From Octopus sinensis (lineage: Eukaryota): a stretch of DNA of 64,000 nt. Location of the stretch: the NCBI RefSeq assembly GCF_006345805.1, contig NC_043008.1, positions 36,518,001-36,582,000 on the forward strand. The letters run 5' to 3'. Under the pieces are notes generated by a model, which was not told the origin of the DNA, searched no databases, and saw only the letters and a program-made list of their open reading frames with translations. The translations under genes were made by a program, and so were the position numbers. Positions 1-64,000 of this stretch are shown here, one piece after another. Numbering within the stretch: position 1 is the stretch's first letter; every line of letters begins with the position of its first letter.

Positions 1-925
1 CGAAAACGAATCGGCTATTCTGTTTCGGAGGACTTTCTGGTCAAGGACCACCATAGATAATTTGCAAGAGGTGCTTCCAGTTCGAGATAAACTCAACAGA
101 CACGGATGTGCTGCCATACAGACTTGTTCGAAGAGTGTGCTGAGCGGCGAAACAGTTCTGCACGCACTCGTTCAGTGTCCGAGCATTGCTGACTTGTAGT
201 GTTATGTTGAACGCATGTTGACGCATGAGAGACGGATCGATCTGTCGGCCGATTCCATAGTGAGGATTGCCCCATCGATTTCCTTTAATCCGGCAGGTAA
301 AGTAGTTTTCCTTTGCCTAGTGGCGGTGGTCAAAGAGGTTATCTGGCTGAAAGGCATGAGGACAGAGATTTCCCTGTTTGGTAGAATTCTCATCGACTTT
401 TCAAGTTTGACTTGAAAAGGAAAGTGAGAGTGGAGAAGGAGATGCTGTCCTTGAGTGAATGTATTGTAAGTTTCGATAATAGCAAAAGTGGATAGTACCA
501 CTCTAAGTATAAACCTATGAGTCGGAGACTAGGAATTGGAGACGGCACCAGCCCTAGGTGTTCAGAGATGCGAGATCTTGGACGGAGGGGGGGGGGTCCT
601 AGAGGTCCTCCTGTGTGAGGAGGGCTACATCACTATTATCATACTCATTTTGTTTTTTATATTTTATTGTATTTTTACTTTTGTATACTATGTATGCTTC
701 CCTTCTCTGTCTTATTGTATACTGTGTATACTTTCTACACGTTTATATATATTCTTTTATTCTTTTACATGCTTCAGTTCCAGTGCTGTGGCTATGCTGG
801 AGCAACGCCAGAAAAAACACACTAGCATATATTTTTTTCTCAATTTTCATTATATGTAAATACCTGCTCTTAATACCTATCTTTCTATTGTCCCCTCATC
901 CTTCGGCTTGTTGACAAATAAAAGA
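1..925 (+). mobile_element. L1/Tx1-group LINE, 3' end (zf-RVT-like C-terminus plus 3' UTR), decayed
   Basis: Manual + strand translation gives LPVRDKLNRHG..TCSKSVLSGETVLHALVQCPSI (Cys/His motif typical of L1/Tx1 ORF2 C-termini) with an in-frame stop, continuing into ORF 215..415. AATAAA near 917 is followed by a (CAT)n tract. Homologous to 46600-47110. Confidence 0.7.
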
Positions 926-989
<64 letters not shown>

Positions 990-1009
990 TTCATCATCAT
1001 TATTATTAA

Positions 1010-1548
1010 TTTCTTACTTTTAATCTGCATGTTCGTTACAGTCACTTGCCAAGACACACCCAGTGTCTTGGGGCGAGTGATTGAAAGCTTGGGGAGGGGA
1101 TGTAGTGAAATAACTTCACCCAATACAACACAGACATTTAAATGGATAGGGTTTTCCTAAGGATGTGGGCAGTACTTGTTAATACAATCTTTTGGATTTC
1201 TCTGAGACATGGTTATCCTGGGATCTTATCTAAATGTTTCTGACATCCCTTTTTTATCATACCTCGGGAACCTACAATAACAGAAGCAGTTCTCGCTTTC
1301 AGATGGCCACATCTTTTGTATTCCAATTTCCAAGTAATTATATTTACTTAGCTTTTCAAATTCCTTTACAGATATAGGCGTAGGAGTGGCTGTGTGGTAA
1401 GTAGCTTGCTTACCAACCACATGGTTCAGGGTTTAGTCCCACTGCGTGGCACGTTGGGCAAGTGTCTTCTACTATAGCCTCGGGCCGACCAAAGCCTTGT
1501 GAGTGGATATGGTAGACGGAAACTGAAAGAAGCCCGTCGTATATATGT

Positions 1549-1608
<60 letters not shown>

Positions 1609-2060
1609 CTGTGTGTCTGTGTTTATCCCCCCAACATCGCTTGACAACCGATGCTGGTGTGTTTATGTCTCCGTAACTTAGCGGTTCGGCAAAAGAGACC
1701 GATAGAATAAGTACTAGGCTTACAAAGAATAAGTCCCGGGGTCGATTTGCTCGACTAAAGGCGGTGCTCCAGCATGGCCGCAGTCAAATGACTGAAACAA
1801 GTAAAAGAGTAAAAGAGAGTAAAGAGTATATATTTTTATCAGTAGGAACACTTACATTTATTAGTCCGCAAGTATGAAGTTCCCTGTTTTTAATAATTAT
1901 GTCTGGTCTATTAGCCTGGATCGTTCTGTCAGTATTGACTGGAAAATTCGAGAGGATAGTGACATTTTTATCTTCAACGACTGGCTCAAAATGATGTCCA
2001 TACCAGTAAGCAGGAGTCCTGATTTTGTAGTGTCTACACATTTTCCAATGTAAATACTGT
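1010..2060 (-). mobile_element. Dong/R4-clade non-LTR retrotransposon 3' fragment (RLE domain), split by a SINE
   Basis: WYGHHFEPVVEDKNVTILSNFPVNTDRTIQANRPDIIIKN..VSVPTDKNI (1784..2041) continues as SVKEFEKLSKYNYLEIGIQKMW (1226..1420) on the other side of the SINE: PD-(D/E)xK restriction-like endonuclease. Confidence 0.85.
1377..1826 (+). mobile_element. tRNA-derived SINE, family A
   Basis: A-box TGGCTGTGTGG, B-box-like GGTTTAGTCC, internal (TA)n(TG)n and a GTAAAAGA-type tail. At least six near-identical copies in the window. Confidence 0.9.
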
Positions 2061-2102
2061 ATAGTTAGTAGTCTTTGGGATTTTGTTGGGATTTTGCTTC
2101 GT

Positions 2103-2120
2103 CTATTATTACTATTATTA

Positions 2121-2161
<41 letters not shown>

Positions 2162-2235
2162 TATTATTATTATTATTATTATTATATCATTATTATTATT
2201 ATATTATTATTATTATTATTATATTATATTATTAT

Positions 2236-2285
<50 letters not shown>
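2103..2285. repeat. (TTA)n followed by (TAA)n compound microsatellite
   Basis: Direct reading of the sequence. Confidence 0.95.
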
Positions 2286-2287
<2 letters not shown>

Positions 2288-2289
2288 TG

Positions 2290-2760
2290 AGAAGCTCATT
2301 GTATGCATTCCCAGATTACACACGCAAATTCACAGGTAAAATATGTATTTAAAAAATTAATGAATAAATAAATTCATGAATGGATGTTGTTTTCACAGCG
2401 ATAATGCTCTTCTCAGGACATGAGCCGTTCCAGTTAACACGATTTCTTGCACTTCCTGGTATCATTTTCAAATAGGTTTCAGTACCTTTTTTTTTTATTT
2501 ATCATTCCTAGAGATCCTACAATCGCTGGTACTGTAGTCGCCTTGAGATGCCACATTTTTTCCATTTCTATTAGCAAGTCTTTATATTTACTGATCTTGT
2601 CAAATTCTTTCGTTGCTATATTGGGATCGCAAGGAATACTCATGTCAATTAATAAACACGTCCCTTTTGTCTGATCTTTTTATGATAATATCCGGTTTAT
2701 TAGCTTTTATAGCTTTGTCTGTATGTACGGGAAGTCCCATAGAATCGACACATTTTCTCC
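2290..2760 (-). mobile_element. Dong/R4 3' fragment (RLE C-terminus)
   Basis: Minus-strand translation includes LIDMSIPCDPNIATKEFDKISKYKDLLIEMEKMWHLKATTVPAIVGSLG and VLTGTAHVLRRALS, homologous to 7730-7996. Confidence 0.85.
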
Positions 2761-3299
2761 CTCAGTCACGGCTTCAGGATGGTCCTTTGTGGATTGTCTA
2801 TGATATCTATTGAACACGAATTTAGCTCTCAGCTTGATTATTCTGAACTGATCGATGATTTCGCGAAGTGAAAAGTGCGCCGTGTTTGTCTTTGAAAGTG
2901 GCCAGGGTTATAAAAGTGCTTTTTTATTCATATCTGGAAGTTTTACTTACTGAAATTTGTAATAGACCTAAATAAATTTAACTTGTACTTTTAAAGATGT
3001 TCTTTAGGATAACGTGAAATATTGAAGTTCAGATAGAATAAAGTAAAGTATAGCTGTGAATAAAAGGTGCGTAGATTATGAATTTTGATTGAAGGGATGA
3101 GGCCTCGAAACAAAAAGTTGCAGGGTGCTTCTAAAAGTCACGTGGCGGAGCTGATTGTACGGGATTGCAATGTCAATGACTATACAATGTTTTTTCTTTT
3201 CATCTTTTACTATTCGATTATATTTGTTCCTTTTTCTTTCATAGTTTAATGATTCTTAACGCAGAAATTCTCTTCAAATCTTGTTATTATCATTTATTA

Positions 3300-3640
3300 T
3301 GCCAGCCTCTGGCTTGTGTCCTTACCACTTTTCCGTCATTTTAAATTTACAAATTTGGTAAACGTTCCAATGCATTCTTTTACCTCCGTTTATACTCAAT
3401 TTTATTCAAGCTTATAGCATTCGCTTTCGTCTACTTTTCTGCATATTCTGCGTTTGCTGCCTGGCAGTGTGCTATCAATCTTCGTCTTTGTAAAATTCCT
3501 CTAATGGGTTTTTCTTTAGCGGCTATGATCAGCGATTCACTTTCTCTTTCAGTTTTCCATCTCCCAGCTGTCAGCAGCTTTTTTCACTTCTAATTTTCCT
3601 GTATGCCTTTGTTGTTCCTTCAAAGAAAAGATTTTTACCT
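3300..3640 (-). mobile_element. Highly decayed Dong/R4 fragment (zinc-knuckle region)
   Basis: Minus strand gives ESESLIIAA, RICRKVDES, EYKRR and EKW*GHKPE, matching the order of motifs in ORF 7126..7614. Confidence 0.55.
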
Positions 3641-4929
3641 CGTACAATGGAAGAGTATTTTTTCAAATATAGTCACACACAGAGAGCTTGGAAAAGTTTG
3701 GAAAGTCTGCTTATGAGGGGTTGAGACAAATAAAATTTAGTTTTTAAACATTTTGCCTTGTTAAAACATTCATGTAAGCAAATCACCTAAACGAAAGAAA
3801 ATGAAAACCCGCCCAAAGAATTAACAAAGAGGAAACGAAAAACGTTCAAAAAAGAATTCTTGCCATAAAATCAATGAAAGAAATTATTACCACAAAGTGA
3901 ACAACAATATTAGCACAATGAAATAAAATGCGACATATTAGCAGCAACATCTCTCTCTCTCTCACTCACACACGCACACACGTACTCACCCACACATACT
4001 CACACGCACACACACACACACATGTACACACATCCATGTATAAATATACACACACACCTACTCACACGTGCGTACATGTACATACACTTTCTCCCGCGTG
4101 GACACACAAGTGTTGACACAGACACACGCACAAACATATTCTAGTGAAGATGCCGTTTTTTTTCTGTTTTCACTCGTTTCTTGTGACAGAATAACTAAAT
4201 ATTTAAAGAAATACACTTCATGTTGCACCGTCTGATGTATTGCAGCGTCAATTTATGGGTTTCCCTGCTTCAATCTCGGTTTTGAAAATCGAATCCTCAC
4301 TTCTTTATGCCATGCCCTGTCTTATGGAAGGAACATATTTGCACAAATTAATTAGAACCACCTTCAACTGTTCTTTTGAGAACAATCATAAACTATTTTC
4401 GTTATTCGTGAAGTAAAGATAAATCATATTCCTCCTACTGCCCGTTCTTTGATAAATTTGACGCACTTTCTTTTGTGACAAATTCTAAACATACCGTTTT
4501 TGTTTCTCCGGCAGATAAGTGATACTTAATCCTTTTTATTTAGCCTGTAAGTGCTTGAAAATAATTTTGGTTGTTGCTGTTAATGTTTACATTGACGTCA
4601 CGCAAATTTGTTTTCACTTACCAAAATGTAACTTTTTCCTTTGACGAAGTGTGAGTCTGCTTGAATTTGTCTCCTATTTGGATTGGCACTTTTTGCTAAG
4701 CCAGTCGTTACGCTTTTGGGGAAATATTTCCTGCTCATCTAGAACAAGAACTATACGTAAGTGTATGTAAATATATGTTTAAAAGCGGACTGTTTTCGCC
4801 TACCCCATGTTCTAGATTAAACGCCGACGCTTTAAATTATTTCCTAAATAAAAAGTTTGAAAATATTCTTCGTCAAAATTAAATTTTTAGTTGATAAACT
4901 TGGTAAGAACTCAAGTCTCTCTAAGAGGC

Positions 4930-5410
4930 TTTACAGTATGTCTGTTCACACCATAGCACAACAAAACAGGAAATACTTGGTTTAATCATTAGGTTGAAAA
5001 GTGCTTGTGTCGGAGAAAGGCAAGATTTTATGGGATTTTCCAATTTAAATGGGTAAGAAGATAAAAAATAATAAAGCAGGTATAACAAGGAAAATCGAAT
5101 TTGTTGACCGATTGATTCATCATGTCCGTTTGATTCCAGGATTGTAAAGAAAAAAAAAAAACGAAAAATGAAAACAAAATACCCCCCTTCCCCAAAAAAA
5201 CTCCAAAGCAACAAGAAAACACGCACTCCCTTAAAATTTGAAATTGCATGAATTTGGAATGTGGAAACTGTAAAGGTTATGCCTGTAATAATTGTTGTAA
5301 GTAATGGTATAGACAACTGGAAGAAACTGGAACGGAATGTAATGGACAGCTTTTACGAAATGTTTGCCTCTTAAAAACAGGGAAGATTATCAAATGGGTT
5401 TTGAGCACTT
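4930..5410 (+). mobile_element. Highly decayed Dong/R4 RLE fragment
   Basis: LKFEIA*IWNVETVKVMPVII and CLLKTGKIIKWVLST* resemble the C-terminus of the other Dong copies. Confidence 0.55.
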
Positions 5411-5619
5411 GATGATTTATTGAAATTATGTGGATATCTAAGAGTACAATGTAATAAACGACTACCCACATAAATTCTGAGAGTTAAATCGAAGAATAAT
5501 GATCTAATTTTAGCACAAAGATAGGCAAAGTCGGTCTTTTTTCACTTGGTACGTAGAACCAGAAGAAATGCCGTTGATCATTTTCCCCGGCGTGCTAACG
5601 CCTTAATAAGGATAATAAT

Positions 5620-5826
5620 AATCCTTTCTAATGAAGGCAGAAGGCCTGAAATATTGGGAGCGAGGACTTGTCGATTACAACGACCTCAGTACTTATTTCA
5701 TCGATCCCGAAAAGACGAATGGCAAAGTCGATCTCGGCAGAATTTGAACTGAGAACGTAAAGACGGACGAAATACCGCTAAGCATTGTATCCAGTGTGCT
5801 AACAATTCTGCCAGCTCGCTGCCTTA
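5620..5826 (-). mobile_element. tRNA-derived SINE, family B
   Basis: Reverse complement of AAGGCAGCGAGCTGGCAGAA..GTTCAAATTC..GACTTTGCC..CGGGATCGATGAAATAAGTAC; same family as 19516-20077. Confidence 0.8.
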
Positions 5827-5836
5827 ATAATAACAA

Positions 5837-5873
<37 letters not shown>

Positions 5874-5874
5874 T

Positions 5875-5910
<36 letters not shown>

Positions 5911-5989
5911 GTAACAGTAATAGTAATAATAATAATAATAATGATAATAATATTAATGATAGTAATGATAATAATAATAATAATAATGA

Positions 5990-6021
<32 letters not shown>

Positions 6022-6051
6022 TAATCATGATATATAATAATAATAATAATA

Positions 6052-6108
<57 letters not shown>

Positions 6109-6128
6109 TGATAATAATAATAATAATA

Positions 6129-6163
<35 letters not shown>

Positions 6164-6203
6164 TAATAATAATAATGATGATAATAATAATAATAATAAT
6201 AAT

Positions 6204-6494
6204 TTAACTGGTACATCACACGTATTGAGAAGAGCATTGTCGATGTGAGAACTGTTGCTGCTCATGTATTTTAATTTAATTAACTGGTACATCACACGTA
6301 TTGAGAAGAGCATTGTCCATGTGAGAACTGTTGCTGCTCATATATTTTAATTTAACTTTAAAAAAAAAAAAAAAATGAACGAACTACTGAGTTTGGTTTA
6401 ATGGCCTACCAATATACACTATGAGTTTCTTTGCCCTAGGAGTCGGGAAGACACTCGGCAAGAAATGGAAGAAATTTGAAAGAAGAAAAAAAAA

Positions 6495-6495
<1 letters not shown>
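6204..6495 (+). mobile_element. Two tandem ultra-short Dong 3' ends embedded in (TAA)n
   Basis: 6204-6279 and 6280-6495 both begin TTAACTGGTACATCACACG and match 7952-8160 closely. Confidence 0.9.
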
Positions 6496-6546
<51 letters not shown>

Positions 6547-6554
6547 TGATGATG

Positions 6555-6615
<61 letters not shown>

Positions 6616-6619
6616 TGAT

Positions 6620-8159
6620 AATGTTGACACAAGAGAGCTTGAGCAAGAACAAACATACAAATATTTAGGGATAAATGAAGGCTCTGGTATTCAGCATGCA
6701 AGCATGAAAGAGAAGATCAGGAAGGAATGTTATAGGAGAGTTCGTGCAGTCCTGAAATCTGAACTAAATGCACGTAACAAGGTGTTAGCTATAAATTCCT
6801 TAGCAGTTCCAGTTGTTACTTATAGCTACAATGTGTTGAACTGGAATATGAGTGAAGTAAAGATAATAGATAGGAAAATACGCAAGCTGCTGAGTTGTAA
6901 TAGGATGCACCACCCAAAGGCAGACGTAGATCGCCTTTACCTTCCCAGAGCCCAAGGAGGTCGAGGCCTGATCCAATTTGAACTAGCTTACAAAACAACC
7001 ACAATTGGACTGGCCAAATATCTCGAAATATCGAATGACTGGATGCTAAAGCTCGTGGAAAATCACGAGAGACGAAAGAAGCTTCATTCTATCATAAAGG
7101 AAAGCAAAAATTTGCTATTGATCTCGTGCAGGATACCCAAACTGAACAACCCGAGGGAAGTACGGCAACTATTGTTGCAAAGAAGGTGAAAATGATGGCA
7201 ATGAAAAAAGCGCACGAGCAATTGGCTGATAGGTGGGAGGAGAAACCTCTGCACGGCAAATATGTGACCCGCAGCAAACAAGCTGATGTTGACCAGAAGC
7301 AAACACATCAGTGGCTACGGAGCTCAGGGCTAAAAGCAGAGAGCGAAGGTTTCATCCTGGCTGCTCAAGATCAAAGCCTATTAACCCGGAACTACCAGGC
7401 CAATGTGATGAAAAATGGAGCAGACCCAAAATGCCGATTCTGCAACGACATGATTGAAACAGTGGACCACCTAATCTCTGGATGTAAAGTCTTAGCACCA
7501 GTGGAGTATAAATTAAGACATGACAGAGTTGGCCAATATCTCCACTGGCTAATAAGTCGGCATTACAATATCAAAACTGCCGACAAGTGGTATAATCACC
7601 ACCCTGAGGTGTAACTGAAGGAGAAAATGTAACCATTCTGTGGGACTTTCCAGTACATACAGACCGAACCATCAAGGCCAATAAACCAGATTATTGTTGT
7701 GAAAGACCAAAACAAAAAGTTTGCTTATTGATCGATATGAGCATCCCCTGTGATCATAATATCTCAGCGAAAGAGTTTGACAAGCTCAGAAAATATAAAG
7801 ACCTACTCACTGAATTGAGAAAATGTGGCATCTCAAGGCGGTTACAATACCAGTGATCGTAGGAGCACTAGGAATGATCAAGAAGGGAACCGAAAATTAT
7901 ATGAGAATGATCCCTGGCTTACCATCCCTGCAAGAAGTGCAAAAGATTGTCTTAACTGGTACATCACACGTATTGAGAAGAGCATTGTCGATGTGAGAAC
8001 TGCTCATGTATTTTAATTTAACTTAAAAAAAAAAAAAAATGAACGAACTATTGAGTTTGGTTTAATGGCCTACCAATGTATACTATGAGTTTCTTTACCC
8101 TAGGAGTCGGGAAGACACTCGGCAAGAAATGGAAGCAAATTTGAAAGAAGAGAAAAAAA

Positions 8160-8160
<1 letters not shown>
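6620..8160 (+). mobile_element. 5'-truncated Dong/R4 element (end of RT, CCHC zinc knuckle, RLE, 3' UTR), frameshifted
   Basis: YKYLG, HHPKADVDRLYLPRAQGGRGL, CRFCNDMIETVDHLISGC, RHD, NKPD..LIDMSIP..KYKDL and RRALSM*. Flanked on both sides by (TAA)n. Confidence 0.95.
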
Positions 8161-8216
<56 letters not shown>

Positions 8217-8249
8217 GTGATGATAACGACCACGATGATGATGATGATG

Positions 8250-8880
8250 ATCACTCCCGTCGATTTCGACGTATGGGTGTTTAAAAGTAGAGGATTTAAA
8301 AGAAAAAAAGAAAAGAAAGTTTTAAAAACTTAGAAAAAGAAAAGGCGTGAGAGCAACAAAAAAAAACAACTTTAAAAATTAAAGAATAAAAGGAGCTGTA
8401 TCTACTTGCGAATGATGTGGGAATGTAATTTGAGTACAGGTATGAATTTTGCTATGAAGTCGTCCAGGAGACACTGATGATCTTGACTGGGATTGGACAA
8501 TTGTGTCTGTTGATTGCAGGATATGACACATTTTACGCCATGTAGATCGATCTAAGCAATGACTTTCCCATGATCTCAAATTAATCTTATGAGACTTTAG
8601 TGAAGGCTTCAACTTATCCTAATATCTAAGGATGGGTCTTCTTTTACTGCGGTGTTCGTCTACTTGTTGGCTATTCAAAAAAAAAAAAAAAATCGGAATG
8701 CGGTTATCTTTCATTTGAACATGTCCTACCCATCTGCACTAAATTCTCAGTAGCATGCTTCTGATACCGGAAATGTCACATTTTTCTAAGATATTGACAT
8801 TTGATATCGTATCTTGTCATTTTATGTTGCAGGTACTGCGCAGACAACACTTGTGAAAGGTTTCAAGGTGTATGTTTCGG
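8250..8880 (-). mobile_element. RTE-clade LINE 3' fragment
   Basis: TFHKCCLRSTCNIK, RWVGHV, RPILRY and KPSLKSHKINLRSWESHCLDRSTWRK are typical RTE C-terminal motifs. Confidence 0.75.
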
Positions 8881-8884
8881 TGCA

Positions 8885-8926
<42 letters not shown>

Positions 8927-8928
<2 letters not shown>

Positions 8929-9330
8929 GATTTATTTATTGACCACAAAGGGTTTATATTAAGAAAAATATTATGGACAACACAAGAGAAAACAGAGTTT
9001 GTGTGTGTATGTGTGTTGTGAGGGTTTTGCGTGTAAGCAAGTTTAACGTAATAAAAAAACGATTTTAACAAGGTATAAATGTATAATCCTCAATATGGAG
9101 GAGACGTTCGGGGGCTGTTCATGGTAAACCCCAATACTGCTTGTTCTTTGTTTGTCCTTATCGATTCTATTCTAATCATCCTTTTCAAGGCAAACCATCA
9201 TTTGTTGTTGACGATCGACCCTGTCAATGCCCGCTTAACTAATCCACTAATCCGGTCTCTGAAAGCTTTGTGTACCGGCATGCTCGCGTTCAGCTTCGAC
9301 CAGTTCTGTTTTTTGAACTTCAAGGATTTT
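8927..9330 (-). mobile_element. Possible L1/Tx1-like LINE 3' end
   Basis: Minus-strand terminus CTTTGTGGTCAATAAATAAATC followed by (TAG)n resembles the Tx1 termini at ~910 and ~46610. Protein similarity is weak. Confidence 0.3.
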
Positions 9331-9347
9331 GTGTTTTTCTCGATGAC

Positions 9348-11421
9348 TAACATTTTCGTTAACGATTTAACTTTTAAGTTAGCTTTGAAAATCATTATCG
9401 GACTAATTAACTTCCGTTACATTTAGCTTCCGTTAACTCAAGTCCGTTAACCCAATAATTTCATAAAAACTCGTAATCGTTTAAAAGTTTCTATTGCTTT
9501 CAGATTGCCATAGCATATTTAGTATTGTACGCGTCATTCTTTCAACCCCGATATAACGCCACTTATTATTATAAATAACTTGTAGGACCTCGTTTGGCCC
9601 TGTCTGGATTTGAAACGAAATCCACCCGTTTGTTGCTTGCAAGGACAGCGGGAAATTTCTTTGTCTCGTCAAGAGGGAACAGTGATTGATGTGTTTCTAC
9701 TTGATCTGTGACCTCGCTGAGGTGGATGTCAACAGAAAAAATACTGACTTCCATAAAGTGGAAAAAATAGAAGGAAAAAAGTTGGTAAATATTTCGGTGT
9801 GAACACAAATAGCTGTTACCTGGTAGCAGGGCTTGCTAAAAATAGCAGCCAAGTCTTTCCTTTTCTGGAAAAGGGAGCCGTTTACGCTTAATTTCGATGT
9901 CACATTCGTTGAAAGTATGCAAAATAACCTAGAAAAGAAGAAAGGGCCGCGAAACAAAACTCCCTTGGTAGGAAACTTCGAGGTGTTCACCGCACCTCCC
10001 ACCTTTCTTTTCCGGAAAAAGTAGCTAGCAGCAGGTTTGAAGATCAGATACGTTGAATGCGCCCGAAAAAACTGTGGAAAGAAATTATTCCACACCGAAG
10101 TACGAAATATTTACGGAAAGAATGAAGTCATGTACCGATTATACCTGCATCTTAATTAATTCAAATTAATGTACCCGATTTTGAAAAGTAGCAAAATTGT
10201 TGTCGGTTGCCATCTGGGATAATTTTAGTAACAAATCAAACAGGTAAGATGCATTAAGAATTTCAATTTTAGTGTCTATTCATAATGTTATTGTTTTTAC
10301 ACCTGTTAATTAAATTTACCTGCCCATAAAAGACAAATTTACTCAGCAAGATCATCTAAAATTACATAACTATAAACCAGTAGTATATAAAGCACCCACT
10401 GATAAAATTTCAAATCTGTATGTAAAAAATTTACAATTATTGTGGATGCCCTGCTTGAGCTTGAATATTTCAAAATAACGTGAACGAATAAGCATTAAAT
10501 TTGACAAATTGATATGAACAATAAAGATGTTTTAAGTGATTTTTTCTTACACGCACCTAACGCAGTCTCGCTCGATTAGGACTACACGTGTGTTACTTGA
10601 CATCATCATTCCATAAAAATTGTTTATAGGGAGAAAAATATTGAAAAATATCAATAGATGTGTGAATGAGAAAGAAACGAGGAGGGAAGTTTTGGGATGT
10701 GCTAGAAACAACAACTAGATCTCCCTTAAACCACACATTTTCTTCTGAAATTATTATTTTTAAACCGAAAATGTTTCTCTCATGGGTTTTAAGTGCGTAG
10801 TGAAAAAAAAAAAAGCCAAAATCATTTCGGACTGCGGTAGTGAGAGGGTGGCGAGAGTGAAAAAAATGAATTTTCAAACTGTTTTCTTTTTTTTTTTTTG
10901 TGAAAAGATGCCTTCCATCATTCTGAAGTCTTTGGTGAAAAACATTGAAAAAATACCCGTCAAAACGGAGAAATTCCAATTATGTCGGCCGTCTGATCCG
11001 AAGCTCCGTTTTCCAGAAACTCCCCCACCCGTTTCCTTCCAAAAATTTTGTCTACAAATTTCTTTGTAGGCAAAATACCGTTTGAAAGGCATTTGCATAA
11101 AATTTCATTAAAATATATTTGTTTTCCAGAAAGTTATGAGGAAGTAATGTCGGGTCCAGTGAATTTTCAGAAACTCCTCTCCCCAACCACTCGGAAATTA
11201 TTTTTCCAAATCTCAGTTTACAGAATATACACTCAATCTACAGGATATAAGCGATTATTTGGGGAAAGTTTCGTGAAAAAGAATCCATTTTTCTGGAAGT
11301 CGTGAGAATGAAAAATCAGTGGGGCATTAAACTGTAGTTATGCCATTTTTCGACAAAAGTTGACATTAACGGATTAACGATTAACGAAGTTAACTTTTCC
11401 ATTAACGGTGCCCATGCTTTG
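9348..11421. mobile_element. Probable DNA transposon remnant (hAT-like ends) with subterminal GTTAA/TTAAC repeats
   Basis: Clusters of (C)GTTAAC at 9350-9455 and TTAACG at 11360-11410. Right terminus ..AACGGTGCCCATGCTTTG. The left TIR is not recognisable. Confidence 0.45.
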
Positions 11422-11574
11422 TATTTCATGTATATAATATACTTTATATATTGATCTGTCTAACTTGCTTATCGCTACATTTACTTATATACCCGCTCAA
11501 GTTTAAATCTCTTGAGCACTACTAAGTGTGTTCTATTCTATCCGGAGAATATCTAGATCTCATCTATGAACTAG

Positions 11575-13995
<2,421 letters not shown>

Positions 13996-14718
13996 AACGA
14001 ATCGTAAAAATCGGTGAATTCGATCAGTTCATGTAACGTTTAAGTGACTTTGACTTCCGGTCAATTAATCTGTGTTGATCAAACATGGAGTCATCAGAAG
14101 CGATATCCTACTTTGCCACCCACCACGGCCGTTGGGAAAAAAAGAAAAACCTTCGCCACTTAGCTACGCCGTCAAAGATCCGTATTTTACTAAGGATAAG
14201 TTGAAAATTTATGATACTAACTGTCATGTTTAAATGCCACTTTGTTTCTTAGGTAACAACGCAACCAATCAAAACAATTTCTATTCGTGTAGAGGGCGTT
14301 AAATCAAAGGGTCTTATTTTTAGGAATGCAAAAAAATAATAAAATAATTTAAAATGAAATACTCGTTGAAAGAAAAAAAAAAGAAAAAGGAGAAAGGTGG
14401 TAAATTATGAAAGGAAAAAATCGTAAAACAACGACTAAAAAATGGAGCTGGGCAATAACCTCATGACAAAAATAGTTTCAGAAAGAATGAAAAACCCTTA
14501 CATGTTTACATGTATATATGCGTGTGTATCGTATATGTACAGCCCAAGCATGTTCCTTTCTTTGCTTGCATCATTATCTATCTATCTATGAATATATATA
14601 TATATATCTATATATATATATATCTATATATATATATATCTATATATATATATATCTATATATATATATATCTATATATATATATATCTATATATATATA
14701 TATAATATATATATATAT

Positions 14719-14764
<46 letters not shown>

Positions 14765-15019
14765 CTATATATACATACATATATACATATATATACAGAC
14801 ACACACATATATATATACATACATACATACATACACACAGGCACACATAGACAACAAAAACACATATAAACTAGTTCTTATAGATAAAATTGTATAAAAA
14901 GAAAAATTGAGTTCGAAAATAGTTTTGCGTTATTTACTTATGGAACAATTTCAATATTAAAATTTATATATTCTTATAATTCGCAGAGGGTTTGGTACAG
15001 TAGCGTTTCCTTAGTGAAA

Positions 15020-15062
<43 letters not shown>

Positions 15063-15129
15063 TCTCTCTGACATATATAACATAAATACGGACGTAGCAG
15101 ATAACAGCTAACCTTCGGTCGCTTGGGCC

Positions 15130-16347
15130 CTGTTGTGTCCACTACTCTGATTGGTTGGTATTGGCGCAATTTGTCTCTTGATGTATTACGCGCCAAATGT
15201 GCAACCCAACCAATCGCAACCTTCTAATAAGATCCTGTGATACAATTTTTTCTAAAGCTTCGTTTGAACCTATAGTTTGCTATAAAACACAGCGATTCAT
15301 TGAATCGAGCGTCTTTGGCTATAGATATTCTAAGGTCTAGTCACTGACCACAGAGCGACGCAGCCAGTTCCAGCGACAGACATGGACAGACAACACTTGC
15401 AGCATTTCCGGACCTGCATCTACGTCGCCTTCATCTTAACGTGGCCTTCATCTTAACGTCGCCTTCATCTTAACGTCACCTTCATTTTAACATCGTCTCC
15501 ACCACCGTCGCCTTCATCTTAACGACGCCAACAGCAACTTCGCCCAGGTTTAACTTCTCACTGTTTGTGAATACTTCACCATGGTTAACAGTAAGCTCAA
15601 TTTGCGAGAACCTTCTGTACCAAGTAACCCGGGACAGCATAGAAGCCACAACCTCTACACGACACGTAGTGACCGGCTCTGCCCTTTTCGCCTCAACTTT
15701 TAGTTACAGAACTACTACTATTGTGCAACTTACTACGGACTGGTATTATCTTCATTTTGTGTCTGAACTTCTAGCGTCCTGACAGACTCATTTCAATGCT
15801 CTGTATTTTATCTCGCACGCATACACCCTTGTTTGTACACACATACACATTATGTATGCTTGACGGCCTGTCTATTATTATTGTTCTTATCATATATATA
15901 CTTCTGACGAACTCACAGACACACTCTGCTAACACACATACACTTATTGTATGCATGACGGCCTGTCTATTATTAGTGTTCTTATAATATATGTACTTAT
16001 GACGAACACACAGACACACACACTCTGCTACCCACATGCTAACATCTAAATAAACCTTTCTCTTAAACATTCTACTGTTGTGTCGTCTTTCTTATTCCTT
16101 CTGGCACTTATACTCATTTATCTATATTTTGGCTTTTATTGTAAGGCGACCGTGCAGTGTTTAAAGGAGTCCTTCATTCGTCACCTCTCCCTTTCGCACG
16201 GTCGAATTACAGAACTGATTCTTCGTCTATTCCCGCTACAGAAGGATATTCTAAATCATATCTTTTCTGTTGTATGCTGTTCTCTTTGTATCTGTTCTAC
16301 TGCGTTTATTATTGTAACCGTCTCAAATTAGTGGTTGAAATCTATAC
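15130..16347 (+). mobile_element. Possible solo LTR or unclassified repeat
   Basis: CCAAT motifs, TATAAAA near 15281, a 17-bp tandem array, a ~97-bp imperfect direct duplication (about 15835-15925 and 15930-16030), and AATAAA near 16049. No TSD found. Confidence 0.35.
15423..15522 (+). repeat. 17-bp minisatellite CGTCGCCTTCATCTTAA x5
   Basis: Four contiguous units, a 15-bp interruption, then a fifth unit. Confidence 0.9.
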
Positions 16348-16857
16348 AGCATGAAAGTAAATAATTTGAAATTTTGAGTTATGTCCATTTAATTTCCAAG
16401 TTCAAAATTTGAGCGGTTAGATTTACCTTCCGGAGTTGATAAAATAGCCTCGTATTTAAATAATTGAACTCGGCTTCGACTTCTTCACCAAACGTTTACC
16501 TTTGCAGCAAAATTTCAAATCATCTGTAATTTATTTTGCTTGCTTTTTCTCCCCAGATTCGACTGTTATGCATTTAAAGAAGTATGAAACAAAATCGACC
16601 ACATAATCTAATTCTTTAATATAATATTTTTTAATTTTTTGCACGCTTTTGGTGGCGTTGGGTGTAATTTGAATTCATTGACTCCAGTACTCAGCTGATT
16701 ATTATTTTATTGACACCGTAGGGATGAAGGGCAAAGTCGACTTCGGCGGAATTTGAATTGATAACATAAAGAGCCGGAAGAAATGAGGTTAAGAATTTTT
16801 TTATGGCGCAGAAGCAATTCTGCCATCTCGCCACTTTATTCTTTAACATACTTTATA

Positions 16858-17053
16858 GGCGCAGGAGTGGCTGTGTGGTAAGTAGCTTGCTTACCAACCA
16901 CATGGTTCCGGGTTCACTCCTACCGCGTGGCACTTTGGGCAAGTGTCTTCTACCATAGCCTCGGGCCGACCAAAGCCTTGTGAGTGGATTTGGTAGACGG
17001 AAACTGAAAGGCCTGTCGTGTATATGTATATATATATATATATATAATATATA

Positions 17054-17125
<72 letters not shown>

Positions 17126-17332
17126 TGTGTCTGTGTTTGTCCCTCCAAAATCGCTTGACAACCGATGCTGGTGTGTTCATGTCCCCGTAACTTAGCGGTT
17201 CGGCAATAGAGACCGATAGAATAAGTACTAGGCTTACAATGAATAAGTCCTGGGGTCGATTTGCTCGACTAAAGGCGGTGCTCCAGCATGGCCGCAGTCA
17301 AAATGACTGAAACAAGTAAAAGAGAGTAACGA
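16858..17332 (+). mobile_element. tRNA-derived SINE, family A
   Basis: Near-identical to 1377-1826; B-box GGTTCACTCC. Confidence 0.9.
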
Positions 17333-17533
17333 GTATACTCTAATAAGATCGAGTGTTGCGCTGAAACAACTATCAGTGCAGAACGAAATATCAACGAGAT
17401 AATCTAAATCGTTAATAGAATGTGATATACTCAAGTATCACGAGTTAAACAACCATTAAATATGGAACAAAAGTGGAAACAAGGAAATATAAGGAAATTA
17501 TGAATTTCATTAAATTTATGCCACCAAATAAAA

Positions 17534-18020
17534 TCTCTCTATATATATAAACGGCAGTTTGTCTGTCTGTGTGTCTGTGTGTCTGTCAGGTTGTACCCTC
17601 ACCCTGACCACGGCTTTCAACCGATTCTGATGAAACTTGACACACACATAGCCCAATGTCATAATTCAAAACTAACGCAGCGAAAATTTTGAAAAGTCCC
17701 CCCAGTTCTGAAAAAAATTGATAAATTCGACATGGGGTCGAGAATCTAAGCTTTTTATTTGCAACAATTTTCTGTGGTAGTTTTCGCTTAATGCTAACCT
17801 AAGAAACTTAATTCTGACTTTAGTTTTCCATGCAATACCTTACCATCAGAAAAATTCGATAAAATCATGCCATTTTGGGAAATCGCGTTCAAATTCGAGA
17901 TGACATATTTTCGACAATATCTTTCACAAATTGACAGGAATTTTTTAAAAATTCACAGCGAGCATCATGTCTGTTCCAGGGGCTCTTACATACCCGGGCA
18001 ATGCCGGGCTATGCTGCTAG
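17534..18020 (+). mobile_element. Non-autonomous Helitron
   Basis: 5' TC(TCTC)TATATATATAAA, (GTCT)n-like repeats, 3' hairpin CCCGG-GCAATG-CCGGG, terminal CTAG, inserted between A and T with no TSD. Confidence 0.8.
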
Positions 18021-18231
18021 TCAATTATAAAGCATAGAATTTCCATGGGTCCTACCTCTCTATAATATTATTCTTCCTGCTCTTACATACCCTTTTACAT
18101 GTAATCATAACTACGAAACAAAATTGTTGACAATTTTATTCATTAATAAAATGAAGCAATGTTATGAAGGTCTATAAGTCATGATACAAATAAGGAAATT
18201 TATAAAAGTTTGGAATTTCCGTGGGTCCTGC

Positions 18232-18720
18232 TAGTTGTTATAAGTCTCAAGGGCAACGAGATGGCAGAGCTCTTAGATCGCCGGAAGAGTATTTTGAGTG
18301 TATTTTACTGAGTTCAAATCCTGCCGAGGTTAACTTTGCCTTTCATTCGACCAGGGTTGATTAGATAAAGGAGCAGTCAAGTACTTAGGTCGACAGCTTG
18401 CCTAAATGAGCAACTATTAGTCGAGAAAGAAAATACTTTGCAGTATGCTGTCCAGTTTTTTTTTTTACATTCTGAGTTCAAATCCCGACGAAGTTATCTT
18501 TGCCTTTCACCCCTCTTGGGTCGATGAAATAAATTACTAGCCATAGTTGTTATAAGTCTCAAGGGTAATGAGATGGCAGAGCTCTTAGAGTGCCGGAAGA
18601 GCATTTTGAGTGTATTTTATTGAGTTCAAATCCTGCCGAGGTTAATTTTGCCTTTCATTCGACCAGGGTCGATTAACTCATTTCCCCTCAAAATTATTGG
18701 CCTTGTGCGTAAATCAGAAA
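18232..18720 (+). mobile_element. Decayed SINE-B copies with a ~127-bp local direct duplication (18232-18358 and 18544-18670)
   Basis: Both copies share the upstream flank TAGTTGTTATAAGTCTC, indicating DNA-level duplication. Confidence 0.7.
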
Positions 18721-19515
18721 TCAATGCTGTTATTGCTCTTAATGTAATGAGTTCAATATTTATCGCAGTAAATTTTGTCTTTTGTCTTTCGTCTTTCCGT
18801 TGCAGTTAAGTAATCGGATCATTGTGCTTGTTAGAAAAGAATATTCTAGCAGTTACAAGGGCCGTGACTCTTCAACTAAAACACCTTACGTCTCTACATT
18901 TTCTAAGTTCAAATCTTACCGATGTCTTGATCACTTTTCAATTTTCCCCGTACACATTACTTCGACCTTACTCTTCCCGCCACTAACAGTTAGCTGTATG
19001 ATCAGGAAAGAATCGGTAGCTTAGTAGATAAATTTCCTTGAGTTATTTACTCCGGCTTTCAATGCCCTGAGTTCGAATCCTTCAGAGGAAAACTTTACAT
19101 TTCATCTTTCCGAGGCCGATAAAAAAGGTTAAAATCAAATCGGTATATTAGTGGAACAATAAAAACATAGGTCATGTAGATTGTGGTCTGATACCTTGCA
19201 TTCAAGTTCAAATCCCGCCATAGTTAGTAGACTTGGCACCATCTGGTACTTTGTTTTTAGCAGAGCTCATTCTGTTGCAACCCTTCAAACTAGATCTCCA
19301 GTTTGAGGATACATTCCTTCTTCCTTACCACCAATCTTGGAGACCCCAAAACGGTTCAGAGACCCAACCTCTTTTTCTGAGTGAAAGAAAGAAAATGATC
19401 TGTGTTCAAATTTCCCCCAGTCCAATTTCCGAAAACATGCGAAGTCACTAATGTCGCTTTTTTCTGCATCACAATGCTATCTCTCCCGACAGTTGTTTTA
19501 ATTATAAATCCGTCT

Positions 19516-20077
19516 AAGGCAGCGAGCTGGCAGAAACCTTAGCAAACCGGGCGAAATGCTTAGCGGTATTTCGTCTGCTGCTACGTTATGAGTTCAAATT
19601 CCGCTGAGGTCGACTTTGCCTTCCATCCTTTCGGGGTCGATTAAATAAATACCAGTTACACACTGGGGTCGATATAATCGACTTAATCCGTTTGTCTGTC
19701 CTTGTTTGTCCTCTGTGTTTAGCCCTTGTGGGTAGTAAAAAATAGGTATTTCGTCTGGTGTTACGTTCTGAGTTCAAATTCCGCTGAGGTCGACTTTGCC
19801 TTCCATCCTTTCGGGGTCGATTAAATAAATACCATTTACACACTGGGGTCGATATAATCGACTTAATCCGTTTGTCTGTCCTTGTTTGTCCTCTGTGTTT
19901 AGCCCCTTGTGGGTAGTAAAGAAATAGGTATTTCGTCTGGTGTTACGTTCTGAGTTCAACTTCCGTTGAGGTCGACTTTGCCTTTCATCCTTTCGGGGTC
20001 AATAAAATAAGTACCAGTTACGCACTGGGGTCGATGTAATCGACTTAATCCCTTTGTCTGCCATTGTTTGTCCCCCT
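19516..20077 (+). mobile_element. SINE-B with triplicated ~180-bp body
   Basis: One head (AAGGCAGCGAGCTGGCAG) followed by three units starting GGTATTTCGTCTG at ~19566, ~19745 and ~19927. Confidence 0.85.
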
Positions 20078-20249
20078 TTATATATGTATGTATGTATGCA
20101 TGTATGTATGTATGTATGTATGTATGTATGTATGTGTGCATGTATGTATATATGCGTGAATGTATGTGAATATAACCGTAGTGTTCACTTTGTACTTTCA
20201 GGTATGGCGAATTTTTCATTCTTTCGGAATATATACACATAACATTATC

Positions 20250-20280
<31 letters not shown>

Positions 20281-20335
20281 ATATATATCTTATATATATA
20301 TATTATTTATATTATAGATATGATATAGATATGAG

Positions 20336-20392
<57 letters not shown>

Positions 20393-20399
20393 CTGAAAA

Positions 20400-21060
20400 T
20401 AATCTGATGAACATTTATGTATAAGCATGTAGATATTTAAAGAACAGATTTACATGGAGTAGAAAAGATACGGAAAACTAAGGGGATAGGGCATGATATT
20501 TCAGGTCCGACAGCTGTTTGGGTGAGGGCTCGGAATTACGCAATAGCTGTAACGTTGGTAGATGGAGTGTGCAAAAAGTCAAGGATATGCAATCAGTAGT
20601 GGATGCATATAAGCATTACCGTAAATCCGGCCTCCGTCTTCAGGATGGAGAGATTGACATTTATTTTATATATCAAGCCCAAGCATTTTCATTTGTTTAT
20701 GTACATCACTATTTCTATATCAGATCACCTACATTTCTCGTATCGTCACTCTTTATCCTGTAAACTTAGTCCTCGTAAAAGTTTCGGATTGTAACTTTAA
20801 ATCATTTGAGCATTATACTGTTTCCCATACTGGGCATCTCCGAATCTCACCTGTTGACTATATATCTCACTTATATTTTCCTTCCTCCACTACACTCTGT
20901 ATTTCATATCTTCTTTACAATAACTATTGCTTAACTATTTTCTTGCACCGTCTCTGATGAAGGGATGTATAAAATATCCCGGAAACAGCTGTAAGACTTC
21001 TCTATAAATGATCTGAAATCTTTCATAGTTTTTGACTTTTTTTTCATCTCTTCTGTTAAT
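20400..21060 (+). mobile_element. Penelope-like element terminal (pLTR) remnant
   Basis: Contains an intact hammerhead (20950-20997) and an inverted AAACAGCTGTC half-motif near 20510; flanked by microsatellites. Confidence 0.5.
20950..20997 (+). ncRNA. Type I hammerhead ribozyme (Penelope-type)
   Basis: Stem I GUCU/AGAC, core CUGAUGA, stem II GGGAUGU/AUAUCCC, GAAA, palindromic stem III ACAGCUGU, predicted cleavage after GUA (20993). Confidence 0.8.
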
Positions 21061-21296
21061 TCATATATATATACATGTATATATATATGTATATGTTAGT
21101 GTAATAAGTAGTATGTGTATTATGTAATGTTGTATGTAGTATGTATGTATGTATGTATGTATGTATGTACTACTTACGTATGTAATGTATGTATGTACGT
21201 ATTTATGTAGTGTATATATGTAAATATATATATATTATATATATATATATATAGTATATATATATAATATATATATAATATTATAAATATGAGTAT

Positions 21297-21299
<3 letters not shown>

Positions 21300-21327
<28 letters not shown>

Positions 21328-24300
21328 CTAGTTTCAGCTTATGAGCTGTGGCCATGCTGGGGCACCGCCATTTGGTGTTGCTACTTGGTTTCACTTCATG
21401 GAGGCTTTCTAGCACTGCTATTTGGTGCATGAGAGAGTTCGATGCAGCTGCCCTCATCTGCCCCTCCTGCCGTGAAGTTGGTTCATCTGGGACACCTGAC
21501 AGGAAGAGATCCAGCTTCATTTTAAAGACATCTGTATCCACCCCATGCAGGTCTCTCAGGTTCTTCGGGAGGATATTGAAGAGCTGTGGGCCTCGGAAGC
21601 CCAGGCTATCACAGAATCTTGTCCTACATCTTGATGGCAGGTTTGGAGTCCTAGGCACCACGCAGTGGCGCCCAGTTCTGGCATTTGCGTAACTCTCGAT
21701 GCCAAAGTTCAGGACACTTCCCTCCAGGATCTTCCAGATGTATATTATGGCATATCTTTCCCGCCTACGCTCCAGGGAATATATTTTAATCTCTTGAGTC
21801 TTTCCCAGTAGCTTACATTCTGCATAGAGGCTATCTTCTTTGTGTAGCTTCGTTGGATCGCCTCAAGTTCTGTGATCAACTTGACACTGGATGGTGACCA
21901 TAGCTGAGAGAAATAGTCAAAGTGGCTTAGGACAAGTGTCTTCCAGAGGACCATCATGGTTTCTTGTTCTCTGTTCTAAAGGTTCTAAGAATCCATCCAG
22001 CCAGCCGTCTACATTTCATTGTCAGTTTAGCAACATGTACATGAAAGGTCGCGTCATCACTCATGTGAATACCCAGGTCACGCACTGATTGTGCCTCTGG
22101 GATTGCAATCCCTCCGGGTCCAGTGTATTCCTTGGGTATTGCATTCAGTTTTGCATGCTGATAGTATAAAGCTTGAAACTTTCCAGCATTGAACTGCATG
22201 CTATTCTTTTCAGCCCACTTGTATATTTCGTCAAGCAGGTGCCTAGTGTCTTCAGGGTTCTGTATTGCCTGTGAAACTTTTGTATCATCTGCATAACTTG
22301 TGATCGTGGCTCTCTGCGTGGCTGAGGGCATGTCTGAGAGGGCCATTATGAACAGTAGTGGTCCCAGAACAGTGCCCTGCGGAACACCGCTCACTATTTG
22401 TGTGTTAATGGAGGTGGCCCCATTGGCTACTACCACCTGACTTCTATCCTTCAGAAAGTCATGAAGCCATTCTCCCAGTTTTCCAACTATGTTGAGATCA
22501 CGCAGTTTGTGACATATCATTCCATGATCGACTTTATCAAAGGCCTTTGCAAAGTCGAGATATATCACTTCCACATTTGAGTGGTTGAGCAGCCGTTTCA
22601 GCACCTCATAGTGTTGTAGGAGCTGAGTTAAACAGCTTCTCCCTGGTCGGAAACCATGTTGGGTGTCGGGCAGCAAGTCATTCTCTTCAAGGAAGGTGAT
22701 CAGCTTCCTTCTGACTATTCGTTCCATGACCTTGCTGATGTGTGAGGTCAGAGAGATAGGTCTATAGTTTCTTGGCTTCCGCTCTGCTACCTCCTTTATG
22801 AATGGGGCATATTTTACCTTCCTTCAGTTTTCCTGGAAGTTTGCCAGCTGCAAAGGAAGCTCTGAAAGAGGAACTGCAGTGGTCTTGCTAGGACTCTCTA
22901 CATGCTTTTAGGAGGATTGCCGGGAATCCATCGGGGCCAGTAGCTGAGTCTGTTTTCATTTCATCTATAGCCTTTGTTACATCGTCTTCCTTTATATCGA
23001 TGTAATCTATCGTCGCCGCCTCTGATTTTATATCTGCAGTGGTAAAAAGTCAGTTGGATGGTGATTTGGAGATGCCCAAGGGGTGGAGTGAAAACACTCT
23101 TGAATTGCTCATTCAGTATTTCACTTACCCTCATTGGTTTTCCTGTAAGTGTGCCATCCTTTTCGAGGAGTGGCCCTATTCTACAGTGCACTGTAGCTGT
23201 TTCTGTTTCTTTGGCATACCTGTAGAAAGCTCTGGGGTTAGATTTTATGTTTTCTATAGCCCAGGCTTCTTTGTCTGCTCTTTCTTTTCATGGGAGAGTT
23301 GCAGACATTTTTCGATTTCCAACAGTTTTATTTTTAGGCGGGACTTTTCACTGCTTCAATCTGTTTGTTTAGGCGATTTGAAAATTTCGTACGCCGTCTC
23401 ATTAAGATTTTCCTCTCTCTGGGGATTTTGTTCTTGTGTACAGTGGCCTTTCTCTCTGGGACACATTTGTAGCATATGGCTTGCATTACAGACATGAATT
23501 GTTGAAGTTTCACGTCGATGTCTGGCGAGGAGAGACATTTAGGCCAGTTTTGTTTGAGGATCTCTTTCTCAATTTGTTTCCAGTTTGCCTTATGGTTTCA
23601 AGCTGGAAAGATTTTGAGGGTTTCTTGTAGGCTGCATGTCCGTGCTCTCTTTTGGCCCGTACATGGTCAGCTCTATCATCTTGTGATCCGAGAGTAGTGT
23701 CGGTGTCACTTTCACATTATGGATGAGATCCATGTCATTTGTGAAGCAGAGATCCAGTGTGTTACCTGCCCTGGTTGGTTGGAGTATTACCTGCTCCATG
23801 TACAGGTGTTGATGAGGTTCAGGAGGAGACCTCGCCTGTCCTCGTTCACATCTTGTCATTCCTGGAGAGAAAGGCCCTCGGGCCATCTGACATTGGGCAG
23901 ATTGAAGTCTCCCATAAGAAGCACACCTATGTGTTGTTCTAATGTGGTTAGAATTTCTTCTATTTTTATAAGGCAGTCTTCAAACTTGCCCACATGGCTT
24001 GGGGCATCTGGAGGGCGATATGTAGCACACAAACTACATCAAGTTGCTTAATATGTACAATTAGTGTGTCACACACAGGTTTGAGTATGACAAGAGGACC
24101 TGGGGTGTGAGGTCCTCACGGATGTACATAGCAACACCTCCATGACTCCTTTCTTTCCTGTCGGTCCGTAGTACAGCATACTGTGGTATGTGTAACTCCG
24201 CATCTGCTATGTCCGGTTTCAGGTGCGTTTCTGTAAGTGCTATGCATATGGCTTGATTGCATGCAACAAAGTCTCTCAGGAACGGGATCTTTGTCCTGTT

Positions 24301-24350
24301 ACTGAGTGTTTGCAGTCCTCTGATGTTCAGTAGGAGTATCGAGGTGATAA
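21300..24350 (-). mobile_element. CR1-group LINE, nearly complete ORF2 (AP endonuclease plus RT), frameshifted pseudogene
   Basis: APE motifs LLNIRGL, IALTETHL, HGGVAMYI, GDFNLP, GNTLDLCF, SDH. RT motifs QHGFRPGRSC, YLDFAKAFDKV, GVPQGTVLGPLLF, YADDTK, VRDLG. (AATC)n tail. Confidence 0.95.
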
Positions 24351-24541
24351 ATAGTAAATACTATTTATTGTTTATGTAATCTAATTTTAGAATAATGTTT
24401 TTTGTATGATGTGAATAACGTCTTTCATTATTGAATTGTTTAATAGAAGTTATTCTCTAAGTTTTACATATATTATATATTGCGAAATTGATTTAGAATT
24501 GCTAAATTGAATTTTTCCCTGTAGTTTTTAAATTATATTCC

Positions 24542-24573
<32 letters not shown>

Positions 24574-24593
24574 CTATATATATATATATATAT

Positions 24594-24743
24594 CGCCAAG
24601 CTAACGTGGCAGTCCAGAGAAATAGGAATGCTGCTGTATGGACACAGATATGTGTCATATAGTTAGCTAGAGGCGATAGCTTCTTGGAGCTAATTAACGT
24701 CAGTATTCGTCCTATTTCTCTGGGCTGCCACGTAAACTTAGCG
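24594..24743 (+). repeat. 150-bp foldback element whose loop is the two-hairpin module of the hammerhead element at 56381-57033
   Basis: Imperfect ~34-bp terminal inverted repeat enclosing GACACAGATATGTGTC and AGTTAGCTAGAGGCGATAGCTTCTTGGAGCT; adjoins (TA)n. Confidence 0.7.
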
Positions 24744-24808
24744 TTAAATATTAATAACTAGTACTACTGCCATGTCTCTCCTTTAGAGAGATTTAGAAAT
24801 GATATTTC

Positions 24809-24851
<43 letters not shown>

Positions 24852-24924
24852 ATATATATATAACGGCCAATCAACACGCTGGAGTTTGGCTTTAACTGCT
24901 CTTTTTCCCTCTTCTTTGTCTTTA

Positions 24925-24963
<39 letters not shown>

Positions 24964-25048
24964 ATATATATAGTATGTATATATATTTGTATATATATAT
25001 GATTATAAATAGTATGTATATATATATATATATAATATATATATATAG

Positions 25049-25098
<50 letters not shown>

Positions 25099-25235
25099 AT
25101 ATATATAATATATATATATAATATATATATATATTATTCTTGCAACTTATTCTCATCTGATGAAAATTCAGTCAACAAATAGATCTCGGTGAAATAGATT
25201 ACTTTATATCATCATCATCATCATCATCATCATCG

Positions 25236-25267
<32 letters not shown>

Positions 25268-25446
25268 ATCATCACCAATATTATTATTATAATTATTGTT
25301 ATTATTATTGTTGTTGTTGTTGTTGTTATTACTATTATGCTTATTAGAAATCGTGTTCATTGGTGAGGTGGGAATTTTTTAAATATAACCGCAGGAAATG
25401 TTTCAATATTGGCATTACTTGCCATTATTTACTTGATAAATGAATT

Positions 25447-25519
<73 letters not shown>

Positions 25520-25939
25520 GTATACATATACACAGACACGCTCGCACATACGCACAAACTCACATACACCCATATCGTAAAAGTAAATTTGATCACTCAT
25601 TCTTCGCTAGAAACAGTATACAATACTTTTTACACCATTTGTTTTGCTTTTACAAAAGCGTTTTTGTCAATATGAGAAGGAATTATTTGTTTATGCGGAT
25701 TACTTACAGTATGAGAAGTTAAAATACATCTGGTTCTTTAAACATCCAAGAAAGTTTGGTAGAACAAACCTCGAATCAAAGACGTGTAAAGTGTTTTTTA
25801 TATTTTAAAATTAATATTCATTTACCTATTTTTGGCTGCCTTTAGCTTTTCTTACTCAGACGCGATAAATTGGGAGACATGTTAAGACGTTGGACTAAAT
25901 GCTTTGCGGTACATATATATATATGTATGTGTATGTATG

Positions 25940-26058
<119 letters not shown>

Positions 26059-26154
26059 ATATATATATATATATGTGTATATATATATTGTATATATATA
26101 CATACATACACACCACACACACGCACGTACGCACACACACACAGACACACACAG

Positions 26155-26206
<52 letters not shown>

Positions 26207-26684
26207 GGTTCTTTACCTTCTAATTTCAAATTCCAACGATGTCACCTTCCTTGCAAGGTGGATAAAACAAAGTACCAGTCATGTACTAGTGTCGATACTA
26301 TCGAGTAACCTGTTCTCCTCGAAAAAAATTGGTTTGTGCCTAAATTACAATTTTCTTAGTTGAAGGCGGTAATTTGGCCGAATCATAAACACGAGGGACA
26401 AAATCCTTTTCGGTATTTTTTCGTCTCTTTACGTTCTGAGTTCAAATTCTGAAGAGGACAAATTAGGGTTTCATCCTTCGGAGCAGACAAAATAATATAT
26501 CATCCAAATCCTGAGTTCAATTTTATCGGTTAACTCCTTCCTCCCATATCTATATTAGAAACATTTTGCTTACTCAAATGAGATGCAAACTTGTTGTAAA
26601 TAAACGACAAATTACCGCACAAGCAACCAAGAGACAATTGTTTCATTCCTTGTCAACGTTAGTATTGTCTTTGATTTCTGCAAT

Positions 26685-26970
26685 CAGTTAGTTAGTTAGT
26701 TAGTTAGTTAATTTTTTGGCTCAAAAAGCAAAAAGCAAGGCCATGTAGGGGGACCTAGAGTTATGTACAGGGTGGTGTTCATGTAAAGAGTTCAGGCTAA
26801 TTGTGGTCAAGGGAGACTTTGAACCGAGCGGTCGTCGGCATCTTCACCATCTCGTCCGGCAGCTTATTCCACGGATCCGCAACCCGGACGGAGAAAGCCC
26901 CTCTCCTTCGATTGAGATGAAATCGACGCAGATAGAGCTTTTCGGAATGACCCCGCAGCCGACGGGCTTG
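26685..26970 (-). mobile_element. CR1 LINE short 3' fragment
   Basis: RLRGHSEKL..FSVRVADPWNKLPDEMV..FKVSLD is the classic CR1 C-terminus; (AACT)n tail. Confidence 0.85.
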
Positions 26971-28107
26971 TCCACCGAAATGTAAATAGCCATCACAGTG
27001 TAGGAATATCGTAGGGCACAAGTAGAAACATAGTGAAATTAATGAAAATTTCGTCAAGTTGCAATATTGTGTTCACTTTTTTTCTGTCCTCAGTGTTGCG
27101 CCCAACTACATAGGTTCATAACATTGTTTCGCTAAAAGGTCTAGTTTGGCATTCAGCGAATACGTGAGGTTTGAGGTTTGTAATAAACTAGAAAAACGTC
27201 TACCATCTGTGTGAGTACAGTCGACTGAACAGACCTCAATATATTACTGCTACATATTTTATCATCTCCAGATATCGTTAATAAAAGTTAAAGCAGTTAT
27301 TTGCGAGGTTTGAAATTAGAACATCGGCGCCAGAAAAAAAAGAACTGATTTTGTATGGTGCAGTTTAACCTCTTTAACAAATCTCATCGTCCTGCTTAAA
27401 AGCCATGTATAAAAAAAAGTTACATGTGTAATAAAATAAAGAGGCCATATGACGTGCAAGTGGGTGTACATACATACATACATACATACATACTTACACA
27501 CATATGTGTGCATGTACAGGTGTGTGTATATGTATGTATGTATTTATACACGCACGCACACACACAGACACAATATAGAAGCATGTATCAAATACACATA
27601 TACATTTACACATACATACATACATACATACATACATACATACATACATACATACATACATACATACATACATACGTACATATATATATATATTTGGTAT
27701 TTATATTCTCGTTTGTTTGTTTCTTTTTAGTAGGTGGGTCATGAGTCATGAGTCTCTTGTAGTTCCTGAGAGAGATTTTTTTCCACCGGAATTAATTATC
27801 TTTTAATTAGTGACAGTAATTTAGCAAATATCTATGTCCATACCACATACATACCATGCATTAAACTGTGCTTCATTTTTCACTTTCCAAGTCATAACGT
27901 TCAAAAATACACTCCCCTCGCACCATTTCACACATTCTCCCCATACATATGGAATATATATATAATATATATGTATTATATATTATATATGATATATATA
28001 TATATATATATATAGGGTGGTGCTATTAAGTTAGACATGGCCTGGACCAATCTGGTCGAAACATATCTAAGTTTTATCTAAGTTTTATATATATAATATA
28101 CATATGG

Positions 28108-28189
<82 letters not shown>

Positions 28190-28273
28190 GTGTGTGTAAT
28201 TCATGTATAACCTCCTATTCCTCCTCATTATCATCATCACCATCACCACCATCATCATCATCCCCATCATCAT

Positions 28274-28460
28274 CTCTAACGTCTGCTTTTCTTACTGGCA
28301 TGTGTTGAACTGTTCCACAGGAGCTGACGAGACAGGACTGCACCAAGCACCAACTTCTACTTTGACACGGTTACTATGGCTGGATGCCCTTTCTAACTCC
28401 AACCTCTTTAAAGAGTGTACTGTGTGCTTTCTTCTAGGCACCAAAACAAGATCCTTCAAG
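28274..28460 (-). mobile_element. Decayed SINE/LINE 3' fragment
   Basis: (ATC)n tail abutting TAACGTCTGCTTTTC..GGCATG and GGCTGGATGCCCTTTCTAAC, recalled as common RTE-related repeat motifs; not verified. Confidence 0.4.
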
Positions 28461-28699
28461 TGACCGGGGAGTAATCTTTTGGGAGGTCACTCAGAGCAAA
28501 GTGATGATAAAGGGTCCGAAACCAGTGTCTCGCAAAAGAAAAGGCCGAGAGCAGAGTGGAAACAGCGTATGTCTCTGTCAGAGGCTGGAATGTATCTGTA
28601 AGAAACTTGATGTCAGTCAGTCTGAATTTGAGTAGACATCTTGTTTGAAAGATATCTGTCATTCAAAAGTTATTAAGCAATTTTCTGTAGAAAATCAGC

Positions 28700-29070
28700 T
28701 GAAGGCAGTCCTGGAGAGTGGATAATACAGTGAGAATTTTTGTTTAAGCAGCGGGACTTGAAGCAAATATTTGAACTCAATCACATATTTTATGTGTATA
28801 TATTCTTCCAGTTGAGTGCTATTTTCCAAAATTACAACCATGCAGCTGTGGGGGGAAATCGTCGAATCACCATCCTTGAGTTGTTAGAGGATGTGCAGAT
28901 TAGTTATGGTTCAGTTAATTTCTCTGAAGATTTGGGTATGAGATGTATGTCTGCCAAGTTTGTGTCAAAACTGTTTTCAGCTCAGCAAAAAGACACTCAT
29001 GTTTCAGTCGCACAAGATCTCCTTGATTGTGTCAAGAATGCTGAAAACTTTTTGAAAACTTTGCGTAGGC
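28700..29070 (+). mobile_element. Mariner transposase fragment (HTH/linker), decayed
   Basis: NRRITILELLEDVQISYGSV..LGMRCMSAKFVSKLFSAQQK..ENFLKTL corresponds to the mariner HTH2 and WVPHEL-equivalent region. Confidence 0.75.
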
Positions 29071-29341
29071 TTCTGATTAGGTATCGCCAAGCTTTTATCA
29101 AAAATTGATACAGATTTTCTGCTTATTTTTTCTCTGTCATGGTCAATGCGACGATCACACGCTACACACCTTCCTTCCAAGAACTGCTGTAAATATCGAA
29201 AGTAAACTAGAACGTTAAAACTTAGTGTACATACACAACAGAATTTAAGGTCAATCTGTGCCAAGCGACTTTACTCTACGTGGTTTAGCTTCCTTACTAT
29301 GGCAACAGTCCAGAAACTTATCCATCAGATCACGTATATCT

Positions 29342-29432
<91 letters not shown>

Positions 29433-29499
29433 CACACACACACGCACGCACGCACGCATACATATCAATATTTTGTTTCCTGTTTGTGTAGAATAATAT

Positions 29500-30320
29500 A
29501 TCGGTTGAATAAAGTTAAAACAGTCTGGTTTTCACGTTTTTATTATGATATTTTAACAAAACTCGCTCTTTCATACATAGTCTACTCGTCAGATTTCAAA
29601 TTGAGTTCTTGACATCTTTAGTACCTCTTAGAACACTCCAGCTAGCTGAATTTTTTGAATACCTTTTTGATCAATCTGCTTGCTCTTAAACATCACGGTT
29701 TGTCAGACGTACCGATATTCTGTAACGTGTATATATATTTATCCACATCATTAACTGGTTGTTATATGATTCCTGCTATTTCCGTTCAGAATAAGTTAGA
29801 ACATTTTAATAAATCGTTTTTCTTTCATCTTTCTTCCAGCCTCACTTGTGTCGTGTACTGCGAGGAAAGGAAAAATTAGAAACATTTTCTGACCACATGT
29901 CTCTATATGTTAGCTAAAGGGAATTTGGTGAACATTGGTGTTCCGGATTTGTTGTCTGTGGACTCGTGAGCGTTCCGATAATGCATTCCCTGTCTCTCTT
30001 ATATGTAATTCCTCGCAATTCGGGCATTTAATGCAGTATATCAAATTTTTGCTTTTGCAGTTCATATCTGCATTGGCGAAAATCTGTCCGCTTTTTGTTC
30101 TAATGGATCTACCTGTATGCATGTATTGACACGTTTCACATCTGTTATCATTACATTTGGATACTGTGAATGTGTTATCCCGTTTGTTCATGTTGAATTT
30201 TGCCTTTGTTAATAGTTTCTTTAGGTTGTGTTTTGCGTAAGATAAGCGTTTGATTATTTATTAAAAAAAAGTTTTCACTTTGTTTAAAATTTTCATTTTG
30301 TTTTTCACTTTTTAAAAATA
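29500..30320 (-). mobile_element. Penelope-like element 3' part (GIY-YIG endonuclease), decayed
   Basis: CNDNRCETC..MNCKSKNLIYCIKCPNCEELHIRETGNALSERSRVHRQQI; decayed hammerhead core CTGACGA..GAAA on the minus strand at ~29557-29597. Confidence 0.85.
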
Positions 30321-30324
30321 AATG

Positions 30325-30447
30325 TAGACGTAAGAGTGGCTGTGTGGTAAGTAGCTTACTTACCAACCACATGGTTCTGGGATCAGTCCCACTGCGTGGC
30401 ACCTTGGTCAAGTGTCTTCTGTTATAGCCTCGGGAAAGAAGCCCGTC

Positions 30448-30538
<91 letters not shown>

Positions 30539-30755
30539 TTGTGTGTCTGCGTTTGTCTGTCCCCCCCCCCAACATTGCTCGACAACCGATGCTGGTGTGT
30601 TTACGTTCCCGTAACTTAGTGGTTCGGCCAAAAGAGATCGATAAAATAAGTACTAGGCTTACAAAGAATAAGTCCTGGTGTCGATTTGCTCGACTAAAGG
30701 CGGTGCTCCAGCATGGCCACAGCCAAATGACTGAAACAAGTAAAAGAGAAAAAGA

Positions 30756-30760
<5 letters not shown>
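30325..30760 (+). mobile_element. SINE family A (internal deletion)
   Basis: Homology to 1377-1826. Confidence 0.9.
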
Positions 30761-30793
<33 letters not shown>

Positions 30794-30794
30794 A

Positions 30795-31673
30795 TACACG
30801 AGGTTCGATGGGTAAATTGTCACCATGTTATATTTTAAATTTAGCGCATGCACGTTGTTTGTTTTTTATCTTGTCAACTACACAGTACAGTAGGTTCAGT
30901 TGCACCGTCTGTAAGAAAAACAGTACCATTACGCAATTCCCTGTGTTAGAAATTTGGAAACGACATGCTGTCCTGCTTGGCATTCGTGCTGGAAGCTCCA
31001 ATGGTAACACTGCAGAATGCTTGGGTGTCAATCTGAGGACAGTGCAATCTCAGGACATGTCCCGAGAGTGTTAAAAATCAAGCATCCCGTCAGCATTATG
31101 GTGTTTGGAGTGATCACTAGTGATGCTGACATTATACCTCCATTCATCTTCCCACACGGCCTCAGACTCAGCATGAAGGCTTGCATCAAGTGCTTGGAGG
31201 AGGTAGTGTTACCCTGGGTCAAGAGATTGGCTCCTAGAAGACCCTGCGTCTGACAACAGGACTCTGCACCATGCCAAACAAGCAAGAGAACCCAGGCATG
31301 GCTGTCAGATAATTTCTGCGACCACATCACCCCTAACATCTGGCCACCTAACTCCCCAAACTGCAACGCCCTTGATTATTATGTGTGAGGTGCAGTTGAG
31401 CGAGAGATCAACAAAACTCTTTGTAATACCAAAGATGAACTGAAGGCAAGTATTATGGCAGCATCCACCAACTTAAACAAGGAGACCATCCAGAAGAGTT
31501 GCATACGATTCCGAAGTCGTCTGGTTGAAGCGAATGGAAATTTTATTGAATATATTTATTTTTTAGTATTTCAAGATATTTGTATGTAATTTTGGTAAAT
31601 ATATCTGTTAAAATAAGACGCCAGAGTTACTTTCATTTTTGCATAATTTAGACGACAGTTTATTCAACGCACC

Positions 31674-31678
<5 letters not shown>
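30795..31678 (+). mobile_element. Tc1/mariner DD37D (maT-type) transposon, internally deleted
   Basis: IMVFGVIT and QQDSAPC..WPPNSPNCNALDYYV with 37 residues between the 2nd and 3rd catalytic Asp; imperfect TIRs (TACACGAGG../..CACCCTGTA). Confidence 0.85.
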
Positions 31679-31750
<72 letters not shown>

Positions 31751-31940
31751 GTGTGTGTGTGTGGTGTGTGTGTGGTGTGTGTGTGTGTGTGTGTACATAT
31801 ATTGTTTGAAGTAGTGTACAGATTTTATATATCAAGATTCTATACATATAAAGGTGGTTGTCAGAATTTTGGATAGTTTTATATCTAATTCTTTCTTCTC
31901 GCTAAATAAAAGAATCATCGAAATTGTGACTACCTCCTTT

Positions 31941-31979
<39 letters not shown>

Positions 31980-33599
31980 CTCTACCAGGAGAGCCATTTT
32001 GGTGGAAATATGACGTTGTTGTATTCTATCAAAGAACCTGGTACAATTACTATAATGTCACCTAGCTTCATAATAGACTCATTGATGCTGTGAATGGCGC
32101 TTAGATGTTAGGTTACAGCAGTTGCAAACGACTGCGACAAAAACAACAAGAAAAATACTAAAGTTTCTATTGCCGCGTCTAGTAACAAATGCCATAAGTG
32201 CATCAACGGTGATGGTTGCAGCATTTATTGCAGATATTCTGTGAAATGCAGCGACTGTAGTAGCAGCAGTGCTAAAAACTAAGAGCTGTGTTAAAAGTGA
32301 TATTAACAGCAGCAATACAGCTTCTATGGTAGCAACCCTGGCAGCAACCGACTGAAACAGTAGCAATGGCAGCAACAGGCTGAACTTCACTGAGGGAGAC
32401 GATTGTAGGAAAAAATAACCCGAGGGACAGAGTGGGGAACAAATGTAATCTTTAAAAAAAATGGCGCTCAGTGAAGGGGAAGAATCAGGTTTTCGTGGAA
32501 GTTGATTAAGGAACGAAAGAAAGAAATAACGTGGGTGAGAGATGGAGATATATAGGTAGATAGATAGATATATTGAGAGAGAGCGTGAAAGGGAGAGAGA
32601 GAGAAAGAGAGAGTGGGAGTGAGAAAAGATGTGATCGTTTCTTTTTTGCTTCAGTATGATGAAGTTAAATGCATTGCTTGGTCTTTTGTGATTTGAGAGA
32701 GAGCGTTTTACAAGGGATTAGTCCGATTACCATTAGAAGCAGATGGGAAAAAGAGAGAGCAAGAGAGAAAGAGAGAGAGATGGAGAGAAAGAGAGAGAGA
32801 GAGGTGGTGTATAGAGAGACTAGATTCACTGGTTTCTTAGGATTTCTTCTTCGAATCGACTCAGAAGTTATTCTGTCTTTCAAAAGGAGATCTCTTTCAA
32901 TGTCATCTTGATATCTAAACTGATTAATAAGGTCTGGGATCAAAGGTATTACAACTGTGAGCATTATAGTCGCCTTTTTAGAGTTTATGTAATACTATGA
33001 AGTATTAGATTATCTAATATGTCATTTTCTTCTTTAATATGTTAAGCTTATCAGAAATATGATTTGGGAGATATCTAGTTGCTATGTCTAGCAGACTGAA
33101 TAACCAGATAGAGGCTGCTTTGATGTTTAGCTTACATTAGAAGCGAAATGAAGCCATACAATCTTGTATCATATCTACTGTTCAGTTCAGTTTTGTATTT
33201 TCTATTGTATTGACAGTAGGAAATATATGTGCGGTGTGTATTAGCTCGATATTCTATATCCAGTGTACATGTGTAAAAAAGTGGGGTTTTGTTGTGTATT
33301 TATCTAAATGTTTTTTATAATTCTCAAGACAAATATCATAGCGAATGCTCCTGTTCCTATATTACGGTTTCTTGATCATTATATTTGGCTACTTTCTCCA
33401 TTTATTTGAGATATGTTATCGTCAACTGGAACAAAATACAATTTCTTTTTCTAGTTGTTCTTGACAATAACACCTGTACGATCAACCTTGATTTCCTCTC
33501 TATATGGACTGACATATACCAGAATGTATTTGCTTTGTCATTCTCTGAGACCTTCTCTGATGTATGTTTGAGTAATCTCTTTTCAATTTTTATTTCATT

Positions 33600-33935
33600 A
33601 AGCACAGATAATAACTGGTGCTCCATCGGTTTGGACGACGCAGGTTCCAGTCGACCCGATCAATGGTACAACCTGCTTGTGAAATTAACGTGCAAATGAC
33701 TGAGCACTCTACAGACACGTGTACCCTTAAGGTAATTCCCTATGAGACTTAGCATGATATAGAATGTGACAAGGCTGGCCCCTTTTGAATTGCTGGTGCA
33801 ACTCATTTTTGCCAGCTGAGTGGACTAGGGCAACGAGAAAGAAAGCGTCCTTTTCAAGGAGACAATGCGCCGCCAAGAATCGAACTCACAACTGTGAACC
33901 GAATTCCCTAACCACGAAGCCACGCGTCTTCACAA
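33600..33935 (-). mobile_element. tRNA-derived SINE, family C
   Basis: Minus strand has A-box TGGCTTCGTGGT, B-box AGTTCGATTC, then GTCCACTCAGCTGGCAAAAATGAGT. Confidence 0.65.
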
Positions 33936-33964
33936 CACCGATAATATCTGGTGTTGTCATATAT

Positions 33965-34196
33965 ATTTCTTTACTACCCACAAGGGGCTAAACACAGAGG
34001 GAACAAACAAGGACAGGCAAATGGATTAAGTCGATTACATCGATCCCAGTGCGTAACTGGTACTTAATTTATCGACCCCGAAAGGATGAAAGGCAAAGTC
34101 GACCTCGGCGGAATTTGAACTCGGAACGTAACGACAGACGAAATACGGCTACGCATTTCGCCCGGCGTGCTAACGATTCTGCCAGCTCACCGCCTT
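33965..34196 (-). mobile_element. Complete SINE-B with 16-bp TSD
   Basis: TGGTGTTGTCATATAT at 33949-33964 and 34197-34212 flanks the copy. Confidence 0.92.
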
Positions 34197-35099
34197 TGGT
34201 GTTGTCATATATGTAAACGAATTCTTTCTTGGAAGAGACTGGGCAGCCAAAGGCAGTTTCAAGTGTGATAAATTATTTTTTCTCAATCTCCACGCATTCT
34301 GCACTTCCTGTATTCAGTTTTATTAAATGTTTTTCGTAGCTTTCAGCGAGGAGGTTTTGGTCCTCTCCGCAATAAACAAATCTTCGGTCTCAGGTTTGTG
34401 TCCTACACTTGAGTCCTACACGGGCTGAAGCCAGCTGGCATTTTCTTTCTTCTGCTTCCTCTCTACTGAATTATTTTCACTATCGATTATATTAATTTTA
34501 TTTTTAAGTTACCTTTTTAGCTCACTAATTTGCATTTTAGCTCGTTTCTATCGTTTCTCCAGTCTTCTCGCGACATTCGGCCTCTGTTTGAATATGTCGG
34601 CCTCGTTTTGTGTTTGCTTTATTTTAAAATTAAGTTGCATAACAATATGCAGTTGTTCCCATCTTATTCTTTACAAGATATATTTGTATTCTATTATATT
34701 ACTCAATCTCTAGGAGTCATTTACATTCCAGTATTGGGAATAAAGATAATCTTTCAGTATTTTTTGTGGTATATTCTAAAAGCACTGAACATACTTAGTG
34801 GCATTTCTTCCGGCTTTTATGTTTGGAGTTCAAATTCCGCTGAGGTCAACTTTGCCTTTTATTCTTTCAAGGTCGAAAAATAACAACCAGTTGAAACCTG
34901 GGGTCAATGAAACCAACCAACCCATCCCCCTTTCCAAAATTTCAGGCATTGTGCCTATAGTAAAGAAGATTACTTACATATTTTCAATCATGATACGTTT
35001 CATAATGCTGCACCAAGAACCTCAGTTCTCCATTTTCTTTTGTGGGTCTTCAGTTTTATATTATGTATCTTTGCCAATAGCTTCAATATGATCTATTAG

Positions 35100-35400
35100 G
35101 GTGCAGAAATCTGCAAAATATGAAAGATTGTAACATCTAGTATGGCTTCAAAACATCTGGTAGTCAAGTGATTCGAAGTCAACAATGTCCACCTTCTTTA
35201 GGAAATGTGTAAATTGCTTCTTCCTGTAACTTGGACTATGAAGAAAGAGCTTCGAAGTCACCATGATGAAACACGCAGCAGACTTCTGAAGACGGTTTGA
35301 AACAATTCATAGCATGAGCTCAACACCAAAGAGGACATTTATGGATAAATTTCAAGGCAGGCTTTGCTGACCACAGCTATTGTGCTGAATAACAAACCAT
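35100..35400 (+). mobile_element. Decayed RTE-like LINE fragment
   Basis: TWTMKKELRSHHDETRSRLLKTV*NNS*HELNTKEDIYG resembles the RTE post-RT region. Confidence 0.5.
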
Positions 35401-35670
35401 ATCGAAATATAACGACTAAAACTTATTAATGGCACACCGTAAATAATAAGTTCTGTTTTTAAAAAATTATTTCTAGGTAGAAACGTTAGAACACGAAAAA
35501 TGCTTTATAACATTTGTTCCGGCTCTTTGTTTCGTATTCAAATCCTGCCGAGAAGAACTCCTTCCTAGAGTCGATCTCCTAAATGTGCCTAAATGAAAAA
35601 TCATTTCTTCCTCTTCTTCTTCTTCTTGCTACTGCTACTGCTACTACTACTACTACTACTACTACTACTA

Positions 35671-35725
<55 letters not shown>

Positions 35726-36310
35726 ACCGCCGTTGCTGCTTTTATTAGTTTTATGCTATCTTCTATTACCCCGCTGCATTCCCGAGGTTTATGCCACATT
35801 GTCTTTTGTATATGGAATTGTGTTTGTCTTATTTTGTTGAAGTATTGCAAAATCTCCTTCAGTATCCATATTTCTCTCCTCAGTTCTTCTCTATCTCTAG
35901 CTGTGGTTGTGACGTTGAGTTCCACTTTTTAAAAATTTGCTTTTGGTAAAATTTTGGATTGGGGTAGAACTGTTTTGTGGAAAGAATTGGGAACTTTGAG
36001 GTTTTCGTCACTGTCTTCAATTTTGTTCCAATTGTTTTTTTTTTGTATATGGATAAGCTTTGTATACTAATTATGAAAATGAAATTAATTTTTCAAATAA
36101 ATCCATAATTAAAAAGTTGTTAGCCTTTAAAATTTGAAAGGTTTGGGTATTTTAGCCAATCGAAGGCGAGTATTTTACACATCACTGTGGCGAAGAACTC
36201 TGTTTCCATAGTAGCCCATCTTTTGCATTGAGTCAGTCTTCTTTCGTATATATGTATGTATGTATGTATGTATGTGTGTATGTATGTATGTATGTATGTA
36301 TGTATGTATG

Positions 36311-36349
<39 letters not shown>

Positions 36350-36400
36350 CATGTATATATATATATATAATATATAATATAATATAATATATGTATATAT

Positions 36401-36459
<59 letters not shown>

Positions 36460-36462
<3 letters not shown>

Positions 36463-38360
36463 TAATAAAAAGGGTTCAGCAAAGATTTGCTACACCACAC
36501 ACCGAAGTTTAGACGAAAAGCAGCCACAAGTCTTAGCTATTTCTTCTACTTTAAAAAGGGGGTCTCCCGGAGAAACCAAAATACTTGAAGATAATTCACA
36601 CAAGCAGAGAGTAAAGCAACGAACATCAATCAATATCTGGTTATCCATGGACGCGCGTTTCTGAATTAGGTTTTGCATAAAGAATATAAAATTATACTTT
36701 ACTAACCACATTCTGTCTAATACCGTTAGGTGGAAAGATTTGTTCAACCATTCTAGTACCTTCGAATTATTGTGGAGAGCCATGCCGATGAAGAATATCA
36801 TGAATTACATTTTAGTACCGGTTTCAGCCTTTGCGACATGAAAAACAATTAAATTGTGGGAAAATGAAACGAAATGTTTTTAAAAAATATTTCCATAATT
36901 TTCAAATGCAAGGGACATTTTCCTTTTTTCTGTCTGTCGCTGTCTCTTTTTTACTGATATGAGTTCTAGGTAGTAGGCAGCCGGTAGTAGTAGTTTGATA
37001 TGAATTTTTGTTTTTGGTTGTTGTTTTTGTTTGTTTAAGCCGCAATAGTAGTTGAGAAGAAGGCGGTAGCGAAGAAGGAGAAGAAAGAGGAGAAGGAGGA
37101 GGAGGAGGAGAAGAAGAAGAAGAAGAAGAAGAAGATGAGGAAGAGGAAGAAGAAGATAATGAATGATAAAAAATGCGGGAGTGGTATGGCAGCAGTAGGA
37201 TGTGGGTGGAATCCTCTTAAATGGTCACCTGACCTAAAAAATGACCCGTTGTGATTGTAATAGTAGTGACTGGAAGTGTTCTGAATAAATTCATGAGTAG
37301 CGACTGTTCTGAATATATCGTTTTTAATATTTGCTTGTAATAGTGTCATTTGGTGGACGCATTCAAAAGGAGTTTATATTTCGTGATAAAGTACGACTCT
37401 TTACTAATGCGCTGACTGCAGGTTGCATCGTCCCTGAATTGATAGAAGGGAAAAATTCTGAAGCTGGGTTGTTTGTTATTGGCGCAAATGTCGATGTGTT
37501 CGCTGAATGCTATTTTTCTGTATTTCCGAATTTTGATCTGGGAGCTATGCAGAGCTATCCTTTGACGTAAACTTTTTGGTTTAGCCTATGTATTGCTCAC
37601 GTCTCCCAGAACAAGTTAATACATATATTAAGTTCTCCGAAGTACATGTGAAGTTACCTTACACTATAAAACGTTGACCTTGCTTGAAAGAGAACTCTGA
37701 TTCCTCAATTAGGTTGATGCATATACCACAGTTAGGTCTCCCGCATTTTTTACTGACGGCTACAGTGTTGTTGTCGAGCGTATTTCGGCTTGTGTCAGGA
37801 GACTTTCCATAGATTTGGACTGTCTTTTGCTCTTTATGATGGTGTGCGTTTGCAGGATTAAATTTACTCTGTGGTTCATTTTTAGTAGGGGAATGTTTTG
37901 GAGGATGGTGCCGAAGGCTTCATTGATAAGAGGGTTGTGTGTGGAGATGTATGGTAGGGCGTTTGATTGTAAATCCTTATTTAATTTGAGATGCCTGAGT
38001 TTGTGGATGTTGAGTCGCAGGGCACGTTGTAAGCATATAACAATTAGTAATGGTGGGTAGTTCTTGGTGATGAGTGTATCCTTTAGTTCATGTAGTCGTG
38101 TGTTCCTGGTGCTTGTATTAGAAACTATAGTACAGATCTTTTTTGCTAGGTTGAACTCATTGCAGCCCAGACACACTAGAATGAATATCCCTTTCAGCCT
38201 AATTTTATTGTTTTTCAAGCTTTACTCTAAGTTGAAAAAGTCGCAAAGGCTGAAACCGGTACTAAAATGTTCTTCATGATAAAATTATTTTAGCATTTTC
38301 TACCTTGTCTTATTTTCCTTATACATATCAACTTGTGTATTCCTATTCAACCTTCCACAT
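36460..38360 (-). mobile_element. Penelope-like element with GIY-YIG and inverted pLTR pieces
   Basis: FNLAKKICTIVS, YP, LPYISTHNP, KCGRPNCGIC, NLIYVLTC, QYIG on the minus strand; 41-bp inverted repeat at 36797-36837 and 38240-38280 containing hammerhead half GAAACCGGTA. Confidence 0.85.
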
Positions 38361-38383
38361 ATATATACATATAATGAGTGTGT

Positions 38384-38432
<49 letters not shown>

Positions 38433-38752
38433 GCGAGACAGAGAGACAAAGAGTCTCATTGATGGGAAAGTTAATCATTTTATAGCAAAGACATCAGTTT
38501 ATACATATATATATATATATCCATGTATATGTGTGTGTATATGTATATATATGTGTGTGTGTGTGTGTATGTGTGTGTGTGTGTCTGTGGGTGTGTGTGT
38601 GTGTATGTGTGTGTGCATACATACATACATACACACACATACAGACACACACATATGTGTATATATATATTATTTCTACTATTTTTCTATGGCTCAGATA
38701 CACTAAACACTTCGATATACTCTATATAGAGAGATAATCCTATCTCTTAAAG

Positions 38753-38837
<85 letters not shown>

Positions 38838-39102
38838 CACGTGTGTGTATTGCAGCCTCTTCTTTTATTAATAAGGGCTGTAGAAAGCAGGTAAAATGCA
38901 ATAAGTGATAAATGCATTTTGCTATACCAACAAAATCATTTGGAAATCAATTTCTAGCATCAGTTACCTGGTAAATTAATCGTTGGCAATAAGACTTAAT
39001 CAAATTTAGTTGGAGGGCTACTTGCAAATTGGCTTGCGTTGATATGTAGTATTTCTGATGCGATACAGAGCAATCTCAATATATACTCAAATTTATATGC
39101 AT

Positions 39103-39196
<94 letters not shown>

Positions 39197-39429
39197 TCAT
39201 ATCAATATGCGCTTATATATGCATATATGCGTATATACATACATGCCTCTCTCTCTCGCTCTCTCTCTCTCTCGCTCTCTCACTCGCTCTCTCTCTTACT
39301 CTCTCTCTCTCACTCTTTCTCTCTCGCACTCGCTCTCTCTTTCTCCCTCTCTATGTGTGCGTGTATATATATATGTGTGTTTATATATTTAGATATATGT
39401 ATGTATATATGTATATATATATATACATA

Positions 39430-39485
<56 letters not shown>

Positions 39486-40292
39486 ATATATATACACACA
39501 TGCATATACATGCATGCATGTATTAATGTATATATGTGTGTGCGTTTGTACATATACGTATATGTAAATATATATACAAGCACACATACATTTATGTATG
39601 CACGCATTTACCTTTCTGCTCATACGGAACGGTACGGTAATGAAAATATATTATGTGATACAAATTTACTCTCATATAAACACGAAACATACAATATATA
39701 TATATATATATGCATATATGTATGTATGTATGTGTATGTATATATATATATTATACACATACACATATATTCAGTTATGCGCGTGCGCAAAAACTAGTAT
39801 GCGTAATAGTATCCATAAATCTAAATAGTAAGAAATATCAAATAGATAAATGGAAGTATAACGGAATAAATTAAGAAATATATCGAAGGAAAAATATGAT
39901 AAATAAAGGAAGCAATATGACTGTCGACTAAAAACTAAGTCTGTGTATATATATGTGTATATATGTGTATATATGTATGAATATTTATGTATATGTGTGC
40001 GCATGAGTTTATATATCCATGTGTGTATGTGCGCACATACCTGTATGTATGTTTGTAGTTATGTATGTATGTGTAAATATGTGTTTGTATGTATGTGCGT
40101 GTATGCATATATATGTTGTATATATGTGTATGCATGCATGAGTGAGTGTATGTGTGTATGTATGAGTATGTATGTGTTGATTACAGTCATGCTTCATATA
40201 AATAACATTTTCGTTGCCCTTAACTCTACAAGCAGGGAATAGATAAACCAGATACGTACACATACACCACAAACATACACAGCGAGTGTGTA

Positions 40293-40337
<45 letters not shown>

Positions 40338-40559
40338 ATAGACAGAGGGAGAGAGTGGGGAAGAAGAGAGACAGAGACGTTTCATCACTTACTCACAGAA
40401 ATGTATCTTCACACACGCTTGCACATTCATATAAATGCAAGTGTGTTTATATTTATGGACATCCGTACACACATGAAGAAACAAATTTGTGTGTGTGTGT
40501 ATGTGTGTGTAATTATCATCATTATCATCATCATCATCATCATCATCAGTAGCAGCAGC

Positions 40560-41020
40560 AGCAGTTTTATTATTTGATGAGAACACAGCTTATTTTGCTG
40601 GGTATGATGGAAAGAGTCAGATGTCCACGACCAACAGACTAAGGTGACACTTGCTTTACTGATCATGCTTCAAGAACCTAGTGAAGAATTCTTGCAGTTC
40701 CAAGCAATGCTCATTTTTGTTGGCATTCTCCCTTTACATTTGTACCAATCTTTTTCAGCCACGTTGGTAGTTGAGTGCTGTTACTTCCAAGAGTGTTAAT
40801 TACTTTTGGTACCACGTCTACTCTCCTCCTTGATCACAAAGCTTCGTATTTCCCTCTTCATATCGTCATAGTTGTTCAGTCTTTCTTCTTTCTGTTTGAT
40901 CCTATTGTCACCGGGACATGCTATGTCGATAATCATACATGTTCTTTCGTTTCGATTTTGTTTTTTTACCACGACAATGTCTGGCTTCCAATGTCTGGTC
41001 AGATGACCGCACTGGATTAA
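40560..41020 (-). mobile_element. Dong/R4 3' fragment
   Basis: KPDIVVV..CMIIDIACPGDNRIKQKE; closely similar to 46010-46440. Confidence 0.85.
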
Positions 41021-41684
41021 ATGCCTTAAAACTCCTGGAATACACAATGAGGGACGCCTTTGCAGTAAAAAGTAAAATTTTGAAAGTTTATGAATTTTTT
41101 CAAACCCTCTCTCCACTCTATCAATTTTGACCAATTTTCGCCGCACTATGCACTTAGAAACTATGGGAGAAGCCTCGAAGGTTAAAAAAAAAATTGGAAA
41201 TTCGTGGTCAGCATCACATTCCCTACAAATTTCATTTTCAAACTGCAAATGAAACGTAATTTAAAAGCAATAATAAATTTTTTTAAAAAGTCATTAACAC
41301 CCGCCCCACCACCATAGATCGTAAAATTTCGGCTTTATTTCTAATTTTTCTTTTACTTTTTTTAAATATAGTTTAAAATACGTACAGTCCAAAACATTTA
41401 GTTTTTGTTTATAATTTCAAACTAATTTTCTGACGAAAAAGCGCATGATGTAAAGGAGATTTAGCTGTTGCTTCTAGCACATTCCACAATCATCTGGCGC
41501 CTTCGTCGTTTGTTTGTCACATGCATTGATGTTCTTAAATATATATGTCCCCATAAATACATTTTATTGGAATGACGATGCAGTTGTCCCTTGCTGGGTA
41601 TTAAGAAACAACAAGTAAAAATTTGTAATTTAAATTTTTAATCCTCAGCCCGCTTCAAGCGAGTCCTTGTGTGTGTGTGTGTGT

Positions 41685-41736
<52 letters not shown>

Positions 41737-43169
41737 TGTGTATGCGTGCGTTCAAGAAAAAAGCATATTTACTAACAGAAAAATATTCTATCAAAATAAA
41801 TCATCTTTTACATCCTTTTTTTAAAATCACACTGTCGCCCTCATGAAATCCCTTACAGACATGCACACACTGACACACACACACACACCACACACACACA
41901 CACACACCACTCAGCATGAGCTATATACTTTTATAGCGAGTGAAAGCGTGTGTGATAACTATATACAGATATGGGAAAAGTTTATCATGAGAGAAGCGAA
42001 AATGAAGTAGAGAAAGAGAGACAGAGAAAGAGATGTTTTCTGTTGCTGTCGCAGAATTTGAGATTTAAAAGTTAAATGAAAACTTTCAAATTTGGTATAT
42101 TGATGTACTTTTTCATGCTGAATCCGAGTCTGTGGTTTATTTATTTCAGAAAAATCTTTTAGAAAAATGGCACTGAGATTTAACGTTTGATCGTATCTAT
42201 ACAATCAGAAAACATAATTTGCGCGTAATAGCTGTGATAAGATCAAAGTGACCAGAAGTTTTAAACAAGATGAAAGCAATGGATGAGAGATAATATATAT
42301 ATAGAGAGAGAGAGACAGACAGACAGGGAGAGAGAGGGGGGAGTTGATAAAGAGCGTGCTAATAGAGAGAGCTAGATTGATGGTGATGGATAGAGAGTGG
42401 GAAAGTTGCCGATCTAAAGATTGAGTTATTTCTCGTATAAAATTATATTTTTTATTATTGCTTAGGGACGACTTTCTTTTTGGGACGCAGATCTCGAAAA
42501 TCAAATTCGTTTTTCTCGAGGATGTACCATTTCAGAGCCTTTCAGGACCAATCACATATAGATACTCACACGCACACGCCCACGCACACACACATACATA
42601 TATATGTGCACATTGACCAAATTAAAGTTTTAAATTCTTAATTCAACATGCTCTGCAAAATAATATTTCGAGATTGTAGGAAGAAACAGGTTTCCTGACA
42701 GGACTTGAAACCGGTATCTATCGCTCGTTGGATGATCGCTGGGAATGATTACACTACAGCGTTACTGTCAGCACATCCCAAATTAAGTGCATAGTTTTTC
42801 ACTCGGTTATTTTGGGCTGTTCTAGTTTATGGTCACAGAATAATTATTTAATCACTTGCCGTTTTAAAAGGATGGGTTCGAACGATATATTATAACGAGG
42901 TATTATATATTAAACATATGCTAATTTACAACATAACAATATGCCCTATTTTAGTTCAGTTGGTAATATAATCTCCAGGAAGTCAATAAATCCAAGGTAA
43001 GAGATTCCTTAGGGGGTGGTTATTGCTCTGTTCTGCCTTTGTTACTAAAGTCTTTTACAATTTTAAAATGAACTGTTCAGCAATTGATTGATTTATTAAT
43101 GAATGAATTTATGTATTCATTCATGGAGTTTATATTTCGTGGCAAATATTGATAAGATAACAGCAATAA

Positions 43170-44675
43170 ATTAGTGGTTTCTGACCTGGGGCACAAGGCC
43201 ACCAATTTTTGAAGGGAGATTACCAGACGGTGTCATCGATCCCAGAACTTTATTTTAACGACTCCGAGAAGATGAAAAGTATAGTTGACCTTGGCAGGAG
43301 TTCAACTCAGTGCGTAAAATTCTGGAACAACTATCGCAGAGTATTTTGTGCGACGCTATAACCATTCTATGAACCTGCCATCCTCCTGTAGGAATAAGTG
43401 GTCTCTGATTTAGGTACAAGGCTGGAAATTTTGAGAGGAAGCGCTAATCTATTCTCACAACTTTAGTACATAACTGGCACTTTATTTTACTGACCCCGAA
43501 AGGAAGAAAAGTCAAGATGACCTCGGCGGGATTTGATCTCAGAGTGTTTACGATTGGGATCAAATCGCTAAGTATTTTTCTCCGACGCGTTAACGGTTTT
43601 GTCAGTCCACCGCTCTTGGAACTAATAAAAAATTACCAGAAAAACCAAAGTAAACTTGAAGTTGATTATAAACACTCTTCAAAACAGAAATTTATTTTCT
43701 GTCAGTTGCAATTGGTAAAATACGTACTAGTAATATATGAGGTTTGTTCATATTTTTCAATAATCTTGTTTCAGGAAAAACTAACTTTTTAAATTACGCC
43801 AGCGATAATTAAACTTAATAATTGCTTATAATCCAGACACAAGGCCAACAATTTTGAGAAGAGGAGATTAGTCGTCACTATTGATCTCGGAGCTGGACGA
43901 GTGTGAAGTTGACTCGAGTACAATTTGAAATCTGGATAAAACATAATAACAGTTTCAAACTTTAGCACAAAGCAAGCTTTTTTATTGGGAGGTGGGGGGT
44001 AGTCGATTGCCTGAGCGTTGCTTATTTTATCAACCTCGAAAGGAAGAAAGGCATAGTTGATATTGGTAGGATTTGAACTCAGAACGTAAAGATCCGTAAG
44101 AAACGACGCCAAGCATTTTGCTCGGTGCGCTAACAATTCTGCCTGCTGGTCGACTTTATATAAAGCTTAATCATGGTTCCAAAATTTGGCACAAAGCCAG
44201 CAGTTTCACGGTATGCGAAAGTCGAATACATCGACGCTAGGGCTCAAGTGATACTGATTTTATCGGCTCCAAAAAAGACGAAAAGCAAAGTTGACACCAG
44301 CGGCATTTGAATTCAGAATATAAAGTTGAAAGAACTGCCGCTAAGCTAACGGTTCTATAGCTAAGCCAATGGTGCGGACACTTTTGGTACCAATTAGTTG
44401 CACATTGCTTCCAGTTGGTTAAATAATAACTCCTAAAGCTCACAGACACCTAGAAGTATTCTCTATATTCCCTAATGTCTTCCATGTCTCAATATTACGA
44501 TTATTTTCTAATGCCGTATAATGATTTTTATCTTCCTTTCTTACCGGGTACTTCAAAGACAAACTTACTACTGTCATGACGTCGACGGCGAAATTTGAAC
44601 TCAGAACGTAAAGTCGGATGAAAGATAAGCATTTTGCCCGGCGTGCTAACGCTTCTGCTAAGGTCGCAGCTTTAA
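43170..44675 (-). mobile_element. Cluster of about five decayed SINE-B copies in the same orientation
   Basis: Repeated GGCACAAGGCC..TTTTAT(C/T)GACCCC..GAAAGGC..TTTGAACTCAG..CTAAC motifs. Confidence 0.65.
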
Positions 44676-44686
44676 TAATAATAATA

Positions 44687-44767
<81 letters not shown>

Positions 44768-44796
44768 TGATGATGATAATAATAATAATGATAATA

Positions 44797-44849
<53 letters not shown>

Positions 44850-44859
44850 AATAGTAATA

Positions 44860-45535
44860 ACTGACATGATAGAGCAGCACAGTATATTCACTGGTAATTT
44901 GCAAAAACTTAGGCCTGCCCCATGATAAAAACTGGTGGGGACACGAATCACCTCCAGTGCTTGAAAATGACCACATCTCACTCTTCTGAAATTTCACCGT
45001 TCAAACTGACAGAAAAATAAATGCGAACAGGCCAGACATTATATTGAAGGAGTTCAGACAAAAATCATGCCTTCCCATTAACATGACTTTCCCGATCAAC
45101 ATAAATGTATCTGTCAAGACCTACCAAAAACAGAACAAGTATAAAGATATTGGAACAGAAATTGGCAAACTGTGGAACCTCAAGACTAAAACATTACCTG
45201 TTGTCAGAGGTGCCCTAGGAGTGATAGCAAAGGGGGCTGATTGCTACTTAACTAAGATACCAGGAAATCCAAAAATGGCAGAAATAAAAAAAATAATGCT
45301 CATGGGAACTGCCCATATCCTACGTAAAATACTGTCTATGTAATCCTAAATTTAAACCAAACATAATTTTCTTATGTTTTCTTGAACATTTTCTAGAGCA
45401 ATATTTTGTGTAAAACCAAATATATGGCACCCTCGTCATAACAACAACTTGAACTTCTGACTTATAGTCTCTCGATGTCTCTGGGTGGGACTTAGAGTCA
45501 ACTTGTACAAATACAAAGCAATAGTCAAAATATAA
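44860..45535 (+). mobile_element. Dong/R4 3' fragment (RLE plus 3' UTR) between (TAA/TGA)n tracts
   Basis: ANRPDII..KYKDIGTEIGKLWNLKTKTLPVVRGALG..MGTAHILRKILSM*. Confidence 0.9.
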
Positions 45536-45549
45536 TAATAATAATAATG

Positions 45550-45601
<52 letters not shown>

Positions 45602-45611
45602 CAACAATAAT

Positions 45612-45830
45612 AATCCTTTCTACCAATGGCACAAGGCCAGAAATTTTAGTGAAGAGGACTAATCGAGTATATCGATCCCAGTGCATCACTGGTAGCTATT
45701 TCATCCACCCCGAAAGGATGAAAGATAAAGTCGACTTCGGCAGAAATTGAACTCACAACGTAGCAGCAGATGAAAATCTGCTAAGCATTTTGCCCGGCGT
45801 GCGAACGATTCTGCCAGCTCGCCGTCTTAC
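45612..45830 (-). mobile_element. SINE-B
   Basis: Homology to 33965-34196. Confidence 0.8.
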
Positions 45831-45869
45831 TACTACTACTACTAACTACTACTACTACTACTACTAATT

Positions 45870-45899
<30 letters not shown>

Positions 45900-45900
<1 letters not shown>

Positions 45901-46440
45901 GGGAAGTCTGAAAATCAGGGCTTACAAAGAACAAAGACTTGGCATGAGAAAACTCCTGAAGGATTCACCGAGAATGTGAATTGCGAAATCCTGTGGATAC
46001 AATGATTCAGTGCTATCATTTGACCAGGCATCGGAAACCGGACATTGTTGTGGTGAATAAAAAGAAAGAACATGTATGATTATCGACATAGCATGTCCCG
46101 GTGACAATAGGATCAAACAGAAAAAAGAAAGACGGAACAACCATGGCGATATGAAGAGGGAAATACGAAGCTTTGTGATCAATGAGGAGAGTAGACGTGG
46201 AACCAAAAGTAATTAACACTCTTGGAAGTAACAGCACTCAACTACCAACGTGGCTGAAAAAGATTGGTACAAATCTAAAGGAAGAATACTTACAAAAAAT
46301 GAGAATTGTTTGGAACTGCAAGACTTCTTCGCAAGGTTCTTGAAGTATGACCATTTAACACGTGTCACCTTAGTCTGCTGGCTGTGAATAGCTGACGCTT
46401 GCCATCATTTCCAGCAAAATAAGCTGAGTTCTCATCACAT
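45900..46440 (+). mobile_element. Dong/R4 3' fragment between (TAA)n tracts
   Basis: WHEKTPEGFTEN, KPDIVVVNK, IIDIACPGDNRI and GTARLLRKVLEV*. Confidence 0.85.
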
Positions 46441-46556
46441 AGTAATAATAATAATAATATAATAATAATAATAATAATAATAAAATAATAATAATAATAA
46501 TAACAATAATAATAATAATAATAATAATGATGATGATGATGATGATAATAATGATA

Positions 46557-46599
<43 letters not shown>

Positions 46600-46602
<3 letters not shown>

Positions 46603-47110
46603 CATTTATTTGTCACAAAGGCACGGTATACACTGAAAAAGAAGGGACATGCATAGCATACAAAGGTTGAAATAAAATGGCGGGGAGGATGATGGAGATG
46701 TGGCCCTCCTGATACAGGAAGGCTTCTAGGGATAATCGAGGAACCCCACTGTCCGCGATTTCCCTGAAACCCTACGAGCAAGTGTCCTCTTCAATTCATT
46801 CTTTCCGACTCAGAGTCTACACTTAGAGAGGTACCATCCACTCTTGCCATTTTCGAAGCTTTCAACCCCCAGGACAGCACCTACCTCTCGACTCTAAGTA
46901 TCCTTTTCAAGTCAATGAGAGCTCTACCAAAGCGGAATGTATCTGTTCTCATGCCTTTCAGCCTCGTCTACGAAACAACCCTTTTCGCCACAGCCATCAG
47001 ACTAAGGAAAATACCTAGCCTGCCCGAGTCGCTACAGAGTCGACCGACAAACGGATGCGTCCCATACAGGACAGAAGAAAGTAAGAGGAACGCATGATCA
47101 ACTACACATA
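46600..47110 (-). mobile_element. L1/Tx1-group LINE 3' fragment
   Basis: Antisense ORF MRALPKRNVSVLMPFS matches MRILPNREISVLMPFS at 202..501; ends GTGACAAATAAA followed by (ATC)n. Confidence 0.7.
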
Positions 47111-49110
47111 GACAAAGCTGTTCTAAAATAAGTGAAATCTAGAAAGAAAAATTTAACAATAGCATGAATAGATTATAAGAAAGCCAATGACATGGGTAAG
47201 TGAATGTTTGAGAATATTCAGTATCGCAGACAACATAAGAAAGTTAATTGCCATAGCATGAAGAAAAGGAACGTAGATCAGATGGTATAGCCTAAGGCAA
47301 AGTTAATATTAAAAGAGTAATTTTCCAGGGACACTCATTATCCTCGTTAATGTTTGCGCTATGTTTAGGTCTCTTCGGTTTAGTATTAAGAAAGGAAAAG
47401 GCAAGGCATCAGTTCAGAAATAGTAAAGGGAAAATTAACCATTTGCTCTACATTGATTATCTGAAGCTTTTTAGTAAGAATAAAAAGTGATAAATTCCTT
47501 AATACTAACTGTAAGACTCTTCAGCAAAGATATAGACATAAGTAAGTGCACAATATTAGTCATAAAAATGGACAGGCAGTCAACTGTGAAGGCATCCAAT
47601 TACCAGATGGCCAGACATTAAAATCACTGAGAGAAGGAGAGAGTTATGAGTATCTATTAAATTTAGAGACTCTCAGAGTACTAACTATAGAAATGAAAAC
47701 GAAGATTGAGAAGGAGCACATCAGAAGAGAGAGGAAGTTAATTAAATCAAAGTCAAATTATTCAAATCTAGTGAATGCTGAAATTACTTGGCTAGTATCA
47801 TTATTTAGATATTCAGTAGTGTTTGTAGATTTGACAAAATTTGAATTAGCAAATCTAGACAGATGAACTAGGAAGAGTTCAATATGAACGGAGTACTTCA
47901 TACTAGAGCCGGAGCAGCAAGATTGTATTTCCCTAGCAAGGAAGATGATAGAGGTTTAATATCGGTAGAAGACTGCGTGAAGTTAGCTAGAGTAGATATA
48001 GACTCCTATGTAGATAATAATGCAGAAATTTTATTAAGAGCTGCTAGTGTAACAGTTGGAAATGGGGAAACCAAAAAGTGAAATGTAGTTAAAAAACAGA
48101 AAAAAGAAACAAACTTATCTAAATAGCAAGAGAAGGTTTTGCATAGTAAATTTCCGAAGACTGATGCAGGAAGACTGTGATACCTGGTCGTGATTTCAGA
48201 AAGGAAGGCTGCAAAGAGAGACAGAAAGTTTGTTGGTAGCAGCACAAGATCAGGCATTGAGGACTAACTGGATAAAATCCAAGATAGACAAAAATCAGAT
48301 GAATTCTCAACATAGGTTATTTAATCAAAGTTACTCGTATAGTTAGTGAATGTGATATGCTGGCGCAGAATAAATACAAGACAAGACGAGACAACCTAAA
48401 GAGAATAATCCAATGAGAGTTACATTGAAAGCTCAGATTTAGCCATACATATGGTATAAACAGGAACCTAGTAAAGTACTAAAAAGTAAGAATACAAGAT
48501 GTTATGCGATTTTAACAATCATACTGACAGAGTAATAGAAACTAGAATGCCTTACTTAGTAGTAGTAGACAAAGAGAATAAAAAGTGCCGGATAACTGAC
48601 TTCATACTAGAACCGGAGTAGCAAGATTTTATTTACCTAGAAAGGAAGATGATAGAGGTTTAATATCTGTAGAAAACTGTGTGAAGTTAGCTAGAATAGA
48701 TATAGACCCTTGGTAGATAATAGTGCAGAAATTTCATTAAGACCTGCTAGTATAACAGCTGGAGTTAGGGAAACAAAAAAGTAAAATGTAGTTGAAAACT
48801 ACATTTTATGATTAGAATGTCAATATGGGAGGTATGGAGAAAATAGCAAAGTGCCACGACCTGGACACAGAGTTACAGAGGTTATGGAAAGTGTAGGTAA
48901 AATGCATCCCTGTAGTTTTAGGTCTATTCCTAAAGATTTGAACAGATGGATAGAGGAAATAAGCATTAAAACCAGTTTAGTGCAGCTCTAGAAAACAGTA
49001 TGATAATGGATTACTAGGATATTTTGGAAGGTTCTTGGCATCTAAAGTTACTTATTATAGCGCGATGCTTGAAATTTTCCCTCACAGTGTAATCTGTTGT
49101 GCACAAATGG
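47110..49110 (+). mobile_element. Decayed Dong/R4 element (RT, CCHC, RLE) with ~200-bp internal duplication
   Basis: IDYKKA, IFQGHSLS, INHLLYIDYLKLF, ARLYFPSKEDDRGLISVEDC, LLVAAQDQALRTN; 47897-48097 repeated at 48601-48799; (TAA)n tail. Confidence 0.85.
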
Positions 49111-49111
49111 A

Positions 49112-49167
<56 letters not shown>

Positions 49168-49388
49168 CAGAAGAAGAAGAAGAAGAAGAAGAAGAAGAAG
49201 AGGATAGGTGCTACAAGTTTCCTGTTAATTTGCTTGAAACACAGCACTCGTTGGATAAATACGATGCTTATTAAATTGCCATCATTCCCGCTTGATGAAA
49301 GCAAACATAGATGCAAGATCTTCTTGATTTCATTGCCTTATTTTGTCATTACAATCAACATCTTCATGTTGTTATTACTGGTGTTTCA

Positions 49389-49441
<53 letters not shown>

Positions 49442-49952
49442 GATTATGATTATTATTTTCGTTGTTGATTGTAATGTTTTCATATAACTAAAAAAGAGAG
49501 AAAAATACGAAATGCCCTCCGGTGAATTGAATATTATCATGTCTTTTAATCACACAGAATATATTTTCATCTCTCAAGAGTCTAGAATCTAAATACAAAA
49601 ATTATTGATATGAGAAAGTTTGTCGAAACTGTGTATTAAGAGTTGTAATGAAAGAGTGCTGTAGTAATAGTGGATATAGCCACGCAAAGTGGTCGATTGA
49701 ATGATATGGCGTGTACAAATAAAACTCGCATCCGGTCTGAGTTCAAATCTGTTGCAGCCATTTTCTTTAGTATTTAGGTTGGACATACGACTCTATCTAT
49801 CTTTCTCTCGCCCGTCCTCTCTCTCTCTCACTCCCATCTCCGTAAGCGTGTTGCGCGTCCATAATATATATATAATATATATATATATAATATATATACA
49901 TACAACACACACAACACACACACACACCACATATATTATATATATATATATA

Positions 49953-50088
49953 TACATACATATAAGAGGGATGACCACTCTGTGGACATCCATTATACTA
50001 GAAGTAGATCCGCTATGTAAGACCATAGTGGATCTACTTCTAGAATAGTGGATGTCCACGTAGTGGTCATCCCCCTTATATGTATGTA
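49953..50088. repeat. ~136-bp near-perfect palindrome (foldback/MITE-like) in TA-rich context
   Basis: ~65-bp arms around a 6-nt loop TAAGAC (50018-50023). Confidence 0.9.
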
Positions 50089-50508
50089 ATATAATGTTTC
50101 TGGATCTTCAGATTTTAAAATGATAGACCACTGGTTTTAAATTGATATTAATCAAATTAATATTCAATTTTCACCCTTATTATTTTAAATTTATATATAT
50201 AATATATATATAATATACATATACATACATATAATATATATATATATATATAATAATATATATATATATATATATATATTTATATTTAATATATATATAT
50301 ATATATACACGCATACGCACACACACGCAGACACACGCAGACACACATACATACATGTGAATAGGTGAAAAAAGCAGTACGAAACACATACAGCAGGAGT
50401 CGTCAGTATTTGATAAGAGAGAGATTGAGCTTCATGTTACTTAACATCCTGGCGCAGAAAACACACTACATCTTCAGATATACAGAGTCATATATGCATA
50501 GCCCTCCC

Positions 50509-50548
<40 letters not shown>

Positions 50549-50551
50549 TAT

Positions 50552-50629
<78 letters not shown>

Positions 50630-50719
50630 ATAGATAGATAGATAGATATATAGATAGTTCGATAGATACATATATACATACACACATACATTAAGACTTT
50701 AATTTAGCAAACCCCCAAA

Positions 50720-51650
50720 TGCAGTTTAATAAAAAATTTCTGTACATGTCGTTGATAAACTTTCTTAAACGATTATTTTATGAATCCGCACAGAGTTTCC
50801 TGATTCTTTCAGTGTCAGACTCATATCGTCCTTCTTCATTCCGGGTATCACCTGAACAATGACAGCCATCATTGAAGCTATGACATTGTGAGATTGTCTA
50901 TTAGTCTCCCTTTCAGCCACGCTCCAAACGTAATAGTCCATAGGTTCTCAAAGTGGGCGCAACCGCCCCCATCCCCGGTGGGCATTGAGAGGATTCAGGT
51001 GGGCGCTGGTGTCTAAGTGCTGGTGGGGATGGGTGGGGGCTAGAGAAAAAGGAGGCATCAGGAGGAAGGCAGTGGATTGGGGGACGTTATGAATTTATAA
51101 TATTATTATAGTATTGTATACAAATTATATAATATATTAAATATCAGATGGTCCATAGAATATATAAATTAGTAAAATATAAAATATTTATTTATAAATA
51201 AAAATAGGGATGGGGCGTGAGGGTATTCTGTGACCATGAGAGGGGCGGTGGCCTAAAACGTTTGTGAACCTCTGTAATAGTCCATGGGATTTAAATCTGA
51301 CAAATTTGGTGTAACATGATCGTAAATATTGTCAACGACCATTCTTAACCTGCGTGGGCTTTGTGAAAATGGGTTGAGTGCTATTGGAACACCTATGACT
51401 TTCCACCGCAAGCTTCATCCATCTTCGTCTTGAAAACTGTCTCCAGCATCTCAACATATCCAACAGCATTAATTCTAAGACCCTGTGGAAAGATGGGATG
51501 TAGCATGACAAGACATGATATTCGTTGCACACCGCTTCATGAAGCATCACAATTATTGGAAACTGAGTGTGCATCTCTCATGGGACATCGGAAGGATTTT
51601 CACATGATCATCTGTCATTTCTCTTGTAATAAAATTTTTAGTTTTAGTAA
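50720..51650 (-). mobile_element. Decayed DD37D/maT-like transposon fragment
   Basis: Removing the hAT insert restores DLNPMDYYVWSVAERETN. Confidence 0.7.
50939..51274. mobile_element. hAT (Charlie-like) MITE
   Basis: 14-bp TIRs CATAGGTTCTCAAA and TTTGTGAACCTCTG; exact 8-bp TSD TAATAGTC (50931-50938, 51275-51282). Confidence 0.88.
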
Positions 51651-51659
51651 AAGTTAATT

Positions 51660-52297
51660 TCTCTATATATAAAACTGAGAATGGTGTCTGTCTGTCTGTC
51701 TGTGTGTTTTCCTAAAACTTGAGAACTACACAACCAATTTCATTCATATTTTACACATGCCTTACTTAGGGTCCATGTAGCTTCATGGGCAAAAAAATGT
51801 TCAACTTCTTACCTAGGGCGAGCCCATAGCAATATCATATCTTCTCCACTATTTCAGTATTACGTGTTAAAAGTGAAACAAAAATATTTCTCAATTTTAT
51901 GTCAGATACTTTCACTTTAACAATAAAAATAATGATAACAATTGAATTATATATAGTAAGTAATAATTAAAATCAAACTAAAGTATAATATAATCGTAAC
52001 ATAACAAAAGTAAAAATAGCAATTGGTATAAAATTGCATCAGTGATTTGAACCCGAATAAGTGGTTTCACATGAATGGGAATAAATTAAAAATAAAATTA
52101 GCGTTCAGAAATGGAATAGTCCTACAATTCCAGTCTGTTATATATTTTCCGTATTGTTATCACTAGCGATATCAAGATATGACTTTGTATTTTGTATTTT
52201 ATGAGTAGATGTATATATATATAGATGTACATGTAATATGTACACATATATACATGCACTAGCACTATGACCCGGCAAAGACGGGTCATAATGCTAG
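51660..52297 (+). mobile_element. Non-autonomous Helitron
   Basis: 5' TCTCTATATATAAA, (TGTC)n, 3' hairpin TATGACCCG-GCAAAGA-CGGGTCATA, terminal CTAG followed by T. Confidence 0.8.
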
Positions 52298-52510
52298 TAT
52301 TTTCTAAATCTAAATACTTCATTCGAAATTTTATCCTTAGATGTAATATTTTAGGTAAAAAATTTCTTGTTCTGTACTTTACCACATGTAACAACTAGTC
52401 CTGAACTTTTTCAAGTGTAATAACTTGTGCTGTACTTTTCTAGGTTTATAATCGTAAGAATATTATTTCTCTTGTCCACATTTTTCTCTATGTCATATAT
52501 ATTATATATA

Positions 52511-52569
<59 letters not shown>

Positions 52570-53802
52570 CATGGTGTCTGTTTGTATGTGTGTGTATGTA
52601 TTATGTACATATGTGTGCGTGTGTTTATGTAAACCATAAAAACTCAGGAGGTATGAGAGATGAATAGAAATATTTATTTAACCACTATCATCCTGAGGAG
52701 TATGACCGTTTCGTAACCTTCCTCATATACGGACAATTTCAGTGTAGAAAAAATTCTGCTTACATCTTTGCGTTAATATACATGCTCGGCATTATACAAT
52801 ACAATCTTATATCCACAAATCCATGCAACTTAGTATAACCATGATGTTCTGGTGATATGACGGGCTAACATTCTTTACTTGCATTGACTTCTGAGAATAA
52901 AATTGTACTGTATAATGCAAAGAAAACATAAGCAGTTTCTTCTACCTTGAAATTATTAGTATAATAAAAAGGCTTCGAAACGGCAGTAATCCTAAGAATG
53001 TCAAGAGGTTAAGGATGTCAAGTAGTCCTACGGATGCCAAGTTTCATACCTCCCGACTTTTTATGGTTTATATACTCCGCATGAAATCATTACATCAATC
53101 GGATCTTCTGGATTTCAGTTGCATGGACACTCGACATATACTTCTCTATATTGGACTATGTGGACAGTTAACCGAGTCTGTAAGAAGAGCTTTTTGTAAT
53201 AGCCACACGATTCTTTGCATGCATATCTTATACCACACATTAAAAGTATGACTATCTGCCTGCCTGTCTGCATGTATATGTGTGTGTGAAATATCGAAGT
53301 TGACGTTTTTGAGTTTCACCCATGGCTGGGATGTTCATACTTGTAAAGAGACGAGACGAGACGAGCGAATGGTGAAACTGAGCGTGGGCTGTAAAAGTTT
53401 GATACAAAAAATAAAATATGCAAATGCAAGTTCAATCTACCCAGTGTATTGAGTTTTATATAAGATAAGGTTTCCATTACGTAAAATATTGCTGTGATAT
53501 ATATTTTACTACTGTTACCATTTTGTATGTTTCTGTGTGTCTAAGTATATATGTAGCATTTATATATGTATATATGTATGTGGGTGTATATATATACATA
53601 CATATATATATATATATATTATTATATCTATATATGTGTGGTTGCGTGTGTGGTGTGTGTGTGTGTGTATGTATATATAAATATTATATATATTACTTTA
53701 TTTTAAAGCAGCAGAAAATCAACAAAATCTGTACTCTGAGTTCTCGTTGCCGTTCATCAGACAGTTTGTTCCACCTTTTTCACTTTTATGTGTTTACTCC
53801 GG

Positions 53803-53834
<32 letters not shown>

Positions 53835-53911
53835 GGTATGTATGTATATATAATATATATATATATCTATATATAGCTATATATATATATATATATATTT
53901 ATTATATCATG

Positions 53912-55564
53912 TCAGGTCATCTATAAGTTCTTCCGAATTTTGAATTAAAAAAAAACAAGTGATCAAATACTCTTTTACTCTTTTACTTGTTTCAGTCATT
54001 TGACTGTGGCCATGCTGGAGAACCGCCTTTAGTCGAGCAAATCGATCCCAGGACTTATTCTTTGTAAGCCTACTACTTATTCTATCAGTCTCTTTTGCCG
54101 AACCGCTAAGTTACGGGGACGTAAACAGACCAGCATTGGTTGTCAAGCGATGTTGGGGGGGGGCAAACACAGACACACATACATATATATATATAGATAT
54201 ATGCGACGGGCTTCTTTCAGTTTCCGTCTACCAAATCTACTCACGAGGCTTTGGTCGGCCCTAGGCCATAGTAGAAGACACTTGCTCAAGGTACCACGCA
54301 GTGGGACTGAACCCGGAACCATGTGGTTCGTATGCAAGCTACTTACCATACAGCCAGTCATCAATGTATTTTCCTAGATTATCTATGCCTTTCTTCTTTC
54401 TATTTACAAGCTTTTTAATCCCATCAATGTAAAACTCTTTTGGTTTCAAAGCGAAGAACTCTGAAATGTCAGGTTCGACCGCCTCCTGGCTTGCGAAATT
54501 TATGCCCCCCAAATGATTCTGTAAACAACGAAACAAATGGTAGTCTGAAGGAGCAAGGTCAGGAGAATAAGGTGGATGAGGAATTTTTTCCCAACCAAGC
54601 TCTTCGATCTTCTGTAATATGACCTTTGCATTGTGGGGTCGCTCATTGTCCTGATGAAGCATCACTCCTTTTCGATTCACTAAAGCGTTTTTTTTTCTTC
54701 AAAGCTTGGTTCAAACGCTCTAATTGCTGACAGTAGACTTGAGCATTGATTGTTGCATTAGGTGGTAACAATACAAATTGAATTACTCCTTTGAAATCAC
54801 ACCAGATAGAGAGAAGAACCTTTTTTCCATGAAGTTCCCTTCTCGGTTCTGGTTGAGCTTTTTCCCTTTTACTAAGCCACTATTTACGACGTTTAACATT
54901 TCGATAGAAGATCCATTTTTCGTCACCTGTCACAAGTCTATCAAAAAAAGGTGAAATGAGTTCGCGAGAATGGAGAGAAGAGCAGATGTCAACTCGGGAT
55001 TTACGGTTGCTTTCGGACAATTCATGAGACACTCATTTTCCAAGTTTAGGAACCTTTCCAAGTTGTTGAAGATGACAATGAACAGTTGTATGGTTTAAAC
55101 TAAACTTTATTGCCAATTCTTCAACTGATAATGCAGGATTTTCTTCAAGTAATGCCCCAAGGAGCTTATCCTCAAACTCAACTGGACGTCCTGTTCGATC
55201 TTCATCTTCAAGGCTGAAATCTACACTCCTGAATTTTGCAAACCATCTTCTCCAAGTTCTTTCATTGATGCATTATTTCCCATAAACTGAGTGTATGTTT
55301 CGAGTCGTTTCGGCTGCAGAGTTTCCTTTGTTGTACTCATAAAGCATTATGTGTCTTAAATGCTCTTTAGATACTTCCATGTTGGAAAGGGTTGTAATCA
55401 AAGAAATTTTAATTCTATTATTCTGTAAAATAATATTTAATTAGTTTAAATGTACACAAATGCATAAAAATAATTTTAAATTCCATTGGACATTCTAAAA
55501 TACTTTTAAATTTCATTCAATTTAAAAAAAGGTAAAATCGGACAGAACTTATGGGATGACCTGA
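53912..55564 (-). mobile_element. Full-length mariner (DD34D) transposon, transposase pseudogene
   Basis: ~29-bp TIRs TCAGGTCATC..; MEVSKEHLRHIMLYEY start at ~55380; VTGDEKW; HQDNERPH..HPPYSPDLAPSDYHLF with 34-residue spacing; stops and frameshifts. Confidence 0.93.
53970..54356 (-). mobile_element. SINE-A inserted at the mariner transposase C-terminus
   Basis: Homology to 1377-1826; the head abuts the KYIDD codons. Confidence 0.9.
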
Positions 55565-55608
55565 TATACACATACTCACTCACACACAAACACACACAAA
55601 CATACACA

Positions 55609-55662
<54 letters not shown>

Positions 55663-55666
55663 ATAT

Positions 55667-55895
55667 CGTGACCTGGTGGTTACCGCCCGTTGACAAGGGA
55701 CAAAAATCCTGAAACTAGTCCGAGCGTATCACTCAGGCTTGCGAGGAAGGGATGGCCTCCCTTTGCAAATACTTCAAGGGCACTGAAATGGTGTCTAAAG
55801 CCAGCTGGAGACGACGATCTCCTGGGGCTATATAGCTACAGTAACACCCCCTCCCCTATGTGGTTAGCCATATTAAGATGGCTTCTATACTTTAC

Positions 55896-55897
<2 letters not shown>
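55667..55897 (+). mobile_element. Diverged retrozyme-like element with decayed hammerhead
   Basis: CGCCCG-TTGACAA-GGGA/TCCT-GAAA-CTA-GTC-CGAGCG followed by sequence collinear with 56870-57020; flanked by (TA)n. Confidence 0.7.
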
Positions 55898-55929
<32 letters not shown>

Positions 55930-56380
55930 GTTTATAAATACATGCACAAATATATGCATACGTGTATATTTCGTAAGGTAATTGGGCCGATTACATCTAA
56001 TTTGAATCACGATTACATAAGATAATCAACGATAATATTTCAACTGTTAATAGGAGAGGCAGAATAATTCGAACGTAGTCCATCGAAATTTACAGGAACT
56101 TTATTCCATAATTCCCTTCCTGCGCTTGTGCGTTTTTATTTTTGTTTCAGTGGGCGTGCGGTTCAGTAGAGAGGTCAATGATGTAGTTTTTGAGGAAGTG
56201 TAACATTGAACTTACCAGAAAAAATGTTCATAAAATCGAGATTCATTTATTGGCTTAAAACTTCCTATATATGTATATTTATTTCTGATTAAAGGTGCGG
56301 TGTGTAACTCAGTACATAGGAGTGACACACAAACACACCCACCATATATTTAGATATATATATATATATATATATATATT

Positions 56381-57033
56381 AAACAATGATAAATCTTAGA
56401 GCGAGTTATAAACAGTAGCGGTAACACATCGTGACGCATATTTGCCATTTGAATATGGCTAATCCCTAAGGGTGGATGCTACTGTAGTTTGTAGCCCCAG
56501 GAAGATATCTCCTCCAGCTGGCTATAGACACACTATCTGTGTCCTCTCAGTATTTGTGAAGGGGAGTCATCCTCCCCGTCTTCAATTCATGATACACACG
56601 GACCCGAGTTTCAAGGTGTTTACCTTTCATCAGCATCCACCCTTAGGGGTTAGCCATATTCAAATGGCAAATATGCGTCACGATGTGTTACCGCTACTGT
56701 TTATAACTCGCTCTGAGATTTATCATTGTTTGATTTCACTTTTTCAATATCAGTGTCAATCGACACTGGAAAAAGTATATGTATTTGTGAAGGGAGCTGA
56801 CTTCTCGTCGACAACCATGATTGTCACACGCTGATGAAAGGTAAACACCTTGAAACTCGGGTCCGTGTGTATCATGAGTTGAAGACGGGGAGGATGACTC
56901 CCCTTCACAAATACTGAGAGGACACAGATAGTGTGTCTATAGCCAGCTGGAGGAGATATCTTCCTGGGGCTACAAACTACAGTAGCATCCACCCTTAGGG
57001 GTTAGCCATATTCAAATGGCAAATATGCGTCAC
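56381..57033 (+). mobile_element. Retrozyme-like (hammerhead-containing, non-coding) retroelement: 352-nt permuted unit plus inverted partial copy
   Basis: 50-bp direct repeat 56632-56681/56984-57033 (period 352). 56381-56634 is the reverse complement of 56830-56983 joined to 56632-56731, with 3 mismatches. Flanked by (TA)n. Confidence 0.8.
56825..56869 (+). ncRNA. Canonical type I hammerhead ribozyme
   Basis: Stem I CACACG/CGUGUG, CUGAUGA, stem II AAGGU-AAAC-ACCUU, GAAA, short near-palindromic stem III ACUCGGGU, GUC cleavage triplet (56861-56863). Confidence 0.9.
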
Positions 57034-57042
57034 TATATATAT

Positions 57043-57172
57043 ATTCCTTTCTATCAAAGAGCGTAGGCTCGAAAGGTAACATACTTTTCCATTTTTCCCG
57101 AGCGTCAAACTAATACACTTGCTTGTTGTTCCTACACCTGTCTTCGTCTTTGTTTTTCTATAAATTTGAACT
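57043..57172 (+). mobile_element. Probable Penelope pLTR remnant with decayed hammerhead
   Basis: TCAAAGA with stem GAGC-GTAG-GCTC then GAAAGGTA; between (TA)n tracts. Confidence 0.4.
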
Positions 57173-57183
57173 ATATATATATA

Positions 57184-57321
<138 letters not shown>

Positions 57322-57508
57322 TATATACATATATACATACATACATATATATGCATATATATTTATATATATATGTATGTATATATAATATATATATACA
57401 TATATGTATAATATAATATATATATATATATATATTTAAGGGTAATGACTATATATACAAAGCGTAAACAAATGTATATGACTTATTTGCACACACACAC
57501 ACATACAC

Positions 57509-57549
<41 letters not shown>

Positions 57550-59367
57550 CTGTATATATATAGAGAGAAAGATAGATAGCTTGATAGATAGAGAGAACAC
57601 TAGTCCTACAGGTAACAATACGCTGTTAGAGACATACCCACATATACATGTACAGATACGCATATGTATTGCAAGTATGCACCAAAACACTGAACCACAC
57701 TTACATATACGCTACACGCACCTCACACATATATGCGTGATTTTCACCCCCCCTGCCCCACCCCAGCCCTGCACAGAACTGTGTTTTGCATTGTGTCTTT
57801 CGAATATTCGTTTGCAAATCGTTTGTATAATAAACACATTTTGATAATTATTTAGTATTGTTTATTCCTTAAATAAAGCAACACATTTTCCTAAAAATGT
57901 ATAGTTACAGAAAAATTACTACGTTGACGCGTTAAATAGAGAAATGTTCAAAATTTATTAGGATACTCTGCATGACACAAAATATATAAATTCACCATGG
58001 CAATTATTATATTGTCGACATAAAACATTTAACATTCTAAGCTGTCGATGCCAATTACGGATGTTTTGTTATGAGTACTCTCAGAATTATGGTGGCCTTA
58101 TCATTACAAATCTGAAATAATCATAATATAACATTGAGAAATATCTACTAATTTCTACCCGACATATTATTACTATTTATTTAGATTGTTTCCAACCTTT
58201 TGATTTCTAATTGGCATTCCTTTCAACTCATCCTCCCGACACACTTTATCATTGTCATTCCTGTTTTGTTTTTCCGTGTATTTCTCCTCCTCTTCCTCCG
58301 CCTCATTGCGGTAGTTGACATCATTAATATCGTCGTCGCTATTGCTGTTGCTTATCCTCAAGTCAGTTTTTGCTTGAGCAGATCTTTGACTCAAAGGTAT
58401 TCTAACCAAGGCCATCTTGTGTTTTGTTTTTAAGATACACAAAACAAAACAAAAAGCAACAAAAAAGACGGTAGTGTCCTTGAATTCTCTTATTTAACAT
58501 TTATTTCCAAATTACATAAAAGTTAAATGTTTTTATTTATGATAACAACTTAAAAAGAAGTACAATTCTGCACATTGACAAAGTCGTTAGAACCGTGGAC
58601 AAAATGTCAGGCTGTATTTATTGCGGCTTCTTGCATTCTCACCAAGGTTAGTATTGCTTTTCATCCTTCAGGAGAGTCCGATATTTCTTCTTCCTTTTCT
58701 TTACATTCTGCATTCAAATCCTACCATAGCCTACTTGTTGCACATAACTCGTCGCTCGTTTTAGCATCAACATTTGACCTTTAGGTACCTGTCATAATGT
58801 GGATCTTCGTCTGCTTGCAGGTTATTGTCGGCACTGTAATATTCTTGTTGCCACTATTATATTGTGGCGGTATTCCCCGTCTTATTATCTTTGACTTGTC
58901 TATCATGCTATCGCTGATAGCTCCACAAGACAATGACTCTAAAACGTCTACCTTGACGGTTACTCAAACTGGTATATATCGCGCAACCGACACTCACTCC
59001 ATCTGAGAACTCGTTCAACGACTCTACTACTACTGACCTCCTACATCGACTGACTGTCTGTTTTTATAGTGGCTGGCACATACCACTTTGTCATGTGGGA
59101 AGGGGAGTACAATTTTCACTACCACAGTAATTTTAACGGAGCTCGCTCTATTGCACGCTGTTCGCCCGTCCCATCAACTACAGAGGGCTCGTGAAGGATC
59201 ACAAGCACTTTGTTTACTTCTCGCTTGAGTTTAAAAGAAAAGACATACACACACACACAGTCACAATCCCAAAACAAAATCATATTAAACACGAATAGCA
59301 CACAAAACATACACACGCACACACATACACGCACAGAGACAGACATACACGCATACACACACAACCC

Positions 59368-60150
59368 AAAGACGGTTCAGGAAAGATTTCAATGATATCC
59401 ACCAACGCGATTTACCTTCACTCGAATTAGAGATAAGATGGAACCGTTCAAAATATCTACAAGAAACGTTCCAGAATTCCGCAGACATCGATGAACCATA
59501 CAAACCGAGGAGGAATGCTAGTAATTTATTGCCAGAGTTCAAGAAAATCTGTGCGGTAAGTCGATAAATAAGAATTTCAAAACCAGGCAACTATTCATTT
59601 TCAAACACTGTCATTGGAAAAGTTATATTCCATGAGCAGCCCATGCTTTCAGTAGAGATGATCTGGACCGAAGGGTATAGTTTTGTGAGTGGTACTTGGC
59701 AAGATGCGTAGAAGATACAATCTTTCAAACAATGATTGTTTGGAGTGATTAGGCTGCATTTCAATTTACTAACTCAGTAAAACTTTACAGTTGCATCTAC
59801 TGGAAACCTGAGAGTCCGCGAGATACAGAAGAACATCATGTTGCTTTACCAGGTTTTACGCTGTGATGGAGCATCTCATCAAAAGGATTAATTGGACAAT
59901 TCTTTTCTGACGCTATTCTGACCGTACCAGTTACTCTTTACTTATTTCAGTCATGTGACTGTGGCCATGCTGGAGCACCGCCTTTAGTCGCGCAAATCGA
60001 CCCCAGGACTTATTCTTTGTAAACCTACTACTTATTTATCGTTCTCTTTTGCCGAACCGCTAAGTTACGGGTCAGCAACGGTTGTCAAGCGATGTTTGGG
60101 GGGACAAACACAGACGCACAAACATATACACACACATACACACACACACG

Positions 60151-60208
<58 letters not shown>

Positions 60209-60747
60209 ATATATACACATATATATGACGGGCTTCTTTCAGTTTCCGTCTACCAAATCCACTCACAAGGCTTTGGTCGGCCCGAGGCTATAGTAGAAGA
60301 CACTTGCCCAAGGTGCCACGCAGTGGGACTGAACCCAAAACTATGATGATTCGTAAGCAAGCTACTTACCACACAGCCACTCTGCAACAATCTGTCAAGT
60401 CAAGCATTCAAGAAGGCTTTCCTGCAAGATGGGGCATCCCCACGCTACCAAAAATAATGTATGTGTCTAGCTTGATGATATTTTCCAAAACAGGAGGATT
60501 GGACAACGGGGTTCAGTAGAATACCCTCCGTGACTTTTTAAATGTGAAATTATAAAACAAAGTCTACTGAACAAATCCGGCAACAGTCAATGAACTGAAA
60601 GCAACCATTAAACGAGGATGCAAACAGTGTTCCTGAAAATTTATGTTCTGTTTGTGGATTCCATTAAGTTTTGAAAATGAAATTCATTTTAATGAACATT
60701 AACTTTATAATCATTGATCGTATGTATACACTTTTGGGGACACGCTA
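59368..60747 (+). mobile_element. Decayed Tc1/mariner transposon (rosa/DD41D-like), split by a SINE
   Basis: PPTRFT, DDLDRRV*FCEW, IVWSD*AAF, CIYW, QDGASPRY, RIGQRGSVEYPP; right terminus CACTTTTGGGGACACGCTATA. Catalytic spacing is not countable because of a deletion. Confidence 0.7.
59932..60382 (-). mobile_element. SINE family A
   Basis: Homology to 1377-1826. Confidence 0.9.
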
Positions 60748-60774
60748 TATATATATATATATATATATACAATA

Positions 60775-60805
<31 letters not shown>

Positions 60806-60810
60806 ATATA

Positions 60811-60856
<46 letters not shown>

Positions 60857-60858
60857 CA

Positions 60859-60890
<32 letters not shown>

Positions 60891-62036
60891 TATATATACA
60901 ATATATATATATTGTATCAACAAATGAACTAGAGAGAGTGATAAAAAGAAGGAAAAGAAAGAGTGAGAGAGAACTTTTTTTTATCTGTGTGTATGTGTAC
61001 GTGTACGTGTGTTTGGTGTGTGTTTGGTGTGTGTTTATGAAACATCCTCAGGCATATTTGATGTACAGTGATAATAACATATGCATTGTCTGATTAAAGT
61101 TTCCTAACCAATAGGATTAATGTATGGTAAGATCATTTCTTTTAGCTTTCATTATGAGCATATTTTTCTCTATTGTTATATTTGTCACTGTAGTGAAGAA
61201 TCATTTTTATCTGGCTTGGTTGTTTTGTTTTGTTTTGTTTTTTGTTTTGACACAAAACTCTAATAATCATATACATCCAACAAGCAAATTAATTACAAAT
61301 TGAAAAAAAACATATATATATATTTCTTCTACGTTGATAAAGACAAAATGGAATTCTCAAAGTGTTAAACGACAATACATGACAAATTTTCTTACAATTT
61401 TGAAAGGATATCCGGTTTACGTGCTACCTCGTTTGGAAAGAGCCGGTATTTCCCTTGTGGCTATGATTATATGTAAATTTCAGATGCCCCGGGGATAAAT
61501 TCATTTATCGTCCTATAAAGATTTGAACGTGAATTTATCATTTTTTAAAAAGATCTCTTTTATACTTCTACTGAGAACTTATTAAACGTCATCAACTATA
61601 TTTCCGCCTACTCTGAAAGATTCTAAAAAAGTATTAAAAATGAATCTGAGAACGAAACTAAAAGTAAACATCACGTAATTACCCTACTAATTATTGAACC
61701 TATTTCAACCAAGTTTGTCTCATTGTCAACAATTTTAATATGTATATATTTCTTCCATTTTATTTTTCAGTTTCAACGTGTTCCTGAGATAAAGATTTTT
61801 TCATGGTTCAGAGCTTCTATGTAAGTTTATATGTAAGTTTTCGTGTTGTAAACAAAGGCTGGGGAATCTGGGCAACGACCATTTCAGACAGTAGTAGACT
61901 GTGCGTATTGAAGCATGCAACAACAGAAGACAATACAAGTTAGGTTCATTAATTTCTTATATGTGGGCGTCTGTATACATATTCATACATATATTACATA
62001 CATATTTATATATATTTGCACAACAAATATTTAAAC

Positions 62037-62147
<111 letters not shown>

Positions 62148-62293
62148 TATACATATGTATGTATAGACATATATGTATCTACGTATATATATGTTTATAT
62201 AAACAAACATGCATATAAATAGGCACATATGCGTAAATATGCATACATATGTATATATATATATGTATGTATGTATGAACGCACACACATGTT

Positions 62294-62342
<49 letters not shown>

Positions 62343-62844
62343 AATATATACATACATATACACACACACCTATAATATGTATATATATATAATATTAAAC
62401 ATAAACAACATTTTATATAACAGTTTCTATGATATACAATTTAAAGTGAAGATGCTGTTCATTTGTAGCATATTCTAAAACTTAAAACTTTAAAATATAT
62501 CATATTTAGCTACGTGTGTGTGTTTATGTATATGCGTATATGCGTGTTTTGCGGGTGAGTGCATGTGTGTGTGCACGCGTGTGTGCACATTTACCAATAC
62601 TGATTAAGAATTAAATACAGAAAACGGGCCGAGGGAGCCCCTACCTGGTCACTCGGCCATTTAGAAATTGCAGACAAACTCTCAAAAATGACAAGTCACC
62701 TTTAAAAAAGAAAGGACATACTGGACATTATAATCCCATACATACACACTCACACACACACACACCACACACACAGACACACACACACTTTTACATAACC
62801 TCGCCTATGAACAAAGGCCATGTTCGAGCAACACCGTTTTATAT

Positions 62845-63245
62845 ATCTTCCTCTCTTTTACTTGTTTCAGTCATTTGACTGCGGCCATGCTGGAGCACCA
62901 CCTTTAGTCTAGCAAATCGACCCCGGGACTTATTCTTTGTAAGCCCAGTACTTATTCTATCGGTCTGTTTTGCCGAACCGCTAAGTAAAGGGGACGTAAG
63001 CACACCAACATCGGTTGTCAAGCAATGCTAGGGAAACAAACACACACACACACACACAAACATATATATATATATACATATATACGACAGGCTTCTTTCA
63101 ATTTCCGTCTACCAAATCCACTCACACGGCATTGGTCGTCCCGGGGCTATAGCAGAAGACACTTGCCCAAGATGCCACGCAGTGGGACTGAGCCCGGAAC
63201 CATGTGGTTGGTTAGCCAGCTACTTACCACACAACCACTCCTGTG
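62845..63245 (-). mobile_element. SINE family A
   Basis: Homology to 1377-1826. Confidence 0.9.
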
Positions 63246-63252
63246 CTATATA

Positions 63253-63308
<56 letters not shown>

Positions 63309-63798
63309 GATACTTGGTTGCCTTATCTGCAACATTTGGTAATATTGTCAAACATTAGTTTACTTTCTACCTGAATATTAATGCATTTTATTCGTGTTCA
63401 AATATTTGTAAGAAATGCATTCGGTCACTCAGCATGTAAATATTTTCCTGCCTTTATTTTTATTGCATATGAAAGCCTTGCTTGTAATATCGCGTAACAT
63501 CGAAAATGTTGGCTTCTATAAACACACAATATCTCTTTCAAACCATATCCAACTGTTTTAAGGGAAAAAACTTTTTGTATAAAATAAAGTCAAAGATATA
63601 TTATACCCGGCAAATAAGATATGCACATCTAGAATACCCTTAAGTTTGCTTGATTAGGCAATAACTCAGTCTAAGCAGCAACAAAAGTAATAATTGCTAA
63701 GACATTAATTTAGTAATATTTTAGATAATATAAATGTGACTCGGGAGAACGACAACGGAACGACGGGAAAACGGGAAATAGTATACACAATGGATACA

Positions 63799-63848
<50 letters not shown>

Positions 63849-63849
<1 letters not shown>

Positions 63850-63970
63850 CAAATATATGGCACACTAAGCATAACAACAATACGAACTTCCAGCCTGTTG
63901 CCTCTTGAGGTCTCTGGGTGAGACTTGGAGCCAACTTGTACAAATATAAAGCAAAAGTCAAACTTAGAAT
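63849..63970 (+). mobile_element. Dong 3' UTR-only insertion in (TAA)n
   Basis: Aligns to 45417-45535 (CAAATATATGGCAC..GTCTCTGGGTG..AACTTGTACAAATA..AGTCAAA). Confidence 0.8.
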
Positions 63971-64000
63971 AATAATAATAATAATAATAATGATGATGAT

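Follow-up and report, generated by a model that had tools for sequence, protein, structure and literature searches.

The three loci at which a two-hairpin RNA module had been noticed in the analysed window (the whole 64,000-nucleotide stretch of the Octopus sinensis genome) are, to judge by their sequences, subfamily copies of one non-LTR retrozyme with ~350–365-nt units, a type I hammerhead and up to ~50% divergence. Covariation shows that the module is real, constrained RNA structure, which a G-U bias places on the hammerhead strand. Since it lies in a conserved fold beside the insertion ends, we consider it somewhat probable that, in these diverged retrozyme subfamilies, the module is a protein-docking surface that serves when a borrowed Penelope-type reverse transcriptase (RT) copies the RNA in trans.

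The preliminary description had placed the module at three loci. It is present at each of them on the plus strand, and the 64-kb window holds a fourth copy on the minus strand:

24641-24691, plus strand: whole module, copy A
24641..24656, plus strand: P1 hairpin of the module, copy A
24661..24691, plus strand: module arm P2 / 4x3 internal loop / P3, copy A
55779..55829, plus strand: module in insertion B
56920..56971, plus strand: module in insertion C, direct arm
about 56493-56544, minus strand: module in insertion C, inverted arm (absent from the earlier list)

The module pattern had no match in 100 Markov-resampled windows. Across the 2.72-Gb genome, the loop-and-stem pattern matched exactly 9,745 times (versus 6 times with the reversed control), a pattern-based count that may miss more distant families. 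Folding z-scores of the module region on the plus strand were −3.0 (A), −0.4 (B) and −3.1 (C). The pattern also matched 53 times in metagenome and 9 times in viral contigs, always without a hammerhead upstream and in GC-richer sequence; these are chance matches.

The loop strands and the downstream CAGTA had been described as invariant, and none of them is. Among 30 hammerhead-anchored representatives, the 5' loop strand was AGCT in only 18 (otherwise ATCT, AACT, AACA, ATCA, GACA, TATCT or CTTCT, with one of the 30 mis-parsed), while the 3' strand was TGG in 27 and TAG in 3; the loop consensus is 5'-ANCW / URG-3'. Most relatives of the 24594 copy carry CAGCA. Within the module arm the 3' strand is the better-conserved side, and its CYURGRGCUA is conserved beyond pairing needs (three columns at 61/61, in a set that is partly pattern-selected).

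The carriers of the module had been taken for otherwise different elements. Instead, lineages A, B and C align across the whole unit, from the hammerhead through the 3' end, and belong to a continuum of subfamilies that diverge by up to about 50%, to which looser hammerhead searches added further lineages. That is, the module is shared by descent within one retrozyme superfamily and not among independent elements. A first look by BLAST gave 761, 2,190 and 1,919 candidates for the three loci (40 scored for each). The hammerhead pattern matched 2,883 times genome-wide (versus 0 for the control), and the module lay downstream in all 30 loci chosen by hammerhead pattern alone (21 by the strict pattern, 9 variants read by eye), some of which are the two arms of a single insertion. 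A hammerhead was found in every retrozyme lineage examined, with core and stems that appear intact; its U3-A8 core in lineages A and B is a covariation already published (PMC4209133, in part). Natural arrays have monomers of 348, 352, 355, 361 and 365 nt, and copies that extend beyond the second of two insertion ends (end 2, see below) run on into the next unit, with no LTR. No unit-borne RT or endonuclease was found in the retrozyme loci, and a degraded RT fragment that adjoins one copy had no match in a protein search. Assembled contigs from four sequencing runs of uncertain kind (four organism labels) match the retrozyme unit and are uninformative on expression, strand and circles.

The retrozyme class and its Penelope link are already known in print, the non-LTR class being defined in PMC7229834 and bioRxiv 10.64898/2026.07.22.740005 (both in part). 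Like the metazoan non-LTR retrozymes of these excerpts, the octopus units are non-coding, ~350 nt long and equipped with one canonical type I hammerhead each; shared too are tandem copies, a predicted self-paired circle and co-occurring Penelope-like elements. The excerpts describe no conserved covarying non-ribozyme domain, and they report long arrays, whereas the octopus copies are mostly dispersed, truncated or head-to-head (tandem in 2/67). For the octopus retrozyme, cleavage and circular RNA are predictions from sequence.

The retrozyme insertions read as Penelope-type, with (TA)n targets, 5' inverted arms and two fixed 3' ends. Among 201 module contexts, a sample partly selected by BLAST, 75 stop 65–74 nt and 71 stop 105–124 nt past the module, so that 146/201 fall into two clusters (end 1, the main insertion end, and end 2). 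The clusters are about 45–55 nt apart; the published tail, with 30–40 bp, is slightly shorter. On one contig (C1), 67 position-ordered insertions included 27 that retain the hammerhead and 30 with (TA)5 at the 3' end, besides 13 head-to-head module pairs and 2 tandem insertions. Insertions A and C both have an inverted 5' arm and a 5' truncation. Penelope insertions are recognised by an inverted 5' arm, an optional tail and a bias to (TA)n (PMC8557442, in part), and Penelope RT initiates internally within a stem-loop, the tail reflecting two internal start sites (PMC11167929, in part). Like the pseudo-LTRs of EN+ Penelope-like elements of the Neptune/Nematis type, as available excerpts of PMC8557442, PMC4209133 and PMC11167929 present them, the retrozyme has a hammerhead close to its 3' end (the U3-A8 core included), targets (TA)n and shows an inverted 5' arm as well as two 3' ends about one tail apart. 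It differs in having no ORF and a canonical hammerhead, where theirs is minimal.

At the 24594 locus, the order is (TA)n, a 40-nt inverted self-copy, a 5'-truncated direct arm and (TA)n:

24542..24593: (TA)n target, left flank of A
24594..24633, minus strand: 5' inverted arm of A, the reverse complement of 24701-24743, which stops near insertion end 1
24638..24812, plus strand: 5'-truncated retrozyme unit of lineage A, from just before the module to end 2, hammerhead lost
24812..24862: (TA)n target, right flank of A

The unit is 78% identical over 180 nt to a natural 361-nt monomer in L193 (positions 57-235). The preliminary description had seen here a long foldback capped by the module. The foldback of 24594-24743 exists (folding z=−11.6), but its closing stem GAATGCTG/CAGTATTC repeats segment 24701-24743 of the same element in inverted form and is foreign to the native unit. 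The long foldback thus arose by insertion, and this copy lost its hammerhead by 5' truncation. Likewise, the reported absence of a hammerhead is true of this truncated copy, where our search at the locus found none, but not of its relatives, which occur as tandem 361-nt units and in which a type I hammerhead precedes the module by about 115 nt. A false lead is thereby removed: 24594 is neither a new ribozyme nor a hammerhead-free element. The (TA)n of insertion A lies about 200 nt 5' of a decayed LINE (window 21281-24340, minus strand) whose RVT_1 domain occupies 21957-22823 (E=2e-32) and whose endonuclease-like part reaches about 24340.

Insertions B and C retain hammerhead sequence:

55667..55897, plus strand: insertion B, 5'-truncated unit (lineage B), stops at end 1
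55672..55742, plus strand: type I hammerhead of B, U3-A8 core variant (Rfam HH9, E=2e-5, 28.5 bits, below the gathering score of 52)
55898-55926: (TA)n after B
56378..56634, minus strand: insertion C, inverted arm, stops at end 2; module and a hammerhead core with disrupted stem I
56632..57036, plus strand: insertion C, direct arm, more than one 352-nt unit, stops at end 1
56825..56869, plus strand: canonical type I hammerhead of C, C3-G8 core

Locus C is head-to-head like the 24594 locus, each arm stopping at a different one of the two sites, and its direct arm is 99.7% identical to a natural monomer (L027) with a tandem spacing of 352. Other repeats of the window are a broken transposase with several stops at about 54560-55380 (minus strand), which we take from translated motifs to be mariner-like, and a 180-bp unit, probably a SINE-like repeat, with 2.8 tandem copies at 19565-20073 (94% alike) and dispersed inverted copies elsewhere in the window.

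We then considered the RNA fold. Across 26 representatives, the 32 proposed pairs were 90.1% paired (versus 84.3% when shuffled and 34–43% in slid register), with double changes in 13/32 pairs. A 60-row alignment (A5) showed double changes in 12/16 module pairs, a count biased toward structure since A5 was fitted to the covariance model. Because the copies are related, changes were mapped on a tree, leaving out one misaligned locus (L199). For all helices, the ratio of pair-keeping to pair-breaking changes was 23:7 on internal versus 19:44 on leaf branches (p=4e-5), and for the module alone 14:2 versus 14:16 (p=0.01). Independent double changes on internal branches numbered 9, only 4 of them in the module. 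The earlier observation that pairing is kept while stems differ thus stands, also in larger alignments and on the tree.

It could be argued that the pairing is merely inherited from a common ancestor whose constraint has gone, since all copies come from one superfamily and several double changes sit on one deep split. We regard this as very unlikely: changes that are inherited preserve pairing much more often than changes private to one copy, also for the module by itself, the slid-register controls fall far below the proposed pairing, and wobble pairs recur. On the hammerhead strand, 47 non-independent rows (excluding 13 mis-registered or truncated rows and one duplicate) contained 53 G-U versus 15 A-C; G-U recurred in 7/15 pairs and A-C in none. 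This excess places the constraint on the RNA of the hammerhead strand. It also makes a DNA-level signal, either an internal promoter or a cDNA hairpin, highly improbable, although retrozymes need transcription from inside arrays (PMC6765202, in part) and many copies have an 8-nt palindrome across the loop; several lineages have lost that palindrome. An intermolecular pairing through the palindrome was dropped because several lineages break it. With covariation enriched on inherited branches and the G-U bias favouring the hammerhead strand, the proposal of a functional cis-acting RNA domain is supported.

The CAGTA motif pairs over a long range with a strand on the far side of end 1. It supplies the 5' strand of the resulting 8-bp helix, P4, which encloses the main insertion end:

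24697..24704, plus strand: P4 5' strand, copy A; contains the CAGT of the preliminary description
24766..24773, plus strand: P4 3' strand, copy A, past insertion end 1; 6/8 pairs kept in this decayed copy

P4 covaries at three internal-branch positions. Its 20 distinct strand pairs form 6.55 of 8 Watson-Crick pairs versus 5.16 on permutation (0/10,000 permutations reached this), in a test that is not tree-aware and with 2/28 rows off-register. RNAalifold on alignment A2 recovered P1–P3 but not P4–P6; P4 is based on manual pairing, pair counts and single-sequence folds, which give it in full or in part in 4/5 monomers. We rejected a three-way junction with TACTG/CAGTA as its closing strands: only some lineages have the upstream partner, whereas the downstream partner covaries. 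One lineage (L199, L284, L299, L307, L308, L311, L312) combines a 5-nt loop strand with a pyrimidine-rich insert in the P4 loop, and another (L300, L302, L315, L330) the TAG loop strand with a fully exchanged P4; both are natural variants useful for mutagenesis.

Folded as circles, five natural monomers were predicted to share a similar architecture, a rod with the hammerhead at one end and a multibranched head at the other. The predicted head holds module P1 and P2/P3, the P4 domain around end 1 and two further hairpins; in the minimum-energy structure predicted for the 365-nt monomer, P1 and P4 differ. Given this shared architecture, the module would be two arms of a conserved whole-unit fold rather than a standalone domain.

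The module had also been suggested to be an uncharacterised catalytic motif. Catalysis appears unlikely, given a variable loop, conservation of only about four unpaired letters and the lack of a matching ribozyme family. Rfam 15 covariance models (twister, pistol, hatchet, HDV, hairpin, SRP, tRNA etc.) gave no match on the module at E up to 10, in agreement with the earlier failure to see twister, pistol, hatchet or HDV likeness by eye. Near the module, the Rfam matches were the adjacent hammerhead (HH9) and chance-level hairpins only; window-wide, none fell on the module among the matches listed (150 of 177). A resemblance to structural-RNA SINE heads was considered and dropped, being without Rfam support. 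With twister-sister-like (lantern) and hairpin ribozymes, as far as excerpts of PMC11620745 and PMC8216279 describe them, the module shares an internal loop between two covarying stems. However, its loop is 4x3 (5x3 in one lineage) and not the 5x6 of the twister-sister-like ribozyme, the conserved CA cleavage step described in PMC11620745 is missing, there is no second docking loop, and the loop sequence is variable. A second, undescribed self-cleaving or ligating ribozyme could draw on the existence of very small internal-loop ribozymes (PMC11620745, in part) and on the A and C retained on one loop strand and the U and G on the other. But the loop also permits a helical reading with one U-U or A-U pair, one C-G pair and a bulge, and the unit already has its hammerhead, which together with the Rfam result and the loop geometry leaves such a ribozyme extremely improbable.

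Are there enzymes that could copy the retrozyme? Intact Penelope-like ORFs with RT and GIY-YIG domains, 775–781 aa long and preceded by an upstream ORF, occur in the genome (L254-L258), among them:

L257:2032-4374, plus strand: intact Penelope-like ORF
L256:2745-5069, minus strand: intact Penelope-like ORF

These ORFs have a Cys-rich linker and are of the Neptune/Nematis type as the available part of PMC8557442 defines it; their proteins are candidate mobilising enzymes for the retrozyme. Copies of these elements stop at (TA)n. Their AT-rich 3' ends contain minimal hammerheads and, optionally, a tail of ~35 nt, which holds a small hairpin resembling the tail hairpin of the retrozyme. A covariance model did not find the module in the 3' ends of autonomous elements at 38 Penelope-like loci; strong matches occurred in L108, L118 and L256 only, all of them separate retrozyme insertions. 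From hammerhead to end 1, the best-sampled autonomous family has 69–78 AT-rich nt versus about 173 nt in the retrozyme, which thus carries about 100 extra structured nt, including the module, that the sampled autonomous Penelope-like elements of the genome are without. Given this short spacing, the autonomous enzyme needs no module in cis; taken together with the absence of the module, this means that the module does not simply imitate the 3' ends of the autonomous elements sampled. A search for a partner element whose terminal repeat is homologous found none. Penelope-like protein fragments occurred in 8/185 retrozyme loci, those inspected being separate insertions, and at the sampled loci the retrozyme repeat did not flank an RT-GIY-YIG ORF as an autonomous pseudo-LTR does. 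The mobilising partner may be an unsampled element.

The absence of the module from the autonomous 3' ends sampled makes a role with a host factor or in circRNA stability a serious rival to enzyme docking. The module could be a retrozyme-specific structural or host-protein-binding arm for the circular-RNA stage, acting in stability, ligation by a host ligase, localisation or silencing of the hammerhead in the circle, rather than in enzyme recruitment. It belongs to just those ~100 nt, between hammerhead and end 1, that retrozymes have beyond autonomous elements, the whole circle is predicted to fold alike in the five monomers, and PMC7229834, in its available part, argues that the hammerhead block in metazoan circles needs more than self-pairing. 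Yet the spacing of the module to both insertion ends is fixed, it shares its multibranch head with the start-site helix P4, and on the predicted rod it lies opposite the hammerhead, with no covarying contact seen between the two. We regard a circular-stage role as possible but rather unlikely.

Our preferred reading remains docking in trans, and an RT-recognition signal, as the preliminary description had suggested, is plausible from position: the covarying arms of the module lie 65–70 nt upstream of end 1, and this position, like the conservation, would suit an arm on which a protein docks for target-primed copying. In this reading, transcripts of tandem units would cleave themselves, probably in dimeric form, and circularise. 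The monomer would form a rod capped by the hammerhead and a multibranched head of P1, P2/P3, the P4 domain and two hairpins. A Penelope-type enzyme would nick (TA)n, and reverse transcription would start internally, either at end 1 (within the P4-closed loop) or at end 2, about 45–55 nt further 3'; such starts would yield head-to-head, tailed insertions. The module may help this non-coding RNA to capture the Penelope-type enzyme in trans, directly or via an adaptor. SINE heads and stem-loops capture LINE enzymes for their RNAs in a similar manner. Tentatively, and with more doubt, animal retrozymes in general may possess a dedicated non-catalytic RNA head (P1, P2/P3, P4) that captures a telomerase-like RT in trans and fixes the two start sites. 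The head domain would then be the counterpart of a SINE head, absent from autonomous Penelope-like elements, and, if this holds true, the first structural handle on template choice by Penelope enzymes.

In the literature we found no description of the present retrozyme family or module, nor of a covarying non-ribozyme domain in animal retrozymes; published supplementary retrozyme sequences (mussel and others, PMC7229834; bioRxiv 10.64898/2026.07.22.740005; both available in part) may bear on this point. In the publications consulted, recognition and copying of animal retrozymes are still a hypothesis. Since one genome here combines a fold supported by covariation with two mapped start sites and with intact candidate enzymes, the recognition question is directly testable, and an in vitro Penelope assay is published (PMC11167929, in part).

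The retrozyme itself appears as the target of another element. An APE-RT LINE (Pfam Exo_endo_phos and RVT_1), presumably of the L1/Tx1 type, uses a single insertion site, some 26 nt 5' of the hammerhead core, in many subfamilies of the retrozyme (L314-L343; L086, L089, L043, L054). At the fetched LINE 3' ends, the target motif followed next in 30/30 and a module match in 28/30, and in L089 the insertion is accompanied by a ~17-bp target duplication.

Follow-up and report, generated by a model that had tools for sequence, protein, structure and literature searches.

A two-armed insertion of a 352-nt element, probably of the non-LTR retrozyme type, in the Octopus sinensis genome, from a family with a predicted snRNA-type promoter and targeted by a LINE at the predicted start site

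A 64,000-nucleotide stretch of the Octopus sinensis genome (assembly GCF_006345805.1, contig NC_043008.1, positions 36,518,001 to 36,582,000; hereafter the window) carries a 352-nt unit in a sense and an adjacent inverted copy. What kind of element is it, how would it be transcribed, and what moves it? A first-pass annotation had described it as a viroid-like hammerhead RNA element of a candidate retrozyme family. In our assessment the locus is probably a two-armed insertion of a non-LTR retrozyme-type element moved by Penelope-type enzymes. Its features are listed in Table 1.

Table 1. Features of the insertion and of a neighboring sibling copy (positions in the window)
Feature	Position	Strand	Description
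Left flank	56344..56380		(TA)n
Inverted 5'-truncated arm	56381..56634 (outer edge 56378/81)	-	Unit 199-352, then 1-99/103; finishes at the "long" fixed 3' end
Hammerhead core of the inverted arm	56601..56633	-	5' strand of its own stem I lost at the junction
Sense arm	56632..57036	+	Complete 352-nt unit (56632-56983), followed by unit positions 1-50/53; finishes at the "short" fixed 3' end
Predicted snRNA-type promoter	56745..56793	+	11 nt identical to the U1 upstream element (56745-56755); a further block matches at about -30 to -15
Long imperfect rod continuing stem I	56781..56914	+	Sibling family retains the rod with changed pairs
Empty LINE target site	56805..56824	+	Duplicated in LINE-bearing copies; includes the predicted start (~56807)
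Type I hammerhead	56825..56869	+	Stem I 56825-30/56864-69; core 56831-37; stem II 56838-51; GAAA 56852-55; palindromic stem III 56855-62; predicted cleavage after 56863
Right flank	57034..57044		(TA)n
Sibling 357-nt retrozyme family, 5'-truncated copy	55668..55897	+	U3-A8 core, 6-nt palindromic stem III, ends in (TA)n; separate insertion

Alignment of the two arms bore out the layout first proposed for the locus. The sense arm reads A-B-C-A' with a period of 352 nt (56632-56684 and 56984-57036 are 98% identical), and the adjacent inverted arm differs from it at 4 of 257 nt, overlapping it by 3 nt at the junction. The C-to-A junction, which had been taken from the inverted copy as a sign of a circular or multimeric template, is real and is already present in the sense arm; circular and linear multimeric templates would leave the same junction. 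The outer ends of both arms pass into (TA)n. The unit has a GC content of about 44% (from base totals) and, as claimed earlier, no credible ORF, the longest ATG ORF on the 352-nt circle being 56 aa. It therefore falls within the size and composition range of metazoan non-LTR retrozymes (150-450 bp, GC below 50%, no ORF). The locus has one hammerhead per strand, whereas a 2026 preprint (bioRxiv 10.64898/2026.07.22.740005) calls copies with two consecutive same-strand hammerheads "active", a term that concerns the locus copy and not the family. This locus alone cannot yield a unit-length circle: its promoter match is followed by a single ribozyme on that strand, and the insertion is therefore likely to be a dead end. 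An ADAR editing footprint at the arms was considered and rejected. All four differences between the arms are G-to-A changes on the inverted side, and substitutions at 26 of 30 loci (4 duplicates dropped) gave no clear editing signal (A>G 35 at 19 sites vs. T>C 24 at 19 sites; G>A 71, C>T 55), in a set of copies picked for closeness to the query and thus biased against edited ones.

The hammerhead core sequence CTGATGA begins at 56831, and this core and the seven helices and hairpins named in the first-pass annotation were all found in place. The core, three stems and covariation are those of a type I hammerhead on a sequence basis. Rfam models, which had been suggested as a check, matched no hammerhead family in the unit. 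In circular mode the unit folded at −128.6 kcal/mol, far more stable than 150 dinucleotide shuffles (−86.8 ± 6.0; z ~ −7). The term "viroid-like" holds for the structural likeness; it does not hold for polarity, since a motif scan located the hammerhead only on the unit's sense strand and hammerhead viroids carry ribozymes on both. Pair 10.1-11.1 is A-U in this copy. Stem III has 2 bp in the monomer, yet it is an 8-nt palindrome. The predicted active monomer fold (−7.4) is weaker than the best fold (−13.7), and two copies co-fold into a dimeric hammerhead at −30.9; cleavage is accordingly predicted by the folding model to need a dimer. A dimeric hammerhead formed through a short palindromic stem III has been described (PMC4209133), and its arrangement matches the co-fold of the unit.

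Variation across subfamilies was examined in 78 distinct core strings, a set that includes about ten spurious regex matches and in which relatedness inflates the counts. Stem II was substituted on both sides, with pairs 2-4 kept in 70-71 of the 78 strings as G-C and A-U forms, and core positions 3-8 were C-G in 39 and U-A in 21. Stem III varied in both sequence and length, with at least seven sequence forms, and was palindromic throughout. Because the stem II changes are compensatory and the palindrome is retained in stem III, the pattern across subfamilies indicates selection on a dimeric ribozyme fold.

A genome search with the unit returned 2,452 candidates, of which the best 40, when scored, were 97-100% identical over the unit. 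The ribozyme core had 149 exact pattern matches and a 26-mer close to the 3' end had 1,382, against 0 for the reversed controls. With over a thousand copies, the unit is far from single-copy, and its earlier description as young and multicopy agrees with these identities and counts. The family is a young, multicopy, non-coding repeat.

The ends of its copies were read in 49 non-duplicate loci, a non-random set made up of 30 top matches and 30 pattern matches minus 11 duplicates. Nearly all 3' ends (76/78) fell at two sites, 37 at unit positions 45-59 and 39 at 94-103, with 2 elsewhere. The two fixed ends lie 43-46 nt apart, and 61 of the 78 ends continued into TA-like sequence. Two-armed, head-to-head loci combined one short and one long arm in 26 of 27 cases; short+short and long+long pairs each numbered 0. 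The 22 single-armed loci were divided equally (11 short, 11 long). The 5' ends were variable, reflecting 5' truncation. Two consecutive same-strand hammerheads were present in 6/49 loci, one locus (L057) held a near-trimer, and in tandem copies the unit closed on itself at 352-353 nt. The loci seen were dispersed insertions of 1-3 units with no long arrays, and no LTR-like pairs were seen in the ends inspected. At locus L314, a 2.5-kb interval between copies contained no ORF of 120 aa.

Copies of the unit share the insertion features of Penelope-type elements, namely 5' truncation, an inverted arm, a tail at one end and a microsatellite target. The Penelope-like footprint has been described as an inverted truncated copy, a 30-40-bp tail at one end and a microsatellite bias (PMC8557442). 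Protein searches of the genome identified four Penelope-like coding families, the best-scoring ones only, which were 46-67% mutually identical and had open frames of ~775-784 aa in three. The three families with readable ends terminated in (TA)n and had two 3' ends 32-38 nt apart, against 43-46 nt in the unit, and two of them showed short+long inverted pairs (loci read: L053, L253 and L257). The (TA)n flanks, two fixed 3' ends and inverted arm are thus as in the genome's own Penelope families, in line with the Penelope-type mobilization that had been suggested for the locus. Going by the insertion footprint alone, the mobilizer is likely a Penelope-type enzyme acting in trans. Four Penelope-like proteins (P0233, P0277, P0279 and P0282) were labelled as bivalve bacterial symbionts; these are probably host DNA in those assemblies.

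The upstream part of the unit was compared with the snRNA genes of this genome. ATCAGT was found at −57 to −61 in 12/12 U2 loci and at −57 to −59 in 12/12 U1 loci, the latter forming one cluster. The unit has ATCAGT at −58 from the predicted start at 56807, and ATCAG occurred at −58/−59 in all 11 sibling hosts read; ATCAGT was absent by eye from 12/12 U6 loci. The unit has a match to the U1/U2 proximal element near −60. The best local alignment anywhere between U1 upstream sequence and the unit was in register and covered unit 114-162, beginning with 11 identical bases. Taken by itself this is a modest match: its score was reached by 6-31 of 1,000 shuffles across the four U1 upstreams tested, leaving the positional match uncounted, and part of the U1 match lies within the rod. 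For fam1, the start is anchored by homology and the LINE junction lies 2 nt upstream of it. Transcription is predicted to start at ~56807 (unit ~176). The promoter match stood ahead of two tandem ribozymes in just 2/49 loci, the window locus not being one, so that few loci would be sources.

The predicted start lies within the target site of a LINE. At locus L115, two ribozymes 5,673 nt apart enclose a LINE flanked by a duplication of unit 174-193; this locus had been a candidate for an autonomous Penelope form and was rejected, as the interval holds the LINE and no Penelope ORF. Pfam domains of the LINE were zf-CCHC (E 1.4e-4) in ORF1 and Exo_endo_phos (APE), RVT_1 and zf-RVT in ORF2. The nearest named homologue, at 53%, was from Argonauta hians, as would fit an octopod host. 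We take the LINE to be L1/Tx1-like, the Tx1 label coming from its domain layout and behavior, with no labelled references among the homologues. Among the closest LINE 3' ends, 18/19 joined unit position 174. Genome-wide, the junction pattern gave 77 rows, or 59 places by hand count, with 54 at the retrozyme-type site (some of these resting on a 25-nt read alone) and 5 elsewhere, 4 of the 5 from one LINE subfamily. The 54 junctions, diverged subfamilies included, lie at the predicted start or 2 nt before it, a share well above the criterion for target specificity in PMC4494074, by which over 20% of a LINE's flanks fall in a single repeat. When 20 junctions were read further, a relative with a hammerhead followed in 16, the start of another LINE in 3 and unrelated DNA in 1. 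Target duplications were 13-20 bp and also flanked 5'-truncated copies.

The upstream side was read in 20 more LINE loci. Sixteen had a sense host, two followed a second LINE (81% identical and stopping at the same retrozyme site), one was complex and one (L263) had an inverted host arm. For five LINE copies, another 10 kb of upstream sequence contained no host, possibly because the composite moved whole or because of a later deletion. LINE variants did not track host subfamilies, with 1/15 inner branches well supported in a LINE tree that excluded L164 and the duplicates L153, L159 and L160. A second, diverged LINE family starts or ends at the retrozyme site in L259:900-1230, L268:860-1260, L186 and L187, producing head-to-tail LINE stacks. 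At L263:5250-6671, the inverted retrozyme arm is joined straight to a 5'-truncated LINE, a candidate case in which Penelope-type copying took a LINE along. Another subfamily of the LINE was found in a different clustered repeat (L166, L167, L138-L146 and L192; C28 ~4.3-5.5 Mb), and in 14 loci the target of this subfamily had no tRNA or Rfam match.

Related and unrelated repeats were also observed. The sibling 357-nt family had 1,890 candidates in the genome and is likewise a LINE target. The LINE also hits a distant retrozyme subfamily at L177 and L178, in which the core reads CCGAUGA and the stem III palindrome is 10 nt long. Within the window, two (TA)n tracts enclose a sequence at 24595-24790 (+) that is related to the 3' hairpins of the unit but older and diverged (83% over 54 nt). 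A decayed Penelope-like element with a hammerhead remnant and a short inverted arm lies at 36800-38290 (−); its intact relatives have a 784-aa ORF and an upstream 437-aa ORF (L051; 4,366-nt unit). At 29520-30230 (−) is the 3' remnant of a second Penelope-like family, with intact 775-aa relatives and a ~4,270-nt unit (L253-L257). Pieces of other non-LTR retrotransposons lie at 6440-7614 (+), 21281-23979 (−) and 40796-41260 (−), and 19565-20073 contains 2.8 copies of a 180-nt unit, apparently a tandem SINE-like repeat. Locus L228, considered as a Penelope-retrozyme chimera, proved to be separate insertions with a microsatellite between them.

Several other explanations were weighed. The unit could be the pseudo-LTR of an unsampled coding Penelope-like element and its copies the truncated ends. 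The insertion footprint would be the same, the Penelope families sampled were the best-scoring ones, with a stricter first look in one search, and in Xenopus there is a relationship between retrozymes and pseudo-LTRs (bioRxiv 10.64898/2026.07.22.740005). Against this, the unit closes on itself in its tandems, and no terminal sequence common to the unit and the four coding families was found. An ORF with RT and GIY-YIG contiguous with the unit within 1.5 kb was seen in 0/85 loci, Penelope protein matches occurring in 2/85, both ~1 kb away and non-contiguous; the sole long interval between ribozymes (L115) held the LINE and not a Penelope ORF. No copy looked at was thus the terminal repeat of a coding Penelope, the case in which the first-pass annotation would have called the unit an ordinary pLTR. 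Judged from the elements sampled, we consider a pseudo-LTR quite improbable. Even less credible is the idea that autonomy lies with the LINE-bearing composite and that LINE proteins mobilize the small unit. L115 does look like ORFs between two ribozyme repeats, and the LINE copies with no upstream host, together with the L263 arm, suggest that composites may sometimes move whole. The LINE, however, has a 3' end of its own and makes target duplications, which 5'-truncated copies within hosts show as well (L164, L269 and L277), it also occupies non-retrozyme sites (5/59), and its variants do not follow host subfamilies, in a mostly unresolved tree. The ends of the small unit are Penelope-like, not LINE-like.

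Two further alternatives concern the RNA. The template may have been a linear read-through multimer, with the hammerhead cutting little or not at all and circles uninvolved. The junctions cannot separate a circle from a multimer, the best monomer fold is not the active one, and minimal hammerheads of the Penelope type cleave weakly in vitro (PMC4209133). The compensatory changes and the kept palindrome, however, favor selection on cleavage, and many arms exceed one unit even though a promoter before two ribozymes is rare. Other animal retrozymes also yield abundant circles (PMC7229834), and on balance we regard the linear template as unlikely. An endogenized infectious viroid-like RNA with RNA-to-RNA replication would account for the size, rod and hammerhead, but it fits poorly with a one-polarity ribozyme, a host-type promoter match and over a thousand DNA copies. 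The ribozyme core also had 0 exact matches in viral and metagenome contigs in a search for exact matches only, and we give this explanation almost no credence.

The element resembles several known systems, with some differences. Metazoan non-LTR retrozymes (coral, Mytilus at 350-390 bp, axolotl) are likewise small and non-coding, with type I hammerheads, low GC and tandems; the axolotl retrozyme has a short palindromic stem III like that of the unit, and Penelope-like elements are proposed as mobilizers (PMC7229834; bioRxiv 10.64898/2026.07.22.740005). Unlike them, the unit occurs in dispersed two-armed (TA)n insertions, extends stem I into a 50-bp rod and is a LINE target, and it has a U1/U2-like promoter match whereas metazoan retrozymes are seemingly without promoters (PMC7761336). 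One of nine retrozyme dimers cleaved in vitro in the 2026 preprint and eight did not. Penelope pseudo-LTRs with hammerheads share with the unit family the inverted 5'-truncated arm, partial tandems, one-end tail, (TA)n preference, palindromic stem III and U3-A8 core variant (PMC4209133; PMC8557442). The unit differs from these in having no RT/GIY-YIG ORF, a tail of 43-46 nt in place of 30-40, and no sequence in common with the four families sampled. Newt satellite 2, a hammerhead repeat with dimer-dependent cleavage, is reportedly transcribed from an internal promoter of the snRNA Pol II type (Coats et al. 1994, cited in PMC2220036), features that are predicted for the unit; the newt promoter was tested, whereas that of the unit is a sequence match, and the newt repeats are satellite arrays (PMC2220036; PMC7229834).

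Targeting of other repeats is known for several Tx1-clade elements (PMC4494074, PMC1919474), among them Tx1L in Tx1D, Keno in U2 genes, Tx1-Mar in Mariner-N4 and Tx1-8_Crp in LTR elements (PMC4494074). The LINE described here resembles these target-specific Tx1 LINEs in its CCHC ORF1, its APE-RT-zinc-finger ORF2 and its use of one site in another repeat, and differs in that its target is the predicted start site of a hammerhead retrozyme, in diverged target sequences. The open-access literature searched, Repbase not included, showed no cephalopod retrozyme, no LINE targeting a retrozyme, and no report of a Tx1 LINE linked with a retrozyme or hammerhead. The main texts of PMC7229834 and the 2026 preprint, as searched, do not mention cephalopods, and their supplements may list cephalopod retrozymes. 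On present sequence comparisons, the promoter match, strict arm rule and start-site LINE set the unit apart from known retrozymes. The first-pass reading was right in kind; missing from it were the predicted dimer requirement, the match to a U1-type promoter, the unit-targeting LINE and the inability of this locus to give a unit-length circle.

For the retrozyme-type element we propose the following course. A source locus with a promoter and two same-strand ribozymes would give a Pol II transcript from about unit position 176, in which the two ribozymes would pair via the palindromic stem III and cut, freeing a 352-nt monomer that a host ligase could close into a circle. A Penelope endonuclease would cut (TA)n with a stagger, and reverse transcription would be primed from each of the two DNA ends. 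From the short+long arm rule we infer that this two-end priming takes place at two fixed RNA sites, ~45 nt apart, which would produce head-to-head arms able to exceed one unit. The L1/Tx1-like LINE would insert at the predicted start site and may be transcribed from the promoter of its host. More tentatively, and with somewhat less than even confidence, we suggest a three-tier system made up of a retrozyme with a U1-type promoter and RNA circles, Penelope copying, and promoter-finding LINEs that are sometimes passengers. The LINE families would then locate the retrozyme by its promoter, by position and not by sequence, and land on the start site.

The transcription of animal retrozymes and the enzyme that moves them are presented as open questions in PMC7229834, PMC7761336 and the 2026 preprint. 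The strict arm rule, the predicted start and promoter, and the predicted dimer-dependent cut provide sharp tests of this family. The near-absolute short+long rule constrains the Penelope integration mechanism, which is still unreconstituted, and the constant position of the LINE in diverged targets makes it possible to ask whether its insertion sites are chosen by snRNA transcription factors and not by the endonuclease alone.
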